Source: Actinomycetota bacterium (GTDB lineage Bacteria > Actinomycetota > Geothermincolia > Fen-727 > Anoxymicrobiaceae). Taken from it: 64,000 nt of DNA. Under the pieces are notes generated by a model that saw only the letters and a list, made by a program, of their open reading frames with translations, was not told the DNA's origin and made no database searches. The stretch's first letter is position 1, and the number at the start of each line of letters is the position of its first letter. The stretch covers positions 574-64,573 of the forward strand of contig JAZDFZ010000021.1 in NCBI GenBank assembly GCA_043807425.1, given 5' to 3'. Below are positions 1-64,000 of this stretch, in pieces. The position numbers and the translations under genes were made by a program.

Positions 1-157
1 CGGAGATGGATAGCAGGACCAGCTTGCCGGCGGCCTCGGCCTCGGCGAAGGCGTCCAGGCCCCACCCGCGCCACTCTATCTCGCCCGCGCGGTTGGGCCT
101 TGGGCTGAAGCGGAACCTGCCGGTCCCGCTTCCGTTCGACTCGTCCGTGTTCGCCAT
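1..157 (-). CDS. DUF255/thioredoxin-like domain protein (YyaL/SSP411-type), 5' part only; runs off the window edge
   Basis: Manual translation from ATG at 157: MANTDESNGSGTGRFRFSPRPNRAGEIEWRGWGLDAFAEAEAAGKLVLLSIS, matching the DUF255 N-terminal pattern. Not in the ORF track. Confidence 0.75.
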   Translation of the reverse strand, partial: MANTDESNGSGTGRFRFSPRPNRAGEIEWRGWGLDAFAEAEAAGKLVLLSIS

Positions 158-208
158 GGTGGCCTGCCATCCCGTTGGGCGGGCCCGAAGACCCGCCCGA
201 TAAAGGAG

Positions 209-307
209 ACTCCTCCCGAGTACCCGGCAGCAGGAGATGGCACTGGGGGCTGCTCGTGGCTCGTTACCGGGGAGGGGGGTCCCCGGAGTACAGCACCCGG
301 GAGGAGT
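209..307 (-). ncRNA. Candidate structured RNA or leader with C-rich loops (6C-like)
   Basis: 16-bp closing stem (209-224/292-307, G-U pairs only on the minus strand) enclosing a 7-bp hairpin with a CCCCCC loop and a 5-bp hairpin with a C-rich loop. Confidence 0.4.
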
Positions 308-624
308 AAACCGTTCTTGTCAATCTCTCTTTTTGTCCAGGTCCCTGTCCTTTTTCGCGGACCGTAACGAGTTCTCCATGTTCACACACGGGAACTTGGT
401 TCCCGCGCAGTGCGAACAGCAGAATCCCTGCGTACTTCCCCTCTCGACCCTCTTCGGGTCCTTAACCTTTTGACGCATTAGTGACCTTTCTGTTCACAGG
501 ATACGCCCGGGGAGGGGGAATCGCATTGACATCAGTCAACGGTATGACGCGGGTCGGGTCCGTGGCTCCCCGGAGTGACGGGTGTCAGTGACTTACCACG
601 GGCACCATTGTTATCATCTTGCCT

Positions 625-1653
625 ATGAGCAGAGCAAAGAAGGCCCCCGGGCACGGAAAGATAGTGGTGATCTCCGACACGCACTTCGGGGACGAGACCC
701 AGTTGCTCGACGACAGGCGCACCGTGGACCGCCTCATGGAGGCGCTCGCCGACCGCGGGCCCGTGTCCGAGCTGATCCTGCTGGGCGACATACTGGACCT
801 CTGGGTCGAGACCCTGATGCCCTCGCTGCGGAAGGCCCGGTACTTCATCGAAAGCCTGTCGCGCCTGACCAACGTGGCGAGTGCGATCTACGTGCCGGGA
901 AACCACGACCACCAGATGTTCATGGACGCGTTCCGCCTGGAGCAGGACGTGCGCATAATGCAGGGCGATCTGTCCACCGCCCGGTTCATGCCCGCCCGCT
1001 CCTACGGCGAGACCCTGCTCAATGGCCTGGCGGCCCAGCGGAGCAGGCTCCACATCTCCATGACCTACCCGTACCTGGTCCGGCCGCTGGACGGCGGGGA
1101 GGTAGTCCTCGCTCACGGCCACCACCTCGACTTCTACGCGAAGACGCACGGCTGGGCCCGTACCTTCTGGCTGGGGCGGCACATTATTAGCAAGAGGGGC
1201 CACAGGCCGGTCACGCTGCACGACATCGAGATGGCGAACATCCCGTTCTGCGGCGCCATGTCCGCGGCCCCCTGGGTGCCCGAGCTCGTCGATGAGGGCC
1301 TGCGCTACTACAGGGTCATCAGCTTCTTCGGGCGCCTCTTCAGCTCCGACAAGCTACGCGAGTCGCCGCTGCGAGACTCCCTCATCCGGGAGAACTACGC
1401 CGAGATCGAGCAGCTCCTCCCGCAGTTCGGTACCCCCGAGCCGCTCTGCTTCGTCTACGGGCACACCCACCGTCCGGGCGTGGGGAGGCTTCCGGGCAGA
1501 AAGACCGTCATCGTCAACTGCGGGTCGTGGGTCCGGCAGAAGGAGGAGGCGATGCCCACCCGGACCTGGGTGGAGATCGACGGCGACATCAAGCTGTTCG
1601 AGCTGGGTCGCGAGGGCCCGGTGATGCTCACCAGGGAGGACCTTCTCGCCTAG
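625..1653 (+). CDS. Calcineurin-like metallophosphoesterase
   Basis: Motifs DTH, GD, GNHDH, HGH, GHTH. ATG at 625 lies 7 nt after a TGn-TATCAT -10 box. Confidence 0.85.
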   Translation: MSRAKKAPGHGKIVVISDTHFGDETQLLDDRRTVDRLMEALADRGPVSELILLGDILDLWVETLMPSLRKARYFIESLSRLTNVASAIYVPGNHDHQMFMDAFRLEQDVRIMQGDLSTARFMPARSYGETLLNGLAAQRSRLHISMTYPYLVRPLDGGEVVLAHGHHLDFYAKTHGWARTFWLGRHIISKRGHRPVTLHDIEMANIPFCGAMSAAPWVPELVDEGLRYYRVISFFGRLFSSDKLRESPLRDSLIRENYAEIEQLLPQFGTPEPLCFVYGHTHRPGVGRLPGRKTVIVNCGSWVRQKEEAMPTRTWVEIDGDIKLFELGREGPVMLTREDLLA

Positions 1654-1660
1654 CGAATAA

Positions 1661-1746
1661 GAAATAACCTCAACCATGAGAAATAACCTCAACCATCTTT
1701 TCTCAACCATGCGGTAGCCGTGAGACATAATGGTTGAGGTGAATTC
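1661..1746. repeat. REP-like family B (CCTCAACCA core), multi-unit copy
   Basis: GAAATAACCTCAACCAT twice in tandem, plus an inverted ATGGTTGAGGT unit. Confidence 0.8.
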
Positions 1747-1761
1747 CCACCAGGAGGTGTC

Positions 1762-1953
1762 ATGGACTGTCCGAGGACCGAGGAGAACCTGGAGTTCTGC
1801 AACTGCACCTACGAGCCGTGCAGCCGCAAGGGCCGGTGCTGCGAGTGCGTGCGCTACCACGTGACGAAACGGCAGCTGCCGGCCTGTGCGTTCCCGCCCG
1901 AGGCCGAGCGCACCTACGACCGCTCCTTCGAATGCTTCAAGCGCAGCGTCTGA
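1762..1953 (+). CDS. Small Cys-rich protein (DUF6485-like)
   Basis: AGGAGG RBS; CNCTYEPCSRKGRCCECVRYH pattern. Confidence 0.75.
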   Translation: MDCPRTEENLEFCNCTYEPCSRKGRCCECVRYHVTKRQLPACAFPPEAERTYDRSFECFKRSV

Positions 1954-2606
1954 TGAGTGTCGAACAGAGTGAGTCCGCGCGGGCGAGCTACAACAGGATG
2001 AGCCGCGTCTACGGCCTCCTCTCCAGCAGCAGCGAGAAGAAGTTCATCGAGGTCGCAATCCGGCAGGTGCTCGAGCCCCGGGATGGTGAGGTGATACTCG
2101 AGCCGGGGTTTGGCGCCGGGCAGGTCCTGTTGGCGCTGGCCCGGATGGTCGGCCCGACGGGCAGGGTCTCCGGCATAGACGTATCCGACGGCATGGTCGA
2201 GGCCGCCCGCAGGCGACTCGCGGGGAGCGGGGTCGAGGATCGAGTCGAGATACGACGGGGGGACGCCTCGTCCATGCCCTACGCCGACGCCACCTTCGAC
2301 GCGGTCTTCATGAGCTTCACCCTGGAGCTGTTTCCGGACGACGAGATACCGGTGGTCCTCTCGGAGTGCCGGCGCGTCCTGAAGCCCGGCGGCCGTATCT
2401 GTGTGGCCAGCATGTCGGCACGGGGGAAGAACGGTCTGATGATGCGGTCGTACGTGTGGGCACACCGCAGGTTTCCACACTTCGTGGACTGCAGGCCGGT
2501 ATTCGCGCGCAAGACGCTGGAGGACGCGGGGTTCGAGATACTGGACGAGAAGCTCCCGTCCATGTGGGGCCTCCCCGTCGAGATCGTCCTGGGTCGCTCC
2601 ACGTGA
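1953..2606 (+). CDS. Class I SAM-dependent methyltransferase (UbiE-like)
   Basis: ILEPGFGAG motif I, GIDVS, GDASSMPY, FDAVFMSF, VLKPGGR. ATG overlaps the upstream TGA. Confidence 0.85.
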   Translation: MSVEQSESARASYNRMSRVYGLLSSSSEKKFIEVAIRQVLEPRDGEVILEPGFGAGQVLLALARMVGPTGRVSGIDVSDGMVEAARRRLAGSGVEDRVEIRRGDASSMPYADATFDAVFMSFTLELFPDDEIPVVLSECRRVLKPGGRICVASMSARGKNGLMMRSYVWAHRRFPHFVDCRPVFARKTLEDAGFEILDEKLPSMWGLPVEIVLGRST

Positions 2607-2608
2607 TT

Positions 2609-2687
2609 CCCTCTCCCTTGACGGGGTAAGGGTCGGGGTGTCCTCTTTTCCCCTCCCCCTCGAGGGGGGAGGGTCAGGGTGGGGGTG
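2609..2687. repeat. REP-like family A palindromes (two copies) at the 3' end of the DUF559 gene
   Basis: Degenerate CCCTCTCCC-TTGAC-GGG..TCGGGGTG (2609-2640) and CCCCTCCCCC-TCGA-GGGGGGAGGG-TCAGGGTGGGGGTG (2650-2687). Confidence 0.85.
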
Positions 2688-3036
2688 TTCCCTCTTCGAG
2701 TACATCCACAATCGCCTCCAACACGGCATCCGTCCGTAGAAGAACATCGTCGTTCCAGAACCTCAGCACCGTAAAGCCTTCCTGATGCAGCCAGGATGAG
2801 CGTCTTTCATCATAGGCATTGTCGACATGCTGACCGCCATCCACTTCTATCACCAATCGTTCTTCCAGGCACACGAAATCGACAATGAAGTCTCCAAGCG
2901 GCTGCTGACGACGGAACTTGCACCCCAGCACCTGCCGCGCCCTCAGCAGTTGCCACAGGCACATCTCGGCATCAGTCTGGTTCTCGCGGAGCCCTCGTGC
3001 GAATGCAATTCGATCGGTCTTCGCCTTACTGCTCAC
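2674..3036 (-). CDS. DUF559 / Vsr-like (PD-(D/E)xK) endonuclease domain protein
   Basis: ARGLRENQTDAEMCLW, KFRRQQPLGDFIVDF, LVIEVDGGQH, GFTVLRFWNDDV. Confidence 0.92.
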   Translation of the reverse strand: MSSKAKTDRIAFARGLRENQTDAEMCLWQLLRARQVLGCKFRRQQPLGDFIVDFVCLEERLVIEVDGGQHVDNAYDERRSSWLHQEGFTVLRFWNDDVLLRTDAVLEAIVDVLEEGTPPP

Positions 3037-3041
3037 TGTGA

Positions 3042-3080
3042 CCCCCTCACCCCGACCCTCTCCCCCCAGGGGAGAGGGGG
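3042..3080. repeat. REP-like family A palindrome upstream of the DUF559 gene
   Basis: CCCCCTCACCCCGACCCTCTCCCC-CCA-GGGGAGAGGG, inverted relative to the 2650 copy. Confidence 0.85.
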
Positions 3081-3232
3081 ATTGTCGTATGCACTCACGA
3101 TCACTTGCTGCTGCTCAAAATAAAGCGCCGCGCCTTTGACCCGGAGGTCCGGCGCAGCGCCCTCTCCCTGATTCAGAGCCCCGCTCGAAGCGGAGCAAGC
3201 TAATCAGATATTAGCAGACCAGGCAAACTCTG

Positions 3233-5008
3233 TCAATCACCTTTGCCGAGAAAAAACTGGTGCGGGTCGAACATCCGCGCGAAGCGAAGCTCCTCGACCG
3301 AGGGCGCCTCGATCTCCACGACGTCGTCAGCCACCTCGAGATCCCAGCCGCAGGTCTCTTTCGCGCTCGCCAGGGCCGCCTCCCTGTCCCCGTCCGCCGC
3401 CGGGAAGTAGCCGGTCAGGACCAGCTCGCCGTCCCGCTTCTCGAGCAGCCCCCTGGTGGTCACCACCGCTGTGATGCGCTCCCCGGGACAGGTCACGTAC
3501 GGCACCTTCTCCACCAGCCGGAAAGGGAGGTGATCGGTCAGGATCACCACGTCCTTCGCACCGGCCGCCACGTCCGCCGCTCCGCCTGAGCCGACCAGCA
3601 GGAGCTTCATCTCGGGTATCGCGGTCGAGTTGATGTTGCCCCTCCGGTCCACCTGCCCGGCACCCAGCGAGCCGATACACCTGTTGCTGGGGGCGCCTAC
3701 CAGCGAGCCCAGGATGTCGTTGATGTCCGTGAGCATCGTGCACTGGGGGACGTTGCGCAGGTTGAAGATGAACGGGTCGGCCGGCTGCGGGCTGTAGCCG
3801 AAGAAACCGACCTCGGCGATGAGGTCGCAGTCGTGCCCCTCCTCCGCCAGGTTGTAGTAGGCCAGCCACGCCGCCAGGTTGCTCGCACCGACTCCAGCCA
3901 GGATGGTCCGGTAGCCGTTCTCCCGCGCTTTCCGCGCTATCACCCGGGCCCCCACGCTCACCATCATCTCCACGGGGTTGTACTCCGGTCCGGGGTTCAT
4001 CCGGGGGAGTGCATCCACCAGCTCGGAGGTCCAGGAGTCGAGAGCCGACTTGCCCTTGAGGTACCAGATCTTCTCGTGGCCGAGCTTCGCCAGGTACTCC
4101 TCGTGGTTCGCGCACCCCAGGATCCACTCGTCCATCCACTCCTGGAGCCTTGCCGGGTCCTTCGCCCTCTCCCGCAGATCCATCAGGAACTCGCGGTCCA
4201 CCTCGTAGCCCTCGACCTCGCGCTCCAGGCCGTAGTTGGACATCCCCGCAGGGTGCGAGCCCATGGGCACCACGCAGACGGCGTTCACGAGGTAGGCGGG
4301 CACCTTGACAAAGTGACTGAATCGCTTCAGGAACGAGTCGTCCACCAGCTTCTCGACGGTGACTATGGTGCCCTGCCTCGCGGAGCGCGCCGAGGCGGCG
4401 GTCTCCGCGTAGGGGGGGGCGCATATCAGGTTTCCGGCCGGGTCGGCCGCCCAGCCGTGCAGGAAGGTGAGGTCCGGGACCAGAGCGCGCACGAATCCTA
4501 CGGGTCCGTCCGGGGTTTCGACCTCGAAGTAATCCTCGTTCTCATCCGCGATGGTGGTGCCCGCAAGGGACGGCGCGGGGATGCAATCGAGCCCGAGCGC
4601 CCCGGCCAGCACCCTCAGCGAAAATGACAGTATAGTCCAGTGCTCCATCTCCACGGTGCCGTCCCGGTACGCCTGCTGGTAGACGGGATTGGGCCCCGGC
4701 ATGGGGTACGCGTCGCCGTAAAAGGTGCCGATGGCCTTCTTAATGATGCCCGCCGCAAAGACGGCCGACATGTCGCCCGTGAAGCCCAGAGTGCTGATGG
4801 TGAATCCCGGATCTGTCCCCCAGAACTGCCGAGCCAACTGCTGGTACACCGCGCAGGGCCTGGCGTAGCTGTGCCCGATGTGAATGAACATCCCCGGCCG
4901 CACGAAACGGTCGATCGCGTCCTCGAGCGACATCACCTTGTCCGCGGCGTGCCCGGCACGAGAGATGCGCTGCTGCCTGGCTACCGCCTCGTCGAAAGCA
5001 CCATACAT
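3233..5008 (-). CDS. Fused alpha/beta family I CoA-transferase (glutaconate CoA-transferase-like)
   Basis: KVMSLEDAIDRFVRPG N-terminus; GAGQVDRRGNINST and GSGGAAD in the C-terminal half. ATG at 5008 follows GAGGAG. Confidence 0.8.
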   Translation of the reverse strand: MYGAFDEAVARQQRISRAGHAADKVMSLEDAIDRFVRPGMFIHIGHSYARPCAVYQQLARQFWGTDPGFTISTLGFTGDMSAVFAAGIIKKAIGTFYGDAYPMPGPNPVYQQAYRDGTVEMEHWTILSFSLRVLAGALGLDCIPAPSLAGTTIADENEDYFEVETPDGPVGFVRALVPDLTFLHGWAADPAGNLICAPPYAETAASARSARQGTIVTVEKLVDDSFLKRFSHFVKVPAYLVNAVCVVPMGSHPAGMSNYGLEREVEGYEVDREFLMDLRERAKDPARLQEWMDEWILGCANHEEYLAKLGHEKIWYLKGKSALDSWTSELVDALPRMNPGPEYNPVEMMVSVGARVIARKARENGYRTILAGVGASNLAAWLAYYNLAEEGHDCDLIAEVGFFGYSPQPADPFIFNLRNVPQCTMLTDINDILGSLVGAPSNRCIGSLGAGQVDRRGNINSTAIPEMKLLLVGSGGAADVAAGAKDVVILTDHLPFRLVEKVPYVTCPGERITAVVTTRGLLEKRDGELVLTGYFPAADGDREAALASAKETCGWDLEVADDVVEIEAPSVEELRFARMFDPHQFFLGKGD

Positions 5009-5012
5009 CACG

Positions 5013-6656
5013 TCACTCCTCGTCGAAGGAATCGACCATCCTCGCGGCCACCGCGTCCCAGCTGAACCGCTCACTGACCACCGAGCGCATCTCGCGCCCG
5101 CGCGACGCGAGCCGGTCGGCCGGCATGTCCAGCACGGCCGAGACGGCCGATGCGATGCGCCTGACGATCCCCTCCCCGTCCTCGAGACGCAGCGCGTCCA
5201 GGTCATCGCCCCATATCCCTTCCAGGGGCTCAAGCGCACTCCGCAGGCCGGAATGCCGCGACGCAATCGGTACTACCCCGCACGCCATCGCCTCGGTGGC
5301 CACCAGCCCGAACGCCTCGGGAGCCAGGGATGGCACCAGCAGGGCTTTCGCGTACGGCAGTATGTGCCGGTGCTCCTCCTGGGTCAGATACCCGGTGAAT
5401 GTGACCGCCTCGACGAGCCCTCCCTCCCGGCACGACCGGATATACTCGTCCATCTCCCCGGCGTCCGACAGGCCCTCCAGGAACCGCAGTACCGGCTCGA
5501 AGGCGTCCTCCGCCTTCCTGTACTCGCGGTTCCCGTACTCCGAGAGCCGCTTGAGCCGCAGCAGGTCGCCGTCGGCCAGGGCCTGCAGCATCAGCTGGAG
5601 CATCCCCCTCTGCTCGCCGAAGCCGACCACCACCAGTGCGAGGCCGGGGTGCCCGCGCATGACCAGGGGCAGCGCCGGAAGGATGCACTGCACGCCCTTG
5701 GTCTCCAGGAGCTTGCCCAGGAACATGACGAACGGTCTCTCACTCTCAGCGAGCTCGCCCAGCCTCTCGGTCACGTCCGGCTCGGGGAGCCACTCCGGGT
5801 GCAGGCCGTTGATCCAGGCTATGTCGCGCGCGAAATCCGAGGCGCCGGACCCACCTGAGGCCTCCCCGTCCTCGCCCCTTCCCAGGAAGTCGCCCACCCT
5901 CACTGAGGCGGTCCTCGCCGCGACCTCCTCCCCCATCAGGCCGACGGCCTCCTCGAAATCCCGCTTCGCCAGGTCGAACAGATCGGTATCCACCCCTGGC
6001 GGGACCAGTAGCAGCCTCTCCTCGAGGCCGGTTATCCTGTCGGCGAACACCTCCAGCACCTGCTCGCGGGAGTGCTCGCTGGGCACGAATATCGCGTGCG
6101 CGCCGGCCAACCCCAATGCCCCGTAGTGCAGGTAGCGGTCGTCACGCCTGACCGTGAAGTCTATCGCCGAGCCGTGGATGCACACGAAGTAGGAAACCTC
6201 GGCCGCCTCGGCGACCGGCCTCAGTATCGCCGGCAGCATCACCGCGTGGTTGGCCAGGACCGCGTCGGGCACGAACTGCTCCACCAGCCTGGTGTGCGCC
6301 CCCCGGTTCAGCTCGATGTAAGCATGCAGCTCGTCGTCACTGAGATCCGGGAACTCCTTGACCCTGAACCCCTCGTAGCTGTCCATCACGTAGACCGGGA
6401 GCAGCCCGCCTATGTCCGGCTTGACCACCATGCAGCTTCCCGGGTACTCGGTCTCCTTCTCCCAGACCACCCGCGGGGCCGAGAGCCCGGCTTCGTCAGA
6501 CATGAACACGCTCACGAAGTCGAGGTCGGGGTCATCGTCCTGGCAGGTGACGAGGAGGTGGTGGCCTTGGCCGCAGAACGCCCGGGCCAGCGACTGTACG
6601 TACTGGTTGCTGCCGGTCCCCTTCAGAAGGTAACCGTGCGCAATGAGTATCCTCAA
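5013..6656 (-). CDS. Glycosyltransferase family 4 (GT-B)
   Basis: MRILIAHGYLL..GTGS, PPGVD, FLGKLLETKG, PSLAPEAFGLVATEAMACG. Confidence 0.85.
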   Translation of the reverse strand: MRILIAHGYLLKGTGSNQYVQSLARAFCGQGHHLLVTCQDDDPDLDFVSVFMSDEAGLSAPRVVWEKETEYPGSCMVVKPDIGGLLPVYVMDSYEGFRVKEFPDLSDDELHAYIELNRGAHTRLVEQFVPDAVLANHAVMLPAILRPVAEAAEVSYFVCIHGSAIDFTVRRDDRYLHYGALGLAGAHAIFVPSEHSREQVLEVFADRITGLEERLLLVPPGVDTDLFDLAKRDFEEAVGLMGEEVAARTASVRVGDFLGRGEDGEASGGSGASDFARDIAWINGLHPEWLPEPDVTERLGELAESERPFVMFLGKLLETKGVQCILPALPLVMRGHPGLALVVVGFGEQRGMLQLMLQALADGDLLRLKRLSEYGNREYRKAEDAFEPVLRFLEGLSDAGEMDEYIRSCREGGLVEAVTFTGYLTQEEHRHILPYAKALLVPSLAPEAFGLVATEAMACGVVPIASRHSGLRSALEPLEGIWGDDLDALRLEDGEGIVRRIASAVSAVLDMPADRLASRGREMRSVVSERFSWDAVAARMVDSFDEE

Positions 6657-6798
6657 AGCCCTGTGCGCCTCCCTCCCTTACAGCGACGATTATATCCGGT
6701 GAAGTCCACCGGCGCGGGAATCCGGCTGCTAGAATGAAGTGTGTACACTGCACCTTAGTCTGCATCCAGGGGGAAGATTGCGGCGTGCCCTCGGTCTT

Positions 6799-7659
6799 AT
6801 GAAGGAGACTTTCGCATACGGCCTGCGCTCCACCGCGAGGTGCTGGCCCGCCGTCTTCCTCTTCTTCGCCCTGCTTATGATCCCCTACGTGATGGGCGAA
6901 CTGTACGTAGGTTCGGTATCATCCTCCTTGATCAACTGGATCACGGCGGTTACGCTCGTACTGGTATTGCTCAGCCTGTTCCTCGTCTACGGCCTGACGG
7001 TAGTCCTCGTGAGGAGACTCAATCCGCTTCCCACCCAGGTAGCCTCTCGCGATGTAAGTCTCTTCAGGGAGTTCAGGCCCCTCGCATTCTCGTCGCTTAA
7101 CTCGGGCATGCTTTCGTTCGTAATCTACTACCTGGCACTCATCCCCCTCTACTATCTTCTAGGTGGAATAACCATCTACACCGCCAACAGCTTCTGGAAC
7201 GTGGGGCATTCCCTTGCCTGGCTCGTCGGCGTGGTGGTGCTCGCCCCCCTGCTCGTCGGGTTCCATCACGTGATCCTGCTGGCAACCAGAAGGTCGCTCC
7301 GTGGGATACTCGAGGGCTTCAGGCTTCTCGGTCGGAGAATCTGGTACCCGTGTGTCGTGTTGATCGTTATCTGGCTCGTCCCGGCGCTCTTCAACGTGGC
7401 GATGCGACTGCTGCTCCTGGCTTCGATCTCCGATGAGTACAGGATTACCCCGTTGGTCGAGACCTTGAGCTGGACGTCCCGAGTACTCGGGACCGCGCTG
7501 GCATCTGTCGCATTCGTCCTCGTAGCGGCGTGCTTCAACAAGGTCTACGAGACACTAAGGGCGCAATCGGTCCGGGCCGTCCTCCCGACATCCGGCCTGG
7601 AGTATGCGTCTAGCGACCCAGATTCACCCGATGGTGTGCCTCCGGCAGACATGCAGTAG
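6799..7659 (+). CDS. Multi-pass membrane protein, function unknown
   Basis: About six hydrophobic segments; start codon uncertain. Confidence 0.6.
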   Translation: MKETFAYGLRSTARCWPAVFLFFALLMIPYVMGELYVGSVSSSLINWITAVTLVLVLLSLFLVYGLTVVLVRRLNPLPTQVASRDVSLFREFRPLAFSSLNSGMLSFVIYYLALIPLYYLLGGITIYTANSFWNVGHSLAWLVGVVVLAPLLVGFHHVILLATRRSLRGILEGFRLLGRRIWYPCVVLIVIWLVPALFNVAMRLLLLASISDEYRITPLVETLSWTSRVLGTALASVAFVLVAACFNKVYETLRAQSVRAVLPTSGLEYASSDPDSPDGVPPADMQ

Positions 7660-7698
7660 CCCGGAGCAACTGGAACGGAGTATGGGCGCAGACCATTT

Positions 7699-8559
7699 TC
7701 AGTCCAGGCCCAGCAGCCCCCGGGCGTTATCGTGGAAGACCTTGCGCTCGAACTCCTCGCCCAGGTCGAGAGCCAGGATGCCGTCAATGCAGTCCCGGTA
7801 CTCGTAGGGGAAGTGCGGGGAGTCGGTGCCGAAGAGGATGCGGTCGGAGATCTCGAGAAGCACCCCCGGGTCGAACTCGTAGGGGATGGGAAGGGGCGGA
7901 AACCGCCCGCGTGCCACCTGCTCGGCGACAACCGCCGGGGCGATGAAGCTGACCGCGGTGTCCAGGTAGAGGTTCGGGTAGGTCCGTACCATCCCGAAGA
8001 AGCGGTCCAGCTCGTAGGCACCCATATGGGCGACCACCACCTTCAGCTCCGGGAAACGCTCCATGACCGGCTCGAAGTGGTCGGCCCCCACGTACTGGTT
8101 CGCCACCGGAGCGGTCCCCGCGTGGACCGCCAGCACCTTGCCGCGCTCCAGCAGCAGCTCGTAGACCTCGAACATGCGCTCGTCGCAGGGGTAAAAGTCA
8201 CTCACCAGCGGCTGTATCTTGATGCCGAAGAAGCCCCGGTCGAAGAGGTCCTCCAGCATCGGGACGTTACCCTCGTCGCCCGGCATGACCGTGGCGAACG
8301 GGACAGCCTCGGGATGCGCCTGCGCGAACCCCGCCGTCCACTCGTTCAGCCCGGCCGCCATCCCCTCGCGGTGCGCGTAGTTGTAGGTGACGAAGCGTTC
8401 CACCCCGAACCCTCGCAGCGTCTCGACGAGGCCGTCGGGCGAGTCCTTGTAGCGTACGCCCCAGAACCGCTTGCCGAACCACTCCCAGATGGAGGCGAAA
8501 ACCTTCTCGGGGAAGAAGTGCGCGTGCATATCGATGATGCGACCCTGGTAACGGCTCAC
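7699..8559 (-). CDS. Amidohydrolase family protein (Amidohydro_2 type)
   Basis: IIDMHAH, VHAG, VVAHMG, LYLDTA, ILFGTDSP. Confidence 0.85.
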   Translation of the reverse strand: MSRYQGRIIDMHAHFFPEKVFASIWEWFGKRFWGVRYKDSPDGLVETLRGFGVERFVTYNYAHREGMAAGLNEWTAGFAQAHPEAVPFATVMPGDEGNVPMLEDLFDRGFFGIKIQPLVSDFYPCDERMFEVYELLLERGKVLAVHAGTAPVANQYVGADHFEPVMERFPELKVVVAHMGAYELDRFFGMVRTYPNLYLDTAVSFIAPAVVAEQVARGRFPPLPIPYEFDPGVLLEISDRILFGTDSPHFPYEYRDCIDGILALDLGEEFERKVFHDNARGLLGLD

Positions 8560-8581
8560 GTGGGGTCTCCCGGTCGCCCGC

Positions 8582-8689
8582 ATGTAACAAAAGGGCCTGA
8601 CCCTTTCGTTACATCGCGGTTGTCGTTCGCATCGGCGTCTGGCACCATTGCGAACGGTGTAGCAAAAGGGCCTGACCCTTTTGCTACAC
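8582..8689. repeat. REP-like family C doublet (GGG-CCTGA-CCC core)
   Basis: ATGTAACAAAAGGG-CCTGA-CCCTTTCGTTACAT (8582-8614) and a perfect 14-bp-arm copy GTGTAGCAAAAGGG-CCTGA-CCCTTTTGCTACAC (8657-8689). Confidence 0.85.
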
Positions 8690-9345
8690 TACTGCTGCGG
8701 CTTTGGTTGGATGACTATCTCGTTGATGACGTCGCCCTGGGTGATCGCGTTCACGACCTCCTGGCCCGAGACAACCTGGCCGAAGACCGTGTACTGGCCG
8801 TCCAGGTTCGGCTGGGGCCCCAGGCAGATGTAGAACTGGCTGCCCGCGCTGTTGGGGTCGCTGGAGCGTGCCATCGCCACGGTGCCGGTCTCGTGCTTGC
8901 GCGCGTTGAACTCCGCGGGAACGCTGTAGCCCGGGCCACCGGTGCCTGCGTCCGTCGCGTTGGGGTCCTTGCTCTTGGGGTCGCCTCCCTGCACAACGAA
9001 GCCCGGAACGACGCGGTGGAAGCGGGTCCCGTTGTAGAAGCCGGACCTGGCCAGGTTGAGGAAGCTGGCGCAGGTCACCGGGGCCACGTCCGGATAGAGG
9101 TCGAAGGTGATATCGCCCTTGCCGGTCTTTACGACCGCCTGGACGCTTGCTCCGTCCTGGTCGTTCGGGAAGTCGGCGAGTGTTTTCGTCGCTGAACTCG
9201 ATGGTGGCATGGTGGTCTGCTCCTCTCCTGTCGTGCTTTCATCCGTCCCGTCCGTGTCGGCCTGCTCGGTGCCACCGCACCCCACCAGGGCGATCACCAG
9301 GATCAGAACGGTCGCTATCATCAATATCGATGCAAGCCTCTTCAC
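8689..9345 (-). CDS. Cyclophilin-type peptidyl-prolyl isomerase, lipoprotein
   Basis: GGAGG RBS before GTG; lipobox LVGC; FYNGTRFHRVVPGFVVQGGDP and SAGSQFYI. Confidence 0.92.
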   Translation of the reverse strand: MKRLASILMIATVLILVIALVGCGGTEQADTDGTDESTTGEEQTTMPPSSSATKTLADFPNDQDGASVQAVVKTGKGDITFDLYPDVAPVTCASFLNLARSGFYNGTRFHRVVPGFVVQGGDPKSKDPNATDAGTGGPGYSVPAEFNARKHETGTVAMARSSDPNSAGSQFYICLGPQPNLDGQYTVFGQVVSGQEVVNAITQGDVINEIVIQPKPQQ

Positions 9346-9540
9346 AACGTTTCCTCCGCGGTTTCGATCCGTCGATGTGTTATCGGCACCCGCAAGTATA
9401 GCAGGTGCCCGTGGCGGTAGCATGTGCCGTTCGCCCGGCCGCGATATTGGATAAAGGAATACAGGCATGATGGCCGAAATAATCCGCAAGTGGTGCCAGG
9501 TTTGCTACGCAAGGGTTCTATTACTGTGAATGCAGTTAGG

Positions 9541-9602
9541 ACCGAGACCACGATAAGTGACGCAACCCGAGTGGAGATCTAATAGACCTGGCTGGATGAG
9601 AG
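9541..9602. repeat. Dispersed family D repeat (CGCAACC...TCTAWTAGACCTGGCT), copy 1
   Basis: 28/35 identity by hand alignment with the copy abutting the tRNA-Ser 3' end (57759-57793). Confidence 0.65.
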
Positions 9603-9838
9603 GTGGAAAGGATGGGCCTGGATTCTGGTTCCAGCGGTCCGCTGCTGGAGAGCACGGGATGGCTCGCCGCGCATCGACGCAACCAGTCGCTGCTCCGCGG
9701 ACCCATCGACCTGCGCAGGGACAGCCTGTCGGGGCGTCCCGCGCCCACCGTCCCCCGACCCCCCAGGGACCCCGCCGACTGGCGCGCCTGGGGTATGCGC
9801 CTGTTCATTCGTCCGGCTCCATAGCCCTGGAGCAAGTG

Positions 9839-9911
9839 AGCCGGCGGAGGGAATCGAACCCCCAACCTTCGCATTACAAGTGCGATGCTCTTCCAATTGA
9901 GCTACGCCGGC
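9839..9911 (-). tRNA. tRNA-Thr (TGT)
   Basis: GCCGGCG/CGCCGGC acceptor stem, D-arm AGCTCAATTGGAAGAGC, anticodon loop CT-TGT-AA, GGTTCGATTCC T-arm; CCA not encoded. Confidence 0.97.
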
Positions 9912-10004
9912 ACGGGTGCGCGCTTCCAGGAAGGGATTGCACGCTGTTACGAGCATATGGGGATGTGACGTCCGCGGTCAATCGGCCCGACGGTCGCGGG
10001 GTAC

Positions 10005-10712
10005 TTAGCTCGCCAGCGAGCGAGGTGCCACGCCGCCCCTGGGCAGGATCCCCCTGGCCAGGTTCTCCCGGTACTCCAGGTGCTGCTCGACCTTCCGCTT
10101 GATCCTCTGCAGCGCGTTGTCGATGGACTTCACGTGCCGGTCCAGGTCCTCGGCGATCTGCTGGTAGGAGCGACCCTCGACGTACAGGTGCAGCACCTCG
10201 GTCTCGAGCGGCGAGAGCATCTCGCGGAAGTTGGTCATGATGCTCTCGGCCTCCTCGAAGCTGATGACCATCTCCACCGGGTCGGTCGAGCGGCTGGAGG
10301 CCAGGAAGTCCATGTAGGAGCGGTCGGGCTCGTCCGACTCGCTTATGGGGTTGTGCAGTGAAACGTAGGTGTTGAGCGGAAGGTGCTTCTGCCGGGTCGC
10401 GGTCTTTATGGCCGTGATCATCTGCCTGGTCACGCATACCTCGGCGAACGCCTTGAAGGAGGTCTCGCGGTCGTTGCGGTAGTCGCGGATCGCCTTGTAG
10501 AGCCCGATCATGCCCTCCTGGACGATGTCCTCGCGGTCCGCTCCGACCAGGAAGTACGAGCGGGCCTTCAGCCTCACGAAGTCCTGGTAGCGCTCGAGCA
10601 TTGTAACCAGCGCTTTCGTGTCCTCGGCCTGCGCCATGCCCACGAGCTCGACGTCGGTCGCCTCATGGTACATGAAGATCCTCGACTCGCGCTGTTCCCG
10701 GGGTTTCGACAT
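10005..10712 (-). CDS. sigH: RNA polymerase sigma factor SigH (Spo0H family)
   Basis: KARSYFLVGADREDIVQEGMIGLYKAIRDY, KHLPLNTYVSL, KSIDNALQRIKRK; follows yacP. Confidence 0.93.
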   Translation of the reverse strand: MSKPREQRESRIFMYHEATDVELVGMAQAEDTKALVTMLERYQDFVRLKARSYFLVGADREDIVQEGMIGLYKAIRDYRNDRETSFKAFAEVCVTRQMITAIKTATRQKHLPLNTYVSLHNPISESDEPDRSYMDFLASSRSTDPVEMVISFEEAESIMTNFREMLSPLETEVLHLYVEGRSYQQIAEDLDRHVKSIDNALQRIKRKVEQHLEYRENLARGILPRGGVAPRSLAS

Positions 10713-10948
10713 CTGACCCACCCCTTTCCGTTTATCAGCCATTTCCAACCGTTCAAATCCCATTTCAGACCTTTTGTCCCCGTATTTCAGCCGCAATATA
10801 TTCTGAAATACACCGGGTGTCAATGCCCTGAGTGGGTTTTTTTCGGGTTTTTTTCAGACCTGTTGGGGTTGTTAACTACTGAACTGTATTGAGCAGCATC
10901 CGGGAAGGAAATTGCACGGAGACGATTCCTGTATTTCGCCCTGCGGGA

Positions 10949-11473
10949 CTACTTGCGGTTCTTCCTCTTCAGCTCGTCCAGGGACTCCAGGACGTCGCGG
11001 GGGATCCGGTCGCGGACGCTGACCTTCCAGGACGAGGACGCCGGCTTTGCCTCCCGCGCGGCCTCTTCGCGTGAGGTCCGCATCTCGATCGCGAACTCGC
11101 GGGAGGATATCCTCAGCATCCCCGCGCCGCCTGCCACCTTCTGCTGGTCGTAGTCCCCGGTCACCACGGCCGCGGAGCCCGGCTGCCTCGTGCCGCAGGA
11201 CAGCCTCTCGATGTAGGCGTCGGCGCTCTCACCCTTCGCGGTGTAGGTGACGCTGAGGCTCTCCGAAGGGCGCTCGGTCGCGGCCGGGCCGTCGCGTCCG
11301 GCCGCGTCGAACACCAGTTCGATCTCCACGTCCTGCCTGGCACAGTGCTCGATGAGGATCTCGACCAGCCTGGCCCGTGCCGCCTCCGCGTCCTTCTCCA
11401 TCACCGCCTTGAGCCCGGGGTCCGCGTGGATGAGGTTGTAGCCGTCCACGATAAGGCGCTTTGGCACCCTCAA
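10949..11473 (-). CDS. yacP: NYN-domain ribonuclease (YacP/Rae1 family)
   Basis: LIVDGYNLIH, LVFDA, SADAYIE, VVTGD; between rlmB and sigH. Confidence 0.88.
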   Translation of the reverse strand: MRVPKRLIVDGYNLIHADPGLKAVMEKDAEAARARLVEILIEHCARQDVEIELVFDAAGRDGPAATERPSESLSVTYTAKGESADAYIERLSCGTRQPGSAAVVTGDYDQQKVAGGAGMLRISSREFAIEMRTSREEAAREAKPASSSWKVSVRDRIPRDVLESLDELKRKNRK

Positions 11474-12252
11474 CCACCTCCCCTCTGCCGCACCGCCTCG
11501 TACAGGAGGACGGCACCCGCCGTCGCAACGTTCAGCGAGGAGACCCGCCCGAGCATGGGGATCTTCACCAGGAAGTCGCAGCGCTCGCGGACCAGCCGCG
11601 AGAGGCCCTTTCCCTCCCCTCCCAGGACGATCACCAGCGGCATGGTCATGTCGATGGCGGTGTAGTCATCCGGCGCGTCGCCGTCAGCGCCGACCACCCA
11701 GAGCCCCTCCTCCTTCAGGCGCTCGCACGTCGTCGCGATGCTGTTCACCTGCACCAGCCGGACGTGCTCGAGCGCTCCCGCCGACGCCCTGGCGACCGCC
11801 GCCCCGAGTGGTGGAGTGCGCCTCCTGGTCACGACCACCCCGTCCGCGCCGGCGGAGTCGGCTACCCTGAGAAGGGACCCGAGGTTCTGCGGGTCCTCGA
11901 CGCCGTCCAGCGCGAGGAGGAGCGGGATCCTCTCCTTCGTTCTCTCCAGGACGTCCTCCAGCTCGAAGCACCTGTACGGTGCGACCTGCGCGATGACGCC
12001 CTGAGGCACGTCGGTCGAGGCCATGCTCTCCAGGTCACCTCGGGGGATGATCTTGACCGGGACCTCCTTCCGCGCGGCGAGCTCCTTCACGGCCGCGACG
12101 GCCGCCCCTCCGGCACCATCGGCGATGAACACCTGCTGTACCTTCCTTGGACCCTCGAGCGCCTCGAGCACGGGGTTCCGCCCTTCGACCTGCTCGAGGC
12201 GGCACGAGGGGGTGGCTTTAGGTTTTCCGGGTGTCTTACGAGAGCCGCTCAT
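11470..12252 (-). CDS. rlmB: 23S rRNA (Gm2251) 2'-O-methyltransferase
   Basis: GRNPVLEAL, DPQNLGSLLR, GGEGKGL, SLNVATA (SPOUT motifs). Confidence 0.93.
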   Translation of the reverse strand: MSGSRKTPGKPKATPSCRLEQVEGRNPVLEALEGPRKVQQVFIADGAGGAAVAAVKELAARKEVPVKIIPRGDLESMASTDVPQGVIAQVAPYRCFELEDVLERTKERIPLLLALDGVEDPQNLGSLLRVADSAGADGVVVTRRRTPPLGAAVARASAGALEHVRLVQVNSIATTCERLKEEGLWVVGADGDAPDDYTAIDMTMPLVIVLGGEGKGLSRLVRERCDFLVKIPMLGRVSSLNVATAGAVLLYEAVRQRGGG

Positions 12253-12286
12253 CTTCGTCTTTCCGGCTTCGAGATAACCGTTTCGT

Positions 12287-13744
12287 TCAGTCCAGGCGCC
12301 AGCGGTACCCGCCGGCCACATCCTCCACGCGGACGCCCAGCTCCGCGAGACCTTCCCGTATCCTGTCGGCGAGCTCGAAGTCCTTGCGGGCACGGGCCTC
12401 CTGCCTCAGCTCGCAGAGCAGGCCTACCAGCCCGTCGGCCAGGCGGGCCATCTCTCCTCCGGCCTCCTCCTCCTCGAACAGGCCCACCGATCCGCAGAGC
12501 CCCTCCAGCAGTTCCAGCGCATCACGCAGCGCGGCCTTCTCCCCCGCCGTGCTTGCCTCTGTGAGCACCGCCAGGTAGGAGTTCGTCTCGCGGATCATCT
12601 CGAACACGGAGCCAAAAGCCGCCGCCGTGTTGAAATCGTCGTCCATGTGGGCGCGGAACTCCACCTCGGTCCTCTCCAGCATGGTTCGGAATCCCCGCTC
12701 GGCCTCCGTGGGGCGCTCGTCCTCCCCGCCGACCTCAGTGTCAAAACGGGCGATTGCGTCCCGGAGGTTGAAGCGGCAGTTCTCTAAGCGCTCCAGCGCG
12801 GAGGCAGCCTCGGCGAGGCTCGTATCGGAGAAGCTCAGGGGGCTGCGGTAGTGCGTGCCCAGCATGAGCATCCTGACCGCGTCGCGGTCGAAATCGGAGA
12901 GCACCTCCCGCAGCGTCTTGATGTTGCCCAGCGACTTGGACATCTTCTCCGCGTCGATGTTCAGCATCCCGCTGTGTATCCAGTAGCGCACGAACGGCCC
13001 GGCGCCGGCCCATGCTTCGGCCTGGGCCCTCTCGTTCTCGTGGTGAGGGAACACCAGGTCGAGCCCGCCGCCGTGGATGTCGAAACCCATGCCCAGGTAC
13101 TGCACCGACATGGTCGAGCACTCCATGTGCCAGCCGGGTCTCCCCGGGCCCCAGGGGCTCTCCCACGAGGGCTCACCCGGCTTGGCCGCCTTCCACAGGG
13201 CGAAGTCCTGGGGGTCGCGCTTGCGCTCCGCGGGGTTCACGCACTCGGTCACCATCTGCTCGTCAAGCGCGCGCCCGGATAGCTTCCCGTACGAGGGGAA
13301 CTTCGCAACCTCGAAGTAGACGTCGCCCTCGGAGACGTAGGCTACGCCCTTTTCCACCAGGACTCCGATGACCTCCAGCATCTCGTTGACGTGCTCCGTG
13401 GCGCGGGGGGCGATAGTGGGCGACCTGACCCCCAGAGCCCTCATGTCCTCCTCGAAGGCCACCCGGTACTTCTCGGCGAGTTGCTCGGCCTCCAAGCCCT
13501 CCTCGCGTGCCCGACTGATTATCTTGTCGTCTATGTCGGTGACGTTCTGGGCGAAGGTGACGTCGTAGCCCGCGAACTCCATGTATCGCCGTATGAAGTC
13601 GAAGTTGAGGAAGGTGCGCGCGTTGCCGATGTGGATGTAGTTGTACACGGTCGGCCCGCACACGTACATGAGGACCCTGCCCTCCTCGCGGGTGACGAGG
13701 TCCTCCTTCCGCCGCGTCATGGTGTTGTAGATCCTGATGGCCAT
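12287..13744 (-). CDS. cysS: Cysteine--tRNA ligase
   Basis: MYVCGPTVYNYIHIGNAR, PGRPGWHMECS, FPHHENE, KMSKS. Confidence 0.98.
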   Translation of the reverse strand: MAIRIYNTMTRRKEDLVTREEGRVLMYVCGPTVYNYIHIGNARTFLNFDFIRRYMEFAGYDVTFAQNVTDIDDKIISRAREEGLEAEQLAEKYRVAFEEDMRALGVRSPTIAPRATEHVNEMLEVIGVLVEKGVAYVSEGDVYFEVAKFPSYGKLSGRALDEQMVTECVNPAERKRDPQDFALWKAAKPGEPSWESPWGPGRPGWHMECSTMSVQYLGMGFDIHGGGLDLVFPHHENERAQAEAWAGAGPFVRYWIHSGMLNIDAEKMSKSLGNIKTLREVLSDFDRDAVRMLMLGTHYRSPLSFSDTSLAEAASALERLENCRFNLRDAIARFDTEVGGEDERPTEAERGFRTMLERTEVEFRAHMDDDFNTAAAFGSVFEMIRETNSYLAVLTEASTAGEKAALRDALELLEGLCGSVGLFEEEEAGGEMARLADGLVGLLCELRQEARARKDFELADRIREGLAELGVRVEDVAGGYRWRLD

Positions 13745-13879
13745 GGTTCAACTTTGTTCACGAAACGCCGGGCTTGCTACTGCCGATAATCACAAACGGA
13801 TTAAACGAACTGAGCGTCTTTACATTATATCAATGTGAAGACTCTGGGTTAGACTGCCCTAGAGCTCAGGTATCTGGCA

Positions 13880-14839
13880 TCACTGCTTTATTGCAGGTAC
13901 ATAGATGCAGGTTTCGGGGCCGGAAAGACAGTAGACTGGCTGCAGGAACTGATTGGTCGTCTTCGAGGGGTCGGCGTAGTAGATCAGCTCCACCCGCGAG
14001 ACCTCAGGGTTCTCCACATCAGGATGGAGGTTCATCGTGTTATTGCCCTTCTCTGCGTCCTCGATTGCTTCTTTAAGCGATTTGACCTCGAACTTCTTGT
14101 AGGGAACCAGGTTTCTCATGGTGCTGTCGACGCCGATCAGCTCCCCATCGGTCCCCAGCGAAACCATGATGCGCATCCCGGGTCCGACTATTGGCCTGCC
14201 ATCGGCCTTTCTGGATATCTCCACATCCCTTTGAAGCCGGATCTTCGTGACCTGTCCATCGTCATGGTGCAAAGTCTCTCTCTGCGGACCACCGATCATC
14301 GATACATAAGCTTCATGGGGAAGGAGACCCAGTTCTTCGAGAGTGCTCATAGCAATTCTTCCAGATTCCTCAACAGAGGGGAGGTCTGGATTCTCCTGCC
14401 CGTACTTCGAGCCGATCCAGAACTGGTAGTTCCCGTTGTTGTAGTAGTAATGGAAGATGCGCCCGAAGTTCTGGTCCCCTTCAATTGCATAGTAGCTATC
14501 GTAGTCCTCGTACTGGAACGACCCCTTGAGCTTGATTTCATCCCGTTGGATTTCGTGATTTATGCCGAACTTCCGAGCAAGCATCTGTATCTCTGCCGCC
14601 CCATCAGCGATTTGCTCGAAACGATAGACGGTCAGTCTATACGGAGCCTGTGGAATATCTTTGGCGGTCAGGACCAGTCTGCCCTTCACGGGCTTGTTCG
14701 CGGCTTCAGGTGGGGCGTCCAGTGGCAGAACTGCGGCACCCCCCTTCAGGAGCAATGCGAGGACAAACGCAGTGCCGACAATTGCGACCAGCGCACCACC
14801 GATAGCAATACAGGTAGACTTGGATACTGGCTTCCTCAT
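13880..14839 (-). CDS. Membrane-anchored hypothetical protein, partner of the giant secreted protein
   Basis: N-terminal TM helix; ATGA overlap with the upstream gene; C-terminal ELIYY...LQPVYCLSG. Confidence 0.8.
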   Translation of the reverse strand: MRKPVSKSTCIAIGGALVAIVGTAFVLALLLKGGAAVLPLDAPPEAANKPVKGRLVLTAKDIPQAPYRLTVYRFEQIADGAAEIQMLARKFGINHEIQRDEIKLKGSFQYEDYDSYYAIEGDQNFGRIFHYYYNNGNYQFWIGSKYGQENPDLPSVEESGRIAMSTLEELGLLPHEAYVSMIGGPQRETLHHDDGQVTKIRLQRDVEISRKADGRPIVGPGMRIMVSLGTDGELIGVDSTMRNLVPYKKFEVKSLKEAIEDAEKGNNTMNLHPDVENPEVSRVELIYYADPSKTTNQFLQPVYCLSGPETCIYVPAIKQ

Positions 14840-17800
14840 AGCGGGGGTGGCTCCTCCTCGATGTGCAAATCGACCTCGAGGTAACCGAAGTGCATGTTGT
14901 GGTTGAGGAACAACACCTGGTAGTCCTGGCCTCGCTCCACGCTCGAGGGAACGACAACCCTGACCCTGTGCTCGTCAATGAATGCCACAGGTTGCTGTAT
15001 ATACTGCCGGGTCCCTTCAGCGCCCGTCTTTCTGAACCGGACTATGACACCTGGGTCGAACGGCTGTGGTGTTTCTCCGGGACCTCCTACGGACAACGCA
15101 GTGAATTCTACTTCCTCGCCCGGTTGCACGATGTGGTCCACAGTCACTACTGTGATGTCGCTCTTGGGTAATTCGCTGTCTGGCAATTCCACGAAGCCTC
15201 CATCATCATTGACGTAATCGCAAACCTCGAACTCCCAACTGGTGTCCGAATCGGCATTTGGGTCATCTGACTGTGGCCCGTGGCCGAAGAAAAAGTCACC
15301 GAATGAGTTCGTGGCGCCATAAACGACCGCGAGGTTGTATGGATCCCAAATGCTTCTTTCCTCCCATATTTGTGCTTCGTCCCTCCTGTCTTGGGCCTGG
15401 TTGTGATAATTCGCGAGTTTCCAGGCCTCTTTGATATTCCTTGGTCCGGGCTGAGTTATCGACCTGGCAGTTTCAGTGCCAACAACCCCATCCATCCAAG
15501 CCTTGGTTCCCATACCCATCAAGAGGTGCAGTCCCTTAGCGACTGTCACCGCGTTGAACCTCCGGTCGATATCCGGCAAGTTGGAGTAATCAGCTGGGTT
15601 GTAGGGAGTATCTTCAGGAACAACGCCCGGTTTCGCCGATCTGTCTGGAACATGAGCGGCTACATCAGCCTGGTTGTCTCCGGCAAACAGCTTGCAATTG
15701 TAGACGATCGCCCACTCCAAATCCTGGTCTCCCCAGCCCAAGCTAGATGAATGTAACACACCACCGTTTAGTCCGAGCCCATTCTGGTAGTCGATGATCG
15801 AGACTACCGAACCGGCAGCCCGTTGCAGCCACCCATGACCCGCATTCATGACCAGGTCTACATTATCGGACGAGAGGGGATCTTGACCTTCGGTTTTTGG
15901 ATCTCCGGGATTCTGGAAATAGTCTCGTGAGTCCCTCTCCCTGCCGGCAAGAAGGGGCGGATACTCCGGCTCGTTTCCTCTCCTTTGCCTTATTCTTGCT
16001 CCATCGAGGGCGAACACAGTGGCAAGCCCCTCGCATGCATCCACCGCTCCCGGTATGTTAAAGATGCTGTATGATATCCCCACCTCGGGTTGCGTTTCGT
16101 CGTAGTCATTATCTTGTTCGTGATTCTGACCAAGGCCATGCCATGGGAGAACGTCTGTTGTCTCAAAGTCAGAAACTGCGCTTCCATCGCCTGCCGGCGC
16201 CGGGCCGTTTTCTACTCCAAAGTGGCACCAGTCGTTCCACTCCGCGTTAAACGGGTTCTCCGGATCGCTGTTCAGTAACTGCACGCCGTAGTTGGAATCC
16301 CATAGATTGCAGCCATTCACGATAGGCTGGTCAGGGCGGGAGTAGTCGTCTAGGTCCACCAGGACCGCGACATCGCAATAGGAAATCGTGGTGGCTCCGG
16401 GTTCGTCGTCATCGATCCTGGTGCAAGTATCACCCGACAGCCTGATCCCGGTGCCGCCTCTATCTCCGTAGGATGTACCACCGTCTATAATGAGCTTGCT
16501 CAGAATTGGGGAACAGTTGTCCACGTTTAGGAGCGCACTCCCGGAACCACCGTAGGCGAGCCGGGTCCATTGGACGAAGCACTGGTCATTCGCCAGACTG
16601 ATTCCTCCCCAGTCGTTGTACGACGGGTAGTGAATCAGCCCATCATTACTGGTGGGTCCGCCAACCGAATCGTCATACAAGCTGGTGATGCAGATCCGGT
16701 CCTGTTGTGTACCGACGCACTGTAGCGACCCGGCGACAGTCATCCTCACATCCAGCCACTTGATGATAACGCCTGGGTCGATCACCAGGGTAGAACCGGC
16801 CGGGACCGTGAAATCATTCTCGGTCATGGTATATGGAACGAGGTTGGCCATGAAGCGAATGGAGTTGGTGGCGAACCACGAGTAGGCGGAAAGCTCAATG
16901 CCATTAATCCTGCAGCCGGTGCCACTATTGGCGAATATCTGCAGGTTCTCCAGCCCATCATCAACCCTCCCCAGGAACTCCGTGCAGTTGTTCACGGTGT
17001 TTTCAGCGACAGTGGTCATTGCATCGCACCCATCGATCTTGATCCCGTACTGACAGCTCTCGATCAGATTTCCTTGAACTGCCGGCGTCCCCCTGGTGAT
17101 CTGCACCCCCACCGCCCGCATCCCGTTGATATGCAGTCCGTTCTGTATCGTAGGGCTCCCCCCCTCGATCCAGACCCCGTAGTCTCCATCCTGCATGGAG
17201 GCGGTAGAGCCGCTCGAGTTCTCGACCAGTGCGCTGCCGTCCACCACCCTCACCGATGCCATCGCGGGTGCCGGCGGGGGATCACCGCCCAGGATCTTCA
17301 CCTGGTAGGTGGACAGGTCCCTCACAAGTGGAGAGCCGGAAAAGACATGCACGCCGTCGGAAGCGCAGCAGGATATCGAGCAGGAGGTCACCTGGTGGTC
17401 TCCACGCACCCCGATGGCGCCTCCGTCGATGGGGGCGATTCCCCCCACGTAGGAGATATCGCAGAAGGAGAGGGTCGAGGCTTGAAGCGGCTCCGTGTTC
17501 TCGAGCCTTATGCCCTTCCAATCCCCGGGATTGGGATTCTGCGCTGGAGGCAGGTTGTAGGTTTGGCCTCCCACGGTGTCGTAGATCGATGTAATGGTGA
17601 CATGCTGGTCTGAGGTGCCACCCGCCTGCAGGCGGCCCCAGACCCAGATGGTGGACTGCTCCCCGGCCTTGATCCTGGTTCCGGGCTCGATCGCCAGGGT
17701 GGCTCCGGTCGTCACCGTTATACCTGAGGGCTGACCGGTGTCGTAGAGGACGAAGGGCAGGTCGGGATTGGAGTTGTCCCACCTCATGTCCGAGGAATAG

Positions 17801-20800
17801 GTGCCCTGCACCCTTATCCCGTTTATGCCGTTGCCGTCTGAGGGGTCCTCCCCCTCGGGTCTCTTCCAGGTGTTGCCCGAAAGCTCGCTCCAGGAGCAGT
17901 CCGACATGTAGATGGTGTCTCCAGAACATGAGTGGATGCGGTTTCCGGTCACGGAGGGATATGGCTCGACGTAGCCGGGTTCCTTTGCCACCACGATCCC
18001 GGAGGCGCAGCCCGTGATGGTGTTGTTCCTGAAGGTCGGAGTGCCGCCCTTGGCCACCAGGCCCGTACCCGCAAGGCCGCTCGCGGTGCAGTCCTCCACG
18101 ACCGGCGAGCCGCCCAATACCGATACCGCGGTCTGGGTGAGGGCGCCCGAGACCTCGTCCAGTCGGTGGAAGAGGCAGTCACGGATGAGGGGAGAGCCGC
18201 CCCGGACCTCCACCCCCACCCGGGTGTAGTCGCTCATGACCGTGTTCTCTATCAGGTGGCTTCCGTCCAGCACCAGGTTCATCTCCTCGGTGCCAGACCC
18301 TCCGCCGTATCGCATCACGCAGTGGGAGAGCGTGGAGGGCTCGATCGAGTTGTAGAAGTAGACGATGAACCAGTCTCCACAGCGGGGCTGGCTCGGACCG
18401 TCCCCGTTGGTGTCCCCGTAGACAGGGTCGTCGTCCTTGAGCGAGGTGATGGTGATGGGGTCCACCGCCGTGATGTTTCCTTCTGCATCCCGGATGGCCC
18501 CATCAGCCTGGAGTACACCGTCAACGATTATGGTGGCGTTCCGGAGTCCGGATTGTGCCTTTATCATCACCCCGGGCTCGATGGTAAGCCTTGCTCCGTA
18601 GTTGATGGTCATCGGTCTGGTCAGGATGTAGGGGCTGTACCTCTTCTCCAGGCGGTAATCGGGGTCGTTGATGACCTCGGGTAGGATGCTGGGGATGTGT
18701 ACCTGAGCGGTACCAGTGACGCCTTCAAACGTCGCGTTGATCGTCCCTGTGCCCCAGCCGGTGGCGTCGAATAAACCGCTCTGAGAATCTATGGTTCCCA
18801 CCCAGGCATCGCATGACCACTCCGGGGTTATGGTCACGGGGTTTTCATCCTGGTCCCGCCCGATCGCCTCGAACTGCTGCTGCGAGCCGTTGTAGAGGGT
18901 GATGTCAGAGGGTGTGACTTCTATGGAGGTGAGGGTCTGGACGGCTGTTACGGTGAATCCGTCGGTGAGGGTACCCATGCCTGCGTCCGGGTTGATCACG
19001 GATACGCTCCAGGGGCCGGGCTCGGCCTCATAGAGGTCCAGGGTGCAGGTGATGTGCTCGTGGGAGACCACGATCACCTCCATGGCGGTGATATCTGCGT
19101 GTCCTTCCCGGGTGAGCCTGACGATCGCTCCCTGTGCGAAGCTGGAGCCGGAGACCTCGGCTGCCTCCATTACCTCGCCGGTCCGTCCCTTATCAGGGGT
19201 GATGCCTGAGACAATGGGAGCGGGATTCACGGTGAAGGCATTGGGAAGCGTCCCCTCTCCGGCATAGGTGTCTCTCACCACCAGTTCGTAGGGGCCGGGT
19301 TCGGCGTCCCTGAGGTCCAGAGTGCCGGTTATCTGCTCCTCTGAGAACGAGAGGTTGGAGGCGGTGATGGTCAGATCGCCTCTTACAAGGACCACGGTAT
19401 CGGTGTGGTCCAGGTGGGTCCCGACTATGGTCACCCTGACCTCTTGTGCTCCGCTTCCCGCACTTGCAGGGGTTATGGAAGCGGGAGATGGCGGGGGGTT
19501 GACCGTGAAGCCGTTGGGAAGGACACCGCTCTGGGAATCGGGGTTGGTCACTACCACGTCCCAGGAGCCGGAGGCGGCCTGGCTCAAGTCCAGGGTGCCG
19601 GTCATCTCCGATGTGGAGAGCACTGTCTCGTTCTCGGCTTCGATGTCGGTGTGACCCGTTCGAGAGAGCCGGAAGGAGGTCTTTTCGTCTGAGGTTCCGT
19701 TCACGAAGCCGGTCCCGGTGACCGTGACGGAGACCACGCCGTTTTCGCTGTTCGCCCAGTCGGGCTCGATCGAGGTGACGGTTGGTGGAGGAAGGGAATC
19801 GACGGTGAAGCCTCCTCCCAGGGAGCCGGAGCCGTCGTCGGGATTGGTGACGACCACGTTCCAGGCTCCGGGAGAGGCGCCGGTGAGGTCGAGGGTGCAG
19901 GTTATCTTCTGGGCCGAGACCACCACTACCTCTGTGGCGGTGATGTCGGGCTGTCCGTCGCGCGTGAGCCTGACGGTCGCACCATCCTGGAACCTGTCTC
20001 CGGCGAGGTCCGTTATCTGGACTATCTCCCCGGTCCTGGCGCTTGAAGGGGTGATAGAGGTGAGAACAGGTCCCGGGATAACGGTGAAGCCCCCGGCGAG
20101 CAGGCCCCTTCCACCGTCGGGGTTGGTCACCACCACGTCCCAGACCCCGGGGGTAGCTCCTGTCAGGTCGAAGGTGCAGTTGATTGTGTAATAGGAGAGG
20201 ACGTTCTCTCCTTCCGCCTGGATGGAGGGCTTTCCCTCCATCTCCAGGGAGACCTGGGCTCCGGGTGAGAAGAGGTTCCCATTAACCGTCGCCGGTTGGT
20301 TGGCCTTGCCGCTCGGCGCGCTGTTCGGGATGATCCCGTAGACCCTGGGGTACTGGTTGACGGTGAAGCCACGGGCAAGTGTTGCGGTTCCTCCGTCCAG
20401 GTTGGTGACCACCAAGTTCCAGGGGCCGGCGGAGGCTCCCACCAGGTCGAACGTGCACGTTGCATGTGTGTGCGATTCATCTACCGAGGTGGTAGAGGCC
20501 CATATGGTATTAGAGCCCCTCTGGAGCTTGAAGGCGGCCTGGAAATCGAAGTTCGCTCCGGTGATGACCGCTTCGAAGGAGGGGTTGCCGCTTCCCGCGT
20601 TGTCGGGCGTGATGGAGAGTATGGTGGGGTTGGAGGTGACCGTGAAGCCGCCTGTGAGCAGGGATCTTCCCCCGTCGGGGTTGATGACGTGGACATCCCA
20701 TGCGCCGAGGGCGGCGTTCGAGAGGTCGAGGGACAGGCTTATGGTGGTGCCGTAGCGTACCTCTAGGACTGTAGCTATTATGTCCGGGCAACCAGACCGG

Positions 20801-21663
20801 GTGAGCTTCACCAAGAGACCTTCCTCGAAGTGCCGTCCACGGATCTGGGCTATGAAGGCGGGGTTCCCGGTGCCGCCTGAGGACGGTCTTATGGAGCGCA
20901 CCTCGGGGGCGGGATTCACGTAGAAGCCGAACTGGAGGGTCGCGCTGCCCCCGCCCGGATTTGTGACCACCACGTCGTAGTACCAGTCGTCGGCTCCAGT
21001 GAGGTCGAAGACGCCGTCTATCCTGGTGGGTGAGACCACGGTTGCCGGATTTGCCACGATGTCGTCTCGGCCGTTGCGCCTCAGGGCTACTTGCGCCCCG
21101 GTCACGAAGTTGGCACCGGTGAGGATTGTGTACACGGCGGGGTTTCCGCTTCCGGCGTTGTCCGGGGTGATGGAGGAGATGGTGGGGAGCGGGGCGAGGA
21201 CGGAGAATCCGTTATGAAGCGTACCCCTTTTTCCGTCGGGGTTGATGACCACCACGTTCCAGGACCCGGGTGGAGCTCCTGAGAGGTCCAGGGTGCAGGT
21301 TATCTTCTTTGAAGAGACCACCCGGACGTACTTCGCCTCGATGGAGTTCTGGCCGCTGCGGGTGAGCCTCACGGAAGCGCCGTCTCGAAAGCCGGTACCG
21401 GAGAGTTTCGTGATGCGCACGCTGGTGTCTCCGCTGCGAGCGGTGTTGGGGGTGATGGAGGTGACGGTGGGAGCGGGGGCGCGGTGTTCAGTAAGCGTCG
21501 AGTTCAGAGAGGATGCCAGGCCCCCCCCCATTGGAGTTTGTACTGGATCATGATCCGCCGCCAGGGCTCCGGTTGAAGATACCAGCAATGACGTGAGGAA
21601 CAGGAATAGTACGATGAAGAAGAATAGCGTGGTCCCGGTTCTGGAATAGGAATTGCCGCTCAT
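14836..21663 (-). CDS. Giant secreted protein (2275 aa): signal peptide, 9 IPT/TIG repeats, Big-2-like domain, 3 parallel beta-helix modules, DUF6345-like domain, C-terminal Ig-like domain
   Basis: Nine P-x-(V/I)-x-SI-x-P repeats; LTSIEVTP; three PY...G..L.I.PG starts; NAGHG and IVYNC motifs; GGGGAGG RBS. Confidence 0.85.
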   Translation of the reverse strand: MSGNSYSRTGTTLFFFIVLFLFLTSLLVSSTGALAADHDPVQTPMGGGLASSLNSTLTEHRAPAPTVTSITPNTARSGDTSVRITKLSGTGFRDGASVRLTRSGQNSIEAKYVRVVSSKKITCTLDLSGAPPGSWNVVVINPDGKRGTLHNGFSVLAPLPTISSITPDNAGSGNPAVYTILTGANFVTGAQVALRRNGRDDIVANPATVVSPTRIDGVFDLTGADDWYYDVVVTNPGGGSATLQFGFYVNPAPEVRSIRPSSGGTGNPAFIAQIRGRHFEEGLLVKLTRSGCPDIIATVLEVRYGTTISLSLDLSNAALGAWDVHVINPDGGRSLLTGGFTVTSNPTILSITPDNAGSGNPSFEAVITGANFDFQAAFKLQRGSNTIWASTTSVDESHTHATCTFDLVGASAGPWNLVVTNLDGGTATLARGFTVNQYPRVYGIIPNSAPSGKANQPATVNGNLFSPGAQVSLEMEGKPSIQAEGENVLSYYTINCTFDLTGATPGVWDVVVTNPDGGRGLLAGGFTVIPGPVLTSITPSSARTGEIVQITDLAGDRFQDGATVRLTRDGQPDITATEVVVVSAQKITCTLDLTGASPGAWNVVVTNPDDGSGSLGGGFTVDSLPPPTVTSIEPDWANSENGVVSVTVTGTGFVNGTSDEKTSFRLSRTGHTDIEAENETVLSTSEMTGTLDLSQAASGSWDVVVTNPDSQSGVLPNGFTVNPPPSPASITPASAGSGAQEVRVTIVGTHLDHTDTVVLVRGDLTITASNLSFSEEQITGTLDLRDAEPGPYELVVRDTYAGEGTLPNAFTVNPAPIVSGITPDKGRTGEVMEAAEVSGSSFAQGAIVRLTREGHADITAMEVIVVSHEHITCTLDLYEAEPGPWSVSVINPDAGMGTLTDGFTVTAVQTLTSIEVTPSDITLYNGSQQQFEAIGRDQDENPVTITPEWSCDAWVGTIDSQSGLFDATGWGTGTINATFEGVTGTAQVHIPSILPEVINDPDYRLEKRYSPYILTRPMTINYGARLTIEPGVMIKAQSGLRNATIIVDGVLQADGAIRDAEGNITAVDPITITSLKDDDPVYGDTNGDGPSQPRCGDWFIVYFYNSIEPSTLSHCVMRYGGGSGTEEMNLVLDGSHLIENTVMSDYTRVGVEVRGGSPLIRDCLFHRLDEVSGALTQTAVSVLGGSPVVEDCTASGLAGTGLVAKGGTPTFRNNTITGCASGIVVAKEPGYVEPYPSVTGNRIHSCSGDTIYMSDCSWSELSGNTWKRPEGEDPSDGNGINGIRVQGTYSSDMRWDNSNPDLPFVLYDTGQPSGITVTTGATLAIEPGTRIKAGEQSTIWVWGRLQAGGTSDQHVTITSIYDTVGGQTYNLPPAQNPNPGDWKGIRLENTEPLQASTLSFCDISYVGGIAPIDGGAIGVRGDHQVTSCSISCCASDGVHVFSGSPLVRDLSTYQVKILGGDPPPAPAMASVRVVDGSALVENSSGSTASMQDGDYGVWIEGGSPTIQNGLHINGMRAVGVQITRGTPAVQGNLIESCQYGIKIDGCDAMTTVAENTVNNCTEFLGRVDDGLENLQIFANSGTGCRINGIELSAYSWFATNSIRFMANLVPYTMTENDFTVPAGSTLVIDPGVIIKWLDVRMTVAGSLQCVGTQQDRICITSLYDDSVGGPTSNDGLIHYPSYNDWGGISLANDQCFVQWTRLAYGGSGSALLNVDNCSPILSKLIIDGGTSYGDRGGTGIRLSGDTCTRIDDDEPGATTISYCDVAVLVDLDDYSRPDQPIVNGCNLWDSNYGVQLLNSDPENPFNAEWNDWCHFGVENGPAPAGDGSAVSDFETTDVLPWHGLGQNHEQDNDYDETQPEVGISYSIFNIPGAVDACEGLATVFALDGARIRQRRGNEPEYPPLLAGRERDSRDYFQNPGDPKTEGQDPLSSDNVDLVMNAGHGWLQRAAGSVVSIIDYQNGLGLNGGVLHSSSLGWGDQDLEWAIVYNCKLFAGDNQADVAAHVPDRSAKPGVVPEDTPYNPADYSNLPDIDRRFNAVTVAKGLHLLMGMGTKAWMDGVVGTETARSITQPGPRNIKEAWKLANYHNQAQDRRDEAQIWEERSIWDPYNLAVVYGATNSFGDFFFGHGPQSDDPNADSDTSWEFEVCDYVNDDGGFVELPDSELPKSDITVVTVDHIVQPGEEVEFTALSVGGPGETPQPFDPGVIVRFRKTGAEGTRQYIQQPVAFIDEHRVRVVVPSSVERGQDYQVLFLNHNMHFGYLEVDLHIEEEPPPL

Positions 21664-21735
21664 CCCCGCCTCCCCTTCGGTCGATTGCCCCCGGTCCCGG
21701 CAGCATCAGGCATAGTGCTGCCGGGGTCAGATTTG

Positions 21736-21762
21736 TTATCGACAGAAAATGGGGTCTTCTTA
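21736..21762 (-). promoter_or_regulatory. Possible sigma28/FliA/WhiG-type promoter for the giant gene
   Basis: TAAG-N15-GTCGATAA versus consensus TAAA-N15-GCCGATAA. Confidence 0.35.
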
Positions 21763-21787
21763 AGCGTCTTTTAAAGCGAATATTCTG

Positions 21788-22465
21788 TCAGGACCCGTCG
21801 TCCAGGCGTTTTTCGATGCGGTCCAGGCGGCGCTCGATGGTGTTGAACATGTCCAGCACCGGGTCGGGCAGGTCCTCGTGGTGCAGGTCGATCGGGCTGA
21901 TGCGCTCGCCCGAGCAGACCGTCACGCGACCCGGGACCCCAACCACCGTGCAGTTGGGAGGCACGTCCTGGATTACGACCGCCCCGGCGCCCACCTTGGA
22001 GCTCTCCCCCACCGTGATCGGACCCAGCACGCTGGCACCCGCGGCGATGACCACGTTGTCCTCGATGGTGGGGTGGCGCTTGCCCTTCTCCTTGCCCGTG
22101 CCTCCCAGCGTGACCCCCTGGAACAGGGTCACGTTCTTGCCGATCTCGGTCGTCTCGCCGATGACCACGCCCATGCCGTGGTCAATGAAGAAGCCGTGCC
22201 CTATCGTCGCGCCCTGGTGTATCTCTATGCCGGTGAGCATGCGGGCGAACATGGAGATGGCCCTGGGCAGCCCCGGCACCTTCCGTCGCCAGAGGTAGTT
22301 GGCCACGCGGTGCAGCCAGACCGCGTGCAGGCCCGGGTAGGTGAGGATCACCTCGAGCGTGTTGGTGGCCGCCGGGTCCCGGTCCTTGACCGCCTCGACG
22401 TCGGAGCGCAACACGGCAACGGCGTCGCTCAAGAACTCCCCGAGCGTCCTGTGAGCTTCAGCCAC
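21788..22465 (-). CDS. cysE: Serine O-acetyltransferase
   Basis: [43 protein letters not shown]. Confidence 0.96.
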
Positions 22466-23939
22466 GTCCTTCCTCCAGTGCCGGCATCGAGGCCTCGATG
22501 CGGTCAGCGCAGCCGCCCGGCCCCCAGAACATTATAAGATAGACGAGGTCGGGGCCGACCGTGAGGCCGGTCACAGCCAGGCGGAACGGCCAGAGCACCT
22601 TCTTGGCGCCCCAGCCACGTTCCTTCGCCTCACCACGCAACCGCTCGACTATCCGCTCCGCCGTCTGCATGTCATCGGAGGACTCGGAGCGCAGTGCCTC
22701 CACGCACAGCTTCAGCGCCTCGTCCAGCTCGCCTGACTTGCGCAGCTCGGCCAGGGCCTTCTCCGAGACGTCGCCCGCCGGACGCGCGTAGATGTCCATC
22801 AGCTCCACCGCGTCGACAAGCGTCTCCATGCCGTTGCGCACCGAGGCCACCGCGACCTCCAGCCGGTCGCGGGGCAGGCCGAGCAGCTCGGAGCGCCCCT
22901 CACGCTGGAGGAAAGGCATCACCAGGTCGGTCAGCTCGGAGTCGGTGAGCGCCTTCATGTGCTGGCGATTCAGCCAGTTGAGCTTGTCCACGTCGAATAT
23001 CGCCTTGCTGGCCGAGACACCCTCGATGCCGAACTCGTCCACGAGTTGGCCCAGGCTGAAGAGCTCACGGTCATCGCCGGGCGCCCAGGACAGCAGCGCC
23101 AGGTAGTTGGTCAGGGCCCTCGGGAGGTAGCCTTTCTCGCGGTAGTCGGAGACGGCGGTGGAGCCGTGCCTCTTGGACAGCTTCCCCCCGTCCTTTCCCA
23201 TGAGCAGTGAGTGATGCAGGAAGCGAGGAGTCGGCGCGCCGAACGCCTCGAAGAGCAGGACGTGCCTGGCCGCGTTGGTCAGGTGGTCGTCCCCCCTTAT
23301 CACGTGCGTGATCCCCATGGTGAAGTCGTCCACCACCACCGCGAGGTGGAAACCTGCGGTCCCGTCAGAGCGCATTATTATGAAGTCGTCTATCTCGTGC
23401 GAGTCCACCTCGACCGCGCCGCGCAGCATGTCGTCGATTATGATGACCTGCTCCGGGACGCGAAAGCGGAGGGCGAACGGCTCCCCGGCGGCAGCCCTCC
23501 CCGCCGCATCCGCCTCGCCGAGCCCGGTGCACACACGGTCGTAACGCCAGGCCCTGCCCTCGGCGATCGCGGCCTTCCTGCGCGCGTCGAGCTCCTCCGC
23601 GGTGCAGAAGCAGCGGTATGCCCTGCCGGTCTCCATGAGGCGCTCGGCGTGCTCCCGGTAGAGGTCCATGCGCTCGCTCTGGCGGTAGGGCCCGTACTCT
23701 CCCCCCGCGTCGGGACCCTCGTCCCAGTCCAGGCCCATCCAGTGCAGCGAGTCGATGATGTCGCGCTCGAACTCCGTCGAGGAACGCTCGGGGTCCGTAT
23801 CCTCCAGGCGCAGCACCAGCACGCCCGAGCGCCCCCGCGCGAACAGCCAGTTGAACAGCGCTGTGCGGGCCGAGCCCAGGTGCAGCTTTCCCGTGGGGCT
23901 CGGAGCGAAGCGGACCCTCACCTTCTCGCCCGCGCTCAT
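22458..23939 (-). CDS. gltX: Glutamate--tRNA ligase
   Basis: [44 protein letters not shown]. Confidence 0.96.
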
Positions 23940-24805
23940 CCGCCCTCCCCGCAGACAGGCCTGTACCCCTCGGCGAGGCCCGCGAACCGGTCGCGCGACA
24001 CGGCCTCCTCGTCGAGATAGGCTTTGAGCCTGGAAACCAGGACCTCGAAGTCGACCTGGTGGCCGTCGAACTCCGGCCCGTCCACGCAGGAGAACTTCGT
24101 CTCGCCGGCGACCTCGCAACGGCATGTACCGCACATCCCCGTCCCGTCGAGCATTATCGCGTTGAGGCTGACCACGGTCGGGACACCGTGCTCCTTCGTG
24201 AGCATGGAGACCGCGCGCATCATGGGAACCGGTCCCACCGCGACGACCCTGTCAGGGCCCCATTCGTTTATGGCCTCGAGCACCAGCTCGGTGACGAAGC
24301 CCCTCACACCGAAGGAGCCGTCGTCGGTCGCGACCCGGAGGTCCGCGTCCAGCGCCTCCATCCTGTCGGTGAGTATCAGGTGCTCCCGGTCCCGCCCCCC
24401 GAGCAGCACCCGCACCTCGTTGCCGGCGTCCACCAGGGCCCGCGCGATCGGGTATAGCGCGGCGATGCCGACCCCTCCCCCGACGCAGGCGACCTTCCCG
24501 AACCTCATCACCTCGGTCGGCCGCCCCAGGGGCCCGACCACGTCGGCCAGGCAGTCGCCGACCTCGCAGCGGGAGAGCTTCATGGTGGTGGTGCCCACCA
24601 CCTGGAACGCCATCTCGACCGTCCCCTCCTCGCGGGAGTAGTCCATGAGGGTCAGCGGGATGCGCTCGCCTTGAGAGTCCACGCGCACGATGATGAACTG
24701 CCCGGCCGCAGCGGCAGGCGGGACGAGGGGTGCCCGAACGGTCATCCGGAAGACGTCCGGCGCGAGACCCTCCTTGTCGGTGACCTCGAACCTAGCCCGC
24801 TCCAA
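23936..24805 (-). CDS. Sulfide/dihydroorotate dehydrogenase-like FAD/NAD-binding electron transfer subunit (NfnA/SudB type)
   Basis: GQFIIVR..GERIPLT, GGGVGIA, TDDGSFG, DGTGMCGTCRC, CVDGPEFDG. Confidence 0.9.
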   Translation of the reverse strand: MERARFEVTDKEGLAPDVFRMTVRAPLVPPAAAAGQFIIVRVDSQGERIPLTLMDYSREEGTVEMAFQVVGTTTMKLSRCEVGDCLADVVGPLGRPTEVMRFGKVACVGGGVGIAALYPIARALVDAGNEVRVLLGGRDREHLILTDRMEALDADLRVATDDGSFGVRGFVTELVLEAINEWGPDRVVAVGPVPMMRAVSMLTKEHGVPTVVSLNAIMLDGTGMCGTCRCEVAGETKFSCVDGPEFDGHQVDFEVLVSRLKAYLDEEAVSRDRFAGLAEGYRPVCGEGG

Positions 24806-25589
24806 CCCCGCTCCCTTCCAGCGCCTTCTCCAGCCTGCCTTTGAGCCGCTCGATCTCGCCCACGAACTCCGGGTCGGCGTCGTAGGCGCTCATGCCCTCC
24901 AGGTCCGCCTTCCGAACCATGTCGCTGTAGTGGATCATCCCAAGGTTCTCAATGTCGCCGAGCCCGTCGGAGAGCATCTCCACCTCGGACTCGTCCATCA
25001 CCTTGTTGAAGATGACGAACAGGCGCTTGATGCCCAGCTGGTCCGCGAGCCTGGCGGTGGTCCTGGCCGTCTGCACGGAGCGCAGGCCGGGTTCGGCCAC
25101 TATCAGTATGGCGTCGACGCTCTCCGAGGTGCCCCTGCCCAGGTGCTCGATACCGGCCTCCATGTCCATGACCACCACGTCGTCGCGCTCCAGGAGTATG
25201 TGCCTCATCAACGCCTTGAGAAGGACGGACTCGGGGCATACGCATCCGCCGCCGCCCTCCTTGACGGTGCCCATGGCCAGCAGGCGCACGCCCGAGTGCT
25301 CGATGCATATCTGGTCGGGCAGGTCGTCCACCCGGGGGTTCATCTTGAACATCTGCCCGTATGTGCCGAGCTTGGCCCCCGTGCGCTCCTCCACCACGTC
25401 CTGCATCTCCGCGAGCGGGATGATGTCGGCCGCCGTCTCTGGGCTTATCCCGACCGAGACCGCGAGGTTCGCGTCGGGGTCCGCGTCAATGGCCAGCACC
25501 TTGCGGCCCTCCGCCGCGAAGGAGCGCGCCAGCGCGCCCGCGATAGTGCTCTTTCCTACCCCGCCCTTTCCGCTTATCGCCAGTTTCAC
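24792..25589 (-). CDS. cooC: CooC/AcsF-type nickel-insertion ATPase
   Basis: SGKGGVGKST, IDADP, GGCVCP, DMEAGIEHLGRGT. Confidence 0.88.
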   Translation of the reverse strand: MKLAISGKGGVGKSTIAGALARSFAAEGRKVLAIDADPDANLAVSVGISPETAADIIPLAEMQDVVEERTGAKLGTYGQMFKMNPRVDDLPDQICIEHSGVRLLAMGTVKEGGGGCVCPESVLLKALMRHILLERDDVVVMDMEAGIEHLGRGTSESVDAILIVAEPGLRSVQTARTTARLADQLGIKRLFVIFNKVMDESEVEMLSDGLGDIENLGMIHYSDMVRKADLEGMSAYDADPEFVGEIERLKGRLEKALEGSGVGAG

Positions 25590-25609
25590 CTGAGACCGCC
25601 TCCTGGTGG

Positions 25610-25731
25610 TGAAAAAATACCTCAAACCATCTCTTTCATCATATACAATCCCCATCCTATTGGCTGTTGTGAAAGAAATGGTGTGAGGTCTTCTTTCTGT
25701 TGTGAAAGAAGTGGTTTGAGGTTTTCTTTCA
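25610..25731. repeat. REP-like family B variant, three units
   Basis: TGAAA..CCTCAAACCA..TTTCA plus two inverted TGAAAGAA-TGGT(G/T)TGAGG-..TTCTTTC units; the last arm contains the HD-GYP stop codon. Confidence 0.75.
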
Positions 25732-27690
25732 GGTGACGGTGCTCTGGAGCAGTGACATGAAGTGCTGTACCACCACGGGGTCGAACTGGGTGCCCGAACA
25801 TCGCTCCAGCTCCGCCATCGCCTGCTCCCGGGTGAGCGCGGAGCGGTAAGGCCTGTCGGAGGTCATCGCCTCGTAGGAGTCCGCCACGGCGATTATCCGC
25901 GCGCCGAGGGGGATGGTATCCCCGGCCTTGCCTTCGATGTAGCCCTGGCCGTCGAAGCGCTCGTGGTGGTGGTAGATGATGGGGATTATGTTTCCCAGTT
26001 GCGGGAGTGGCTCGATTATCCTCATCGAGAGGGCCGGGTGCATCTTGATGGCCGAGTACTCCTCCTCGGACAGCCGCCCCGGCTTGTTGAGGATATTGTC
26101 CGGTATGCCTATCTTACCCAGGTCGTGGAGCAGGCCCGCCAGGCGCAGCTCCTCGACCTCGTCGGTCGCAAGCCCCATGGACTGGGCGATCGCCACGGCG
26201 TACTGCGTCACGCGGGCCGAGTGCCCGACCGTGTAGGGGTCCCTGGCCTCGATGGCCGCGGCAAGCGCGCCGATGGCGCCCAGGTAGGTATCCTGCAGCC
26301 GGTCGTAGAGCTGTGTGTTCTCTATGGACACGGCCACCTGGGCACTGAAGTTGTCGAACATCTGGAGGTCCTCCGCGCTGTAGGTCTCGCCCGGGCCCGA
26401 GCTCGCCACTGCGATGACCCCGATGCCCTTGTCGCGCACCTTGAGCGGCGCGGCCAGGACCGCCTGCACGGGCAGGTCCAGCTCCACGAACCGCGGATCG
26501 CCGATCCCCTTGCGCCACAGCACCAGCTCGCCGTTGTTCAGCACCCAGCGGGCGACGCCCTGGAAATCGCTCCCGGTCGCCCAGTCGAACGTCCCGATGT
26601 GCGCCTCGAGCTTGAGCTCGCCGAACATCTCCTCGGCGAGCAGCAGCACCCCCGAATCCGCCCGGACCAGCACGCAGGCCATGTCCAGCAGGCCATCCAT
26701 CTGCTCGCCGGGTGCCATGTAGGTACCCAGGGAGCGCGCGACGATACCGATGGCCGCCATGTGCTTGAGCCTGGTCTCGATCTCGGAGAGGAGCCCTATG
26801 CGGTCCATCGCCATCGCCGCCTGTCCGGCGCATGCTGTGGCGAGCTCCATCTGCCCGCCCGTGAACTCGCCCTCCTTCTCCATGTCCAGCAGGAGGAGGC
26901 CCAGGCGCCGCTCCGGCGTGCGGACGGGGACCACCAGCAGGACCGGCGTGTGGTAATGGGTAAGCAGGCTTTCCACCAGTGCGGGATTGCGGTCCCCCCT
27001 CTTGAGGACTATGGGCCCACCCAGCGCCCCCACCGCCTCCAGGGCGGCGAGCTCGTCCACGGGCAGACCCATCAGCATCTCGAAGGTGTTGCTGAAGTTC
27101 GAGGCGGCCGGGACCAGGTTGCCCGTATCCTCGAACACCAGCAGGCTGCAGCGTGTGATCTCGGTGATGGAGGCCACCTGGTTGACTATGGCCCTGTACA
27201 CGTCGAAGCGGTCTCCCTCGGTGGAGAGGACGTCGGTCAGTGCGTACATGGCGGCCACCCGCTCGGCCTGGGCGGTGACCGCGGTGTCGCGGGAACCCAG
27301 GAAGCCGAGGATCATGGCGGTCCAGCAATCCCCCAGGACCTTCTCCACGCCCATCATCGCGTCCACCAGGTCGGCAAGCTCCACCGCCCCGGCGGTGACG
27401 CGCTCCTGCATTACGCTCCATACGGCGCGCTTCAGCACCTCGGGGGTGTCGGGTATCTCGGACGTTGCGAGCTCGAGCTCCGCGTAGCGGCGGCCGATAG
27501 CCTCCCACCGCTCCAGCAGCCGCGGGTTGTTGCCCTCCAGTGCGTCCGGCAGCAGCTCCAGGGTCTGCTCGGCCTGCCTGGCGATCTCGGGCGCGGGAAC
27601 GGCCGGCCCGGCGGCCCCGGCGGACAGCCGCGTCACTATCCCCATGATCTCGGACTCGTTCTCGGACAATGCCCGTGAAATCCAGGTCAT
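25729..27690 (-). CDS. GAF-GAF-HD-GYP domain phosphodiesterase
   Basis: EARDPYTVGHSARV, LLHDLGKIGIPD, HHERFDGQGY; two GAF-like segments. Confidence 0.9.
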   Translation of the reverse strand: MTWISRALSENESEIMGIVTRLSAGAAGPAVPAPEIARQAEQTLELLPDALEGNNPRLLERWEAIGRRYAELELATSEIPDTPEVLKRAVWSVMQERVTAGAVELADLVDAMMGVEKVLGDCWTAMILGFLGSRDTAVTAQAERVAAMYALTDVLSTEGDRFDVYRAIVNQVASITEITRCSLLVFEDTGNLVPAASNFSNTFEMLMGLPVDELAALEAVGALGGPIVLKRGDRNPALVESLLTHYHTPVLLVVPVRTPERRLGLLLLDMEKEGEFTGGQMELATACAGQAAMAMDRIGLLSEIETRLKHMAAIGIVARSLGTYMAPGEQMDGLLDMACVLVRADSGVLLLAEEMFGELKLEAHIGTFDWATGSDFQGVARWVLNNGELVLWRKGIGDPRFVELDLPVQAVLAAPLKVRDKGIGVIAVASSGPGETYSAEDLQMFDNFSAQVAVSIENTQLYDRLQDTYLGAIGALAAAIEARDPYTVGHSARVTQYAVAIAQSMGLATDEVEELRLAGLLHDLGKIGIPDNILNKPGRLSEEEYSAIKMHPALSMRIIEPLPQLGNIIPIIYHHHERFDGQGYIEGKAGDTIPLGARIIAVADSYEAMTSDRPYRSALTREQAMAELERCSGTQFDPVVVQHFMSLLQSTVT

Positions 27691-27872
27691 GCTACCCTCT
27701 CTCGCACCCACGGTGATTCTTAGTAATTCTAGCACTTGTGCGGGCCTGCTCAGCATGCTGTCGCGCAAGCGTGGCACCGGGGTCGGCGGACGGTCGGACA
27801 GGCCCGTCGGGGGGCCCGAGCGGCGACCCACCCGGTAGCGGTTGCCCCGCGCTCCGGTGTTACAATCCAGGC

Positions 27873-29354
27873 ATGCCGGCGGAGAAAGACCCCAAGAACG
27901 GAAGCCTGCCGCGGTGGCTGGTGTGGTGCGCGCTCGGCGGGATAGCCGCCGTCTTCCTCTACCTCAGGCTCAGGAATATACACCAGGTCCTGCCGTGGGA
28001 CGAGGCCCAGCTCGCTCTCACCATCCGGTCTTTCTCCGCGGGGCAGAAGGACGTCTGGAGCTCGCTGGCCCGCATACACCCGCCGTTCTATCTCTGGCTG
28101 ATGTCCGGCGTCGCGCGGCTGCTGAGCGCGGGCGGCGCGATCTACAGGTTCTTCTCGGTGGTGTTCTCGTTCGGCACGCTCGCGGTCACCTACCTGCTGG
28201 CCAGGCGCCTCTACGGCGAGAAGGTCGCGCTCCTGGCGGCGTTCTGCCTGGCGGTGATGCCCGCGGCTCTCGTTATGGACACCTGGGTGAAGCAGGACCC
28301 CCTGGCCGACCTCCTGGTGGTTCTCGCGATCTTCCTCTTCGTGCGCGAGAACTGGGTCTGGGCCGGCATCGCGTTCGGGGCCGGGATGCTGACCAAGGAG
28401 ACGGCCATCTTCGCCCTGCTGGTCATCTTCCTCTACTCGCTTGCGACCTGGGACTCGGCCAGGATGAAGAGGACCGCGGGCGTCGCGGGAATAGGGTTCC
28501 TGATGTCGTCCTGGTGGTACATCTGGTTCAGCCGGGGGGTGGGTCACTCCTGGGAGTTCTTCCGGACCGCGGGCTCGGAGGGCGCTCTGTTCGGCAAGCC
28601 GTTCCTTTACTACTTCACGGGTCTGCCCAGGGACCTGGGCTGGCCGCTGTTCGTGCTTCTTCTGGCCGGCCTGGCGGCCTGCGTGTACCACCTGGCGAAG
28701 CGGCGTGAGAAGGACTACGTCCTGCCGCTGGTCTGGTTCGGCGGCATCTACCTGTTCCTCTCGGTCTCGGTGGGCAAGCCGTACTGGATGATACCGCCCA
28801 CCTTTCCGGCCCTGGCCCTGCTGTGCGGAATCGGTGCACTGGGGGCGTTGGACCTGTGCTCGACGGTGTTCAAGAAGGAGAAGCCGAGGAAGGTGGCCGT
28901 GGTCACGGTGGTCGCCGTCGTCGTGGCGGCGGGGCTGGTATCCGGGATAACCCTTGGCTACCTGGGGTACAACAAGGCGAAGATGGAGCAGTACTGGGAT
29001 TACGCCGTCTCCACGAAGAACGACGCGCGCCTCATGAGGTCGGGGGCAGGCGACACGCCTGTCGTGGTGGTGCTCGACGAGAAGTCGCTGGACCGGGAGG
29101 CGGTGCTCACATACTACCTGGGAGACACGCACCAGATAGTCCTGGCGTCCGGCGCGATGACCGACCCCGAGGCGCTGCTGCAGAGGTACGTCAGGCAGTA
29201 CTTCTCCAACTGGCTGTACATCAAGAAGGGACAGGGCGCCGGGTACGCCGCGCTGGTGGACTCGTTCCTGGCGAGGCTGCCCGAGCTCGCACCCTTCGAC
29301 ATGCTGCGCGACACCCCCTGGGCCTACGTCCTCCGCCTGACCCCCGGACCTTGA
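27873..29354 (+). CDS. Glycosyltransferase family 39 (ArnT/PMT-like) membrane protein
   Basis: PWDEA, HPPFY, GMLTKETA, many TM segments; apparently leaderless start. Confidence 0.82.
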   Translation: MPAEKDPKNGSLPRWLVWCALGGIAAVFLYLRLRNIHQVLPWDEAQLALTIRSFSAGQKDVWSSLARIHPPFYLWLMSGVARLLSAGGAIYRFFSVVFSFGTLAVTYLLARRLYGEKVALLAAFCLAVMPAALVMDTWVKQDPLADLLVVLAIFLFVRENWVWAGIAFGAGMLTKETAIFALLVIFLYSLATWDSARMKRTAGVAGIGFLMSSWWYIWFSRGVGHSWEFFRTAGSEGALFGKPFLYYFTGLPRDLGWPLFVLLLAGLAACVYHLAKRREKDYVLPLVWFGGIYLFLSVSVGKPYWMIPPTFPALALLCGIGALGALDLCSTVFKKEKPRKVAVVTVVAVVVAAGLVSGITLGYLGYNKAKMEQYWDYAVSTKNDARLMRSGAGDTPVVVVLDEKSLDREAVLTYYLGDTHQIVLASGAMTDPEALLQRYVRQYFSNWLYIKKGQGAGYAALVDSFLARLPELAPFDMLRDTPWAYVLRLTPGP

Positions 29355-29369
29355 GCTGACTCCCCATTT

Positions 29370-29408
29370 CCCCCTCCCCCTCGAGGGGGGAGGGTCGGGG
29401 CGGGGGTG
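29370..29408. repeat. REP-like family A palindrome, 3' of nth
   Basis: CCCCCTCCCCC-TCGA-GGGGGGAGGG-TCGGGGCGGGGGTG, near-identical to 2650-2687. Confidence 0.85.
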
Positions 29409-29412
29409 CAGC

Positions 29413-29446
29413 GTGAAAGAAAACCTCAAACCGTTTCTTTCATCAC
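29413..29446. repeat. REP-like family B single hairpin
   Basis: TGAAAGAAA-ACCTCAAACCG-TTTCTTTCA; encodes the last codons and the stop of nth. Confidence 0.75.
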
Positions 29447-30034
29447 CAGGTCGCAGAGCATGTTGACCGGGCAGATCTCGTGGGCGGGGTTGCGGGCGTG
29501 GCAGATCTCCCTGCCCAGCTCGACCAGGTTGAGGTGCATGCGGGGCCGGATCGCCGGGGGAACGATCTCTTCAAGGATCTCCTGGGCCTTCTCGGCGGTG
29601 GCGTCGCTGTCGATGAGCCCTATGCGCTTCGAGGTGCGGAGGACGTGGGTGTCAACCGGGAGGACCTTGCGGCCGTCGGCGAACATGAGCACGACGGAAG
29701 CGGTCTTGGGACCGACGCCGGGCAGCGAGGTGAGCCACTCGCGCGCCTCGGTCACCTTCATATCCCGGACGAACTCGAGCGAGAGGTCGCCCCGCTCCTG
29801 CTGTATCCGCGCAAGGATCTCCTTGATGGCGGCCGACTTCTGGTAGGACAGCCCGCCGGGCTTTATCGCCCGCTCGATGCGGCCGACCGGCGCCGCGGCG
29901 AGCTGCTCGATGGCGGGAAACGACTCTATCAGGCGCGCGTAGGCCAGGTTGTAGTTACGGCGCGAGGTGTTCTGCGAGAGCACGGCGTGGACCAGCTCGT
30001 GGACGATGTCGCGGCGTTCGGAGGGAAGCCTCAT
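29426..30034 (-). CDS. nth: Endonuclease III family (HhH-GPD) DNA glycosylase
   Basis: VLSQNT, LPGVGPKTA, VDTHV; Fe-S motif reads C-X6-H-X2-C-X5-C. Confidence 0.85.
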   Translation of the reverse strand: MRLPSERRDIVHELVHAVLSQNTSRRNYNLAYARLIESFPAIEQLAAAPVGRIERAIKPGGLSYQKSAAIKEILARIQQERGDLSLEFVRDMKVTEAREWLTSLPGVGPKTASVVLMFADGRKVLPVDTHVLRTSKRIGLIDSDATAEKAQEILEEIVPPAIRPRMHLNLVELGREICHARNPAHEICPVNMLCDLVMKETV

Positions 30035-30124
30035 GCCGAACGCCTTTACCAGGCGTTTGTCTATCTCGAGGGCTTTCTGTTTTTTTTCAAATGATTGCAG
30101 GTTGGCCTCCTAGACACAGACGGT

Positions 30125-30161
30125 CACCCCCACCCCGGCCCTCCCCCCTCGAGGGGGAGGG
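30125..30161. repeat. REP-like family A palindrome, 5' of nth (inverted)
   Basis: Reverse complement CCCTCCCCC-TCGA-GGGGGGAGGG-CCGGGGTGGGGGTG. Confidence 0.85.
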
Positions 30162-30171
30162 AGGAATCGGC

Positions 30172-31467
30172 TTACCAGGGGATTATCGGGGTTATGCGAG
30201 CGGTGGTCCGGTGCAGCCTCGCCTGCGCGAGCAGCTCCAGGGACTTGACGGGGTTTATCGGGACCATCTTGAGCGGGCTGACCCTCATCAGCCTGTTCAG
30301 CGCCCCCGTGGTGCCGGCCAGGTCGTTGCACTCCCGGCTGAAGAACACGTTCTTCTTCCCCAGCCGCTTCACCAGCCGGGCGCCGACCTCCTCGCAGGCG
30401 CACGGCCCCGCGACCAGCACCTTCCCCTCGACGGCATCGATCCGTTCCCTGTCGAAGCCCTTGCCCATCACGATGGTGAACCCGCCCTTGCCGTCGAAGT
30501 CCAGGTAGAGCACCTGCAGGAGCGCCATTGTGTTAGCGTCGCACCCCTCCAGGCAGTTGCGCTCCTCCCCCCTGATGATCTCCACGTCGTGGGGAAACGC
30601 GTCGTACAGCTCGTAGGGATGCTTCCTGCGGAACCTCCCCAGCTTCTCGCCGAGCACCTCTATCTGCTCCAGGTCCGCGCACCCCAGCCCCATGTCGCGC
30701 GCCTCGGCCAGGTGCTTGACCTCTTCGACCGAGTAGCCGAACATCCGCGCGCACACCGTGTCTACGGCGAGCGTGTCGGTCCCACCGATGAGCATGTTGA
30801 ACGGGACCAGGCTCTGCTTGTGCAGGGCTATCGGCGGGTAGTGCCCGTGGGCGGTCCCGACCGTCCCGTCCACCAGGGTGAAGTCCGGCCTGATCACGCT
30901 GTAGATGTCGGCGATCTTTTTGTGCAGGCGCCAGTTGTGGTCCGGGGAGCGGTCGGCGTGCGCCAGGAGCCCGTACTGGTTCTTCAGCCCGCAGGTGAGC
31001 ACTGTCATGGAGTGGGTCTTCAGCTTTGGTACGTTTATGTACGTGACCGAGTCGCGCTCCTCGATGATGCGTTTGACATGTCGGGACACGCGCACCCGGT
31101 ATCCCATGTGGGGCAGTTCCACGGGGACCTGCTTCCCCTCGTCGAGATACAGGGGCTCCGCGTGATGGGTCCTGGCCGTCTGCTCGAGCCCGGTCACGTG
31201 GAACACCAGGCGGGTGAAGTTCGCCTGGGTCGCATTTTCCATCAGGTAGATCTTCTCGGCGCCGGCGTCGTGGCAGTAGTCGAGGACCTGCGCGACGACG
31301 GCCGGGCTGGTGAAGACATACGGCTTGAAGTCGATGGCGTTGACCTTGACGTACACCTCGGGCCTGGCCTTCACGATGTCGGCCACGCCGTGCTCGTCCA
31401 TCACCAGGGCGACCGCTCCGGGCAGGTCCCTCTTGACGTCGATTAGTGAGACGGTGGTGTGAGTCAT
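30172..31467 (-). CDS. DUF362 domain-containing protein
   Basis: VYVKVN, INVPKLKTH...LTCGLKNQYG, PDFTLVDG, GGTDTLAVD. Confidence 0.85.
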   Translation of the reverse strand: MTHTTVSLIDVKRDLPGAVALVMDEHGVADIVKARPEVYVKVNAIDFKPYVFTSPAVVAQVLDYCHDAGAEKIYLMENATQANFTRLVFHVTGLEQTARTHHAEPLYLDEGKQVPVELPHMGYRVRVSRHVKRIIEERDSVTYINVPKLKTHSMTVLTCGLKNQYGLLAHADRSPDHNWRLHKKIADIYSVIRPDFTLVDGTVGTAHGHYPPIALHKQSLVPFNMLIGGTDTLAVDTVCARMFGYSVEEVKHLAEARDMGLGCADLEQIEVLGEKLGRFRRKHPYELYDAFPHDVEIIRGEERNCLEGCDANTMALLQVLYLDFDGKGGFTIVMGKGFDRERIDAVEGKVLVAGPCACEEVGARLVKRLGKKNVFFSRECNDLAGTTGALNRLMRVSPLKMVPINPVKSLELLAQARLHRTTARITPIIPW

Positions 31468-31494
31468 CGCACTCCCGGCGATCAGGCCCTCGCG

Positions 31495-32751
31495 CTAGAG
31501 GTCCTTGGGTATGGCCTCGCCCCGGACCAGGTCCTCGTACGTCTCACGCCGGCGGATGACGAACGCCCGCCGCCCGGAGACCAGGACCTCCGGCAGCCTG
31601 GTGCGCGAGTTGTAGTTGGAGGACATGGTAAAGCCGTACGCCCCGGCCGTGAACACCGCCAGCAGCTCCCCGGGCTGGACCTCGGGGATGGCGCGGTCCT
31701 GGGCCAGGAAGTCGCCGGACTCGCAGATGGGGCCGACCACGTCCACCTTGATCTCGGAGGCGCCCTCGCGGTAGACAACCGGGCCGATGTGGTGGTTTGC
31801 CTGGTACAGGCTCGGCCTGATGAGGTCGTTCATCGCGGCGTCCACCACCACGAAGCGCTTGCCCTCTCCCTGCTTGTTCAGCAGGACCTTCGTCACCAGG
31901 ATGCCGGCGTTGCCGGCTATCATGCGGCCGACCTCCATGATCGCCGTGCAGCCGGTCTCCTTGAGGATCGGTACTATCCCCGCCGCGAACTGCTCGGGCT
32001 CCGGCGCGTCCTCGTCCGTGTACTGTATGCCGAAGCCTCCCCCGATGTTGATGTAGCGTATGTCCAGTCCCAGCACCTTGAGGCTCTTGGCGAGGTTGGT
32101 CACCTTGCGCAGGCTGGCCTCGAACGGGCCCGGCTCCAGTATCTGCGAGCCGATATGCTGGTGGACCCCGATCGGGTTCAGGCCGGGAAGCTTCTGCGCC
32201 ACCTCGTACTCGGCCATGGCCTGGCTCAGTGGGATGCCGAACTTGCTATGCTTCAACCCTGTGGCGATGTAGGGGTGTGTCCTGGCGTCGATGTCCGGGT
32301 TGACCCTCAGGGCGATAGATGCCTGCGTGCCCAGGCGCTGGGCGACGTCGTTTATGAGCATCAGCTCCTGGCTGGACTCGACGTTGAACATGAGTATGCC
32401 CTCGGACAGGCCGTACTCGATCTCCCGCTCGGTCTTGCCAAGCCCCGCAAAGACTATCTTCTGCGGGTCCATGCCGGCCTTGAGCGCCCGGTACAGCTCG
32501 CCCCCGGAAACCACGTCGGCTCCCGCCCCTTCCCCGGCCATCATGGAGAGGATCGCCACGTTGCTGTTAGCCTTGACGGAGTAGCAGATGATGTGGGCGA
32601 GGTCCCCGAAGGCGGCGTCGACGTGCTGCAGGTGGCTGGTGAAGGTGCTCTTGCTGTAGAGGTAAAACGGCGTGCCGACCTTGGCCGCGATGTCGCTGAC
32701 CTTCAGCTCCTCGCAGTACAGTACGCCGTCCTTGTAGACAAAATCGTTCAA
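31495..32751 (-). CDS. lysA: Diaminopimelate decarboxylase
   Basis: YSVKAN, GADVVSGGEL, SKFG, HIGSQ, NIGGG, GPICESGD, GAYGFTMSSNYNSR. Confidence 0.97.
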   Translation of the reverse strand: MNDFVYKDGVLYCEELKVSDIAAKVGTPFYLYSKSTFTSHLQHVDAAFGDLAHIICYSVKANSNVAILSMMAGEGAGADVVSGGELYRALKAGMDPQKIVFAGLGKTEREIEYGLSEGILMFNVESSQELMLINDVAQRLGTQASIALRVNPDIDARTHPYIATGLKHSKFGIPLSQAMAEYEVAQKLPGLNPIGVHQHIGSQILEPGPFEASLRKVTNLAKSLKVLGLDIRYINIGGGFGIQYTDEDAPEPEQFAAGIVPILKETGCTAIMEVGRMIAGNAGILVTKVLLNKQGEGKRFVVVDAAMNDLIRPSLYQANHHIGPVVYREGASEIKVDVVGPICESGDFLAQDRAIPEVQPGELLAVFTAGAYGFTMSSNYNSRTRLPEVLVSGRRAFVIRRRETYEDLVRGEAIPKDL

Positions 32752-32843
32752 GACACCACCCGCGAGAGTCGTTGGGCTATTACAATAACATAATCGTCAA
32801 AGGTAATTAAAACCGTCCGAACCCGGGAAGGAGCGGCGCCGTT

Positions 32844-33080
32844 ATGCACACCACGAACCCCGATCTGGTCGCTCTGAAGACCGCCGCAAGGCAACAGGCT
32901 TCGCGGGTAGAAGCCGAGGCGAAAGCGGCGTCTCAGTGGGCGGCGCTGTCGCGCAACCGAGGCTTCGACGAGGTGGCCTCAGGGTTCGATGCCCTCGCGG
33001 CGGCGCTCACCGATGCCGCGTGCCACGCGGAGGCGGCCGCCTCGGCCTCCTTCGAAGCTCAGCATACGGAGGATGACTAA
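32844..33080 (+). CDS. Small Ala-rich hypothetical protein
   Basis: GGAAGGAG upstream; fills the gap between lysA and nfo; no family recognised. Confidence 0.4.
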   Translation: MHTTNPDLVALKTAARQQASRVEAEAKAASQWAALSRNRGFDEVASGFDALAAALTDAACHAEAAASASFEAQHTEDD

Positions 33081-33099
33081 GATCGCCATGACTAAGATC

Positions 33100-33154
33100 G
33101 GGGTCAGGTCAGATTCAAGTCACCCATGGAGTGACTTGAATCTGACCTGACCCC
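33100..33154. repeat. Perfect 24-bp inverted repeat (family C-like GGGGTCAGGTC core)
   Basis: GGGGTCAGGTCAGATTCAAGTCAC-CCATGGA-GTGACTTGAATCTGACCTGACCCC. Confidence 0.9.
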
Positions 33155-33167
33155 ATGTGTAGTCGCT

Positions 33168-33998
33168 TCACAGGGAGCGGAGGAGGGCCAGGTCGTCCGG
33201 GTCGTCCGGTGACTCGTGGGGCACCTCTACGATGGCGGGAAGGTCGCGCAGGGCGGGGTGGTTGACCATGTAGGAGAACGCCGCCAGCCCGATCTCCCCC
33301 TCGCCGATGTGGGTGTGCCTGTCCAGGTGGGAGCCCAACTCCCCCTTCGAGTCGTTCATGTGTATGGCCTTCAAGCGGTCCAGCCCGATGAAGCGCTCCA
33401 TCTCCTGCAGCACGCCGTCGATCCCCTTCTGTGTCCTTATGTCGTAACCCGCCGCGAACACGTGGCAGGTGTCCATGCAGAATCCCAGCCTCTCGGGCCT
33501 GCCCGAGGCGTCGAACACCGCCCCGAACTGCTCGAAGGTGTTTCCGATGGATGTCCCCGCGCCGGCCGTGGTCTCGAGCAGCAGCATCGCCTCGCCCCCT
33601 GAGCGCTCGAGGCACTCGGTCACCGCCCCGGCTATCCTGCGCACGCCGTACTCCTCCCCCTCGCCCTTGTGGTTGCCGATGTGGGTGATGACCCCCGCGG
33701 CCCCCAGCCTCTCGGCCTTCTGAAGGGCGCTGGAGAGCGATGCCACGGACCGCTTGAAGATCTGCTCGGAGGGCGCCGCCATGTTGACCAGGTAGATGGA
33801 GTGCAGCAGCACGGGGTCTATCCCCGACGAACGCTTCGCCTCGGCGAACTCCAGGGCCTCCTCGTCGCCCACCTCGGTCGTGCCCCACTGCTGGGGGCTG
33901 CCGGGGAACATCTGGATGGCGTCGCAGCCGGCGTCTATCCCGTTGAGGATGGCGGAGACCGGCGGGCCGCTCACACCGACGTGGTACCCGAAACGCAT
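33168..33998 (-). CDS. nfo: Endonuclease IV (deoxyribonuclease IV)
   Basis: FGYHV, HSIYLVN, LLETTAG, CMDTCHVFAAGYD, HMNDSK..LDRHTHIGEG. Confidence 0.95.
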   Translation of the reverse strand: MRFGYHVGVSGPPVSAILNGIDAGCDAIQMFPGSPQQWGTTEVGDEEALEFAEAKRSSGIDPVLLHSIYLVNMAAPSEQIFKRSVASLSSALQKAERLGAAGVITHIGNHKGEGEEYGVRRIAGAVTECLERSGGEAMLLLETTAGAGTSIGNTFEQFGAVFDASGRPERLGFCMDTCHVFAAGYDIRTQKGIDGVLQEMERFIGLDRLKAIHMNDSKGELGSHLDRHTHIGEGEIGLAAFSYMVNHPALRDLPAIVEVPHESPDDPDDLALLRSL

Positions 33999-34059
33999 CG
34001 CACTCCCTAATAATCCTCGCTAATGTGCCTGGCACATTAGTTAACAAGTATTAGCGCCG

Positions 34060-35727
34060 TCACATGCTCTCGGGGGCCGACACACCCAGCAGCCCCAGCG
34101 CGATCTCGAGCACCTGCCGGACCCCCTTCACCAGGAACATGCGGGCTGCGGTGAGTCCCTCGTCCTCGGTCACCACCCGGCAGTCGCGGTAGAAGACGTG
34201 GAAAAGGGCGGCCAGCTCCTCCGCGTACTTCGTCAGGCGGTGAGGCGTCCTCTGCCGAGCGCAGATGACAACTATCTCCTCCAGCTCGGCCAGCTTTCGT
34301 ATGAGGTCCATCTCCGCGGTCGTGTCCAGCAGGGCGATCTCCTCCGGCGAAGGCACCCTGTCCCCCGCCCCCTGCTCGGCCGCGAACCGGATGATGCTGC
34401 ATATCCTGGCGTGCGCATACTGCACGTAGTAGACCGGGTTCTCGGGCGACTCCTTCCTGGCCAGCTCTATGTCCAGGTCGAGCGGCGAGTCACTGGTGCG
34501 CTGCAGGAAGAAGTACCTCGCGGCGTCCGGGCCGACCTCGTCCAGCAGCTCGTCGAGCGTGATGATGTCGCCGGTGCGCTTGGACATGACCACCGGCTCA
34601 CCCGCCCGGTACAGCCGCACCAGGTGCCCAAGTATCACCTCCAAGTGCTCGGCCCCATACCCCATCGCGTCCATCGACGCCTTCATCCTGGCCACGTAGC
34701 CGTGGTGGTCCGCCCCCCAGATGTCGATGACCAGGTCGAAGCCGCGCAGCATCTTGTCGTGGTGGTAGGCGATGTCCGAGGCGAAGTAGGTCGGCTCGCC
34801 GTTCGAGCGGACCAGCACGCGGTCCTTCTCGTCCCCGTACTCCGAGGTCTTCAGCCACAGCGCGCCCTCGTAGCGGTACGCCTCGCCCCTCTCCTCCAGC
34901 TCGGCCAGCGTGCGCTCGACCTCGCCATTCCGGTACAGCTCCCGCTCGCTGAACCACACGTCGAACCGGACCCCCATACGCTCACACGTCGCCCGGATGG
35001 ACTCCAGCATCCTCGGGTACTCCGTGTCGGCGAATAGACGCGAGCGCTCCTCGTCCGGTAGCTCGGCGTACTCGTCGCCGTGCTCCTCGACGATCCGGCC
35101 GGCGATATCGACGATGTAGCGGCCGGCGTACCCGCTCTCGGGAAAGACGGCGTCCCGCCCCAGCGCCTCCATGTAGCGCGCGGAGATGGACCTGCCGAAG
35201 TTGGCGACCTGCGTCCCGTAGTCGTTCACGTAGAACTCGCGCTGTACCTCGAGGCCGGCGTGCTCCATCACGCGGACCAGGGCGTCGCCGTAGGCCGCCC
35301 AGCGGCCGTGCCCCACGTGCAGCGGTCCGACCGGGTTCGCGCTCACGAACTCCACCTGGACCTTACCCGCGCCGCCGGCGGTGGAGGAGGCGAAGCCGTC
35401 TCCCCTGGCGTCGATCTCGAAGAGGATCCCCCGTACGAACTCCGGGGCGAGGCGGAAGTTGATGAACCCCGGGCCGGCGACCTCCACGCCGGAGACAACG
35501 CCGGGCACCGGCTCCATGTGCCGGGTGAGGGCTTCGGCCACCTGGCGGGGCTTGGCCCCTGTGTGCTTCGCCAGCACCAGGGCCAGGTTTGTCGCCCAGT
35601 CCCCGTGCTCGAGCCTCTTGGGACGCTCCAGCGCGACCGATACCTCGGCGATAGGCGGTATCTCGCCGGCTTCCACCGCCGCGGCCACCGCGCCCTCTAT
35701 GAGCTCGACTATCTTCTCCCTGGACAT
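34060..35727 (-). CDS. argS: Arginine--tRNA ligase
   Basis: HGDWATN, GPGFINF, VEFVSANPVGPLHVGHGR, GADHHGY, MSKRTG, YVQYAHAR. Confidence 0.97.
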   Translation of the reverse strand: MSREKIVELIEGAVAAAVEAGEIPPIAEVSVALERPKRLEHGDWATNLALVLAKHTGAKPRQVAEALTRHMEPVPGVVSGVEVAGPGFINFRLAPEFVRGILFEIDARGDGFASSTAGGAGKVQVEFVSANPVGPLHVGHGRWAAYGDALVRVMEHAGLEVQREFYVNDYGTQVANFGRSISARYMEALGRDAVFPESGYAGRYIVDIAGRIVEEHGDEYAELPDEERSRLFADTEYPRMLESIRATCERMGVRFDVWFSERELYRNGEVERTLAELEERGEAYRYEGALWLKTSEYGDEKDRVLVRSNGEPTYFASDIAYHHDKMLRGFDLVIDIWGADHHGYVARMKASMDAMGYGAEHLEVILGHLVRLYRAGEPVVMSKRTGDIITLDELLDEVGPDAARYFFLQRTSDSPLDLDIELARKESPENPVYYVQYAHARICSIIRFAAEQGAGDRVPSPEEIALLDTTAEMDLIRKLAELEEIVVICARQRTPHRLTKYAEELAALFHVFYRDCRVVTEDEGLTAARMFLVKGVRQVLEIALGLLGVSAPESM

Positions 35728-35918
35728 CGCGGGGCTCCTAAATGAACAGTGGCGTCGGAGGTTTTCATTGCGTAATGGCCTTATCGAAATCAACGTACTC
35801 CAACGGCACTGCAAACCTCCGACCCCACGGACAGCGACGTTGTCTCTCTGAGGGATAACCGGGTGGCCCCGTTCAACTATAATGCCGGGCACGGCCACCC
35901 GCCACACATAGAGTCAAG

Positions 35919-37445
35919 CTACGGGGTTGTCTGGGGCTTCTCCTCCAGCGTGACCTCGGCGGTCTTCTTCTCGTTTCCGGAGTAGTAGGTAAGGACAACC
36001 TTGTCCCCCACCTGGTTGGTGCGGACCTCGGCGATGACGTCGTCCATCGACTTCACCGGCTTGCCGTCTATGGCCACGACTATGTCCCCGGTTTTTATAC
36101 CGGCCTTGTCGGCCGGCCCTCCCTGCACGACGTTGGTCACGTAGGCGCCCTCGTCAACCGGAAGGTTGTACTGCTGGGCCACGTTCGCGCTGACCGTCTG
36201 GCCGAGTATCCCCAGGTAGGGGTGCGAGACGGGCCTGCCGGCGATGAGGTCGTCCGCGACCTGCTTGGCGGTGTTGATGGGAATCGCGAAGCCGATTCCC
36301 TCGGAGCCGCCCGACTGGGTCGCGATTACCGCGTTTATCCCTATGAGCCTTGCCTGGGAGTCACAGAGCGCGCCGCCCGAGTTGCCCGGGTTTATCGCGG
36401 CGTCGGTCTGGATGAGGTCCGTCAGCACGGTGGTCTGCCCGGTGCTCGAAGTCACAGGCACGCTCCTGTGCAGCGCGCTGACTATGCCCGAGGTGACGGT
36501 CTTTTCGAATCCCAGCGGGCTTCCCACCGCCACGCAGAGCTGGCCGACCACGAGGTTGTCCGAGTCACCGAGCGTCATAACCGGCAGCCCGGTCTCCTCT
36601 ATCTTGACGACCGCGATGTCGTTCTCCGGGTCGGCACCCACCTTCTGGCCCTTGAGCTCCTTGCCAGAAGCCAGTGTCACACTGATCTCCTGGGCGTCGG
36701 CCACGACGTGGTTGTTGGTGATGATGTAGCCGTCGGCGCTGTAGATGACCCCCGAGCCTGTGCCCTCCTGCGCCTGGGTGGGGAAGAAGGGGTTGGTCTG
36801 GGGAGCGGTCCGGATGTCGACGTTCACCACGGAGGGTATCGCCTTGCGGGCGATGCCGCTGACGCTGGTCGCGCCCTCGGTGGGGCTGAGGACGCTCGTC
36901 GAAGTCTTCGAGCTCTTCTCTTCCGCCTTCCGCAGCTTACCGCGCAGGAGGTCTACCGGGTTCACTCCGACGGCGTACGGGACCACCAGCATCGCGATGA
37001 GAGCCCCGATGATCCCCGCCACCAGGGCCAGCAGGACCATCATCCAGGCTCCCCCGCGCGACCTGTGGTTCTTCATGTCGGCCCGCTTCGGCAGCGGAGG
37101 CAGCGTGGACTCGGGGATCATTCCGGCGCCCGGGGTGGGCGTGAAGTGCTGCGGCGGTGTCTCGCCCGGCGCCCGTCCCGCGGGTTGCCCGGGGGCTTGA
37201 CCCGGCTGTTGGGCCGGGGGCTGTCCCGGGGGTTGCATGGGGGGTTGCCCGGGGGGCTGAACAGGCGGCACGGCGCCCTGATACGGCACCTGCTGTGAAG
37301 GCTGTCCCGGGCCCTCGGGCCCCGCGCCGTAGGCTCCAGGACCCTCCTGCCCGAGCCCCGGGGCGCTGTAGTCTCCGGGCCTGGACCCGCCCGGCTCAGT
37401 CGGCGGAGTGCCACCCGGCGGCATGCCTCCCTCGGTCCCGTTCAT
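35919..37445 (-). CDS. htrA: HtrA/DegP serine protease with PDZ domain and Pro/Gln-rich N-terminus
   Basis: GTGSGV, TNNHVV, DIAVVK, QTDAAINPGNSGG, PDZ domain; TM anchor. Confidence 0.93.
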   Translation of the reverse strand: MNGTEGGMPPGGTPPTEPGGSRPGDYSAPGLGQEGPGAYGAGPEGPGQPSQQVPYQGAVPPVQPPGQPPMQPPGQPPAQQPGQAPGQPAGRAPGETPPQHFTPTPGAGMIPESTLPPLPKRADMKNHRSRGGAWMMVLLALVAGIIGALIAMLVVPYAVGVNPVDLLRGKLRKAEEKSSKTSTSVLSPTEGATSVSGIARKAIPSVVNVDIRTAPQTNPFFPTQAQEGTGSGVIYSADGYIITNNHVVADAQEISVTLASGKELKGQKVGADPENDIAVVKIEETGLPVMTLGDSDNLVVGQLCVAVGSPLGFEKTVTSGIVSALHRSVPVTSSTGQTTVLTDLIQTDAAINPGNSGGALCDSQARLIGINAVIATQSGGSEGIGFAIPINTAKQVADDLIAGRPVSHPYLGILGQTVSANVAQQYNLPVDEGAYVTNVVQGGPADKAGIKTGDIVVAIDGKPVKSMDDVIAEVRTNQVGDKVVLTYYSGNEKKTAEVTLEEKPQTTP

Positions 37446-37614
37446 CGCCTCGTCCTCCTTGTACGCAAGGGATCATTCCCCTATACTCGTCCCATTATGG
37501 AGCCGCACCAGATTCTAGCACACCCGATTTCAGCCACTTCTTCGCGGCCAACCGCGGCGCCCGGAGTCTAGACGGTTTCCACCGGGCCGCCGGTTCCGCT
37601 CCCAGGGGGTAGTC

Positions 37615-37962
37615 ATGGCAAAGAAGTACGTCGAGATACCACAGAACGAGACAATGCCGCCGGTCAAGAGCCAGCCTCTGAAGGTCAGCTTCGCGGTCTA
37701 CGTCATCAGCCTGCTGGCGGTGGCCCTGCTGGTCTTCATCCTGATGCTGGTGCAGTACTTCCCCGGCTACCAGAAGAGCCACAAGATAAAGCAGGCGGTC
37801 AAGAACTCCGACGTCACCCTCACGGTGGAGATCCCGACCAAAGAGCTGGAGAGCCGCGACTACAATCCCACCAACAAGCAGTTCAAGGACAGCATCGCCG
37901 ACGTCTTCAAACAGCTCGGGGCGAAGAACGTGGTCATCAAGATAACCCCCCAGACCCAATGA
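37615..37962 (+). CDS. Hypothetical single-pass membrane protein
   Basis: One TM segment; typical codon usage. Confidence 0.65.
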   Translation: MAKKYVEIPQNETMPPVKSQPLKVSFAVYVISLLAVALLVFILMLVQYFPGYQKSHKIKQAVKNSDVTLTVEIPTKELESRDYNPTNKQFKDSIADVFKQLGAKNVVIKITPQTQ

Positions 37963-37994
37963 GTGAGAAATAATGGTTGAGGTTATTTCTCACT
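37962..37994. repeat. REP-like family B perfect hairpin between convergent genes
   Basis: AGTGAGAAATAA-TGGTTGAGG-TTATTTCTCACT. Confidence 0.85.
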
Positions 37995-39012
37995 GGTAGT
38001 TGATGGAGTACTCGGCGGCGAGCGCCAGCGCCCTGTGCCTCTCCTCACTCGTCAGCCGGCGATCTATCTCCGGGTGCAGCCCGGCCCTGTACTCGGGCCG
38101 GTACTGGAACATCAGGTTGAAGTAGGCGCCGGGCATCTTCCTCGAGACCCACTCCATTATGGGGCGCGTGCAGCACTCCAGGTGGCCCGGCAGGACCAGG
38201 TGCCGCACCATGACCTCGGCGCTCTTCCAGGCGCGCTCGAAGTTCCCGCTCACCACCTCAAAGTACCGCTCCACGCCGGACAGATCACGCGCGCAGCCGT
38301 CGTTCCCGTAGCGGAAATCTCCCAGGTAGACGTCTATCACTCCCTCCAGTACGTCCATGGCCTCTTCCGACGTGTACATGTTGGAGTTCCAGACCATCGG
38401 CAGGAAACGGCCGTGGTAGCCCACCAGCCTCACGGTCTCCAGGATGGTGTGCAGGTTCGGATCGGGGTTGCCCCCCACGAAGTTGGCGTTGCGGGAGCCC
38501 TGGGAGATGCCCTCCAGCAGGACCGCGGACAGCATCTCCGGCTCGGCGTGAAACCCCGAGTTGGGGTGCATTGCGATGTCCCAGTTCTGGCAGTAGGCGC
38601 ACTCGAAGGTGCACCCCGAGAAGAATATGGTATGGCTGGGCACCAGCTCGGGCTCCTCCCCCAGGTGCAGAAAGTCCGAGCTGTAGCGCGACTCCGCCCC
38701 CACCCCGCAAAAGCCCGTCTCGCCGGCCGTCCGGTCCACCCCGCAGCGTCTCTCGCAGAAGTGACAGTGGGTCAGCATCCGGCGCGCGAGCTCCACCTTC
38801 ACGTCCAGCAGGCTGGGCTCGGCCGGCTCCAGGGCGATGGACGCCGGCCTGTCCCTCAGCTCACGAACACGCTCGAGGCCGAGCGCGTCGGCCCTGACCA
38901 GTTCTTTCTCGTTAGCCGACGCCGGGTCCGGGCAGGGGCTCGCCACCGAGCGGGTCACCCAGTGGACCGCGAACCTCTCCTTCTTCTCTATCGCGAAGTA
39001 CCTTTCCAGCAT
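37990..39012 (-). CDS. Radical SAM protein (PflX / PFL-activating-enzyme-like)
   Basis: CHFCERRCGVDR, FFSGCTFECAYCQN, NFVGGNP, VWNSNMY, RHLVLPGH. Confidence 0.9.
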   Translation of the reverse strand: MLERYFAIEKKERFAVHWVTRSVASPCPDPASANEKELVRADALGLERVRELRDRPASIALEPAEPSLLDVKVELARRMLTHCHFCERRCGVDRTAGETGFCGVGAESRYSSDFLHLGEEPELVPSHTIFFSGCTFECAYCQNWDIAMHPNSGFHAEPEMLSAVLLEGISQGSRNANFVGGNPDPNLHTILETVRLVGYHGRFLPMVWNSNMYTSEEAMDVLEGVIDVYLGDFRYGNDGCARDLSGVERYFEVVSGNFERAWKSAEVMVRHLVLPGHLECCTRPIMEWVSRKMPGAYFNLMFQYRPEYRAGLHPEIDRRLTSEERHRALALAAEYSINYQ

Positions 39013-39103
39013 CTCACCCTGATTATATTTCGCATCGGTGCCAGACGCCGATGCGAAACGACTCAGAACGGGCGAAAAAGTATCTGCTACAATCGGGGTT
39101 ACC

Positions 39104-40063
39104 ATGGCTGAGCTTATAAGAGACGTTGCGGTCATAGGGGCGGGGCCTGCGGGCCTGACCTCGGCGCTCTACCTCGGGCGCGCCAGGATAGACTGCGTGC
39201 TGCTGGAGATGGAGCTTCCCGGCGGGCAGGCGGTCAACTCCCCCCTCATCGAGAACTACCCGGGTTTCCCCGAGGGCATCTCCGGGGCCGACCTGACCGG
39301 CCTCATGAAGGAACAAGTCGACCGCTTCGAGGTCGAGACCAGGACCTTCAAGAAGGTCGACGCGCTGGAGACCGGCGGTGAGGCCAGGACGCTGCGCGTG
39401 GAGGGCGACACCCTCCAGTGCCGCGCGGTGGTGGTGGCTACGGGCAGGCGACCCAAGAAGATGGGCATACCCGGAGAGGACGAGTTCACGGGCAGGGGGA
39501 TCTCCTGGTGCGCGACCTGTGATGCCCCGCTATTCCGCGACAAGGTCGTCATGGTAGTCGGCGGCGGCGACGCCGCGGTCGAGGAGGCGCTCCACCTGGC
39601 GCGCTTCGCCAGCAAGGTCATCCTGGTCCACCGGCGCGACGAGCTGAGGGCGTCATCGTACCTGCAGGAGCGCATACTCAGCGAGCCGAAGGTCGAGTTC
39701 ATGTGGAACAGCGAGCTCACCGAGATAAAGGGGGACAACCTGGTCAGCTCGGTCGTTGTCGCCAGCACCATCTCGGGCGAGCGCAGGGAAGTCCCGGTCT
39801 CCGGCGTCTTCTTCTACGTGGGGAATGTCCCGAACACCGAGTTCCTGCCCGACTCGGTCGACGTGGACGAGGCGGGATATATCATCACCGACACGCTGAT
39901 GGAGACCAGCATCCCGGGCGTCTTCGCGGCGGGCGACGTCCGGAGCGGCAACTTCAAGCAGGTCATCCTGGCGGCCGCCGAGGGCGCCATGGCCGCGATG
40001 AGCTCGCAGAGATACCTGGAGCGCATCGGAGCCCGCAAAGCTTACCCGGGAGGCAGCGCTTGA
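39104..40063 (+). CDS. trxB: Thioredoxin-disulfide reductase
   Basis: [36 protein letters not shown]. Confidence 0.96.
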   Translation: MAELIRDVAVIGAGPAGLTSALYLGRARIDCVLLEMELPGGQAVNSPLIENYPGFPEGISGADLTGLMKEQVDRFEVETRTFKKVDALETGGEARTLRVEGDTLQCRAVVVATGRRPKKMGIPGEDEFTGRGISWCATCDAPLFRDKVVMVVGGGDAAVEEALHLARFASKVILVHRRDELRASSYLQERILSEPKVEFMWNSELTEIKGDNLVSSVVVASTISGERREVPVSGVFFYVGNVPNTEFLPDSVDVDEAGYIITDTLMETSIPGVFAAGDVRSGNFKQVILAAAEGAMAAMSSQRYLERIGARKAYPGGSA

Positions 40064-40503
40064 TCATCGCGGTCGTGGACGGCATGGGCGGAAGCATCGG
40101 CACCCAGATAGTGCTGGAGCTGCGACAGTGCCTGCCCGAGGAGACCGAGATCATGGCTCTGGGCACCAACGCCATCGCCACCGGCAGCATGATGAAGGCG
40201 AAGGCCACCCGCGGGGCGACCGGTGAGAACGCCATCGTATACAGCATCCCGGAGGCCGGATTGATCATGGGCTCGCTCTCCATAGTCGTCCCCAACTCCA
40301 TGATGGGCGAGGTCAGTCCGGCCATAGCCACCGCGATCGCGAGCGCCCCCGGCCGTAAGATCCTGCTGCCCGTCTCCAACCCGCCGCTGGACATCATGGG
40401 CGCCTCCCGGAAACCGCTCCAGGCGCTGATAAAAGAGGCGATAGAGGTGGTCCGGGAGCACTCCGGTCTGCCTGCGGGCTCCCAGGAGGAAAAAGATGTG
40501 TGA
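40060..40503 (+). CDS. DUF3842 family protein
   Basis: IAVVDGMGGSIG, ALGTNAIAT..M..A.A..GATGENAI. Confidence 0.85.
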   Translation: MIIAVVDGMGGSIGTQIVLELRQCLPEETEIMALGTNAIATGSMMKAKATRGATGENAIVYSIPEAGLIMGSLSIVVPNSMMGEVSPAIATAIASAPGRKILLPVSNPPLDIMGASRKPLQALIKEAIEVVREHSGLPAGSQEEKDV

Positions 40504-40681
40504 GGCAGCCGTTTTCGTGGTCCGCGGCGGCGAGCGGCACAAGGTGATGGAGAACGTGGTCACCGTGACACCCGAGGGCGAGCAGCTACTGCTGACCGAC
40601 CTGTTCGGCGAGCAGAAGCTGATAACGGCGAAGGTGGAGAAGGTAGACCTGACCGGCCACGAGATAATCCTCTCCCAGTAG
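40496..40681 (+). CDS. cooT: CooT family nickel-binding protein
   Basis: MCEAAV N-terminus, VMENV, DLFGEQK, HEIIL. Confidence 0.85.
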   Translation: MCEAAVFVVRGGERHKVMENVVTVTPEGEQLLLTDLFGEQKLITAKVEKVDLTGHEIILSQ

Positions 40682-40777
40682 CGGCGGTTTGCGGCGGGGC
40701 CCGGTTTCCGGTTAAAATGAGTCGAATGGAGGCTACGTAAGCCTCCAGGAAATATAGAAGTCCCCTTGAAGAACAAG

Positions 40778-40826
40778 GCCACGAAGGCCGGTAAGCGGTG
40801 CGAAACCGGTTCTGGTGGCTTTTTTT
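40778..40826 (+). terminator. Attenuator-like hairpin plus U7 in the cbiM leader
   Basis: GCCAC.GAA..CCGGT / ACCGG.TTC..GTGGC followed by TTTTTTT, 31 nt before the ATG. Confidence 0.55.
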
Positions 40827-40857
40827 CATGCCACCTCTCGTACCAGGAGGTAGGTGC

Positions 40858-41547
40858 ATGCACATCCCGGACGGGTTCCTCGACGGGAAGACGATGGGGG
40901 CGCTGTGGGGCGTCTCCGGCGCGACGACGGCCTATGCGCTGTACAGGGTCCGCGAGACTCTGGATGACGCGAAGAAGGTCCCGCTGATAGGTATCACCGC
41001 CGCGTTCGTGTTCGCCGCCCAGATGCTCAACTTCCCCGTGGCGGGAGGGGTGAGCGGTCACTTCGTAGGCGCGTTGCTGGCCTGCATCCTGCTCGGCCCC
41101 TGGGAGGGCTTCCTGGTGATGGAGGTGGTCCTGCTGGTCCAGTGCCTGCTGTTCTCCGACGGCGGCCTCGCCGCCCTCGGCGCGAACATCTTCAACATGG
41201 CCATCCTGGCCGGCCTCCTCTCCTACTACCTGTTCGCGCTGACCAAGTCACTGATCGCCAGGCGGGGCGGCGAGAAGGCGGCGATACTGACCTCCGCGGG
41301 GATCTTCGCCTGGTTCTCCGTCGTGATAGCGAGCGTCGCCTGCTCCCTCGAGCTGGCCATATCGGGGACCCTCCCGCTCTCCACCGGGCTGCCGACTATG
41401 GTCGGGGTGCACAGCCTGATAGGGATCGGTGAGGCGTTCATAACGGTCGCCGTCCTGGCGGTGGTGCTCCAGGCCAGGCCGGACCTGGTCAGCGCGTATA
41501 AGAGCCCGCCGCTCTCGGCGGGGATACCCGCCGGGGAGGTGGCCTGA
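40858..41547 (+). CDS. cbiM: Ni/Co ECF transporter permease CbiM/NikM
   Basis: MHIPDGFL N-terminus, FAAQMLNFP, SGH, DGGLAALGAN. Confidence 0.93.
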   Translation: MHIPDGFLDGKTMGALWGVSGATTAYALYRVRETLDDAKKVPLIGITAAFVFAAQMLNFPVAGGVSGHFVGALLACILLGPWEGFLVMEVVLLVQCLLFSDGGLAALGANIFNMAILAGLLSYYLFALTKSLIARRGGEKAAILTSAGIFAWFSVVIASVACSLELAISGTLPLSTGLPTMVGVHSLIGIGEAFITVAVLAVVLQARPDLVSAYKSPPLSAGIPAGEVA

Positions 41548-41939
41548 TGCCCGACAGGATCAGGGATCTCTTCAGCAGGAAACAGGTCGGGCTCTGGGTC
41601 TTCATCGGCGCGGCCCTGGTGGTGGCGGTCGGCCTGGCGGTCTTCGCCTCCCCCTTCGCCTCGAGGAGCCCGGACGGCCTGGAGCGGACGGTGGAGCAGG
41701 AAGGGCTCGAGGAGCGTGGACGGGAGGGCGAGTCCCCCCTGGCCGACTACGCGGTGCCGGGCGTCAGGGACGAGGGTACGTCCACGGGTCTGGCCGGCCT
41801 GATCGGGGTGCTGGTGACCCTGGCCCTGGCCCTGGCCGCCGGCGCTCTCCTCTACCTGGTGGCCAGGCGCAGGAGTGGCCGGACGGCCGACGGTCACGCG
41901 TCCACTACCCCGCCGGTCCACGCCCCGCCCGCCGACTGA
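41547..41939 (+). CDS. PDGLE-domain ECF component (NikN-like)
   Basis: FASRSPDGLE, DYAVPG. Confidence 0.88.
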   Translation: MPDRIRDLFSRKQVGLWVFIGAALVVAVGLAVFASPFASRSPDGLERTVEQEGLEERGREGESPLADYAVPGVRDEGTSTGLAGLIGVLVTLALALAAGALLYLVARRRSGRTADGHASTTPPVHAPPAD

Positions 41940-42009
41940 GCGCACCCCCTCACATGAGTGTGGCGAAGAAACACCCGTTTATCGTATCGGCTCAGCGGAG
42001 TACCAGGTT

Positions 42010-42774
42010 ATGAAACACGACTTCATCGACCGGTACTCGCGGCTGCAGAGCCCCGTCCACGACCTCGACCCGCGCGCCAAGACACTCGCGCTGTTCGCCC
42101 TCATCATCGCCTGCGTCCTGACCCCCCCGGATTCCTGGTACTCGTTCTGCGTCTACGCCGGCGTCGTGCTGATCATCGCCGTCGCCTCCAACGTGCCGAT
42201 GTCCTACCTGCTCACCAGGATGCTGGTGGTTCTGCCGTTCGTGCTGGCGGTCGCCGTATTCGTGCCGTTCATGCACCCCGGAGGGCCGACGGTCGACCTG
42301 GGACCGTTCTCCGTATCCAGGGCGGGTCTGCTAGTCCTGTGGGGGGTCATCATCAAGGCGCTTATCTCCGTCTCCTGTCTCATCCTGCTGTCCTCGACAA
42401 CGCACTTCAGCGACCTGATGCACGGGCTGGAGCGCCTGCACGTGCCCAGGTTCTTCACGGTCGTCTCGGCGTTCATGTACCGCTACCTCTTCATCATCGT
42501 GGACGAGGCGGAGCGCATGAAGAGGGCCCGCGACTCCCGCAACTTCCAGGGCCGGTGGATCTGGCAGGCGAAGGTGATAGGCCACGTGGTCGCCTCACTG
42601 TTCCTGCGGAGCCAGGAGAGGGCCGAGCGCGTGTACCAGGCCATGACGGCCCGGGGCTTCGACGGGCATTTCCCCAGGACGGTCGAGCTGCGCATGCGGA
42701 CCGCGGACTACTTCTTCATGGCCGTGGTCATCGCCATCGCCGCCGGTGGAAGGGTGGTGGCGATTTGGGCGTGA
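42010..42774 (+). CDS. cbiQ: ECF transmembrane component CbiQ
   Basis: SPVHDLDPRAK, MYRYLFII, RSQERAERVYQAMTARGF. Confidence 0.92.
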   Translation: MKHDFIDRYSRLQSPVHDLDPRAKTLALFALIIACVLTPPDSWYSFCVYAGVVLIIAVASNVPMSYLLTRMLVVLPFVLAVAVFVPFMHPGGPTVDLGPFSVSRAGLLVLWGVIIKALISVSCLILLSSTTHFSDLMHGLERLHVPRFFTVVSAFMYRYLFIIVDEAERMKRARDSRNFQGRWIWQAKVIGHVVASLFLRSQERAERVYQAMTARGFDGHFPRTVELRMRTADYFFMAVVIAIAAGGRVVAIWA

Positions 42775-43487
42775 TATCCATAGCCGACGTAGCGGTGAGG
42801 GTTGAGGGGTTGTGCTACCGCTACCCCGACGGCACCGAGGCTCTCAGGGACGTCGATCTGCTGGTCCGCACGGGCGAGACGGTCGCGGTAATGGGGCCCA
42901 ACGGCGCGGGCAAGTCCACCCTCATGCTGCACCTGAACGGGATACTTCAGGGAGAGGGAACCGTCGAGGTCGCGGGACTCGAGGTCAACAAGAAGAACAT
43001 GCGGGAGGTGCGGGGCAAGGTCGGGCTGGTGTTCCAGGATCCGGAGGACCAGCTCTTCAGCCCCACGGTCGGAGAGGACGTGGGCTTCGGCCCGATCAAC
43101 ATGAGGATGTCCGCCGAGCAGGTCGACCTGGCAGTGAAACGCGCCTTGAAATGGGTCGGCCTGGAAGGGTTCGAGAACCGCTCTCCCCACCACATGAGCT
43201 TCGGAGAGAAGAAGAGGGTGAGCCTCGCCACCGTCCTGTCCATGGAACCGGAGATACTCGTGCTGGACGAGCCCGTCTCCAACCTCGACCCCCGGGGAAG
43301 GCGCCATTTCCTCGAGATCATCGGTGTCCTGGAGGCGACCAAGCTCATCGTCACGCACGACCTGGACATGGCCCGGAAGACGGCGGGGCGCGTCGTGCTC
43401 ATGGATGACGGCCGGGTGGTGGCGGATGGCGCGACGGACACAGTCCTCGGCGACGCTGCACTGCTGGAGCGCCACGGCCTGCTCTAG
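42771..43487 (+). CDS. cbiO: ECF ATPase CbiO
   Basis: [32 protein letters not shown]. Confidence 0.93.
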
Positions 43488-43599
43488 CCTCAAGGGCGGT
43501 TCGAATCGCGCCGAAGGGATAAGAGGGGGCCTGGTCCGAGCGGAAAGTCGTGCGTATGATAGTATTCAGGTGGCGGAATCACATCCTACCGGTGGAATT

Positions 43600-44505
43600 A
43601 TGGTCGAAGTCACCAAGCGAAAAGTACTACTCATCGATGACGAGATCGCTCTTCTGGAGGTCATGAGGACCAACCTGGAGATCGAGGGCTACGAGGTCGT
43701 CACGGAGATGAGCGGCGAGACCGGGCTGGTCTCGGCGGTGGTAGACCAGCCGGACGTCGTCATCCTGGACATCATGATGCCCGACGTCGACGGCTGGGAG
43801 ATCTGCAGCCGCCTTCGCTCCGACCCCCGCACGAGGTACATTCCGATCATCATGCTGACCGCGCTGGACGAGCCCCACCACATAGTCAAGGGGTTCGAGA
43901 GCGGGGCGGACGACTACCTCTCCAAGCCGTTCGACAACGCGGAGCTTTTCGCCCGTATAAAGTCTGTGCTGACCAAGGCCAGCAAGGGTATGGCCGTGGA
44001 CCCGCTCACCAACCTCCCCGGCAAGCACCAGATCTACGAGGAGACGCGCAAGCGCCTGGAGCAGCGGGGGAAGTTCTTCGCCTTCCTCTACATAGACATC
44101 AGCAACCTGCGGCTGGTCAACGACCGCTATGGCGTAGATCGGGGGGACCTGCTCATCCGGGGCCTGGGCAACCTGCTCCGCGAGATCGTGAACCCGACCG
44201 CCGAGTTCCTGGGCTACATGGGCGAGGACGACTTCGTCATCATCTCGGTGCCTCTCAGGGTGGAGCAGATCTTCAACAGGATGTCCGCGCGCTTCGACGA
44301 GGCGCTCAGCGAGATCTGCCCGGACTTCGAGGAGAAGTGCGGTCCCGAGACGGATAGGGTGAAGATCGCCGTCGGAGTCGTGACCAACGAGCGTAAGCAG
44401 TTCGGCGATCCCCTCCAGGTGAAGAACGTAGCCCTGGAAGTACTGAAGACCGCCCGCAAGCAGCCGGGCCACTACTGCGCCGACCTCAAAGACCACAAGT
44501 GGTAA
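43600..44505 (+). CDS. Response regulator with degenerate GGDEF domain
   Basis: REC domain (LIDDE, LDIMMP, SKPF); GGDEF-like region with DISNLR and GEDDF. Confidence 0.88.
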   Translation: MVEVTKRKVLLIDDEIALLEVMRTNLEIEGYEVVTEMSGETGLVSAVVDQPDVVILDIMMPDVDGWEICSRLRSDPRTRYIPIIMLTALDEPHHIVKGFESGADDYLSKPFDNAELFARIKSVLTKASKGMAVDPLTNLPGKHQIYEETRKRLEQRGKFFAFLYIDISNLRLVNDRYGVDRGDLLIRGLGNLLREIVNPTAEFLGYMGEDDFVIISVPLRVEQIFNRMSARFDEALSEICPDFEEKCGPETDRVKIAVGVVTNERKQFGDPLQVKNVALEVLKTARKQPGHYCADLKDHKW

Positions 44506-44510
44506 CCGGC

Positions 44511-44599
44511 TGGGAATTTACCTCAACCATTTTTTCTCATCAGTATCGTTTTCTGGAGTCCGGGCTACCATGAGAAAAAATGGTTGAGGTAAATTCCCA
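44511..44599. repeat. REP-like family B doublet, perfect 30-bp inverted repeat
   Basis: TGGGAATTTACCTCAACCATTTTTTCTCAT-N29-ATGAGAAAAAATGGTTGAGGTAAATTCCCA. Confidence 0.92.
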
Positions 44600-44631
44600 C
44601 ACCCTGGTTTTGACGTTATATATGGGGAGGG

Positions 44632-44997
44632 CAGGTGAGGCGGAAGGCGGGTAGGCGGTTGCTTGAGGTCTGACGCAGGTGCACTCCTCCCGCCCCACCT
44701 GAGGGCAAACTAACACAGACTGGCATCCACACTTCCTACGGCTCGAATCCTTTCGCGCTTACGTGGATACCTACCTCGTATTAGTCTTCGGGAACCCCGG
44801 GCGGTATCAACATACGTCGTTGGAACCATTACCGCGGGCAATAGGGTGACCGCTCCCCTCACCAATTGGCCGACCGGACCTGGATCGAGATGGCGGGCAT
44901 CGGGTCCGGACAGGACATCGGTCCATGACCGTGAACGGTGAGAGGTCGCGGAGGGGGTGGATCTGAGCATAAAAAAACGGCGATTTCGCATCGCCTT
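44632..44997 (-). ncRNA. Candidate stand-alone structured RNA
   Basis: Downstream of a sigma70-like promoter; several stems with G-U pairs on the minus strand; no recognisable ORF product. Confidence 0.35.
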
Positions 44998-45002
44998 GGA
45001 CC

Positions 45003-45030
45003 ATTCTATCACAGGTGGCCCGTGCGTCAA
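45003..45030 (-). promoter_or_regulatory. Sigma70-type promoter
   Basis: TTGACG-N16-TAGAAT with an extended TG. Confidence 0.55.
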
Positions 45031-45285
45031 ACAGACCAAGCAAACCTCTCTGAGCCCCATCAACGCTACATGTTGTATGAATTGGGATGAATAGCCCGGT
45101 TCAGGCACAACATGTCGAGTCTCATTTTTCTAGTGTGAATACGCCCGGTCACGGGACCACACGCCTGCAGCCGCGTACCGTCTCCCATAAGAGGAAATCA
45201 CGAGCCCCGCCTACAACTATATATTTGAGTCCGGTACGCTGGACGGCTTGGCACAGCCGTCAACCCTACATCCACCGGTGGCGAC

Positions 45286-46815
45286 TTGGCCGACAAACCC
45301 GGAAGTGAGACAGCGATAATCATCGGCGCGGGCCCCGCGGGGCTGACCGCCGCCTACGAGCTCGCCACCAGGACCGGGATTAAGCCGGTCGTGCTCGAGG
45401 CCGACCAGGCCCTCGGCGGCATCTCCAGGACCGTCGAGTACCACGGTAACCGCATCGACATAGGGGGACACCGGTTCTTCTCCAAGTCGGACCGGGTCAT
45501 GGACTGGTGGCTCGAGATGATGCCGATGGCAAGATCCACCGAATCGCCTGACGGCCCCGACCCCGAAACGCGCGACCTGGTCATGCTGCTGCGCACTCGC
45601 AAGTCGCGCATCTTCTTCAACCGCAGGCTGTTCGACTACCCCGTGAGCCTCTCCCCCGAGACTCTGCTCAAGCTCGGCCTTACCCGGGCGTTCCGCATCG
45701 TGCTCTCCTACCTGCGCAGCGCCGCGTTCCCCATCAGGGACGAGACGAGCCTCGAGGACTTCTTCATCAACCGCTTCGGCCGCGAGCTGTACAGGACGTT
45801 CTTCAAGTCGTACACAGAGAAGGTCTGGGGGGTCCCCTGCAGCGAGATCAGCCCGGAGTGGGGCGCCCAGCGGGTCAAGGGCCTTTCCATCTTCAGCGCG
45901 GCACTGCACTTCTTCCGGTCGCTCTTCCGACGCGGCTCCGGGGTCGCACAGAAGGACGTCGAGACCTCCCTCATCGAGAGGTTCCTGTATCCCAAGTTCG
46001 GGCCGGGCCAGATGTGGGAGCGGGTCGCGGAGCGGGTGGTCGAAGCTGGCGGCGATGTGCTGACCGGCTGCCGCGTAGAGAGGCTCCTGGTCGACGGGCG
46101 GCGTGTGACCGCCGTCGAGGCTTCGACACCCGGGGGGCCGCGGACCTTCGAGGCCGACTACGTATTCTCGACCATGCCGGTGCGCGAGCTGGTCCGGGCC
46201 CTCGATGTGGAGAAACCATCGGAGGTGGTGGAGATCAGCGACGGGCTTGCATACCGCGACTTCCTGACGGTGGGGCTGCTCCTGGAGCGCCTCCAGCTCG
46301 GCGAAGGCGATGGTGAGCGCGGGCTGGTCGACGATAACTGGATCTACATCCAGGAGCCGGACGTGCTGGTGGGACGCATGCAGGTGTTCAATAACTGGAG
46401 CCCCTACCTCGTGGCCGACCCGGGCAAGGTATGGATCGGCCTGGAGTACTTCTGTTACGAGACCGACGACCTCTGGACGATGGCGGACGACAGGGTGATC
46501 GCGCTCGCGGTGCAGGAGCTGAGCCAGCTCGGGTTCGCGACCCCTGACGAGGTGCTGGACGCCACGGTCCTCCGGATGCCCAAGACCTACCCGGCCTACT
46601 TCGGGACCTACTCCCGCTTCGATGAGGTCCGCTCCTTCCTGGACGGCTTCGCCAACCTCTTCCCCGTTGGCCGCAACGGCATGCACCGCTACAACAACCA
46701 GGACCACTCCATGCTCACCGCCATGATCGCGGTGGACAACATCATGGCCGGCGTGGAGGACAAGTCGGAGATGTGGGAGGTCAACGCCGAGGAAGAATAC
46801 CATGAGTCGCGCTAG
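45286..46815 (+). CDS. NAD(P)/FAD-dependent oxidoreductase (HemY / UDP-galactopyranose-mutase-like)
   Basis: [46 protein letters not shown]. Confidence 0.85.
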
Positions 46816-48712
46816 GTACCCCAGGAAGTACGCCGTGCTCGCGGCGCTGTTCGTACTCGGAACCGGCCTGGGGCTGCTCGCCTGGAAGTTCATCCGGTTG
46901 CCTTTCAGGAACCCCTGGAACGTGACCGGCCCGCTTACCCTGGTGCGGTTAAACCCCGCCAACAACATCGCGCGCTTCGGGCTGGTTGTCCTGCTGCCGA
47001 CCGCGCTGCTGTTCCTGCTGGTGCTGGCTTGGAGGGAGAGGTCGGTGGGGATGCTCTTCTTCGAGCCCGGGGCCCCGGTCTGTCGGCCGGGGCCGCGCCC
47101 CTCGCGCGGGGTCACGGTCCTGCTGGCGTTTCTGCTCATAGTCCTGGCGATCGTGGCGGCGCTCAACTTCCCGACCTTCCCCTCGGACGCCCCGGTCATG
47201 GACACCTTCCACGAGGGGGAGAGCCTGGGGCCGGGGGAGTGCCTGGCGCAGGGCCAGGCCCCCTACCGCGACTTCGTCTTCGTGCACGGGCCCTACGAGG
47301 ACCCCATCCGTTGCGTCCTTGCCTGGAAGCTGTTCGGCAGGTCCATCGCCTCGGTGCGCACCCTGCAGTCCCTCAACAAGATAATCGGGTTCCTGCTGCT
47401 GGCGTTCATGCTGTTCCGCCTGTTCCAGGGCGACTGGCTGTTCACCTTTCTCACCTTCGTGTTGATCGTGTTCTTCAGCGGCCCGCTCGCGGGGCCTTTC
47501 TACCGCAACCCGATAGTCATGTACTTCCCCGAGAGGGACATGACGGCGTTCGCGTTCATCATCACTGTCACCTACATGTGGGAGGCCCTCAAGGCCGACA
47601 CCGCCAGGGGTCGGCGCCTCTTCGTAATAAGCGCCTTCATGGGTTTCTTCGCGCTGGTCCCGTTCGCCTACTCGATCGATCGGGGTTTCTACAACGCCGG
47701 CACCTATGCGGTCCTGGTCCTCCTCCTGTTCATCGCGTTCTTCTACCGGAAGGGGCTGCGCCTCACCTTCATATCCTCGACGCTGCTGGGGGTCGCGGCG
47801 GGCCTGCTGGTGCTGGGGTTCGCCATCCGCTGGGAGTACGGCGCTTTTTTCCGGTTCGCTTTCCTGGACATGCCGCGCTACAAGGAGCTCATGGACGGTT
47901 TCGTCTACCCCATCCGCTCCGCTTTCGGCGTGAGGATGGTGTTGCTGATCGCACTGGTCATCTTCTGGACGGGATACCAGTTCCTGCGAGTATATGAGAA
48001 GGCCGCCCGGCGGTTCATGGTCGCCGTCCGGTCGTTCCTTCGGGAGTACCTGGTGGAGCTGGCACTGCTCATGCTGGCGGTGTTCTCCTTCAGGAGCGCG
48101 CTGGGCCGCGCGGACATGGGGCATATCCAGTACAGCTCGGCGTTCACCTACCTGCTGCTGGTCTTCATCTTCATCAAGCACTACCTGGCGCGCTGGCTCA
48201 CTGGGCTCGGAGGGCGCAAAGTGTTCGCGGCCGGGCTGGCGATAGTGCTGGCTGTGCTGATCGGGGTCGACGCCTACCGTATCGTCGACCGCGACCGCTT
48301 CGACTCCAACTTCCCGGTGGTCAAAGGGTACGAGGACTCCTACTTCATCCCCGACGAGTACCAGAACGCCTCCACCTTCCTGAGCGGGATCCTGAAACCC
48401 GGGGAGAACTTCGTCACCATGACCAACGAGGCGTCGTACTATTACTTCGTGGGCAGGCCCTCACCCGTGCGCTTCCCCGTGGTCTGGTTCGCCATGCCCG
48501 AGCAGTTCCAGCGCGAGATGGTGGTCGACATGGAGAAGAACAACGTCAGGTACGTCATCTACAGGAACAGGAACCCCGTCAACAATATAGACAACATAAA
48601 GAACGTCAAGCGCCTGCCGATCGTCTTCGACTACATCGACCGGAACTACGAGCCCTATCGCACCATCGACGGTACCGAGATCTGGATAAGAAAAGAGCCC
48701 CCGCGGGACTGA
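46802..48712 (+). CDS. Polytopic membrane protein, GT-C glycosyltransferase-like
   Basis: [17 protein letters not shown], many TM segments, soluble C-terminal domain. Confidence 0.6.
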
Positions 48713-48745
48713 TGCGGGGGCCCGGATCTCGCGATCGATCGATGC

Positions 48746-49588
48746 CTACCGGCTGAACATCCCCCTCTTCTTCTTCGGCTGGAATGCTCCCTCTATCATC
48801 TGCGGGCTGTAGGGCGCCGGCACCTGCCCCGTCACCGCGTAGTCGTACAGCGCGGTCGAGAGGATCCCGGTAAGACTGGTACTGATGACCGCCAGCACCG
48901 CCCAGTAGGCGAGGGCGATGCCGATCCCGAGCATGATCACGGGACCCGAACCGGTCAGGAAAGACAGCACTATTGGAACGGCGCCCAGGACGCCCAGCAC
49001 GAGAAAGATCAGCCCCAGGGAGAAGCGTGCCACCACGTTCTCCCCCCAGGTGCGCCTGAATATCTTGGCGGACTCCTTGACGGCGTCCATGACGCCGTAA
49101 CCCTGGAATATCAGCACGGGGATGACGAAGAAGGTGATGAGGTTCCAGGCCAGGCCGGCCAGGCCCGCGATTATGGCTCCGAAGATGCCGAGGCGCTCCC
49201 TGATCATCCTCAGTATCACCCCGACCGTGGCGTTCAGAAGCGCCCAACCGGCGATCTTGCCCACGTTCTGCATGGCGATGTTGATACCGTAGCTGAAATC
49301 GGGGTCTCCGCCGCGCATGACCTCCTGGGCACAGGCGATGAGCCCGGTGTTGAAGAAGAAAACCACGAATGAGGTAACGAAGTAGAAGATGAAGAAGAAC
49401 ACGTAGAACAGGGGGTTGTTCCTGACGTTTCCGTCCTTGATCCCGGTCAGGAAGTACACCGGCACGATCAGGGCGGTGACAAGTACTATGCTGAGTATCC
49501 CCGACACGATGGGGAAGATCACCAGCGACTTCTCCTTGCGGAGCACCGCCCACGATGCCTTGAGCAGCTCCATGCTGTTAGACCACAT
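48746..49588 (-). CDS. DUF6159-like membrane protein
   Basis: SMELLKASWAVLRKEKSLVIFP, SAKIFRRTWGE. Confidence 0.75.
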   Translation of the reverse strand: MWSNSMELLKASWAVLRKEKSLVIFPIVSGILSIVLVTALIVPVYFLTGIKDGNVRNNPLFYVFFFIFYFVTSFVVFFFNTGLIACAQEVMRGGDPDFSYGINIAMQNVGKIAGWALLNATVGVILRMIRERLGIFGAIIAGLAGLAWNLITFFVIPVLIFQGYGVMDAVKESAKIFRRTWGENVVARFSLGLIFLVLGVLGAVPIVLSFLTGSGPVIMLGIGIALAYWAVLAVISTSLTGILSTALYDYAVTGQVPAPYSPQMIEGAFQPKKKRGMFSR

Positions 49589-49734
49589 CGCGACCTCCTA
49601 CTAGTGGGCAACCGGACGCTGTGACAATGATACTGACTGGGAGCGCCGGTGGGCAATAGATATTCCACCTCGAGCCCGGCCTCTTGAGCCCGGCCTCTCA
49701 GGCCGGGGTGTTCCGCGGGGCTGAGAGCCCCGCC

Positions 49735-51606
49735 TCAGGGAGACTCGTAGTCCCTGATGGTGAAGTCGAAGCACGCGCCCGGGTCGTTGTAGACCCTCAC
49801 CTCTCCACCATAGATACCGACTATCCTGGCGACTATCGCCATGCCAATGCCCGTCCCCCCACGCTCGCCCCTGGTGAAGGGGGTGAACAGGTCGTCGATC
49901 ATCTCCGTGGGGATTCCCGGGCCGTTGTCGCACACGAGGTAGCGGTGGGCGCCGGGCTCGTCTGCTTCCAGCCTCGATATCCGCACCCTGGGAGACTGTC
50001 CCCGCCCGTAGTTGAGAGCGTTGTCGACGAGGTTTGCGAAGACCTGGTAGAGGTGAGTGCGCTGTACCCGGACCATCCCCAGGCCCCCGTCCACCTCGAA
50101 ATCCATGCCCGCTTCCCGGATGCCGCTCTCGCGCTCGGCGAGCACCAGGCTCACAACCTCCGAACGTCCACTTCCTCCAGCCTGGCCGGCTCGTTGCCGG
50201 CCTCGGCCAGCACCAGCAGGTCCTCGGCCAGCGCGTAGGCCCTGGACAGGCAGGAGTCCAGGATTCCCAGTGCCCCGTCGAGCTGCTCCTCGAGTCCGGG
50301 GGTGGCCCCCCTGGTGAGCAGCTCGTGGACGAGGTCCTTCGCCGTGATGGCCGCGGAAAGCGGGCCTTTCATGTCGTGCGAGACGGTGTGCGCGTACCCC
50401 TTCAGCTCGGTATTCGCGCGGCGCAGATCCTCCTCCGCCCGCGCGCGCTCGGTTATGTCCTGCAGGATGCAGTGGGTCTGCCTGAAGTCCCCGTGCTCGT
50501 CGTAGCCGATCCTGCCGTCGAACGCTGCGATGAGATGGCTCCCGTCCCCGCGGATCACCTCGAACTCGGAGTGGGCTCTCCCCGTCGCTTTGAATTCCGG
50601 GAAGCAGGCCTCGAAGTGCCGGATGGACTCAGGTGTGAGCAGGTCGCCGAACCACCGGCCGACGACGTCGTCCCTCTCGTATCCAAGCGTGTCCAGCCAC
50701 GCCTCGTTGACAGTCAGCAGGAACCCTTCCGCGTCCAGCGACTGGTAGGCGACCGGGGACTGCTCGTACAGGTCCCTGTACGTCCCCTCGCTGTCGCGCA
50801 GGGCCTGCTCGATGCGGCGGCGCTCGGTGACGTCCTCTCCGGCGCTCAGGGTCCCGGTGATCTCGCCGGCCGGGCCGCGAAGTGTCGTGTTGTGCCATCC
50901 GATGAGCCGCCGCTCGCCGGACGTCGTCACGACCTCGTTCTCGTAGTAGTCCACGTCCTCGAGGCCCTCCATCACGTCGTCGAACACCTCGCGGATTGTG
51001 GCGCGGCCTTCCTCCGGGATGTGCCGGTCGAACCAGTTGGCGCCCAGGGCCGCCTCCTCGTTCTCGTATCCGAGCAACCTGAGGCCGTAGCCGTTCATGA
51101 GCACCACGTTTCCCCGGCGGTCCAGGGCCACGATTATCGCCCCCACCAGGTCCAGGTACTCCCTGGAGCGCTCCTCGCTCTCCCTCAGCTCGAGTCGCGC
51201 CTGAGCGATCTCCAGGACGCGTCTCATCGTGGCGATGAGGAGGGAAGAAAGCCTCTGGTCCTTTACCACGTACCCGGACGCCCCCAGTTCGAGGCTCCTG
51301 GCGGCGACGTCCTCGTCCCCGTGCGCGGTCACCAGCACTACCGGCGGAGGGGACTCCATCGCCTGGATCTCCTCCAGGAGGGAAAGCCCGTCAACATCGG
51401 GCAGCTGGTAGTCAAGGGTAACGGCGTCGAAGTGTGCGGATGCCAGCCGGTGCCGGGCGTCAGCGGCGTCCGAGGCGATCTCCGTCGCGGCACCCAGCTT
51501 CATCTTCAGGAGCATTTCGATGAGACGCGCCGAGTCCGCCTCGTCCTCGACGATGAGGATATTATGGGTGGAGCTGTTGCCTGCCATGTTGTTGACCTGG
51601 TGCCCC
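49735..51606 (-). pseudogene. REC-PAS-PAS-HisKA-HATPase histidine kinase, split by a frameshift near 50163
   Basis: ORF 50151-51608 ends just after the HisKA region (SHDMKGPL); the HATPase domain (NLVDNA, DNGPG, GTGIG) is in ORF 49735-50154. One inserted base restores DVSEVVSLVL. Confidence 0.75.
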
Positions 51607-51706
51607 AATCACCGTTGACCCAGCCCGGTAACATCATTGTACTACAGGAGATACGCCGGGGTTTATCCGCTGTGAATGTAGGTCGAGCGGACTTGTCCGT
51701 ACGTAA

Positions 51707-51742
51707 CGCAACCCGATATCAAGGCTTAATAGACTTGGCTCA
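51707..51742. repeat. Dispersed family D repeat, copy 2
   Basis: CGCAACCCGATATCAAGGCTTAATAGACTTGGCT, about 27/34 identity with the 57759 copy. Confidence 0.65.
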
Positions 51743-52558
51743 CCAGGCGTGGAGCATGAACGGCTCGCCCTCACGGGCCGCGACCCCGGTGAACCGGACC
51801 CGGTAGCCGACATCGAGCCCTTCCAGGAACTCCCGTATCTCCCCGGCCGCCCCGACCACGTGGTAGGTGGCTACGGCAAGCCTGGGCCTGCATTCCCTCA
51901 GCGTGCCCTCGGCGCCTCTCATCATGGCGGCCTCGGCGCCCTCCACGTCCACCTTCATGTAGTCGACGCGGGTCCCAAGGGAGCGCCGGAGGTTATCCAC
52001 GGTCTCGGCCGGCACCTCCACCAGCGACTCCCCCTCCTCCTGGAGGCTCGACGACACGTCTTGAGGTGAGAGCCGCGCCGTTCCGGCACTGTCGGAAAGC
52101 GCACAGGGGAGCACCGTGACGTTCTCGACCCCGGCGAAGGTGCGCTCCAGGGCCTCCACGAACCTGGGAAGCGGCTCGACGGTATAGACCCGCTCGCACC
52201 GGCCCGCCACCGCCAGGCTGAAGACCCCTTCCCCGGCTCCGCAATCCAGGACCACGTCGCCGGGCCGCACCCGGGTCTCCTCCAGCTTCTCGTAGTCGTG
52301 CCAGTTGCCGGGGTAGAACTGCTCGGACAGCGACAGGTAGAGGGACTCCACGGGCAGCTCGGCCGGGTAGAAGAGGGGTCGTTCGAAGTTCTTCAGGTGG
52401 ACCACCCGGTACCCGTCATCGAGCTCCACGCGGTCGATGGCCGAAAGCGCTTTCTTCTTGTAGATGGGTTCGGTCATGAAGCGGAGCATCTCGCGCCAGC
52501 CGACCTCCGGCCTCCTGCCGGCGAGCCAGTACTTGAGCGATTGCAGGCGGTATATCAA
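51740..52558 (-). CDS. FkbM family methyltransferase
   Basis: VLDCGAGEG, VEPLP, DYMKVDVEGAE, YH. Confidence 0.9.
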   Translation of the reverse strand: MIYRLQSLKYWLAGRRPEVGWREMLRFMTEPIYKKKALSAIDRVELDDGYRVVHLKNFERPLFYPAELPVESLYLSLSEQFYPGNWHDYEKLEETRVRPGDVVLDCGAGEGVFSLAVAGRCERVYTVEPLPRFVEALERTFAGVENVTVLPCALSDSAGTARLSPQDVSSSLQEEGESLVEVPAETVDNLRRSLGTRVDYMKVDVEGAEAAMMRGAEGTLRECRPRLAVATYHVVGAAGEIREFLEGLDVGYRVRFTGVAAREGEPFMLHAW

Positions 52559-52818
52559 GCGGCTGCCTCCCCCGTTCGATTACAGAATCTGATCCCCTGC
52601 ACAGGCTACTACGTAAAAAGGGGGACTGTGAAGAGTCATCATAGAGAAGGGATCATGCGGTTGGAAGGCTGCCCCGCCGAAGGAGGCGGTGGGATCCGAC
52701 CCGTTCCATGTCCCCTCGCGGGACATGCGATCGCCGAAGGGTGAGTGTCGTCACAGCGACCGGGGGCTGCGGGAACGGACCCCACCGTCTTCACTTACGA
52801 ACCTGCGCGGCTACCCCG

Positions 52819-53106
52819 CTACGCCGCGGTCTCGAACCGGTTCTCGTCGATGACGAGCCTGAGCTCGGGGCACCTGCTCTGCCTGCGCCGAATCCAGCGC
52901 ATCATGGTCGCCGCCGTCGCGCTGATGTACAGGCAGACCAGCAGGCCTTCGCCCACCAGCACGTAGCTGGAGGCGGCCTCCGCCGACATGAAGCTGTACA
53001 GCGCGCCGGTGACGGTCCAGAGCGCGACCATGCCCGCCAGCGCGAGCACAGCGAACGCGGCGGGCCACCACCACAAGCTGAACCTGGGACGTCGAACTTC
53101 TTTCAT
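52819..53106 (-). CDS. Small two-TM hypothetical protein
   Basis: Two hydrophobic segments; G-rich RBS. Confidence 0.6.
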   Translation of the reverse strand: MKEVRRPRFSLWWWPAAFAVLALAGMVALWTVTGALYSFMSAEAASSYVLVGEGLLVCLYISATAATMMRWIRRRQSRCPELRLVIDENRFETAA

Positions 53107-53259
53107 GCCACCCACCCTTTCGGTCGCCATAACACTCTATCGGCGAAATAGGTGAGGCGGCATACTGACCGGATGGCTGTTTTTCAGGTCACCCGGCGCG
53201 GAGACGGGGCGGTCGGCTTATTGCTTACACTTTGTAAGATACCGGGACGGTGTTCCGGC

Positions 53260-53757
53260 CTAGGAAGGAGCCACTGTGGTCTGCTCCTCGAGTATGCGTT
53301 TCGTGTTGTCCATCTCTTCCTGGATATGAGAGACGACCGCCTCCAGTTTCTCTCTCACCTTTGCGGACCGTGAGACAAGCCAGGAGACGGGTTTGCTGAA
53401 GTGGAGATATGTCTTGTACACGGTGAGCCCATCCCGGGCTTCTAAGGTATTCTCGATCCTCGGCAGTATCAGCGATACGGGGAAGAGGAACTTGTACTTG
53501 ATGTACCTGTTGGGTTCAACTACCAGCAGCCTGCCCCGCACCTTCTGCACCCTTCCGGTCACGGGGGAGACCTGTTTGAAGTAGAAGTAGATGCGGCCGC
53601 CGACGAACTGCCCGTCCTTCATGCGAATACTCTTGATCACGGCCCCGCGCTCGATGTGGTCGGGGCTCACCTCCTTGAAATGCCCGGCGTAATCGCTCAA
53701 GAACGTGTACACCTGCTCGGGGGTCGCCTTTATCTCGACAGTGAGTTCCCTGACCAT
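53260..53757 (-). CDS. SRPBCC/START-like domain protein
   Basis: VEIKATPEQVYTFLSD N-terminal pattern; C-terminal helix. Confidence 0.7.
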   Translation of the reverse strand: MVRELTVEIKATPEQVYTFLSDYAGHFKEVSPDHIERGAVIKSIRMKDGQFVGGRIYFYFKQVSPVTGRVQKVRGRLLVVEPNRYIKYKFLFPVSLILPRIENTLEARDGLTVYKTYLHFSKPVSWLVSRSAKVREKLEAVVSHIQEEMDNTKRILEEQTTVAPS

Positions 53758-53891
53758 GATGACCACCCTTCCCCGGTGTCGCCGGCACATGCGAGACCTC
53801 GTTGAGCCTGAGAAGCCTGCTTCAACATAATAGCAGGGTAGCAGGGTTGATTGACACGACCGAGGGGGTTGGGAGCGCCGTTCCGCGGCCC

Positions 53892-55232
53892 CTACAGGTC
53901 CCTGGAGGCGAGCCCCGGGTAATCCGCCGGATACCTCCTCGCCTTGAAGACGCTGTTGTTCTCGCCGTCCCGCGTCCGTGCGGAGAACGGATTGACGTAT
54001 TGCCACACGACCTCGTTCGACGGCGTGACCTCGATGAACGTCCCGTTCGCCCCGCTGCAGATCAGGGTGTTGCCGTTTTGAAGCCTCTGACAGCCGGAGA
54101 TGTACTTCGAGAAGAGATCCGCCGGGTTCGGCGCGGAGTACGCCCAGACCGGCGCGGTGGGTCCGTAGGCGCCCCCATCCCGGGAATAGTGACCGCGGGC
54201 GTCCACCGGGGGCACTATCTCGTCCACGGTGGAGTAGGGTCCGCCCGGACGGCCGTTCCCGTTGTTGAACACCAGGATGTCGCCGGCGCCCGGGTTCCCG
54301 GGGTCTATCCACTGGGCGTCATGCTGCGAGAAGAGCTGCTGGGCGCCCGCAGCCCGGTATGTCTTCGGGTTGCCCCAGCGGTAGAGCAGGTCTCCGCCCC
54401 TGCCGCTTGCGCCCCCGCTGTGTCCCGCCGCCTCCGCGGTGGTGGTGCTGTGGTCAATGACCCACACCTCGGAGAACCTCGGCACGCTGAGCAGGACCTG
54501 GTCGAGCCCGGCGTTATAGTCGACCGAGTTGGTGTGTGACATGTCAACCCCGCCAGAGGTGACCCCGTAGTTCAGGTTGATCAGTTCGGGGTGCCCGGCG
54601 ATGTCGCCGTAGTTCGCTCTTGCCGGGTCGCAGTCCTGGACCATGTGGTCCCAGGCGTGCCACTCCCAGACGATCCGGCCCCCGTTTCGGCCCTCGGGTT
54701 CCACTTCTATGACGTGGTCGGGCCAGAGCTCCCCCTTCGCCATCAGGCCCGGGTCCACGCCCGCGGCCAGCATCTCATCCGTGGTCTTCTTCTCCCAGGC
54801 GATGAGGAGCACGTTACCGCCCGGGACAGGCTCTATGTCGTGGTGCTGCAGGTGTTCGGGGCTGGAGTACGTGTACTCCCAGACAACGGTGCCGTCCCAG
54901 GCTATCTCCTGGACGATCCCCCCGCCGCCCGCGTCGAAATGCGGGTTTGACACGCGGCCGGTGCGCAGCAGGTTACCGTTCTCCAGCAGGTACACCGCGT
55001 TGCCCGGGGTGTAGGCCGACTCCCACGAGTGCACCACGGTCCCCGCGTCGTCAATCAGGTAGGTGGTCCGGGAGCGCAGCGGCGCAAAAAGCGTGTAATC
55101 CTCGAGTGCGGCGGTGGAGGGCGCGCTGCTCCCCGGCTGCGAACCCTGTGCTCCCGGCCGGGTCCCGCCACAGGACGAGGCAAGCACGATGAGAGAAAGG
55201 ACAGCGAGAACGAGCACCGGCTTCCGTTTCAC
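53892..55232 (-). CDS. Aryl-sulfate sulfotransferase family lipoprotein
   Basis: Lipobox ASSC, YLLENGNLL, QHHDI, HTNSVDY, SQHDA, RLQNGNTLI. Confidence 0.88.
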   Translation of the reverse strand: MKRKPVLVLAVLSLIVLASSCGGTRPGAQGSQPGSSAPSTAALEDYTLFAPLRSRTTYLIDDAGTVVHSWESAYTPGNAVYLLENGNLLRTGRVSNPHFDAGGGGIVQEIAWDGTVVWEYTYSSPEHLQHHDIEPVPGGNVLLIAWEKKTTDEMLAAGVDPGLMAKGELWPDHVIEVEPEGRNGGRIVWEWHAWDHMVQDCDPARANYGDIAGHPELINLNYGVTSGGVDMSHTNSVDYNAGLDQVLLSVPRFSEVWVIDHSTTTAEAAGHSGGASGRGGDLLYRWGNPKTYRAAGAQQLFSQHDAQWIDPGNPGAGDILVFNNGNGRPGGPYSTVDEIVPPVDARGHYSRDGGAYGPTAPVWAYSAPNPADLFSKYISGCQRLQNGNTLICSGANGTFIEVTPSNEVVWQYVNPFSARTRDGENNSVFKARRYPADYPGLASRDL

Positions 55233-55392
55233 CGAGTGGACTGCAGAGAAACTCACTGGGTCATCACTTCCTTTCACTGGAGTATCGGACCCATCTGTTA
55301 ATAGAATTCAAAGCGGGGGTAAAAAAGGGGATAAAACGTCCGGGGCAGGCCCGGTCGGGCGTGCGACGGCTTCTCCCGCTTATAATTACCAC

Positions 55393-56700
55393 ATGAACAG
55401 CACGGGGAACATCGCGGGGGACGAGCGCGGCGTGGACCTGCTGGAGATGGTGCTGGCTCTCTCCAGAGCCCTCGATCTCGTTCACCCTGCTGTCACTAAC
55501 CACAACCTCAAGGTGTCCTACATCGCCACCAGCATCGGCCGCGAGCTCGGGTTCACCCCCGAGCAGCAGGCCGAACTGGCGGTCGCCGGGGCGCTGCACG
55601 ACATCGGGGCCCTCAGCCTCGAGGAGCGGCTCGAGATAAACGAGTTCGAGATGGAGGATCCGCACAGCCACGCTGAGCGCGGTCACAGGCTTCTCCGTCT
55701 CTTCGAGCCGTTCCGGGGGGCCTCGCGCCTGGTCCGTTACCACCACGTCCGCTGGGACGAGGCCGGGAAAGGCGACCGGGAAGAGGGCGTGCCGATCGGA
55801 AGTCACGTCATCCACCTGGCCGACAGGGCCTCGCTCTTCCTGGACGCCAGCCGGGAGATCATCGGGCAGGTCAACGGGGTGCTCGAGGTGATCAGGAGAC
55901 ACGCCGGGAGTCTTTTCCACCCGGACCTCGTCGAGGCGTTCGCCACCGTCTCCGAGAGGGAGCACTTCTGGTTCGACGTGGTGTCCCCGCACCTGGGCTC
56001 GATCATCAGCGAGATGATCGAGATAGAGGCGGAGCCCATGAGCCGCGAAGAGCTGACGAGCCTGGCCGGCCACTACTCGAAGATGATCGACTTCCGCAGT
56101 CATTACACCGCCTCTCATTCAAGCGGCGTCGCGGCCACGGTGCGGGCGATGGCGGAGATTGTGGGGCTCGACGAGGCGGACCGTGAGCTGATGGGCGTGG
56201 CGGGAGGGCTACACGACATCGGGAAGCTCGCGGTGCCCACCGAGATACTCGAGAAGCCGGGCAGGCTCTCCAGGAACGAGATGAACATCGTGCTGGCCCA
56301 CCCGTACTTCAGCTACCGGATACTCAAGCCGGTCAGTGCCATGGAGACCGTCAACGACTGGGGGTCGCTCCACCACGAGAGGATCGACGGCAGCGGCTAT
56401 CCCTTCCACTACGAGGCGGACGATCTCTCCCTGGGCTCGCGGCTCACAGCAGTGGCGGACGTGTTCGCGGCGACGTCGGAGGACCGGCCCTACAGGAAAG
56501 GGATGCCGGCGGCGGAGGTGAGAGCGCTGCTGGAGGAGATGTCCGGAGCCCGCAAGCTCGACGGCGAGCTGGTCGCGAGCCTGCTGGACGACTTCGATGC
56601 CATCGCCGCGGCCCGCGAGGCGGCGCAGACCGAGGCCGAGGACGCCTACCGGGAAGTGTTCGGGCCGGAGGGCTCCGACGCCCGGCCGGGGCGGACCTGA
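55393..56700 (+). CDS. Tandem HD / HD-GYP phosphodiesterase
   Basis: LHDIGA, YHHVRWD, HSSGVA, LHDIGK, HHERIDGSGYP; apparently leaderless start. Confidence 0.9.
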   Translation: MNSTGNIAGDERGVDLLEMVLALSRALDLVHPAVTNHNLKVSYIATSIGRELGFTPEQQAELAVAGALHDIGALSLEERLEINEFEMEDPHSHAERGHRLLRLFEPFRGASRLVRYHHVRWDEAGKGDREEGVPIGSHVIHLADRASLFLDASREIIGQVNGVLEVIRRHAGSLFHPDLVEAFATVSEREHFWFDVVSPHLGSIISEMIEIEAEPMSREELTSLAGHYSKMIDFRSHYTASHSSGVAATVRAMAEIVGLDEADRELMGVAGGLHDIGKLAVPTEILEKPGRLSRNEMNIVLAHPYFSYRILKPVSAMETVNDWGSLHHERIDGSGYPFHYEADDLSLGSRLTAVADVFAATSEDRPYRKGMPAAEVRALLEEMSGARKLDGELVASLLDDFDAIAAAREAAQTEAEDAYREVFGPEGSDARPGRT

Positions 56701-56731
56701 GCACGATCCGGCATGAGGAACCTGAAGCGGT

Positions 56732-57235
56732 TCACCAGTTGATCTTGAAATAGAAGTCGCAGGAACCGCCACAGTCTCTGGTGGTCCCCGTTGATATGAT
56801 TTCACCACTGAGGCTGAATGATTCCAGCCATGACTCGAACCTTTGCCTGCCCGCACACTGGTGGATGTCCCGGGTTCCTGCCTTGCTCACGTTCTTGTAC
56901 ACGTAGCATTCGATTATACGCGCCAGCAGTGTCCGGTCGTCGATGATCTCGAGCTCGTATTTGTGTTCCGCGGGGCAGTAGATGTCCGTTGCGATATCCA
57001 TGATCGCCTCGAAATCACGAATGTTTTCGATCTCCGTCCGTCCCAACGCATCCAGAAGCCGCTTGATCTCCGTCCGACCCATTGAACGGGTCACAACCTG
57101 GTTGAGTTCCGTCGCCGCTTCGAACCCCAGCGCTTCCGCGGACTTGATGAACCATCGCCCGTCATGGAGTATCCAGATATCCCTCAACAAGCGCTCCCGC
57201 TGCCCGGAAGTCAATCTCTCCTGCCCAACGCTCAT
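56732..57235 (-). CDS. DUF6125-like (V4R-related) ligand-binding protein
   Basis: HDGRWF motif, spaced Cys residues, CDFYFKINW end. Confidence 0.65.
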   Translation of the reverse strand: MSVGQERLTSGQRERLLRDIWILHDGRWFIKSAEALGFEAATELNQVVTRSMGRTEIKRLLDALGRTEIENIRDFEAIMDIATDIYCPAEHKYELEIIDDRTLLARIIECYVYKNVSKAGTRDIHQCAGRQRFESWLESFSLSGEIISTGTTRDCGGSCDFYFKINW

Positions 57236-57354
57236 CGCCACACCCCCATGCTCACGGTATTACATATTGTAATCATAACGTATGACATATTGTATTCCCC
57301 GTCAAGTGGTGTATATTCTTGATTGAGTCGATCGAAAGGCTGTATCCCACGACA

Positions 57355-57708
57355 ATGGACCATGAAACGATAGGCAAGCGCATTCAGATGGCTCGCGAGG
57401 AAGCGGGTATCTCGCAGTATGAGCTGGCTTCGAGGTCCGGATTCTCCCAGTCGGCGGTGTCTCATTATGAGCTCGGAAGACGTGGGCTGCGCCTCGAGAA
57501 CCTGAGAAGAATCGCGGAAGCCCTGAACAAACCACTGGCCTGTTTCCTCGAAGAACCTGTTCCTTCCTTCGAAGCCGGCCCCCGGGGGGATACCGCGGAA
57601 GAGACGGCCTCCGAGATGAGGGATCTGATCTCTCAACTCTCCCCTGAAGAGAACGAATTCGTGCTCGAGTACTTGAGGTGGATGGTGGGGCGCAGGAGTA
57701 AGCAATAA
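57355..57708 (+). CDS. XRE-family HTH transcriptional regulator
   Basis: IGKRIQMAREEAGISQYELA...SQSAVSHYELG. Confidence 0.9.
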   Translation: MDHETIGKRIQMAREEAGISQYELASRSGFSQSAVSHYELGRRGLRLENLRRIAEALNKPLACFLEEPVPSFEAGPRGDTAEETASEMRDLISQLSPEENEFVLEYLRWMVGRRSKQ

Positions 57709-57758
57709 CCTGGCCCAATGAGACGTGGTATGCAGGTCGAATCGAGCCCCGATCGTAG

Positions 57759-57790
57759 CGCAACCAATGTCAAGGTCTATTAGACCTGGC
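57759..57790. repeat. Dispersed family D repeat, copy 3, abutting the tRNA-Ser CCA
   Basis: Contains the perfect dyad AGGTCTA-T-TAGACCT (57773-57787). Confidence 0.7.
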
Positions 57791-57881
57791 TGGCGGAGAG
57801 AGAGGGATTCGAACCCTCGAGACCCTTTTGGGGCCCACACGCTCTCCAGGCGTGCGCCTTCGTCCACTCGGCCATCTCTCC
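57791..57881 (-). tRNA. tRNA-Ser (GGA)
   Basis: GGAGAGA/TCTCTCC acceptor stem, GGCCGAGTGG D-arm, CACGC-CTGGAGA-GCGTG anticodon arm, long variable arm, GGTTCGAATCC, encoded CCA. Confidence 0.97.
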
Positions 57882-58271
57882 GGGATCGAGTCTAGCAGGA
57901 GGAAGGTTCGCCCGCCATTCCAGGCCAGGGTCGCTCAGGCGTCCTTCCAGTTCCACCACTTGAGGAGCTCGGGATCGTGACGCTCTCTGGAAGCGTAGTA
58001 GACTGCGCACCGGAACACGTACAGCTGGCAGCGATCTATCGTAATCCCTCTCAGAGAACAGAGAGTGTCATATAACTGCTGGGGGTCGCGTTCGCGCAGC
58101 TCGTCAGGGGTTCTTATATCCATTGCCCACAGGTCTTCCGCGGTCTTTTCCCCGACGCCGGGAATCCCCATCAGCGCTGAGAGATGTCGTTTGTCTGCCG
58201 CTCTACTCATCCTGTTGTGCCTCCAGGCGTGCGCCTTCGTCCACTCGGCCATCTCTCCGGGATTGAGTCTA
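57844..58271 (-). mobile_element. Mini-cassette bounded by 51-bp direct repeats of the tRNA-Ser 5' half plus its -10 box
   Basis: 57844-57894 and 58221-58271 are identical at 50/51 positions; offset 377 bp. Confidence 0.75.
57935..58210 (-). CDS. Helix-hairpin-helix protein, Cdd1 / mitomycin-resistance-like family
   Basis: [44 protein letters not shown]. Confidence 0.85.
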
Positions 58272-58440
58272 CACCACTGGCGTCTGGAAGTTGCATCCTT
58301 CAGAGGAGGTGTCGCCGCTGTGCGGCGCTCGCATGCACTCTTCCCGCCGGGTCAGCTCTTCGAGCCCGCCTCGTTCTCCTCGATGCGCGCTCTTACCAGC
58401 TTCCTGACGAGGTTTCCCCTTCCCGGCGTCGCAACGGGTA

Positions 58441-58472
58441 TTGACACGCACTGACTTGTGAATTATTGTTCA
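58441..58472 (+). promoter_or_regulatory. Sigma70 promoter overlapped by an SmtB/ArsR-type operator
   Basis: TTGACA-N17-TATTGT; palindrome TGAA-TTATTG-TTCA (58459-58472). Confidence 0.7.
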
Positions 58473-58505
58473 TCTGTTCACTTGTTCATACGCAGCGGAG
58501 ACAGG

Positions 58506-58820
58506 ATGGGTGACTGCACGGCTATGAGGTCCTCGAAGATCCCGGAGAGCGTCATCAAGCGGACGGCGAGCCTTTTCAGGGTCCTGGGCGATCCGACCAG
58601 GGTGAAGATAATCACCGCGCTCTGTGGGGAGGACCTCTGTGTCGGCGACATCGCTGAGCTCGTGGGGGTCAGTGACTCGGCGGTCTCCCACCAGCTGCGC
58701 GTGCTGCGGAACATGGGAATCGTCGAGTACAGCAAAGAGGGAAAGAACGTGATCTACTCTCTACGGGACGAGCACATCAGGCGGATACTCGAGCAGAGCC
58801 TGGATCACGCCACGGAGTAA
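58506..58820 (+). CDS. ArsR/SmtB family metalloregulator
   Basis: FRVLGDPTRVKI, LCVGDIA, SAVSHQLRVLR, DEHI...LDH alpha5 site. Confidence 0.93.
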   Translation: MGDCTAMRSSKIPESVIKRTASLFRVLGDPTRVKIITALCGEDLCVGDIAELVGVSDSAVSHQLRVLRNMGIVEYSKEGKNVIYSLRDEHIRRILEQSLDHATE

Positions 58821-58829
58821 GGAGCGGTC

Positions 58830-59309
58830 ATGCTCCGCCATTCAGCGAAAACAGGATTGAATTTCGGCTTGACCTCGGGGGTCATCACCACGCTCGGGCT
58901 GATGGTCGGGTTGGAATCCGGCACCCAGTCGAAGCTGGTGGTGCTGGGCGGGATCCTGACCATCGCCGTCGCCGACGCGTTCTCCGATGCGCTCGGCATC
59001 CACATGAGCGAGGAATCCGAGAACAAGCATTCGGCCCGAGAGGTCTGGGAATCCACGGTATTCACCTTCCTTGCCAAGTTCATATTCGCGGCGATATTCG
59101 TGGTGCCGGTGCTGACCCTCGACCTGTCCCTCGCGGTGATTGTCAGCATAATCCTGGGCCTGGCACTTATCACCCTGGCGAGCTGGTACATGGCCAGGCA
59201 GCAGGGCTCCAGTCCGTGGAAGATAATCGCCGAGCACCTGAGCATCACCATCGTCGTGATCGTGGCCACCCACTACGTGGGCCACTTCGTGGCCGTCGTC
59301 TGCGGTTGA
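58830..59309 (+). CDS. VIT1/CCC1-like metal transporter
   Basis: FGLTSGVITTLGL, IAVADAFSDALGIHMSEE. Confidence 0.85.
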   Translation: MLRHSAKTGLNFGLTSGVITTLGLMVGLESGTQSKLVVLGGILTIAVADAFSDALGIHMSEESENKHSAREVWESTVFTFLAKFIFAAIFVVPVLTLDLSLAVIVSIILGLALITLASWYMARQQGSSPWKIIAEHLSITIVVIVATHYVGHFVAVVCG

Positions 59310-59409
59310 GACATAGCGCCGGCGCCGGCTCATTTGCAGGGTCGCCCGCACCGTGATGAAATGAGCGGGGCATACGAACCACAATAGCCCGGAGGACGAT
59401 CGGAGGTCG

Positions 59410-61161
59410 GTGATGAGCGGTTGGAACAGTCCCGGTTTCTACCTCAAGCCCAGGTACAGGAGGAACGGGTCCGACCCGGCCGATATGGTCGTTCTCGGGG
59501 CGAGGGTGCTCACCTGCGACGAGGCAGGTACACGTGCCCGGGCCCTGGCCGTGAAGGACGGGCGCTTCGTCTACGTTGGCGACAACAAGGGCGCCGCCGA
59601 CTTCATCGGCCCCGACACCCGGGTCATCAACGCGCGCGGTCGTATGCTGGCCCCGGGGTTTATCGACGCCCACGTCCATATCCTGTGGGTGGGACTGCTG
59701 CGCGCGTTCCTCCTGGACCTCTACGATTGCAGGAGCATGGACGACGTCCGCCGGGCCGTCAGGGCGTTCGCCGACGAGCACCCCGATCTCCCCTTCATCT
59801 TCGGGATCGGGTGGATGTACGACTACATGTCCGGGAACATGCCCGACGTGGCGATGTGCGACGAGATCCTCGAAGACCGCCCGGTCTTCCTGTGGTCGTA
59901 CGAGGCCACAACCGGCTGGCCAAACCGCAAGATGGCCGACCTCATGTTCGAGAAGGACCCTTCCACCTGGAAGCACCTGGTCCCCGAGCTGGACGAGGAC
60001 GGAAAACCGACCGGCATGTTCCTCCATGCCCACAGCTTTGATCCCTTCCAGTTCTTCTCCATGGAGGAGTTCGGCCCGGACATCAAGTCCCGGATGTTCG
60101 AGACCCTGGGCAAGGCTATCGACGGGACCGTCAGGGCCGGGGTCACCGCTTTCGACGAGCTGCAGGTGTACAAGTCCCTCATACCGCTGGTCCTGGAGTT
60201 CCGCGAGGCGGGCGGCCTGGACGACGTCAGGGCGCGGGGGACCTTCTACGTCGATCCCGTGGACTTCGAGGATCAGCCGAAGCTGCGCGAGACGCTTCTG
60301 TGGTGGAAGAAGCTGGGTGAGATGGAGTCGGACGAGCGCCTGAAGCTGGGAGAGTCGCTCAAGCTCTACATAGACGGGTGCTTCGGGAACCACACCTCGT
60401 TCTTCCTGGAGCCCTACCTCGACGAACCCGACAACCGCGGGGAAGCATGCTGGACGCAGGAAGACATGGACGCCTTCATGACCATTGCCGATGGGCTCGG
60501 CCTGCAGACGTGTACGCATGCCATAGGCGACGCCGCCATTCGGCGAATGGTCGACGCCTGCCAGGCGGCCAGGGACGCCAACGGGCCCAGGGACTCCCGG
60601 CACCGCATGGACCACTGCGAGTTCCCCACCCGCGAGGACGTCGGGCGCATGGGCTCGCTGGGAATCATCGCCTCCATGCAGCCGATCCACTTCTTCGGGG
60701 ACGAGTCCAACGAGAGGGTCGTCGGGATCGAGAGGCTGCAGGGGTTCGATCCCTGGAGGAGCCTGGAGAACGCCGGGGTGCAGCTCTGCTTCGGGACCGA
60801 CTGGATCGCCGGCTCCACCCTGCCACCCATAAACCCGATGTACGGGCTGCTGCTGGCCGCGACCCGTTTCAACTACAAGATGAACACCGACTGGGGGCCC
60901 GACGAGAAGATCTCGCTGGAGAACGCCATAAGGTACTACACGCTGGGTTCCGCGAAGGCGATGTTCATGGAGGACGAGATCGGCTCCATAGAGGTGGGCA
61001 AGCTCGCGGACTTCACCCTCTGGCACACGAACCTGCTTGGAATCGCATCCTGGTGGTTCCTGCTCACCAACAGCGTGGAGGTCGGGGCGCTGGACGATTT
61101 CCTGGACCTGACCGTCGTGGGAGGAAAGCCGGTCTTTACCCGGGAAGGCGCCACGTTCTGA
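59410..61161 (+). CDS. Amidohydrolase (Amidohydro_3 / YtcJ family)
   Basis: PGFIDAHVH, KLYIDG, THAIGDAA, HRMDH, FGTDW, GSIEVGKLADF. Confidence 0.9.
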   Translation: MMSGWNSPGFYLKPRYRRNGSDPADMVVLGARVLTCDEAGTRARALAVKDGRFVYVGDNKGAADFIGPDTRVINARGRMLAPGFIDAHVHILWVGLLRAFLLDLYDCRSMDDVRRAVRAFADEHPDLPFIFGIGWMYDYMSGNMPDVAMCDEILEDRPVFLWSYEATTGWPNRKMADLMFEKDPSTWKHLVPELDEDGKPTGMFLHAHSFDPFQFFSMEEFGPDIKSRMFETLGKAIDGTVRAGVTAFDELQVYKSLIPLVLEFREAGGLDDVRARGTFYVDPVDFEDQPKLRETLLWWKKLGEMESDERLKLGESLKLYIDGCFGNHTSFFLEPYLDEPDNRGEACWTQEDMDAFMTIADGLGLQTCTHAIGDAAIRRMVDACQAARDANGPRDSRHRMDHCEFPTREDVGRMGSLGIIASMQPIHFFGDESNERVVGIERLQGFDPWRSLENAGVQLCFGTDWIAGSTLPPINPMYGLLLAATRFNYKMNTDWGPDEKISLENAIRYYTLGSAKAMFMEDEIGSIEVGKLADFTLWHTNLLGIASWWFLLTNSVEVGALDDFLDLTVVGGKPVFTREGATF

Positions 61162-61187
61162 TTGCCGTTGACGGCGAAAGGGGGATC

Positions 61188-61541
61188 GTGCGCAGGATCG
61201 CTACGCTGTTCCTTGCCGCCGTCCTGCTGGGAGGCCTGCTGGCCGCCGGCTGCGGGAGCACTCCCACCATCGACGTCGTCGGTAAGACCTACCTGAACTC
61301 CCAGGAGCAGGCCGACAGCCGGACAATCCAGTTCAACCCGGACGGGACGTTCCTCTTCTCCATCGTGACGGCGGCGAAGACCTGGAAGGGCTCCGGGACG
61401 TACCGGGTGGCCGACGGCAGGGTGACCCTGACTTTCTACCCGCAGGGAGAGATCGCCGAGTTCGCCGGCAAGACGCTCGAGTACGGTATCGACGGGCGCC
61501 TGCTGGTGGATCCGGACGGCTCCCGCTGGGACGTTCTCTAG
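61188..61541 (+). CDS. Small lipoprotein, function unknown
   Basis: GTG after AAGGGGGA; lipobox AAGC; short beta-rich domain. Confidence 0.7.
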   Translation: MRRIATLFLAAVLLGGLLAAGCGSTPTIDVVGKTYLNSQEQADSRTIQFNPDGTFLFSIVTAAKTWKGSGTYRVADGRVTLTFYPQGEIAEFAGKTLEYGIDGRLLVDPDGSRWDVL

Positions 61542-61574
61542 GCAGGAGGCAGTGCCGGTGGCTGAGAACGCCGG

Positions 61575-62975
61575 TCAAGTATGGGGGTTCCGCTTCTTCC
61601 GGGCGTGACCTTCCGTCGCTCGGATGAAACCCATCCATGCCCCGGACATCGCCGTGTCGACGGGTCCCATGTCACGCCTGAAAAGGCCACGCCTCTCCGA
61701 CTGGACCCTCTCGCGACCGCACAGGCCCGGGGGGAGCGCTCCGGGAAAGGGCCCCGCTTCTACACCCAGCGCGGAGCCGAAGTAGACCGGCGTGGTGGGG
61801 TTGCGGCAGGGGTGCCCATCGGTCAGCCACACCGTCATGTTCGCCGGCTGGACCTGCAGCGAGTAGACGGTCCAGCTTACCTCCGCCTCCTCCAGCGCCT
61901 TGCCGGGGTGCCCCTCTTTCAGGTGCTTGCGGAAGTTCCAGGCGTGGGCGCAGATGGTGCTGTCGTCGAGCTTTTCCTCCCACCACTCCCTCCGGATGCC
62001 GAAGTCCGATAGCGTGGAGTAGTCGGGGACGTGGTCGGACACGATCATCTTCGCCTGAGCGGGGTCGATGCGCCCGTGGAAGCCGCGCAGAAGGGCCCAC
62101 ATCCGTGCCAGGCGGGAGCGGCTGCCGTGCAGCCAGTCGAGGACCGTCGGGTCGGGGCAACCGCTCAGGGCGCTGTCGAGGAACTGGTGATGGTTGGTCG
62201 ATGCGACTATCCCCTCCTCCCCCACACGCTGCCGGCGGAAATGAGAGTGTGAGTACTCGAACACGGAGAGCGAGCCTGCCGCGTCCGTCCATATCGTGTT
62301 CCAGTTCATGAGGACCCCCGAGGAGAGGGCCCGAACCACCCCGCGCGGGCCACGGCCGAACACCTCCTCGGCGGCATCCACGGTGGAGCACGTCTCCATG
62401 GCGATGTTGTTGAGCTCGAAGGGGCTCAGGCCGTCACCCGCGTCGGTCATGGGGACGGCGTTCACAACGCAGCACAGGCCGGCCGCGTTCATGATGCCGA
62501 TGCCGAAGAGCGCCGGCACCCCGAAGCAGACATAGGGGTTGGTGCCCTCGAGGTGCCTCACGAACAGGGGGAAACGGCCCATGAACAGCCGGAACACCGG
62601 TGGCACGTCGAAGTTCCAGGAGACCATGGGTTCCCCGTCGGCGGTCGCGGGGCCCACGGCGCCGAAGTTCGTGCAGCCAAGCCTGGCACAGGACTCGGCC
62701 GCCACCCTCGCGCATAGCGCATCGTGGGTGTCGAGGCCCATGGTAGCGGTGAACCCCTCCAGCTCCGCCAGGCGCTCGGTCCCCGCAAGCTGCTCCAAGC
62801 GGGTGCGCGCCGCACGGAGGACCGTGTCGAGCGCGTCGGGGTCACGCCTCATGCTCCGGGAGAGCCAGCGCACCATGGTATGCGCTCCAGGGCCCGCCGC
62901 CTCCGCCTCCGAAACGCCGAGCTCGTAGCGGTTCCGGCCGCGCACGACCTTCAACGGTGGATGTTCTTTCGTCAT
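61575..62975 (-). CDS. Peptidase C45 family (Ntn hydrolase; acyl-CoA:6-APA acyltransferase-like)
   Basis: GCTNFGAVG...MVSWNFD, GIMNAAGL, TNH, S..RL.R. Confidence 0.85.
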   Translation of the reverse strand: MTKEHPPLKVVRGRNRYELGVSEAEAAGPGAHTMVRWLSRSMRRDPDALDTVLRAARTRLEQLAGTERLAELEGFTATMGLDTHDALCARVAAESCARLGCTNFGAVGPATADGEPMVSWNFDVPPVFRLFMGRFPLFVRHLEGTNPYVCFGVPALFGIGIMNAAGLCCVVNAVPMTDAGDGLSPFELNNIAMETCSTVDAAEEVFGRGPRGVVRALSSGVLMNWNTIWTDAAGSLSVFEYSHSHFRRQRVGEEGIVASTNHHQFLDSALSGCPDPTVLDWLHGSRSRLARMWALLRGFHGRIDPAQAKMIVSDHVPDYSTLSDFGIRREWWEEKLDDSTICAHAWNFRKHLKEGHPGKALEEAEVSWTVYSLQVQPANMTVWLTDGHPCRNPTTPVYFGSALGVEAGPFPGALPPGLCGRERVQSERRGLFRRDMGPVDTAMSGAWMGFIRATEGHARKKRNPHT

Positions 62976-63144
62976 GCGGATACTCTAGCACTGTTCGCTT
63001 TGAGCCCGGCCACTCAGGCCGGGATCGCGGGGCACGGGGGCCGCGAGCGGCATAGGCCGACCGCTCGCCCGGATCTGCCGGGTAAGACCGGGCGCTTTCC
63101 GTTATCATCTTGAGTGGCTGCCGGAACGGTCCAGGAGGTAGGAG

Positions 63145-63624
63145 ATGAGCAAGGTTACCGTCCGCTCGGCGAAGCACGAGGACGTCGGAGTGATCGCCGA
63201 GATCATCCGCAAGCTCGGCTGGTTCAAGCACGTCAACGAGGAATCGCCCGCCGCGACCGAGAGGCGGGTCCTCCTGCACCTGGAGCTCTGCGACGCCGAC
63301 GACAGCCACACGGTCCTGGTCGCCGAGGACGAGGAGGGCGTGGTCTCCGGTTACATATCCGTCCACTGGCTTCCCTACCTGATGCTCGCGGGACCCGAGG
63401 GATACATATCTGAGCTGTTCGTTCACGAGGACGCGCGGGGTAAGGGCGTCGGAACTGCGCTGATAAACGACATAAAAGAGTATGGCATCACCAAGGGGTG
63501 CTCCAGGCTCATGACGTTGAATGGCAGGGACCGCCCTTCCTACGAGAGGGAGTTCTACACCGCGCTCGGCTTCGAGGAGCGCCCGCAGATGGCCATGATG
63601 GTCCTGAGCCTCAAGGAATCCTGA
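63145..63624 (+). CDS. GNAT family N-acetyltransferase
   Basis: YISELFVHEDARGKGVGTAL, FYTALGF. Confidence 0.92.
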   Translation: MSKVTVRSAKHEDVGVIAEIIRKLGWFKHVNEESPAATERRVLLHLELCDADDSHTVLVAEDEEGVVSGYISVHWLPYLMLAGPEGYISELFVHEDARGKGVGTALINDIKEYGITKGCSRLMTLNGRDRPSYEREFYTALGFEERPQMAMMVLSLKES

Positions 63625-63712
63625 GAATCAACCTCAACCATTTCTTCTCAGCATCGACGGTTACTCACCACTCGGCGTTGGGATGGGAAAAGATGGTTGA
63701 GGTGTTTTCTCA
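63622..63712. repeat. REP-like family B doublet
   Basis: TGAGAATCAACCTCAACCATTTCTTCTCA and inverted TGGGAAAAGATGGTTGAGGTGTTTTCTCA; the first arm carries the GNAT stop codon. Confidence 0.85.
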
Positions 63713-63818
63713 CGTTGTGTTTTGCGCTCCCCGGTGCAACAATTTCCCCAAAGCCTGTACACTCGTACCGAGTCGGGCCGCTACCGGCCCGCGCCAACCG
63801 GACTTGGAGGTCCCGCTT

Positions 63819-64000
63819 ATGACGACCCGACGCGAGCGCGCAAGAAGCCTTCTCCTCACCGCGTTGCCCCTCGTGGCCCTGCTGGCCGTCCTCACGGTCG
63901 GAGGGTCCTCCTGTGGTACCTCCACGTTCGGCAAGAGTACCGAGCAGCAGCTGACGGCGACCATAGAGAAGATCATGAAGGACAACAACGTCCCCGGGGC
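63819..64000 (+). CDS. Probable serine hydrolase / beta-lactamase-like lipoprotein, 5' part only
   Basis: GGAGG RBS, signal peptide with GSSC lipobox-like site, IEKIMKDNNVPG. Confidence 0.6.
   Translation, partial: MTTRRERARSLLLTALPLVALLAVLTVGGSSCGTSTFGKSTEQQLTATIEKIMKDNNVPG

Follow-up and report, generated by a model that had tools for sequence, protein, structure and literature searches.

Genomic islands in tRNA genes are textbook knowledge, and almost all of them duplicate the 3' part of the tRNA gene and span kilobases. Integrase-less, att-flanked derivatives of integrative elements that can be mobilized in cis (CIMEs) are known from the ICESt literature on Streptococcus thermophilus. 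Integron cassettes carry an attC hairpin site and are served by an IntI-attI-Pc platform with one platform promoter. In Islander, an intact tDNA together with a displaced fragment marks an island, including cases in which a 5' fragment lies upstream (PMC4383910), and in the tycheposon islands of Prochlorococcus successive integrations leave partial tRNAs and degraded elements (bioRxiv 10.1101/2020.12.28.424599). Only rarely does integration involve the 5' end of a tRNA gene; this has already been described for the pelagiphages HTVC021P/022P/201P/121P/105P (bioRxiv 10.1101/410191).

Here we describe a tRNA-Ser(GGA) locus in a 64-kb window (the whole stretch of 64,000 nucleotides that was analyzed), which lies on contig C21 of its source MAG, G000. 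The MAG consists of 90 contigs, is 78% complete with a GC content of 64.8%, contains a tmRNA and a 92-nt tRNA-Val, and belongs to a lineage described as anaerobic, uncultured actinobacterial. A repeat search of the window identified a 51-nt direct repeat at 57844-57894 and 58221-58271, with the copies 377 bp apart and 50/51 positions identical; the sole mismatch (C at 57887 versus T at 58264) falls at tRNA position -6. Because ARAGORN and Rfam agree in placing tRNA-Ser(GGA) at 57791-57881 on the minus strand (RF00005, score 57.3 bits, cut-off 29, with model positions 1-71 fully covered), the repeat comprises 13 nt upstream of this gene, starting from TAGACT, and tRNA nt 1-38 (-13 to +38), and it ends in the anticodon loop at CTGGAG. 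No other tRNA-Ser(GGA) gene was found in the assembly, which is 78% complete. Its 5' half occurs in only two copies genome-wide, and the upstream partial copy is not called as a tRNA. The 326 bp between the repeat copies contain nothing but cdd1 as the sole ORF. On the minus strand the order is the divergent ArsR gene, 187 nt, the partial copy, a leader, cdd1, a 40-nt spacer, and the intact tRNA. The features are as follows, where L143, L147, and L155 are loci of relatives and g10 is a genus.

58458..59309, plus strand: resident flank, with an ArsR-family regulator (58458-58820) and a VIT1-family transporter (58830-59309) divergent from the tRNA (Pfam; collinear with the genome G001; the same pair adjoins tRNA-Ser in L147)
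58272..58331, minus strand: putative resident promoter region that originally lay upstream of tRNA-Ser, facing the divergent ArsR (similarity to the L147 ArsR-side promoter)
58221..58271, minus strand: putative displaced resident copy, with the -10 box TAGACT, a 7-nt spacer, and tRNA-Ser(GGA) nt 1-38; attL-like (repeat D1; upstream flank like the L147 ArsR-side tRNA promoter)
58211..58224, minus strand: junction and cdd1 leader, with a GGAGG Shine-Dalgarno (58224-58220) and cacaacagg (L147 and L155 leaders)
57935..58210, minus strand: cdd1, 91 aa, the only cargo (PF11731, alignment A1, GC3)
57895..57934, minus strand: putative cassette-borne spacer and upstream promoter part (-53 to -14), with the TGc that belongs to the extended -10 (homology to the spacers between cdd1 and the tRNA in L143, L147, L155, and genus g10)
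57844..57894, minus strand: putative cassette-borne -10 box with tRNA nt 1-38, which supplies the 5' part of the functional tRNA gene; attR-like (repeat D1)
57791..57881, minus strand: intact tRNA-Ser(GGA), CCA encoded (ARAGORN; Rfam RF00005)

The partial copy on the minus strand consists of TAGACTCAATCCC followed by tRNA-Ser nt 1-38 (58271-58221), GCACAACAGG forms the stretch between this copy and the cdd1 ATG, and cctgcTAGACTCGATCCC directly precedes the intact tRNA-Ser(GGA) (57881-57791). The GGAGG at 58224-58220 lies 9 nt 5' of the ATG at 58210. The promoter on the cassette side carries cctcctgcTAGACTCG. The intact tRNA is preceded by the extended -10 form TGcTAGACT, and the partial copy by gtgTAGACT. 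An earlier sequence-only reading of this DNA had noted the repeat with its single mismatch, the lone cdd1-like helix-hairpin-helix gene, the GGAGG before the ATG, and the separate extended -10 box of the intact tRNA, and all of its descriptive points proved accurate. An identity of 50/51 over 51 nt, with no more than two copies genome-wide, far exceeds what 64 kb would yield by chance, which rules out a chance repeat, and a tandem duplication of the 377-bp unit is ruled out since only 1.14 unit lengths with one cdd1 are present.

The locus resembles the Islander and tycheposon islands in its direct-orientation fragment (an intact tDNA with a 5' fragment upstream), in older inserts that are pushed outward with partial tRNAs left behind, and in the many segments that lack an integrase, as do the 326 bp here. 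Unlike in those islands, it is the 5' part and the promoter that are duplicated, the insert lies upstream of the tRNA, and the unit is 377 bp with a single 91-aa gene and no integrase found in the assembly. As in the pelagiphages, the core overlaps the 5' part of the tRNA and the incoming element would supply the replacement 5' part; unlike these whole phage genomes with their own integrase, the unit has one gene, and its repeat extends from the -10 box to the anticodon loop. CIMEs share with it the attL- and attR-like flanks, the lack of own recombination genes, and a related autonomous element at the same site (in the genome G009, see below), and differ in that no conjugative element is seen here, the cassette is far smaller, and its mobilization is putative. 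Integron cassettes are likewise single-gene units with one recombination site, permuted arrays, and a recombinase outside the cassette, whereas here there is no attC hairpin, IntI, attI, or Pc, the site is the tRNA promoter with the 5' half, and each unit brings its own promoter. What sets the locus apart is that several features are combined: the 5' half is used together with the promoter, the unit has one gene in 377 bp, it recurs with the same junction, and the modules are permuted. The reading we prefer, at a probability of roughly 0.6, is that the 377-bp unit is a discrete, horizontally acquired cassette that entered tRNA-Ser(GGA) by recombination in the anticodon loop, catalyzed in trans.

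The cargo belongs to the Cdd1 family (Pfam PF11731, 97.3 bits versus a cut-off of 25.5, profile positions 2-82 of 86), and 32 columns of alignment A1 are invariant among the window Cdd1 and seven relatives. Cdd1 is a small helix-hairpin-helix protein that probably binds DNA; a PDB profile search gave weak helix-hairpin-helix matches to polymerase domains only, and profile searches gave no PHROG or NCBIfam match. Exact-protein look-ups for the window Cdd1 returned no match, and the G000 assembly has a single cdd1. Its codon composition is foreign in the window, with a GC3 of 0.66 versus 0.79-0.89 in the neighboring genes, and in L143 and L147 the composition of cdd1 matches that of its neighbors. 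The 105-aa gene call for cdd1 starts inside the tRNA fragment and is 14 codons too long; it is best explained as an over-extension, judging from homologs that start with MS(R/N)AAD and from the extension being out of frame in L143. A survey of the Cdd1 family for tRNA 5'-half repeats, which the sequence-only reading had proposed, came back negative: across 80 loci from many phyla, three adjoin a tRNA and none has half-repeats of tRNA-Ser or otherwise, which rules out that Cdd1 genes are generally tRNA-flanked cassettes. Decayed tRNA halves upstream of the other seven class-level cdd1 genes (six of the same family) were not significant, and a candidate inverted tRNA-half remnant upstream of the G015 cdd1 was rejected as not significant (p ~0.14).

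All comparisons were made with MAGs and metagenome contigs. A Cdd1 protein (P0003) 78% identical to that of the window is present on contigs from three JGI samples. L143 contains an array of a pseudo-tRNA-Ser, a tRNA-type promoter with a nitroreductase gene, a partial tRNA (t2), cdd1, a promoter with a partial tRNA to +39 (t3), DUF3795-DUF1801, and an intact tRNA-Ser at the contig end. Window positions 57882-58290 (reverse complement) can be aligned over their full length to L143 1646-2062 (identity in 314 of 425 columns), and the alignment spans the half tRNA, the tRNA(+38)/leader junction, the gene, and the spacer. The L143 unit from t2 to t3 is 379 bp versus 377 bp in the window, and the flanks of the unit differ (nitroreductase in L143 versus ArsR in the window). 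This is not the picture of a one-off tandem duplication, which had been named beforehand as an outcome that would speak against a cassette. Since the unit recurs in another organism, it appears to be a discrete, horizontally moved cassette, and the earlier description of a discrete, integrase-less one-gene unit inserted through the tRNA-Ser 5' half gains support from this homologous unit and from the integrase-bearing element at the same site. Random deletion of larger islands is unlikely to give the same two boundaries twice, which leaves two possibilities, namely that the unit itself is what moves or that the arrangement is ancient. For G000, an ancient arrangement would be at odds with the 98% identity of the window repeat compared with L143 t2, a decayed copy that by eye retains about three quarters identity to the 5' half of the intact tRNA, with the lack of cdd1 in G001, and with the GC3 contrast.

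The same comparison bears on whether a larger, integrase-bearing island once lay between the repeats and cdd1 is the last gene left. Degraded islands with scattered partial tRNAs are common (bioRxiv 10.1101/2020.12.28.424599; PMC4383910), contig C33 of G000 itself has two integrase-less segments (2.3 and 3.0 kb) bounded by 3' fragments of tRNA-Glu(CTC), and a partial copy in G001 is truncated at +16. We nevertheless regard such a remnant as improbable, given that the deletion would have to stop precisely at the edge of the repeat and 10 nt short of the cdd1 start, that L143 has the same boundaries and length, and that the 326 bp contain no residual island sequence. Still less credence is due to an assembly artefact, in which a misthreaded 51-bp repeat would have interrupted a true ArsR-tRNA-Ser neighborhood and cdd1 would reside elsewhere, in another strain, or on a small circle. 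The fragmentation and incompleteness of the MAG would allow it, as would a 99%-identical VIT gene in SRR22388083 when no cdd1 more than 80% identical to the window's is present in the protein collection outside G000. Against it, the junction CTGGAG/GCACAAC must exist on some molecule, the homologous junction was assembled independently in the three JGI samples, and comparable structures were assembled in G009, G017, and L147-L149. Close homologs of the window VIT protein are labeled 'Actinobacteria bacterium', and this label and the tmRNA rule out the archaeal origin to which the 92-nt tRNA-Val had pointed.

The same tRNA site holds other cargo in relatives. The tRNA with its 13 upstream nt was searched in 41 relatives and then by local BLAST, and upstream partial copies of tRNA-Ser were found in three more genomes of the order. 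In G017, which belongs to another family, the copy covers -18 to +39 (57/57 identical) at a spacing of 1384 bp, and the cargo of ~1.3 kb consists of small ORFs without Pfam hits. In G009 it covers -13 to +41 with one mismatch at a spacing of 4577 bp, and the cargo of ~4.5 kb encodes a 291-aa tyrosine recombinase. The copy in G001, a genome of the same genus as the window, covers -24 to +16 and is truncated, with a spacing of 3013 bp and an 836-aa repeat protein. In a sample of 401 genomes of the phylum, G000, G009, and G017 were the only ones to contain a half tRNA that is not continued by its remainder. The left junction of the G009 element was found again, identical, on an independent JGI metagenome contig, the only case of the partial-copy pattern in the metagenome contigs; a metagenome scan for the left junction of the window gave no match, and the pattern was not found in viral contigs. 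An empty site for the G009 element in the same-genus genome G014 was rejected because the flanks are not conserved.

The right ends of the displaced copies lie at +38 (the window and L143 t2, which represent one junction), +39 (G017), +39 (L143 t3), +41 (G009), and +45 (L147). Five of the seven cleanly mapped right ends fall at +38 to +41, in line with the anticodon-loop crossover put forward by the sequence-only reading; Williams is said to have described this location in 2002 as typical of one class of tRNA-targeting integrases. As judged from the mapped boundaries, the clustering, which includes cargos without a cdd1 leader, favors a site-specific process in the anticodon stem-loop. The ends at +16 in G001 and at about +75 in L143 t1 are exceptions, and G007 has an internally deleted full tRNA copy in front of DUF1801; the history of the hotspot is therefore mixed.

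The direction of the insertion can be read from L147, whose cdd1 is 73% identical to that of the window. Its order is DUF1801, cdd1, a decayed promoter with tRNA nt 1-45, and then VIT, a 70-aa ORF, and ArsR on the opposite strand; after ArsR, it continues with 197 nt, an intact tRNA-Ser, and GNAT, with no cassette between ArsR and the tRNA. Along the tRNA strand, L147 thus has the order cdd1, partial tRNA, VIT/ArsR, intact tRNA, and the window has VIT/ArsR, partial tRNA, cdd1, intact tRNA. ArsR beside tRNA-Ser in L147 may be taken as the equivalent of an empty site, in a relative that is not of the same species; the spacing from ArsR to the tRNA sequence is 187 nt in the window versus 197 nt in L147. 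The 60 nt upstream of the partial copy are identical to the L147 ArsR-side promoter at 37/60 positions (shuffle p ~0.0035), with p 0.89 for the L147 cdd1-side promoter, and the 60 nt upstream of the intact copy match the L147 cdd1-side promoter (p <0.0005); the cross comparisons of the promoter flanks are not significant in the shuffle test. These matches suggest that the partial copy is the original tRNA 5' part beside ArsR and that the working promoter and 5' half came with cdd1. Such an assignment of resident and incoming parts is what the canonical integration model would predict for a 5'-side site. The conservation of the extended -10 (TGcTAGACT) on the cassette side would follow from the same model, because incoming DNA must supply the promoter. 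G001 shares collinear flanks with the window on either side (as far as window position 58459), lacks cdd1, and contains other DNA there.

The linkage of cdd1 to this tRNA extends beyond the repeat-flanked loci. In G010 and G015, an ABC-2 permease gene is followed by cdd1 and then immediately by tRNA-Ser(GGA), with cdd1 and the tRNA on one strand and no partial copy, and the metagenomic locus L155 has the order DUF3795, ORF, DUF1801, cdd1, intact tRNA-Ser with no repeat. A glycosyltransferase gene lies between cdd1 and the tRNA in G011. The distribution of cdd1 is patchy, with presence in one of two species in each of the genera g1, g2, and g9, and the GTDB order holds only 21 species genomes. 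The series of cdd1, spacer, tRNA promoter, and 5' half appears from these loci to be an old linkage in the lineage, and it is the content of the window cassette. A donor locus for plain homologous exchange therefore exists.

The cdd1 leader of the window is cctGGAGGCACAACAGGatg, and the leaders of L147 and L155, where no tRNA lies upstream, are tacgGGAGGAGCAACAGGAatg and tagGGAGATGCAACAGAAttg, respectively; both have the same GGAG(G)..ACAGGA-ATG leader as the window. Because these tRNA-less homologs share it, the Shine-Dalgarno is native to cdd1, and the earlier proposal that the fusion with the tRNA created it has to be abandoned. For the same reason, the junction sits in GGAG common to both parents. 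The 4-nt GGAG at the right junction is shared by the anticodon loop (CTGGAG) and the cdd1 leader, and the junction could therefore be a microhomology join. As aligned, it is compatible with such a join as well as with tyrosine-recombinase strand exchange within a short stretch of identity. Under the recombinase view, the cdd1 leader would have acted as a secondary site when the unit first arose.

These features also accommodate a recombinase-free import from a relative with cdd1-tRNA-Ser(GGA) synteny, with homology within the tRNA on one side and an illegitimate GGAG join on the other, by homology-facilitated illegitimate recombination or by Campbell-type insertion of a circularized fragment. 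The unit would then be the scar of one or a few events and not a mobilizable cassette. The GGAG microhomology with the native leader of L147 and L155, the repeat-less synteny in G010, G015, and L155, the lack of an integrase in the assembly, and the heterogeneous boundaries of other upstream copies all speak for such an import. It accounts poorly for the same junction and unit length in the different flanks of L143, for independent cargos (G017, G009, and L143 t3) that end at +39 to +41 with no GGAG-bearing leader, and for an integrase-bearing element at the same site, and its homologous anchor would be <=53 nt. On this balance we consider import unlikely, while leaving it a sizeable minority of the probability.

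For the reading that we prefer, a cassette moved in trans, the G009 element offers a model enzyme. The cassette and this element use the same site with a similar extent (-13 to +38 versus -13 to +41), and the element encodes a tyrosine integrase (PF00589, 130.8 bits) that adjoins the intact tRNA and is divergent from it. The enzyme is Xer-like by NCBIfam, below every equivalog cut-off, and reaches 72 bits on the integron-integrase model versus a cut-off of 265. The arrays themselves do not qualify as integrons, for their repeats are tRNA 5' parts and no integron-integrase-type match lies beside them. No cognate integrase was found in the G000 assembly, which is 78% complete, so that 22% of the genome is missing. 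Its two full tyrosine recombinases, on contigs C79 and C83, share 34% and 30% identity with the G009 enzyme and presumably represent the housekeeping Xer pair, and a C-terminal integrase fragment lies beside tRNA-Leu(CAA) on contig C86. A search of 51 genomes of the class recovered relatives of the G009 integrase at E<=1e-40 in three genomes only, G009, G001, and G017, and it is these three that, besides G000, have 5' duplications. The relatives in G001 and G017 adjoin tRNA-Glu(CTC) and not tRNA-Ser, which rules out that they mark tRNA-Ser elements; no tRNA-Glu repeat was found within 13 kb (G001) or about 5 kb (G017) of them.

Before the insertion, the tRNA would have been located about 190 nt from the divergent ArsR-VIT pair. 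A cassette comprising the cdd1 leader and ORF, the 40-nt spacer, and its own tRNA-Ser(GGA) promoter with nt 1-38 may then have been inserted by recombination in the anticodon loop of the resident tRNA-Ser(GGA), with catalysis in trans, probably by a tyrosine integrase resembling the Xer-like enzyme that the 4.5-kb element of G009 encodes. The resident promoter and 5' half would stay on the ArsR flank as the upstream partial copy, and the working tRNA would be rebuilt from the cassette promoter and 5' half joined to the resident 3' half. This geometry places cdd1 10 nt downstream of the former promoter with its truncated 5' half and immediately ahead of the new tRNA promoter. The cassette would thereby capture a tRNA promoter, as the sequence-only reading had supposed, with the displaced copy leaving the resident promoter directly ahead of cdd1.

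Both copies have TAGACT at -13 to -8, and only the cassette copy has the TG. A sigma-70 consensus scan called a promoter for neither copy, since a -35 match is lacking, and no terminator-like site was found between the displaced promoter, cdd1, and the tRNA. With no terminator and the -10 kept, yet no -35 match, transcription of cdd1 from the displaced tRNA promoter is plausible but unproven. The product would be a half-tRNA-cdd1 RNA, which may extend into the tRNA; no special fold is predicted for the half-tRNA leader (z = 0.94).

Across the relatives, the small modules cdd1, DUF1801, DUF3795, and ArsR-VIT occur in permuted orders around the tRNA. A broader and tentative interpretation is that the order runs an integron-like cassette economy at the tRNA-Ser(GGA) 5' half, with integrase-less units, promoter hand-over, reordering, and an Xer-like integrase encoded elsewhere. 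Units of cdd1, DUF1801, DUF3795, nitroreductase, and ArsR-VIT would each carry at their end a copy of the promoter and 5' half of the tRNA, each insertion would rebuild the tRNA and hand the displaced resident promoter to the incoming gene, and excision with reinsertion would give new orders, of which L143 compared with L155 and the window compared with L147 may be examples. We would bet against this wider scheme, although it is possible enough to merit consideration.

For annotation, the locus carries a warning, since a partial tRNA led the gene caller to add 14 codons to cdd1, and partial tRNA fragments can be mistaken for tRNA genes. For the biology of such sites, the inclusion of the tRNA promoter in the site means that whatever inserts must bring a functional promoter for an essential, single-copy tRNA, and the old promoter left pointing into the cargo would be a built-in expression mechanism for promoterless genes. 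At 377 bp, the unit is close to the smallest conceivable tRNA-anchored cassette. If mobilization in trans is true, an integron-like capture of cassettes could be built from a tRNA promoter and 5' half, and the unit would represent a compact natural "landing pad plus promoter" design.

The single gene carried by the 377-bp cassette between the two tRNA-Ser(GGA) copies is recorded with a longer product than its homologues indicate.

57935-58252, minus strand: cdd1 gene as recorded (protein P0001, 105 aa)

The ATG of this recorded protein falls within the partial tRNA, the displaced 5' half of tRNA-Ser, and comparison with homologues places the true start at 58210, giving a product of 91 aa.

On the other side of the intact tRNA-Ser, inspection of the sequences identified three copies of a repeat of about 35 nt (GCCAGGTCTAATAGACCTTGA..GGTTGCG), all in the same orientation within the window.

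57759-57793, minus strand: first repeat copy
51707-51741, minus strand: repeat copy
9561-9595, minus strand: repeat copy

The CCA of tRNA-Ser is where the first copy begins, whereas a decayed tRNA-like 3' end close to tRNA-Thr precedes one of the others. The repeats may be the borders of an island of about 6 kb on the 3' side of the cassette-bearing tRNA-Ser. The 3' end of this tRNA also recurs in relatives.

L042 3134-3159 and 3357-3369: recurring tRNA-Ser 3' end
L007 1112-1137: recurring tRNA-Ser 3' end
L044 4039-4063: recurring tRNA-Ser 3' end

In several of them the final 26 nt reappear past the gene, at a distance of roughly 200-226 bp downstream; the recurrence in G017 is a tandem unit of about 223 bp, and contigs C48 of G001 (same genus) and C34 of G035 hold arrays of tRNA-Ser 3' fragments. 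Small non-coding units seem to be stacked at the tRNA-Ser 3' end as well.

Three other tRNA loci of the source genome, G000, also have features of note.

Window 44970-45061, minus strand: tRNA-Val(GAC), 92 nt (ARAGORN)
C33 62085-62162, outside the window: tRNA-Glu(CTC)
C33 64452-64513 and 67477-67529, outside the window: two further 3' copies
C86 (4.5-kb contig) 2807-2894 and 3071-3202: locus with a tyrosine integrase C-terminal fragment and tRNA-Leu(CAA)

The tRNA-Val, perhaps a pseudo- or composite tRNA, is unusually long for its kind; a normal-sized tRNA-Val(GAC) of 75 nt is found elsewhere in the genome. After tRNA-Glu(CTC), its 3' end of about 55 nt occurs twice more, bounding two tandem segments of 2.3 and 3.0 kb without an integrase, and a tyrosine integrase occupies the corresponding position in G001 and G017. 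The integrase fragment on C86 points toward a second tRNA-Leu(CAA) gene; an integrative element, either degraded or unassembled, probably ends here.

Further arrangements of tRNA-Ser with a small gene or with cdd1 were identified in other genomes.

L053 2734-2790 (G007): internally deleted tRNA-Ser copy
L010 1339-1500 (G010): three tandem 54-bp repeats
L069 3864-4243 (Dehalococcoidia MAG), same strand: tRNA-Ser(TGA) and cdd1 homologue

The G007 locus runs from a tRNA-type promoter through the deleted copy, in which the first 9 nt of tRNA-Ser are joined to its own T-loop and 3' end, to DUF1801, and the intact tRNA follows at a distance of 467 bp. DUF1801 here is another one-gene unit flanked by two tRNA-Ser copies, but the upstream one was formerly full length. 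In G010, the tandem repeats separate the cdd1 stop codon from the tRNA-Ser promoter. The tRNA-Ser(TGA) of L069 is complete and lies upstream of the cdd1 homologue, whose tblastn match starts 49 nt past the tRNA and whose likely ATG lies about 34 nt past it; here, in a different phylum, tRNA-Ser and cdd1 may have become linked independently.
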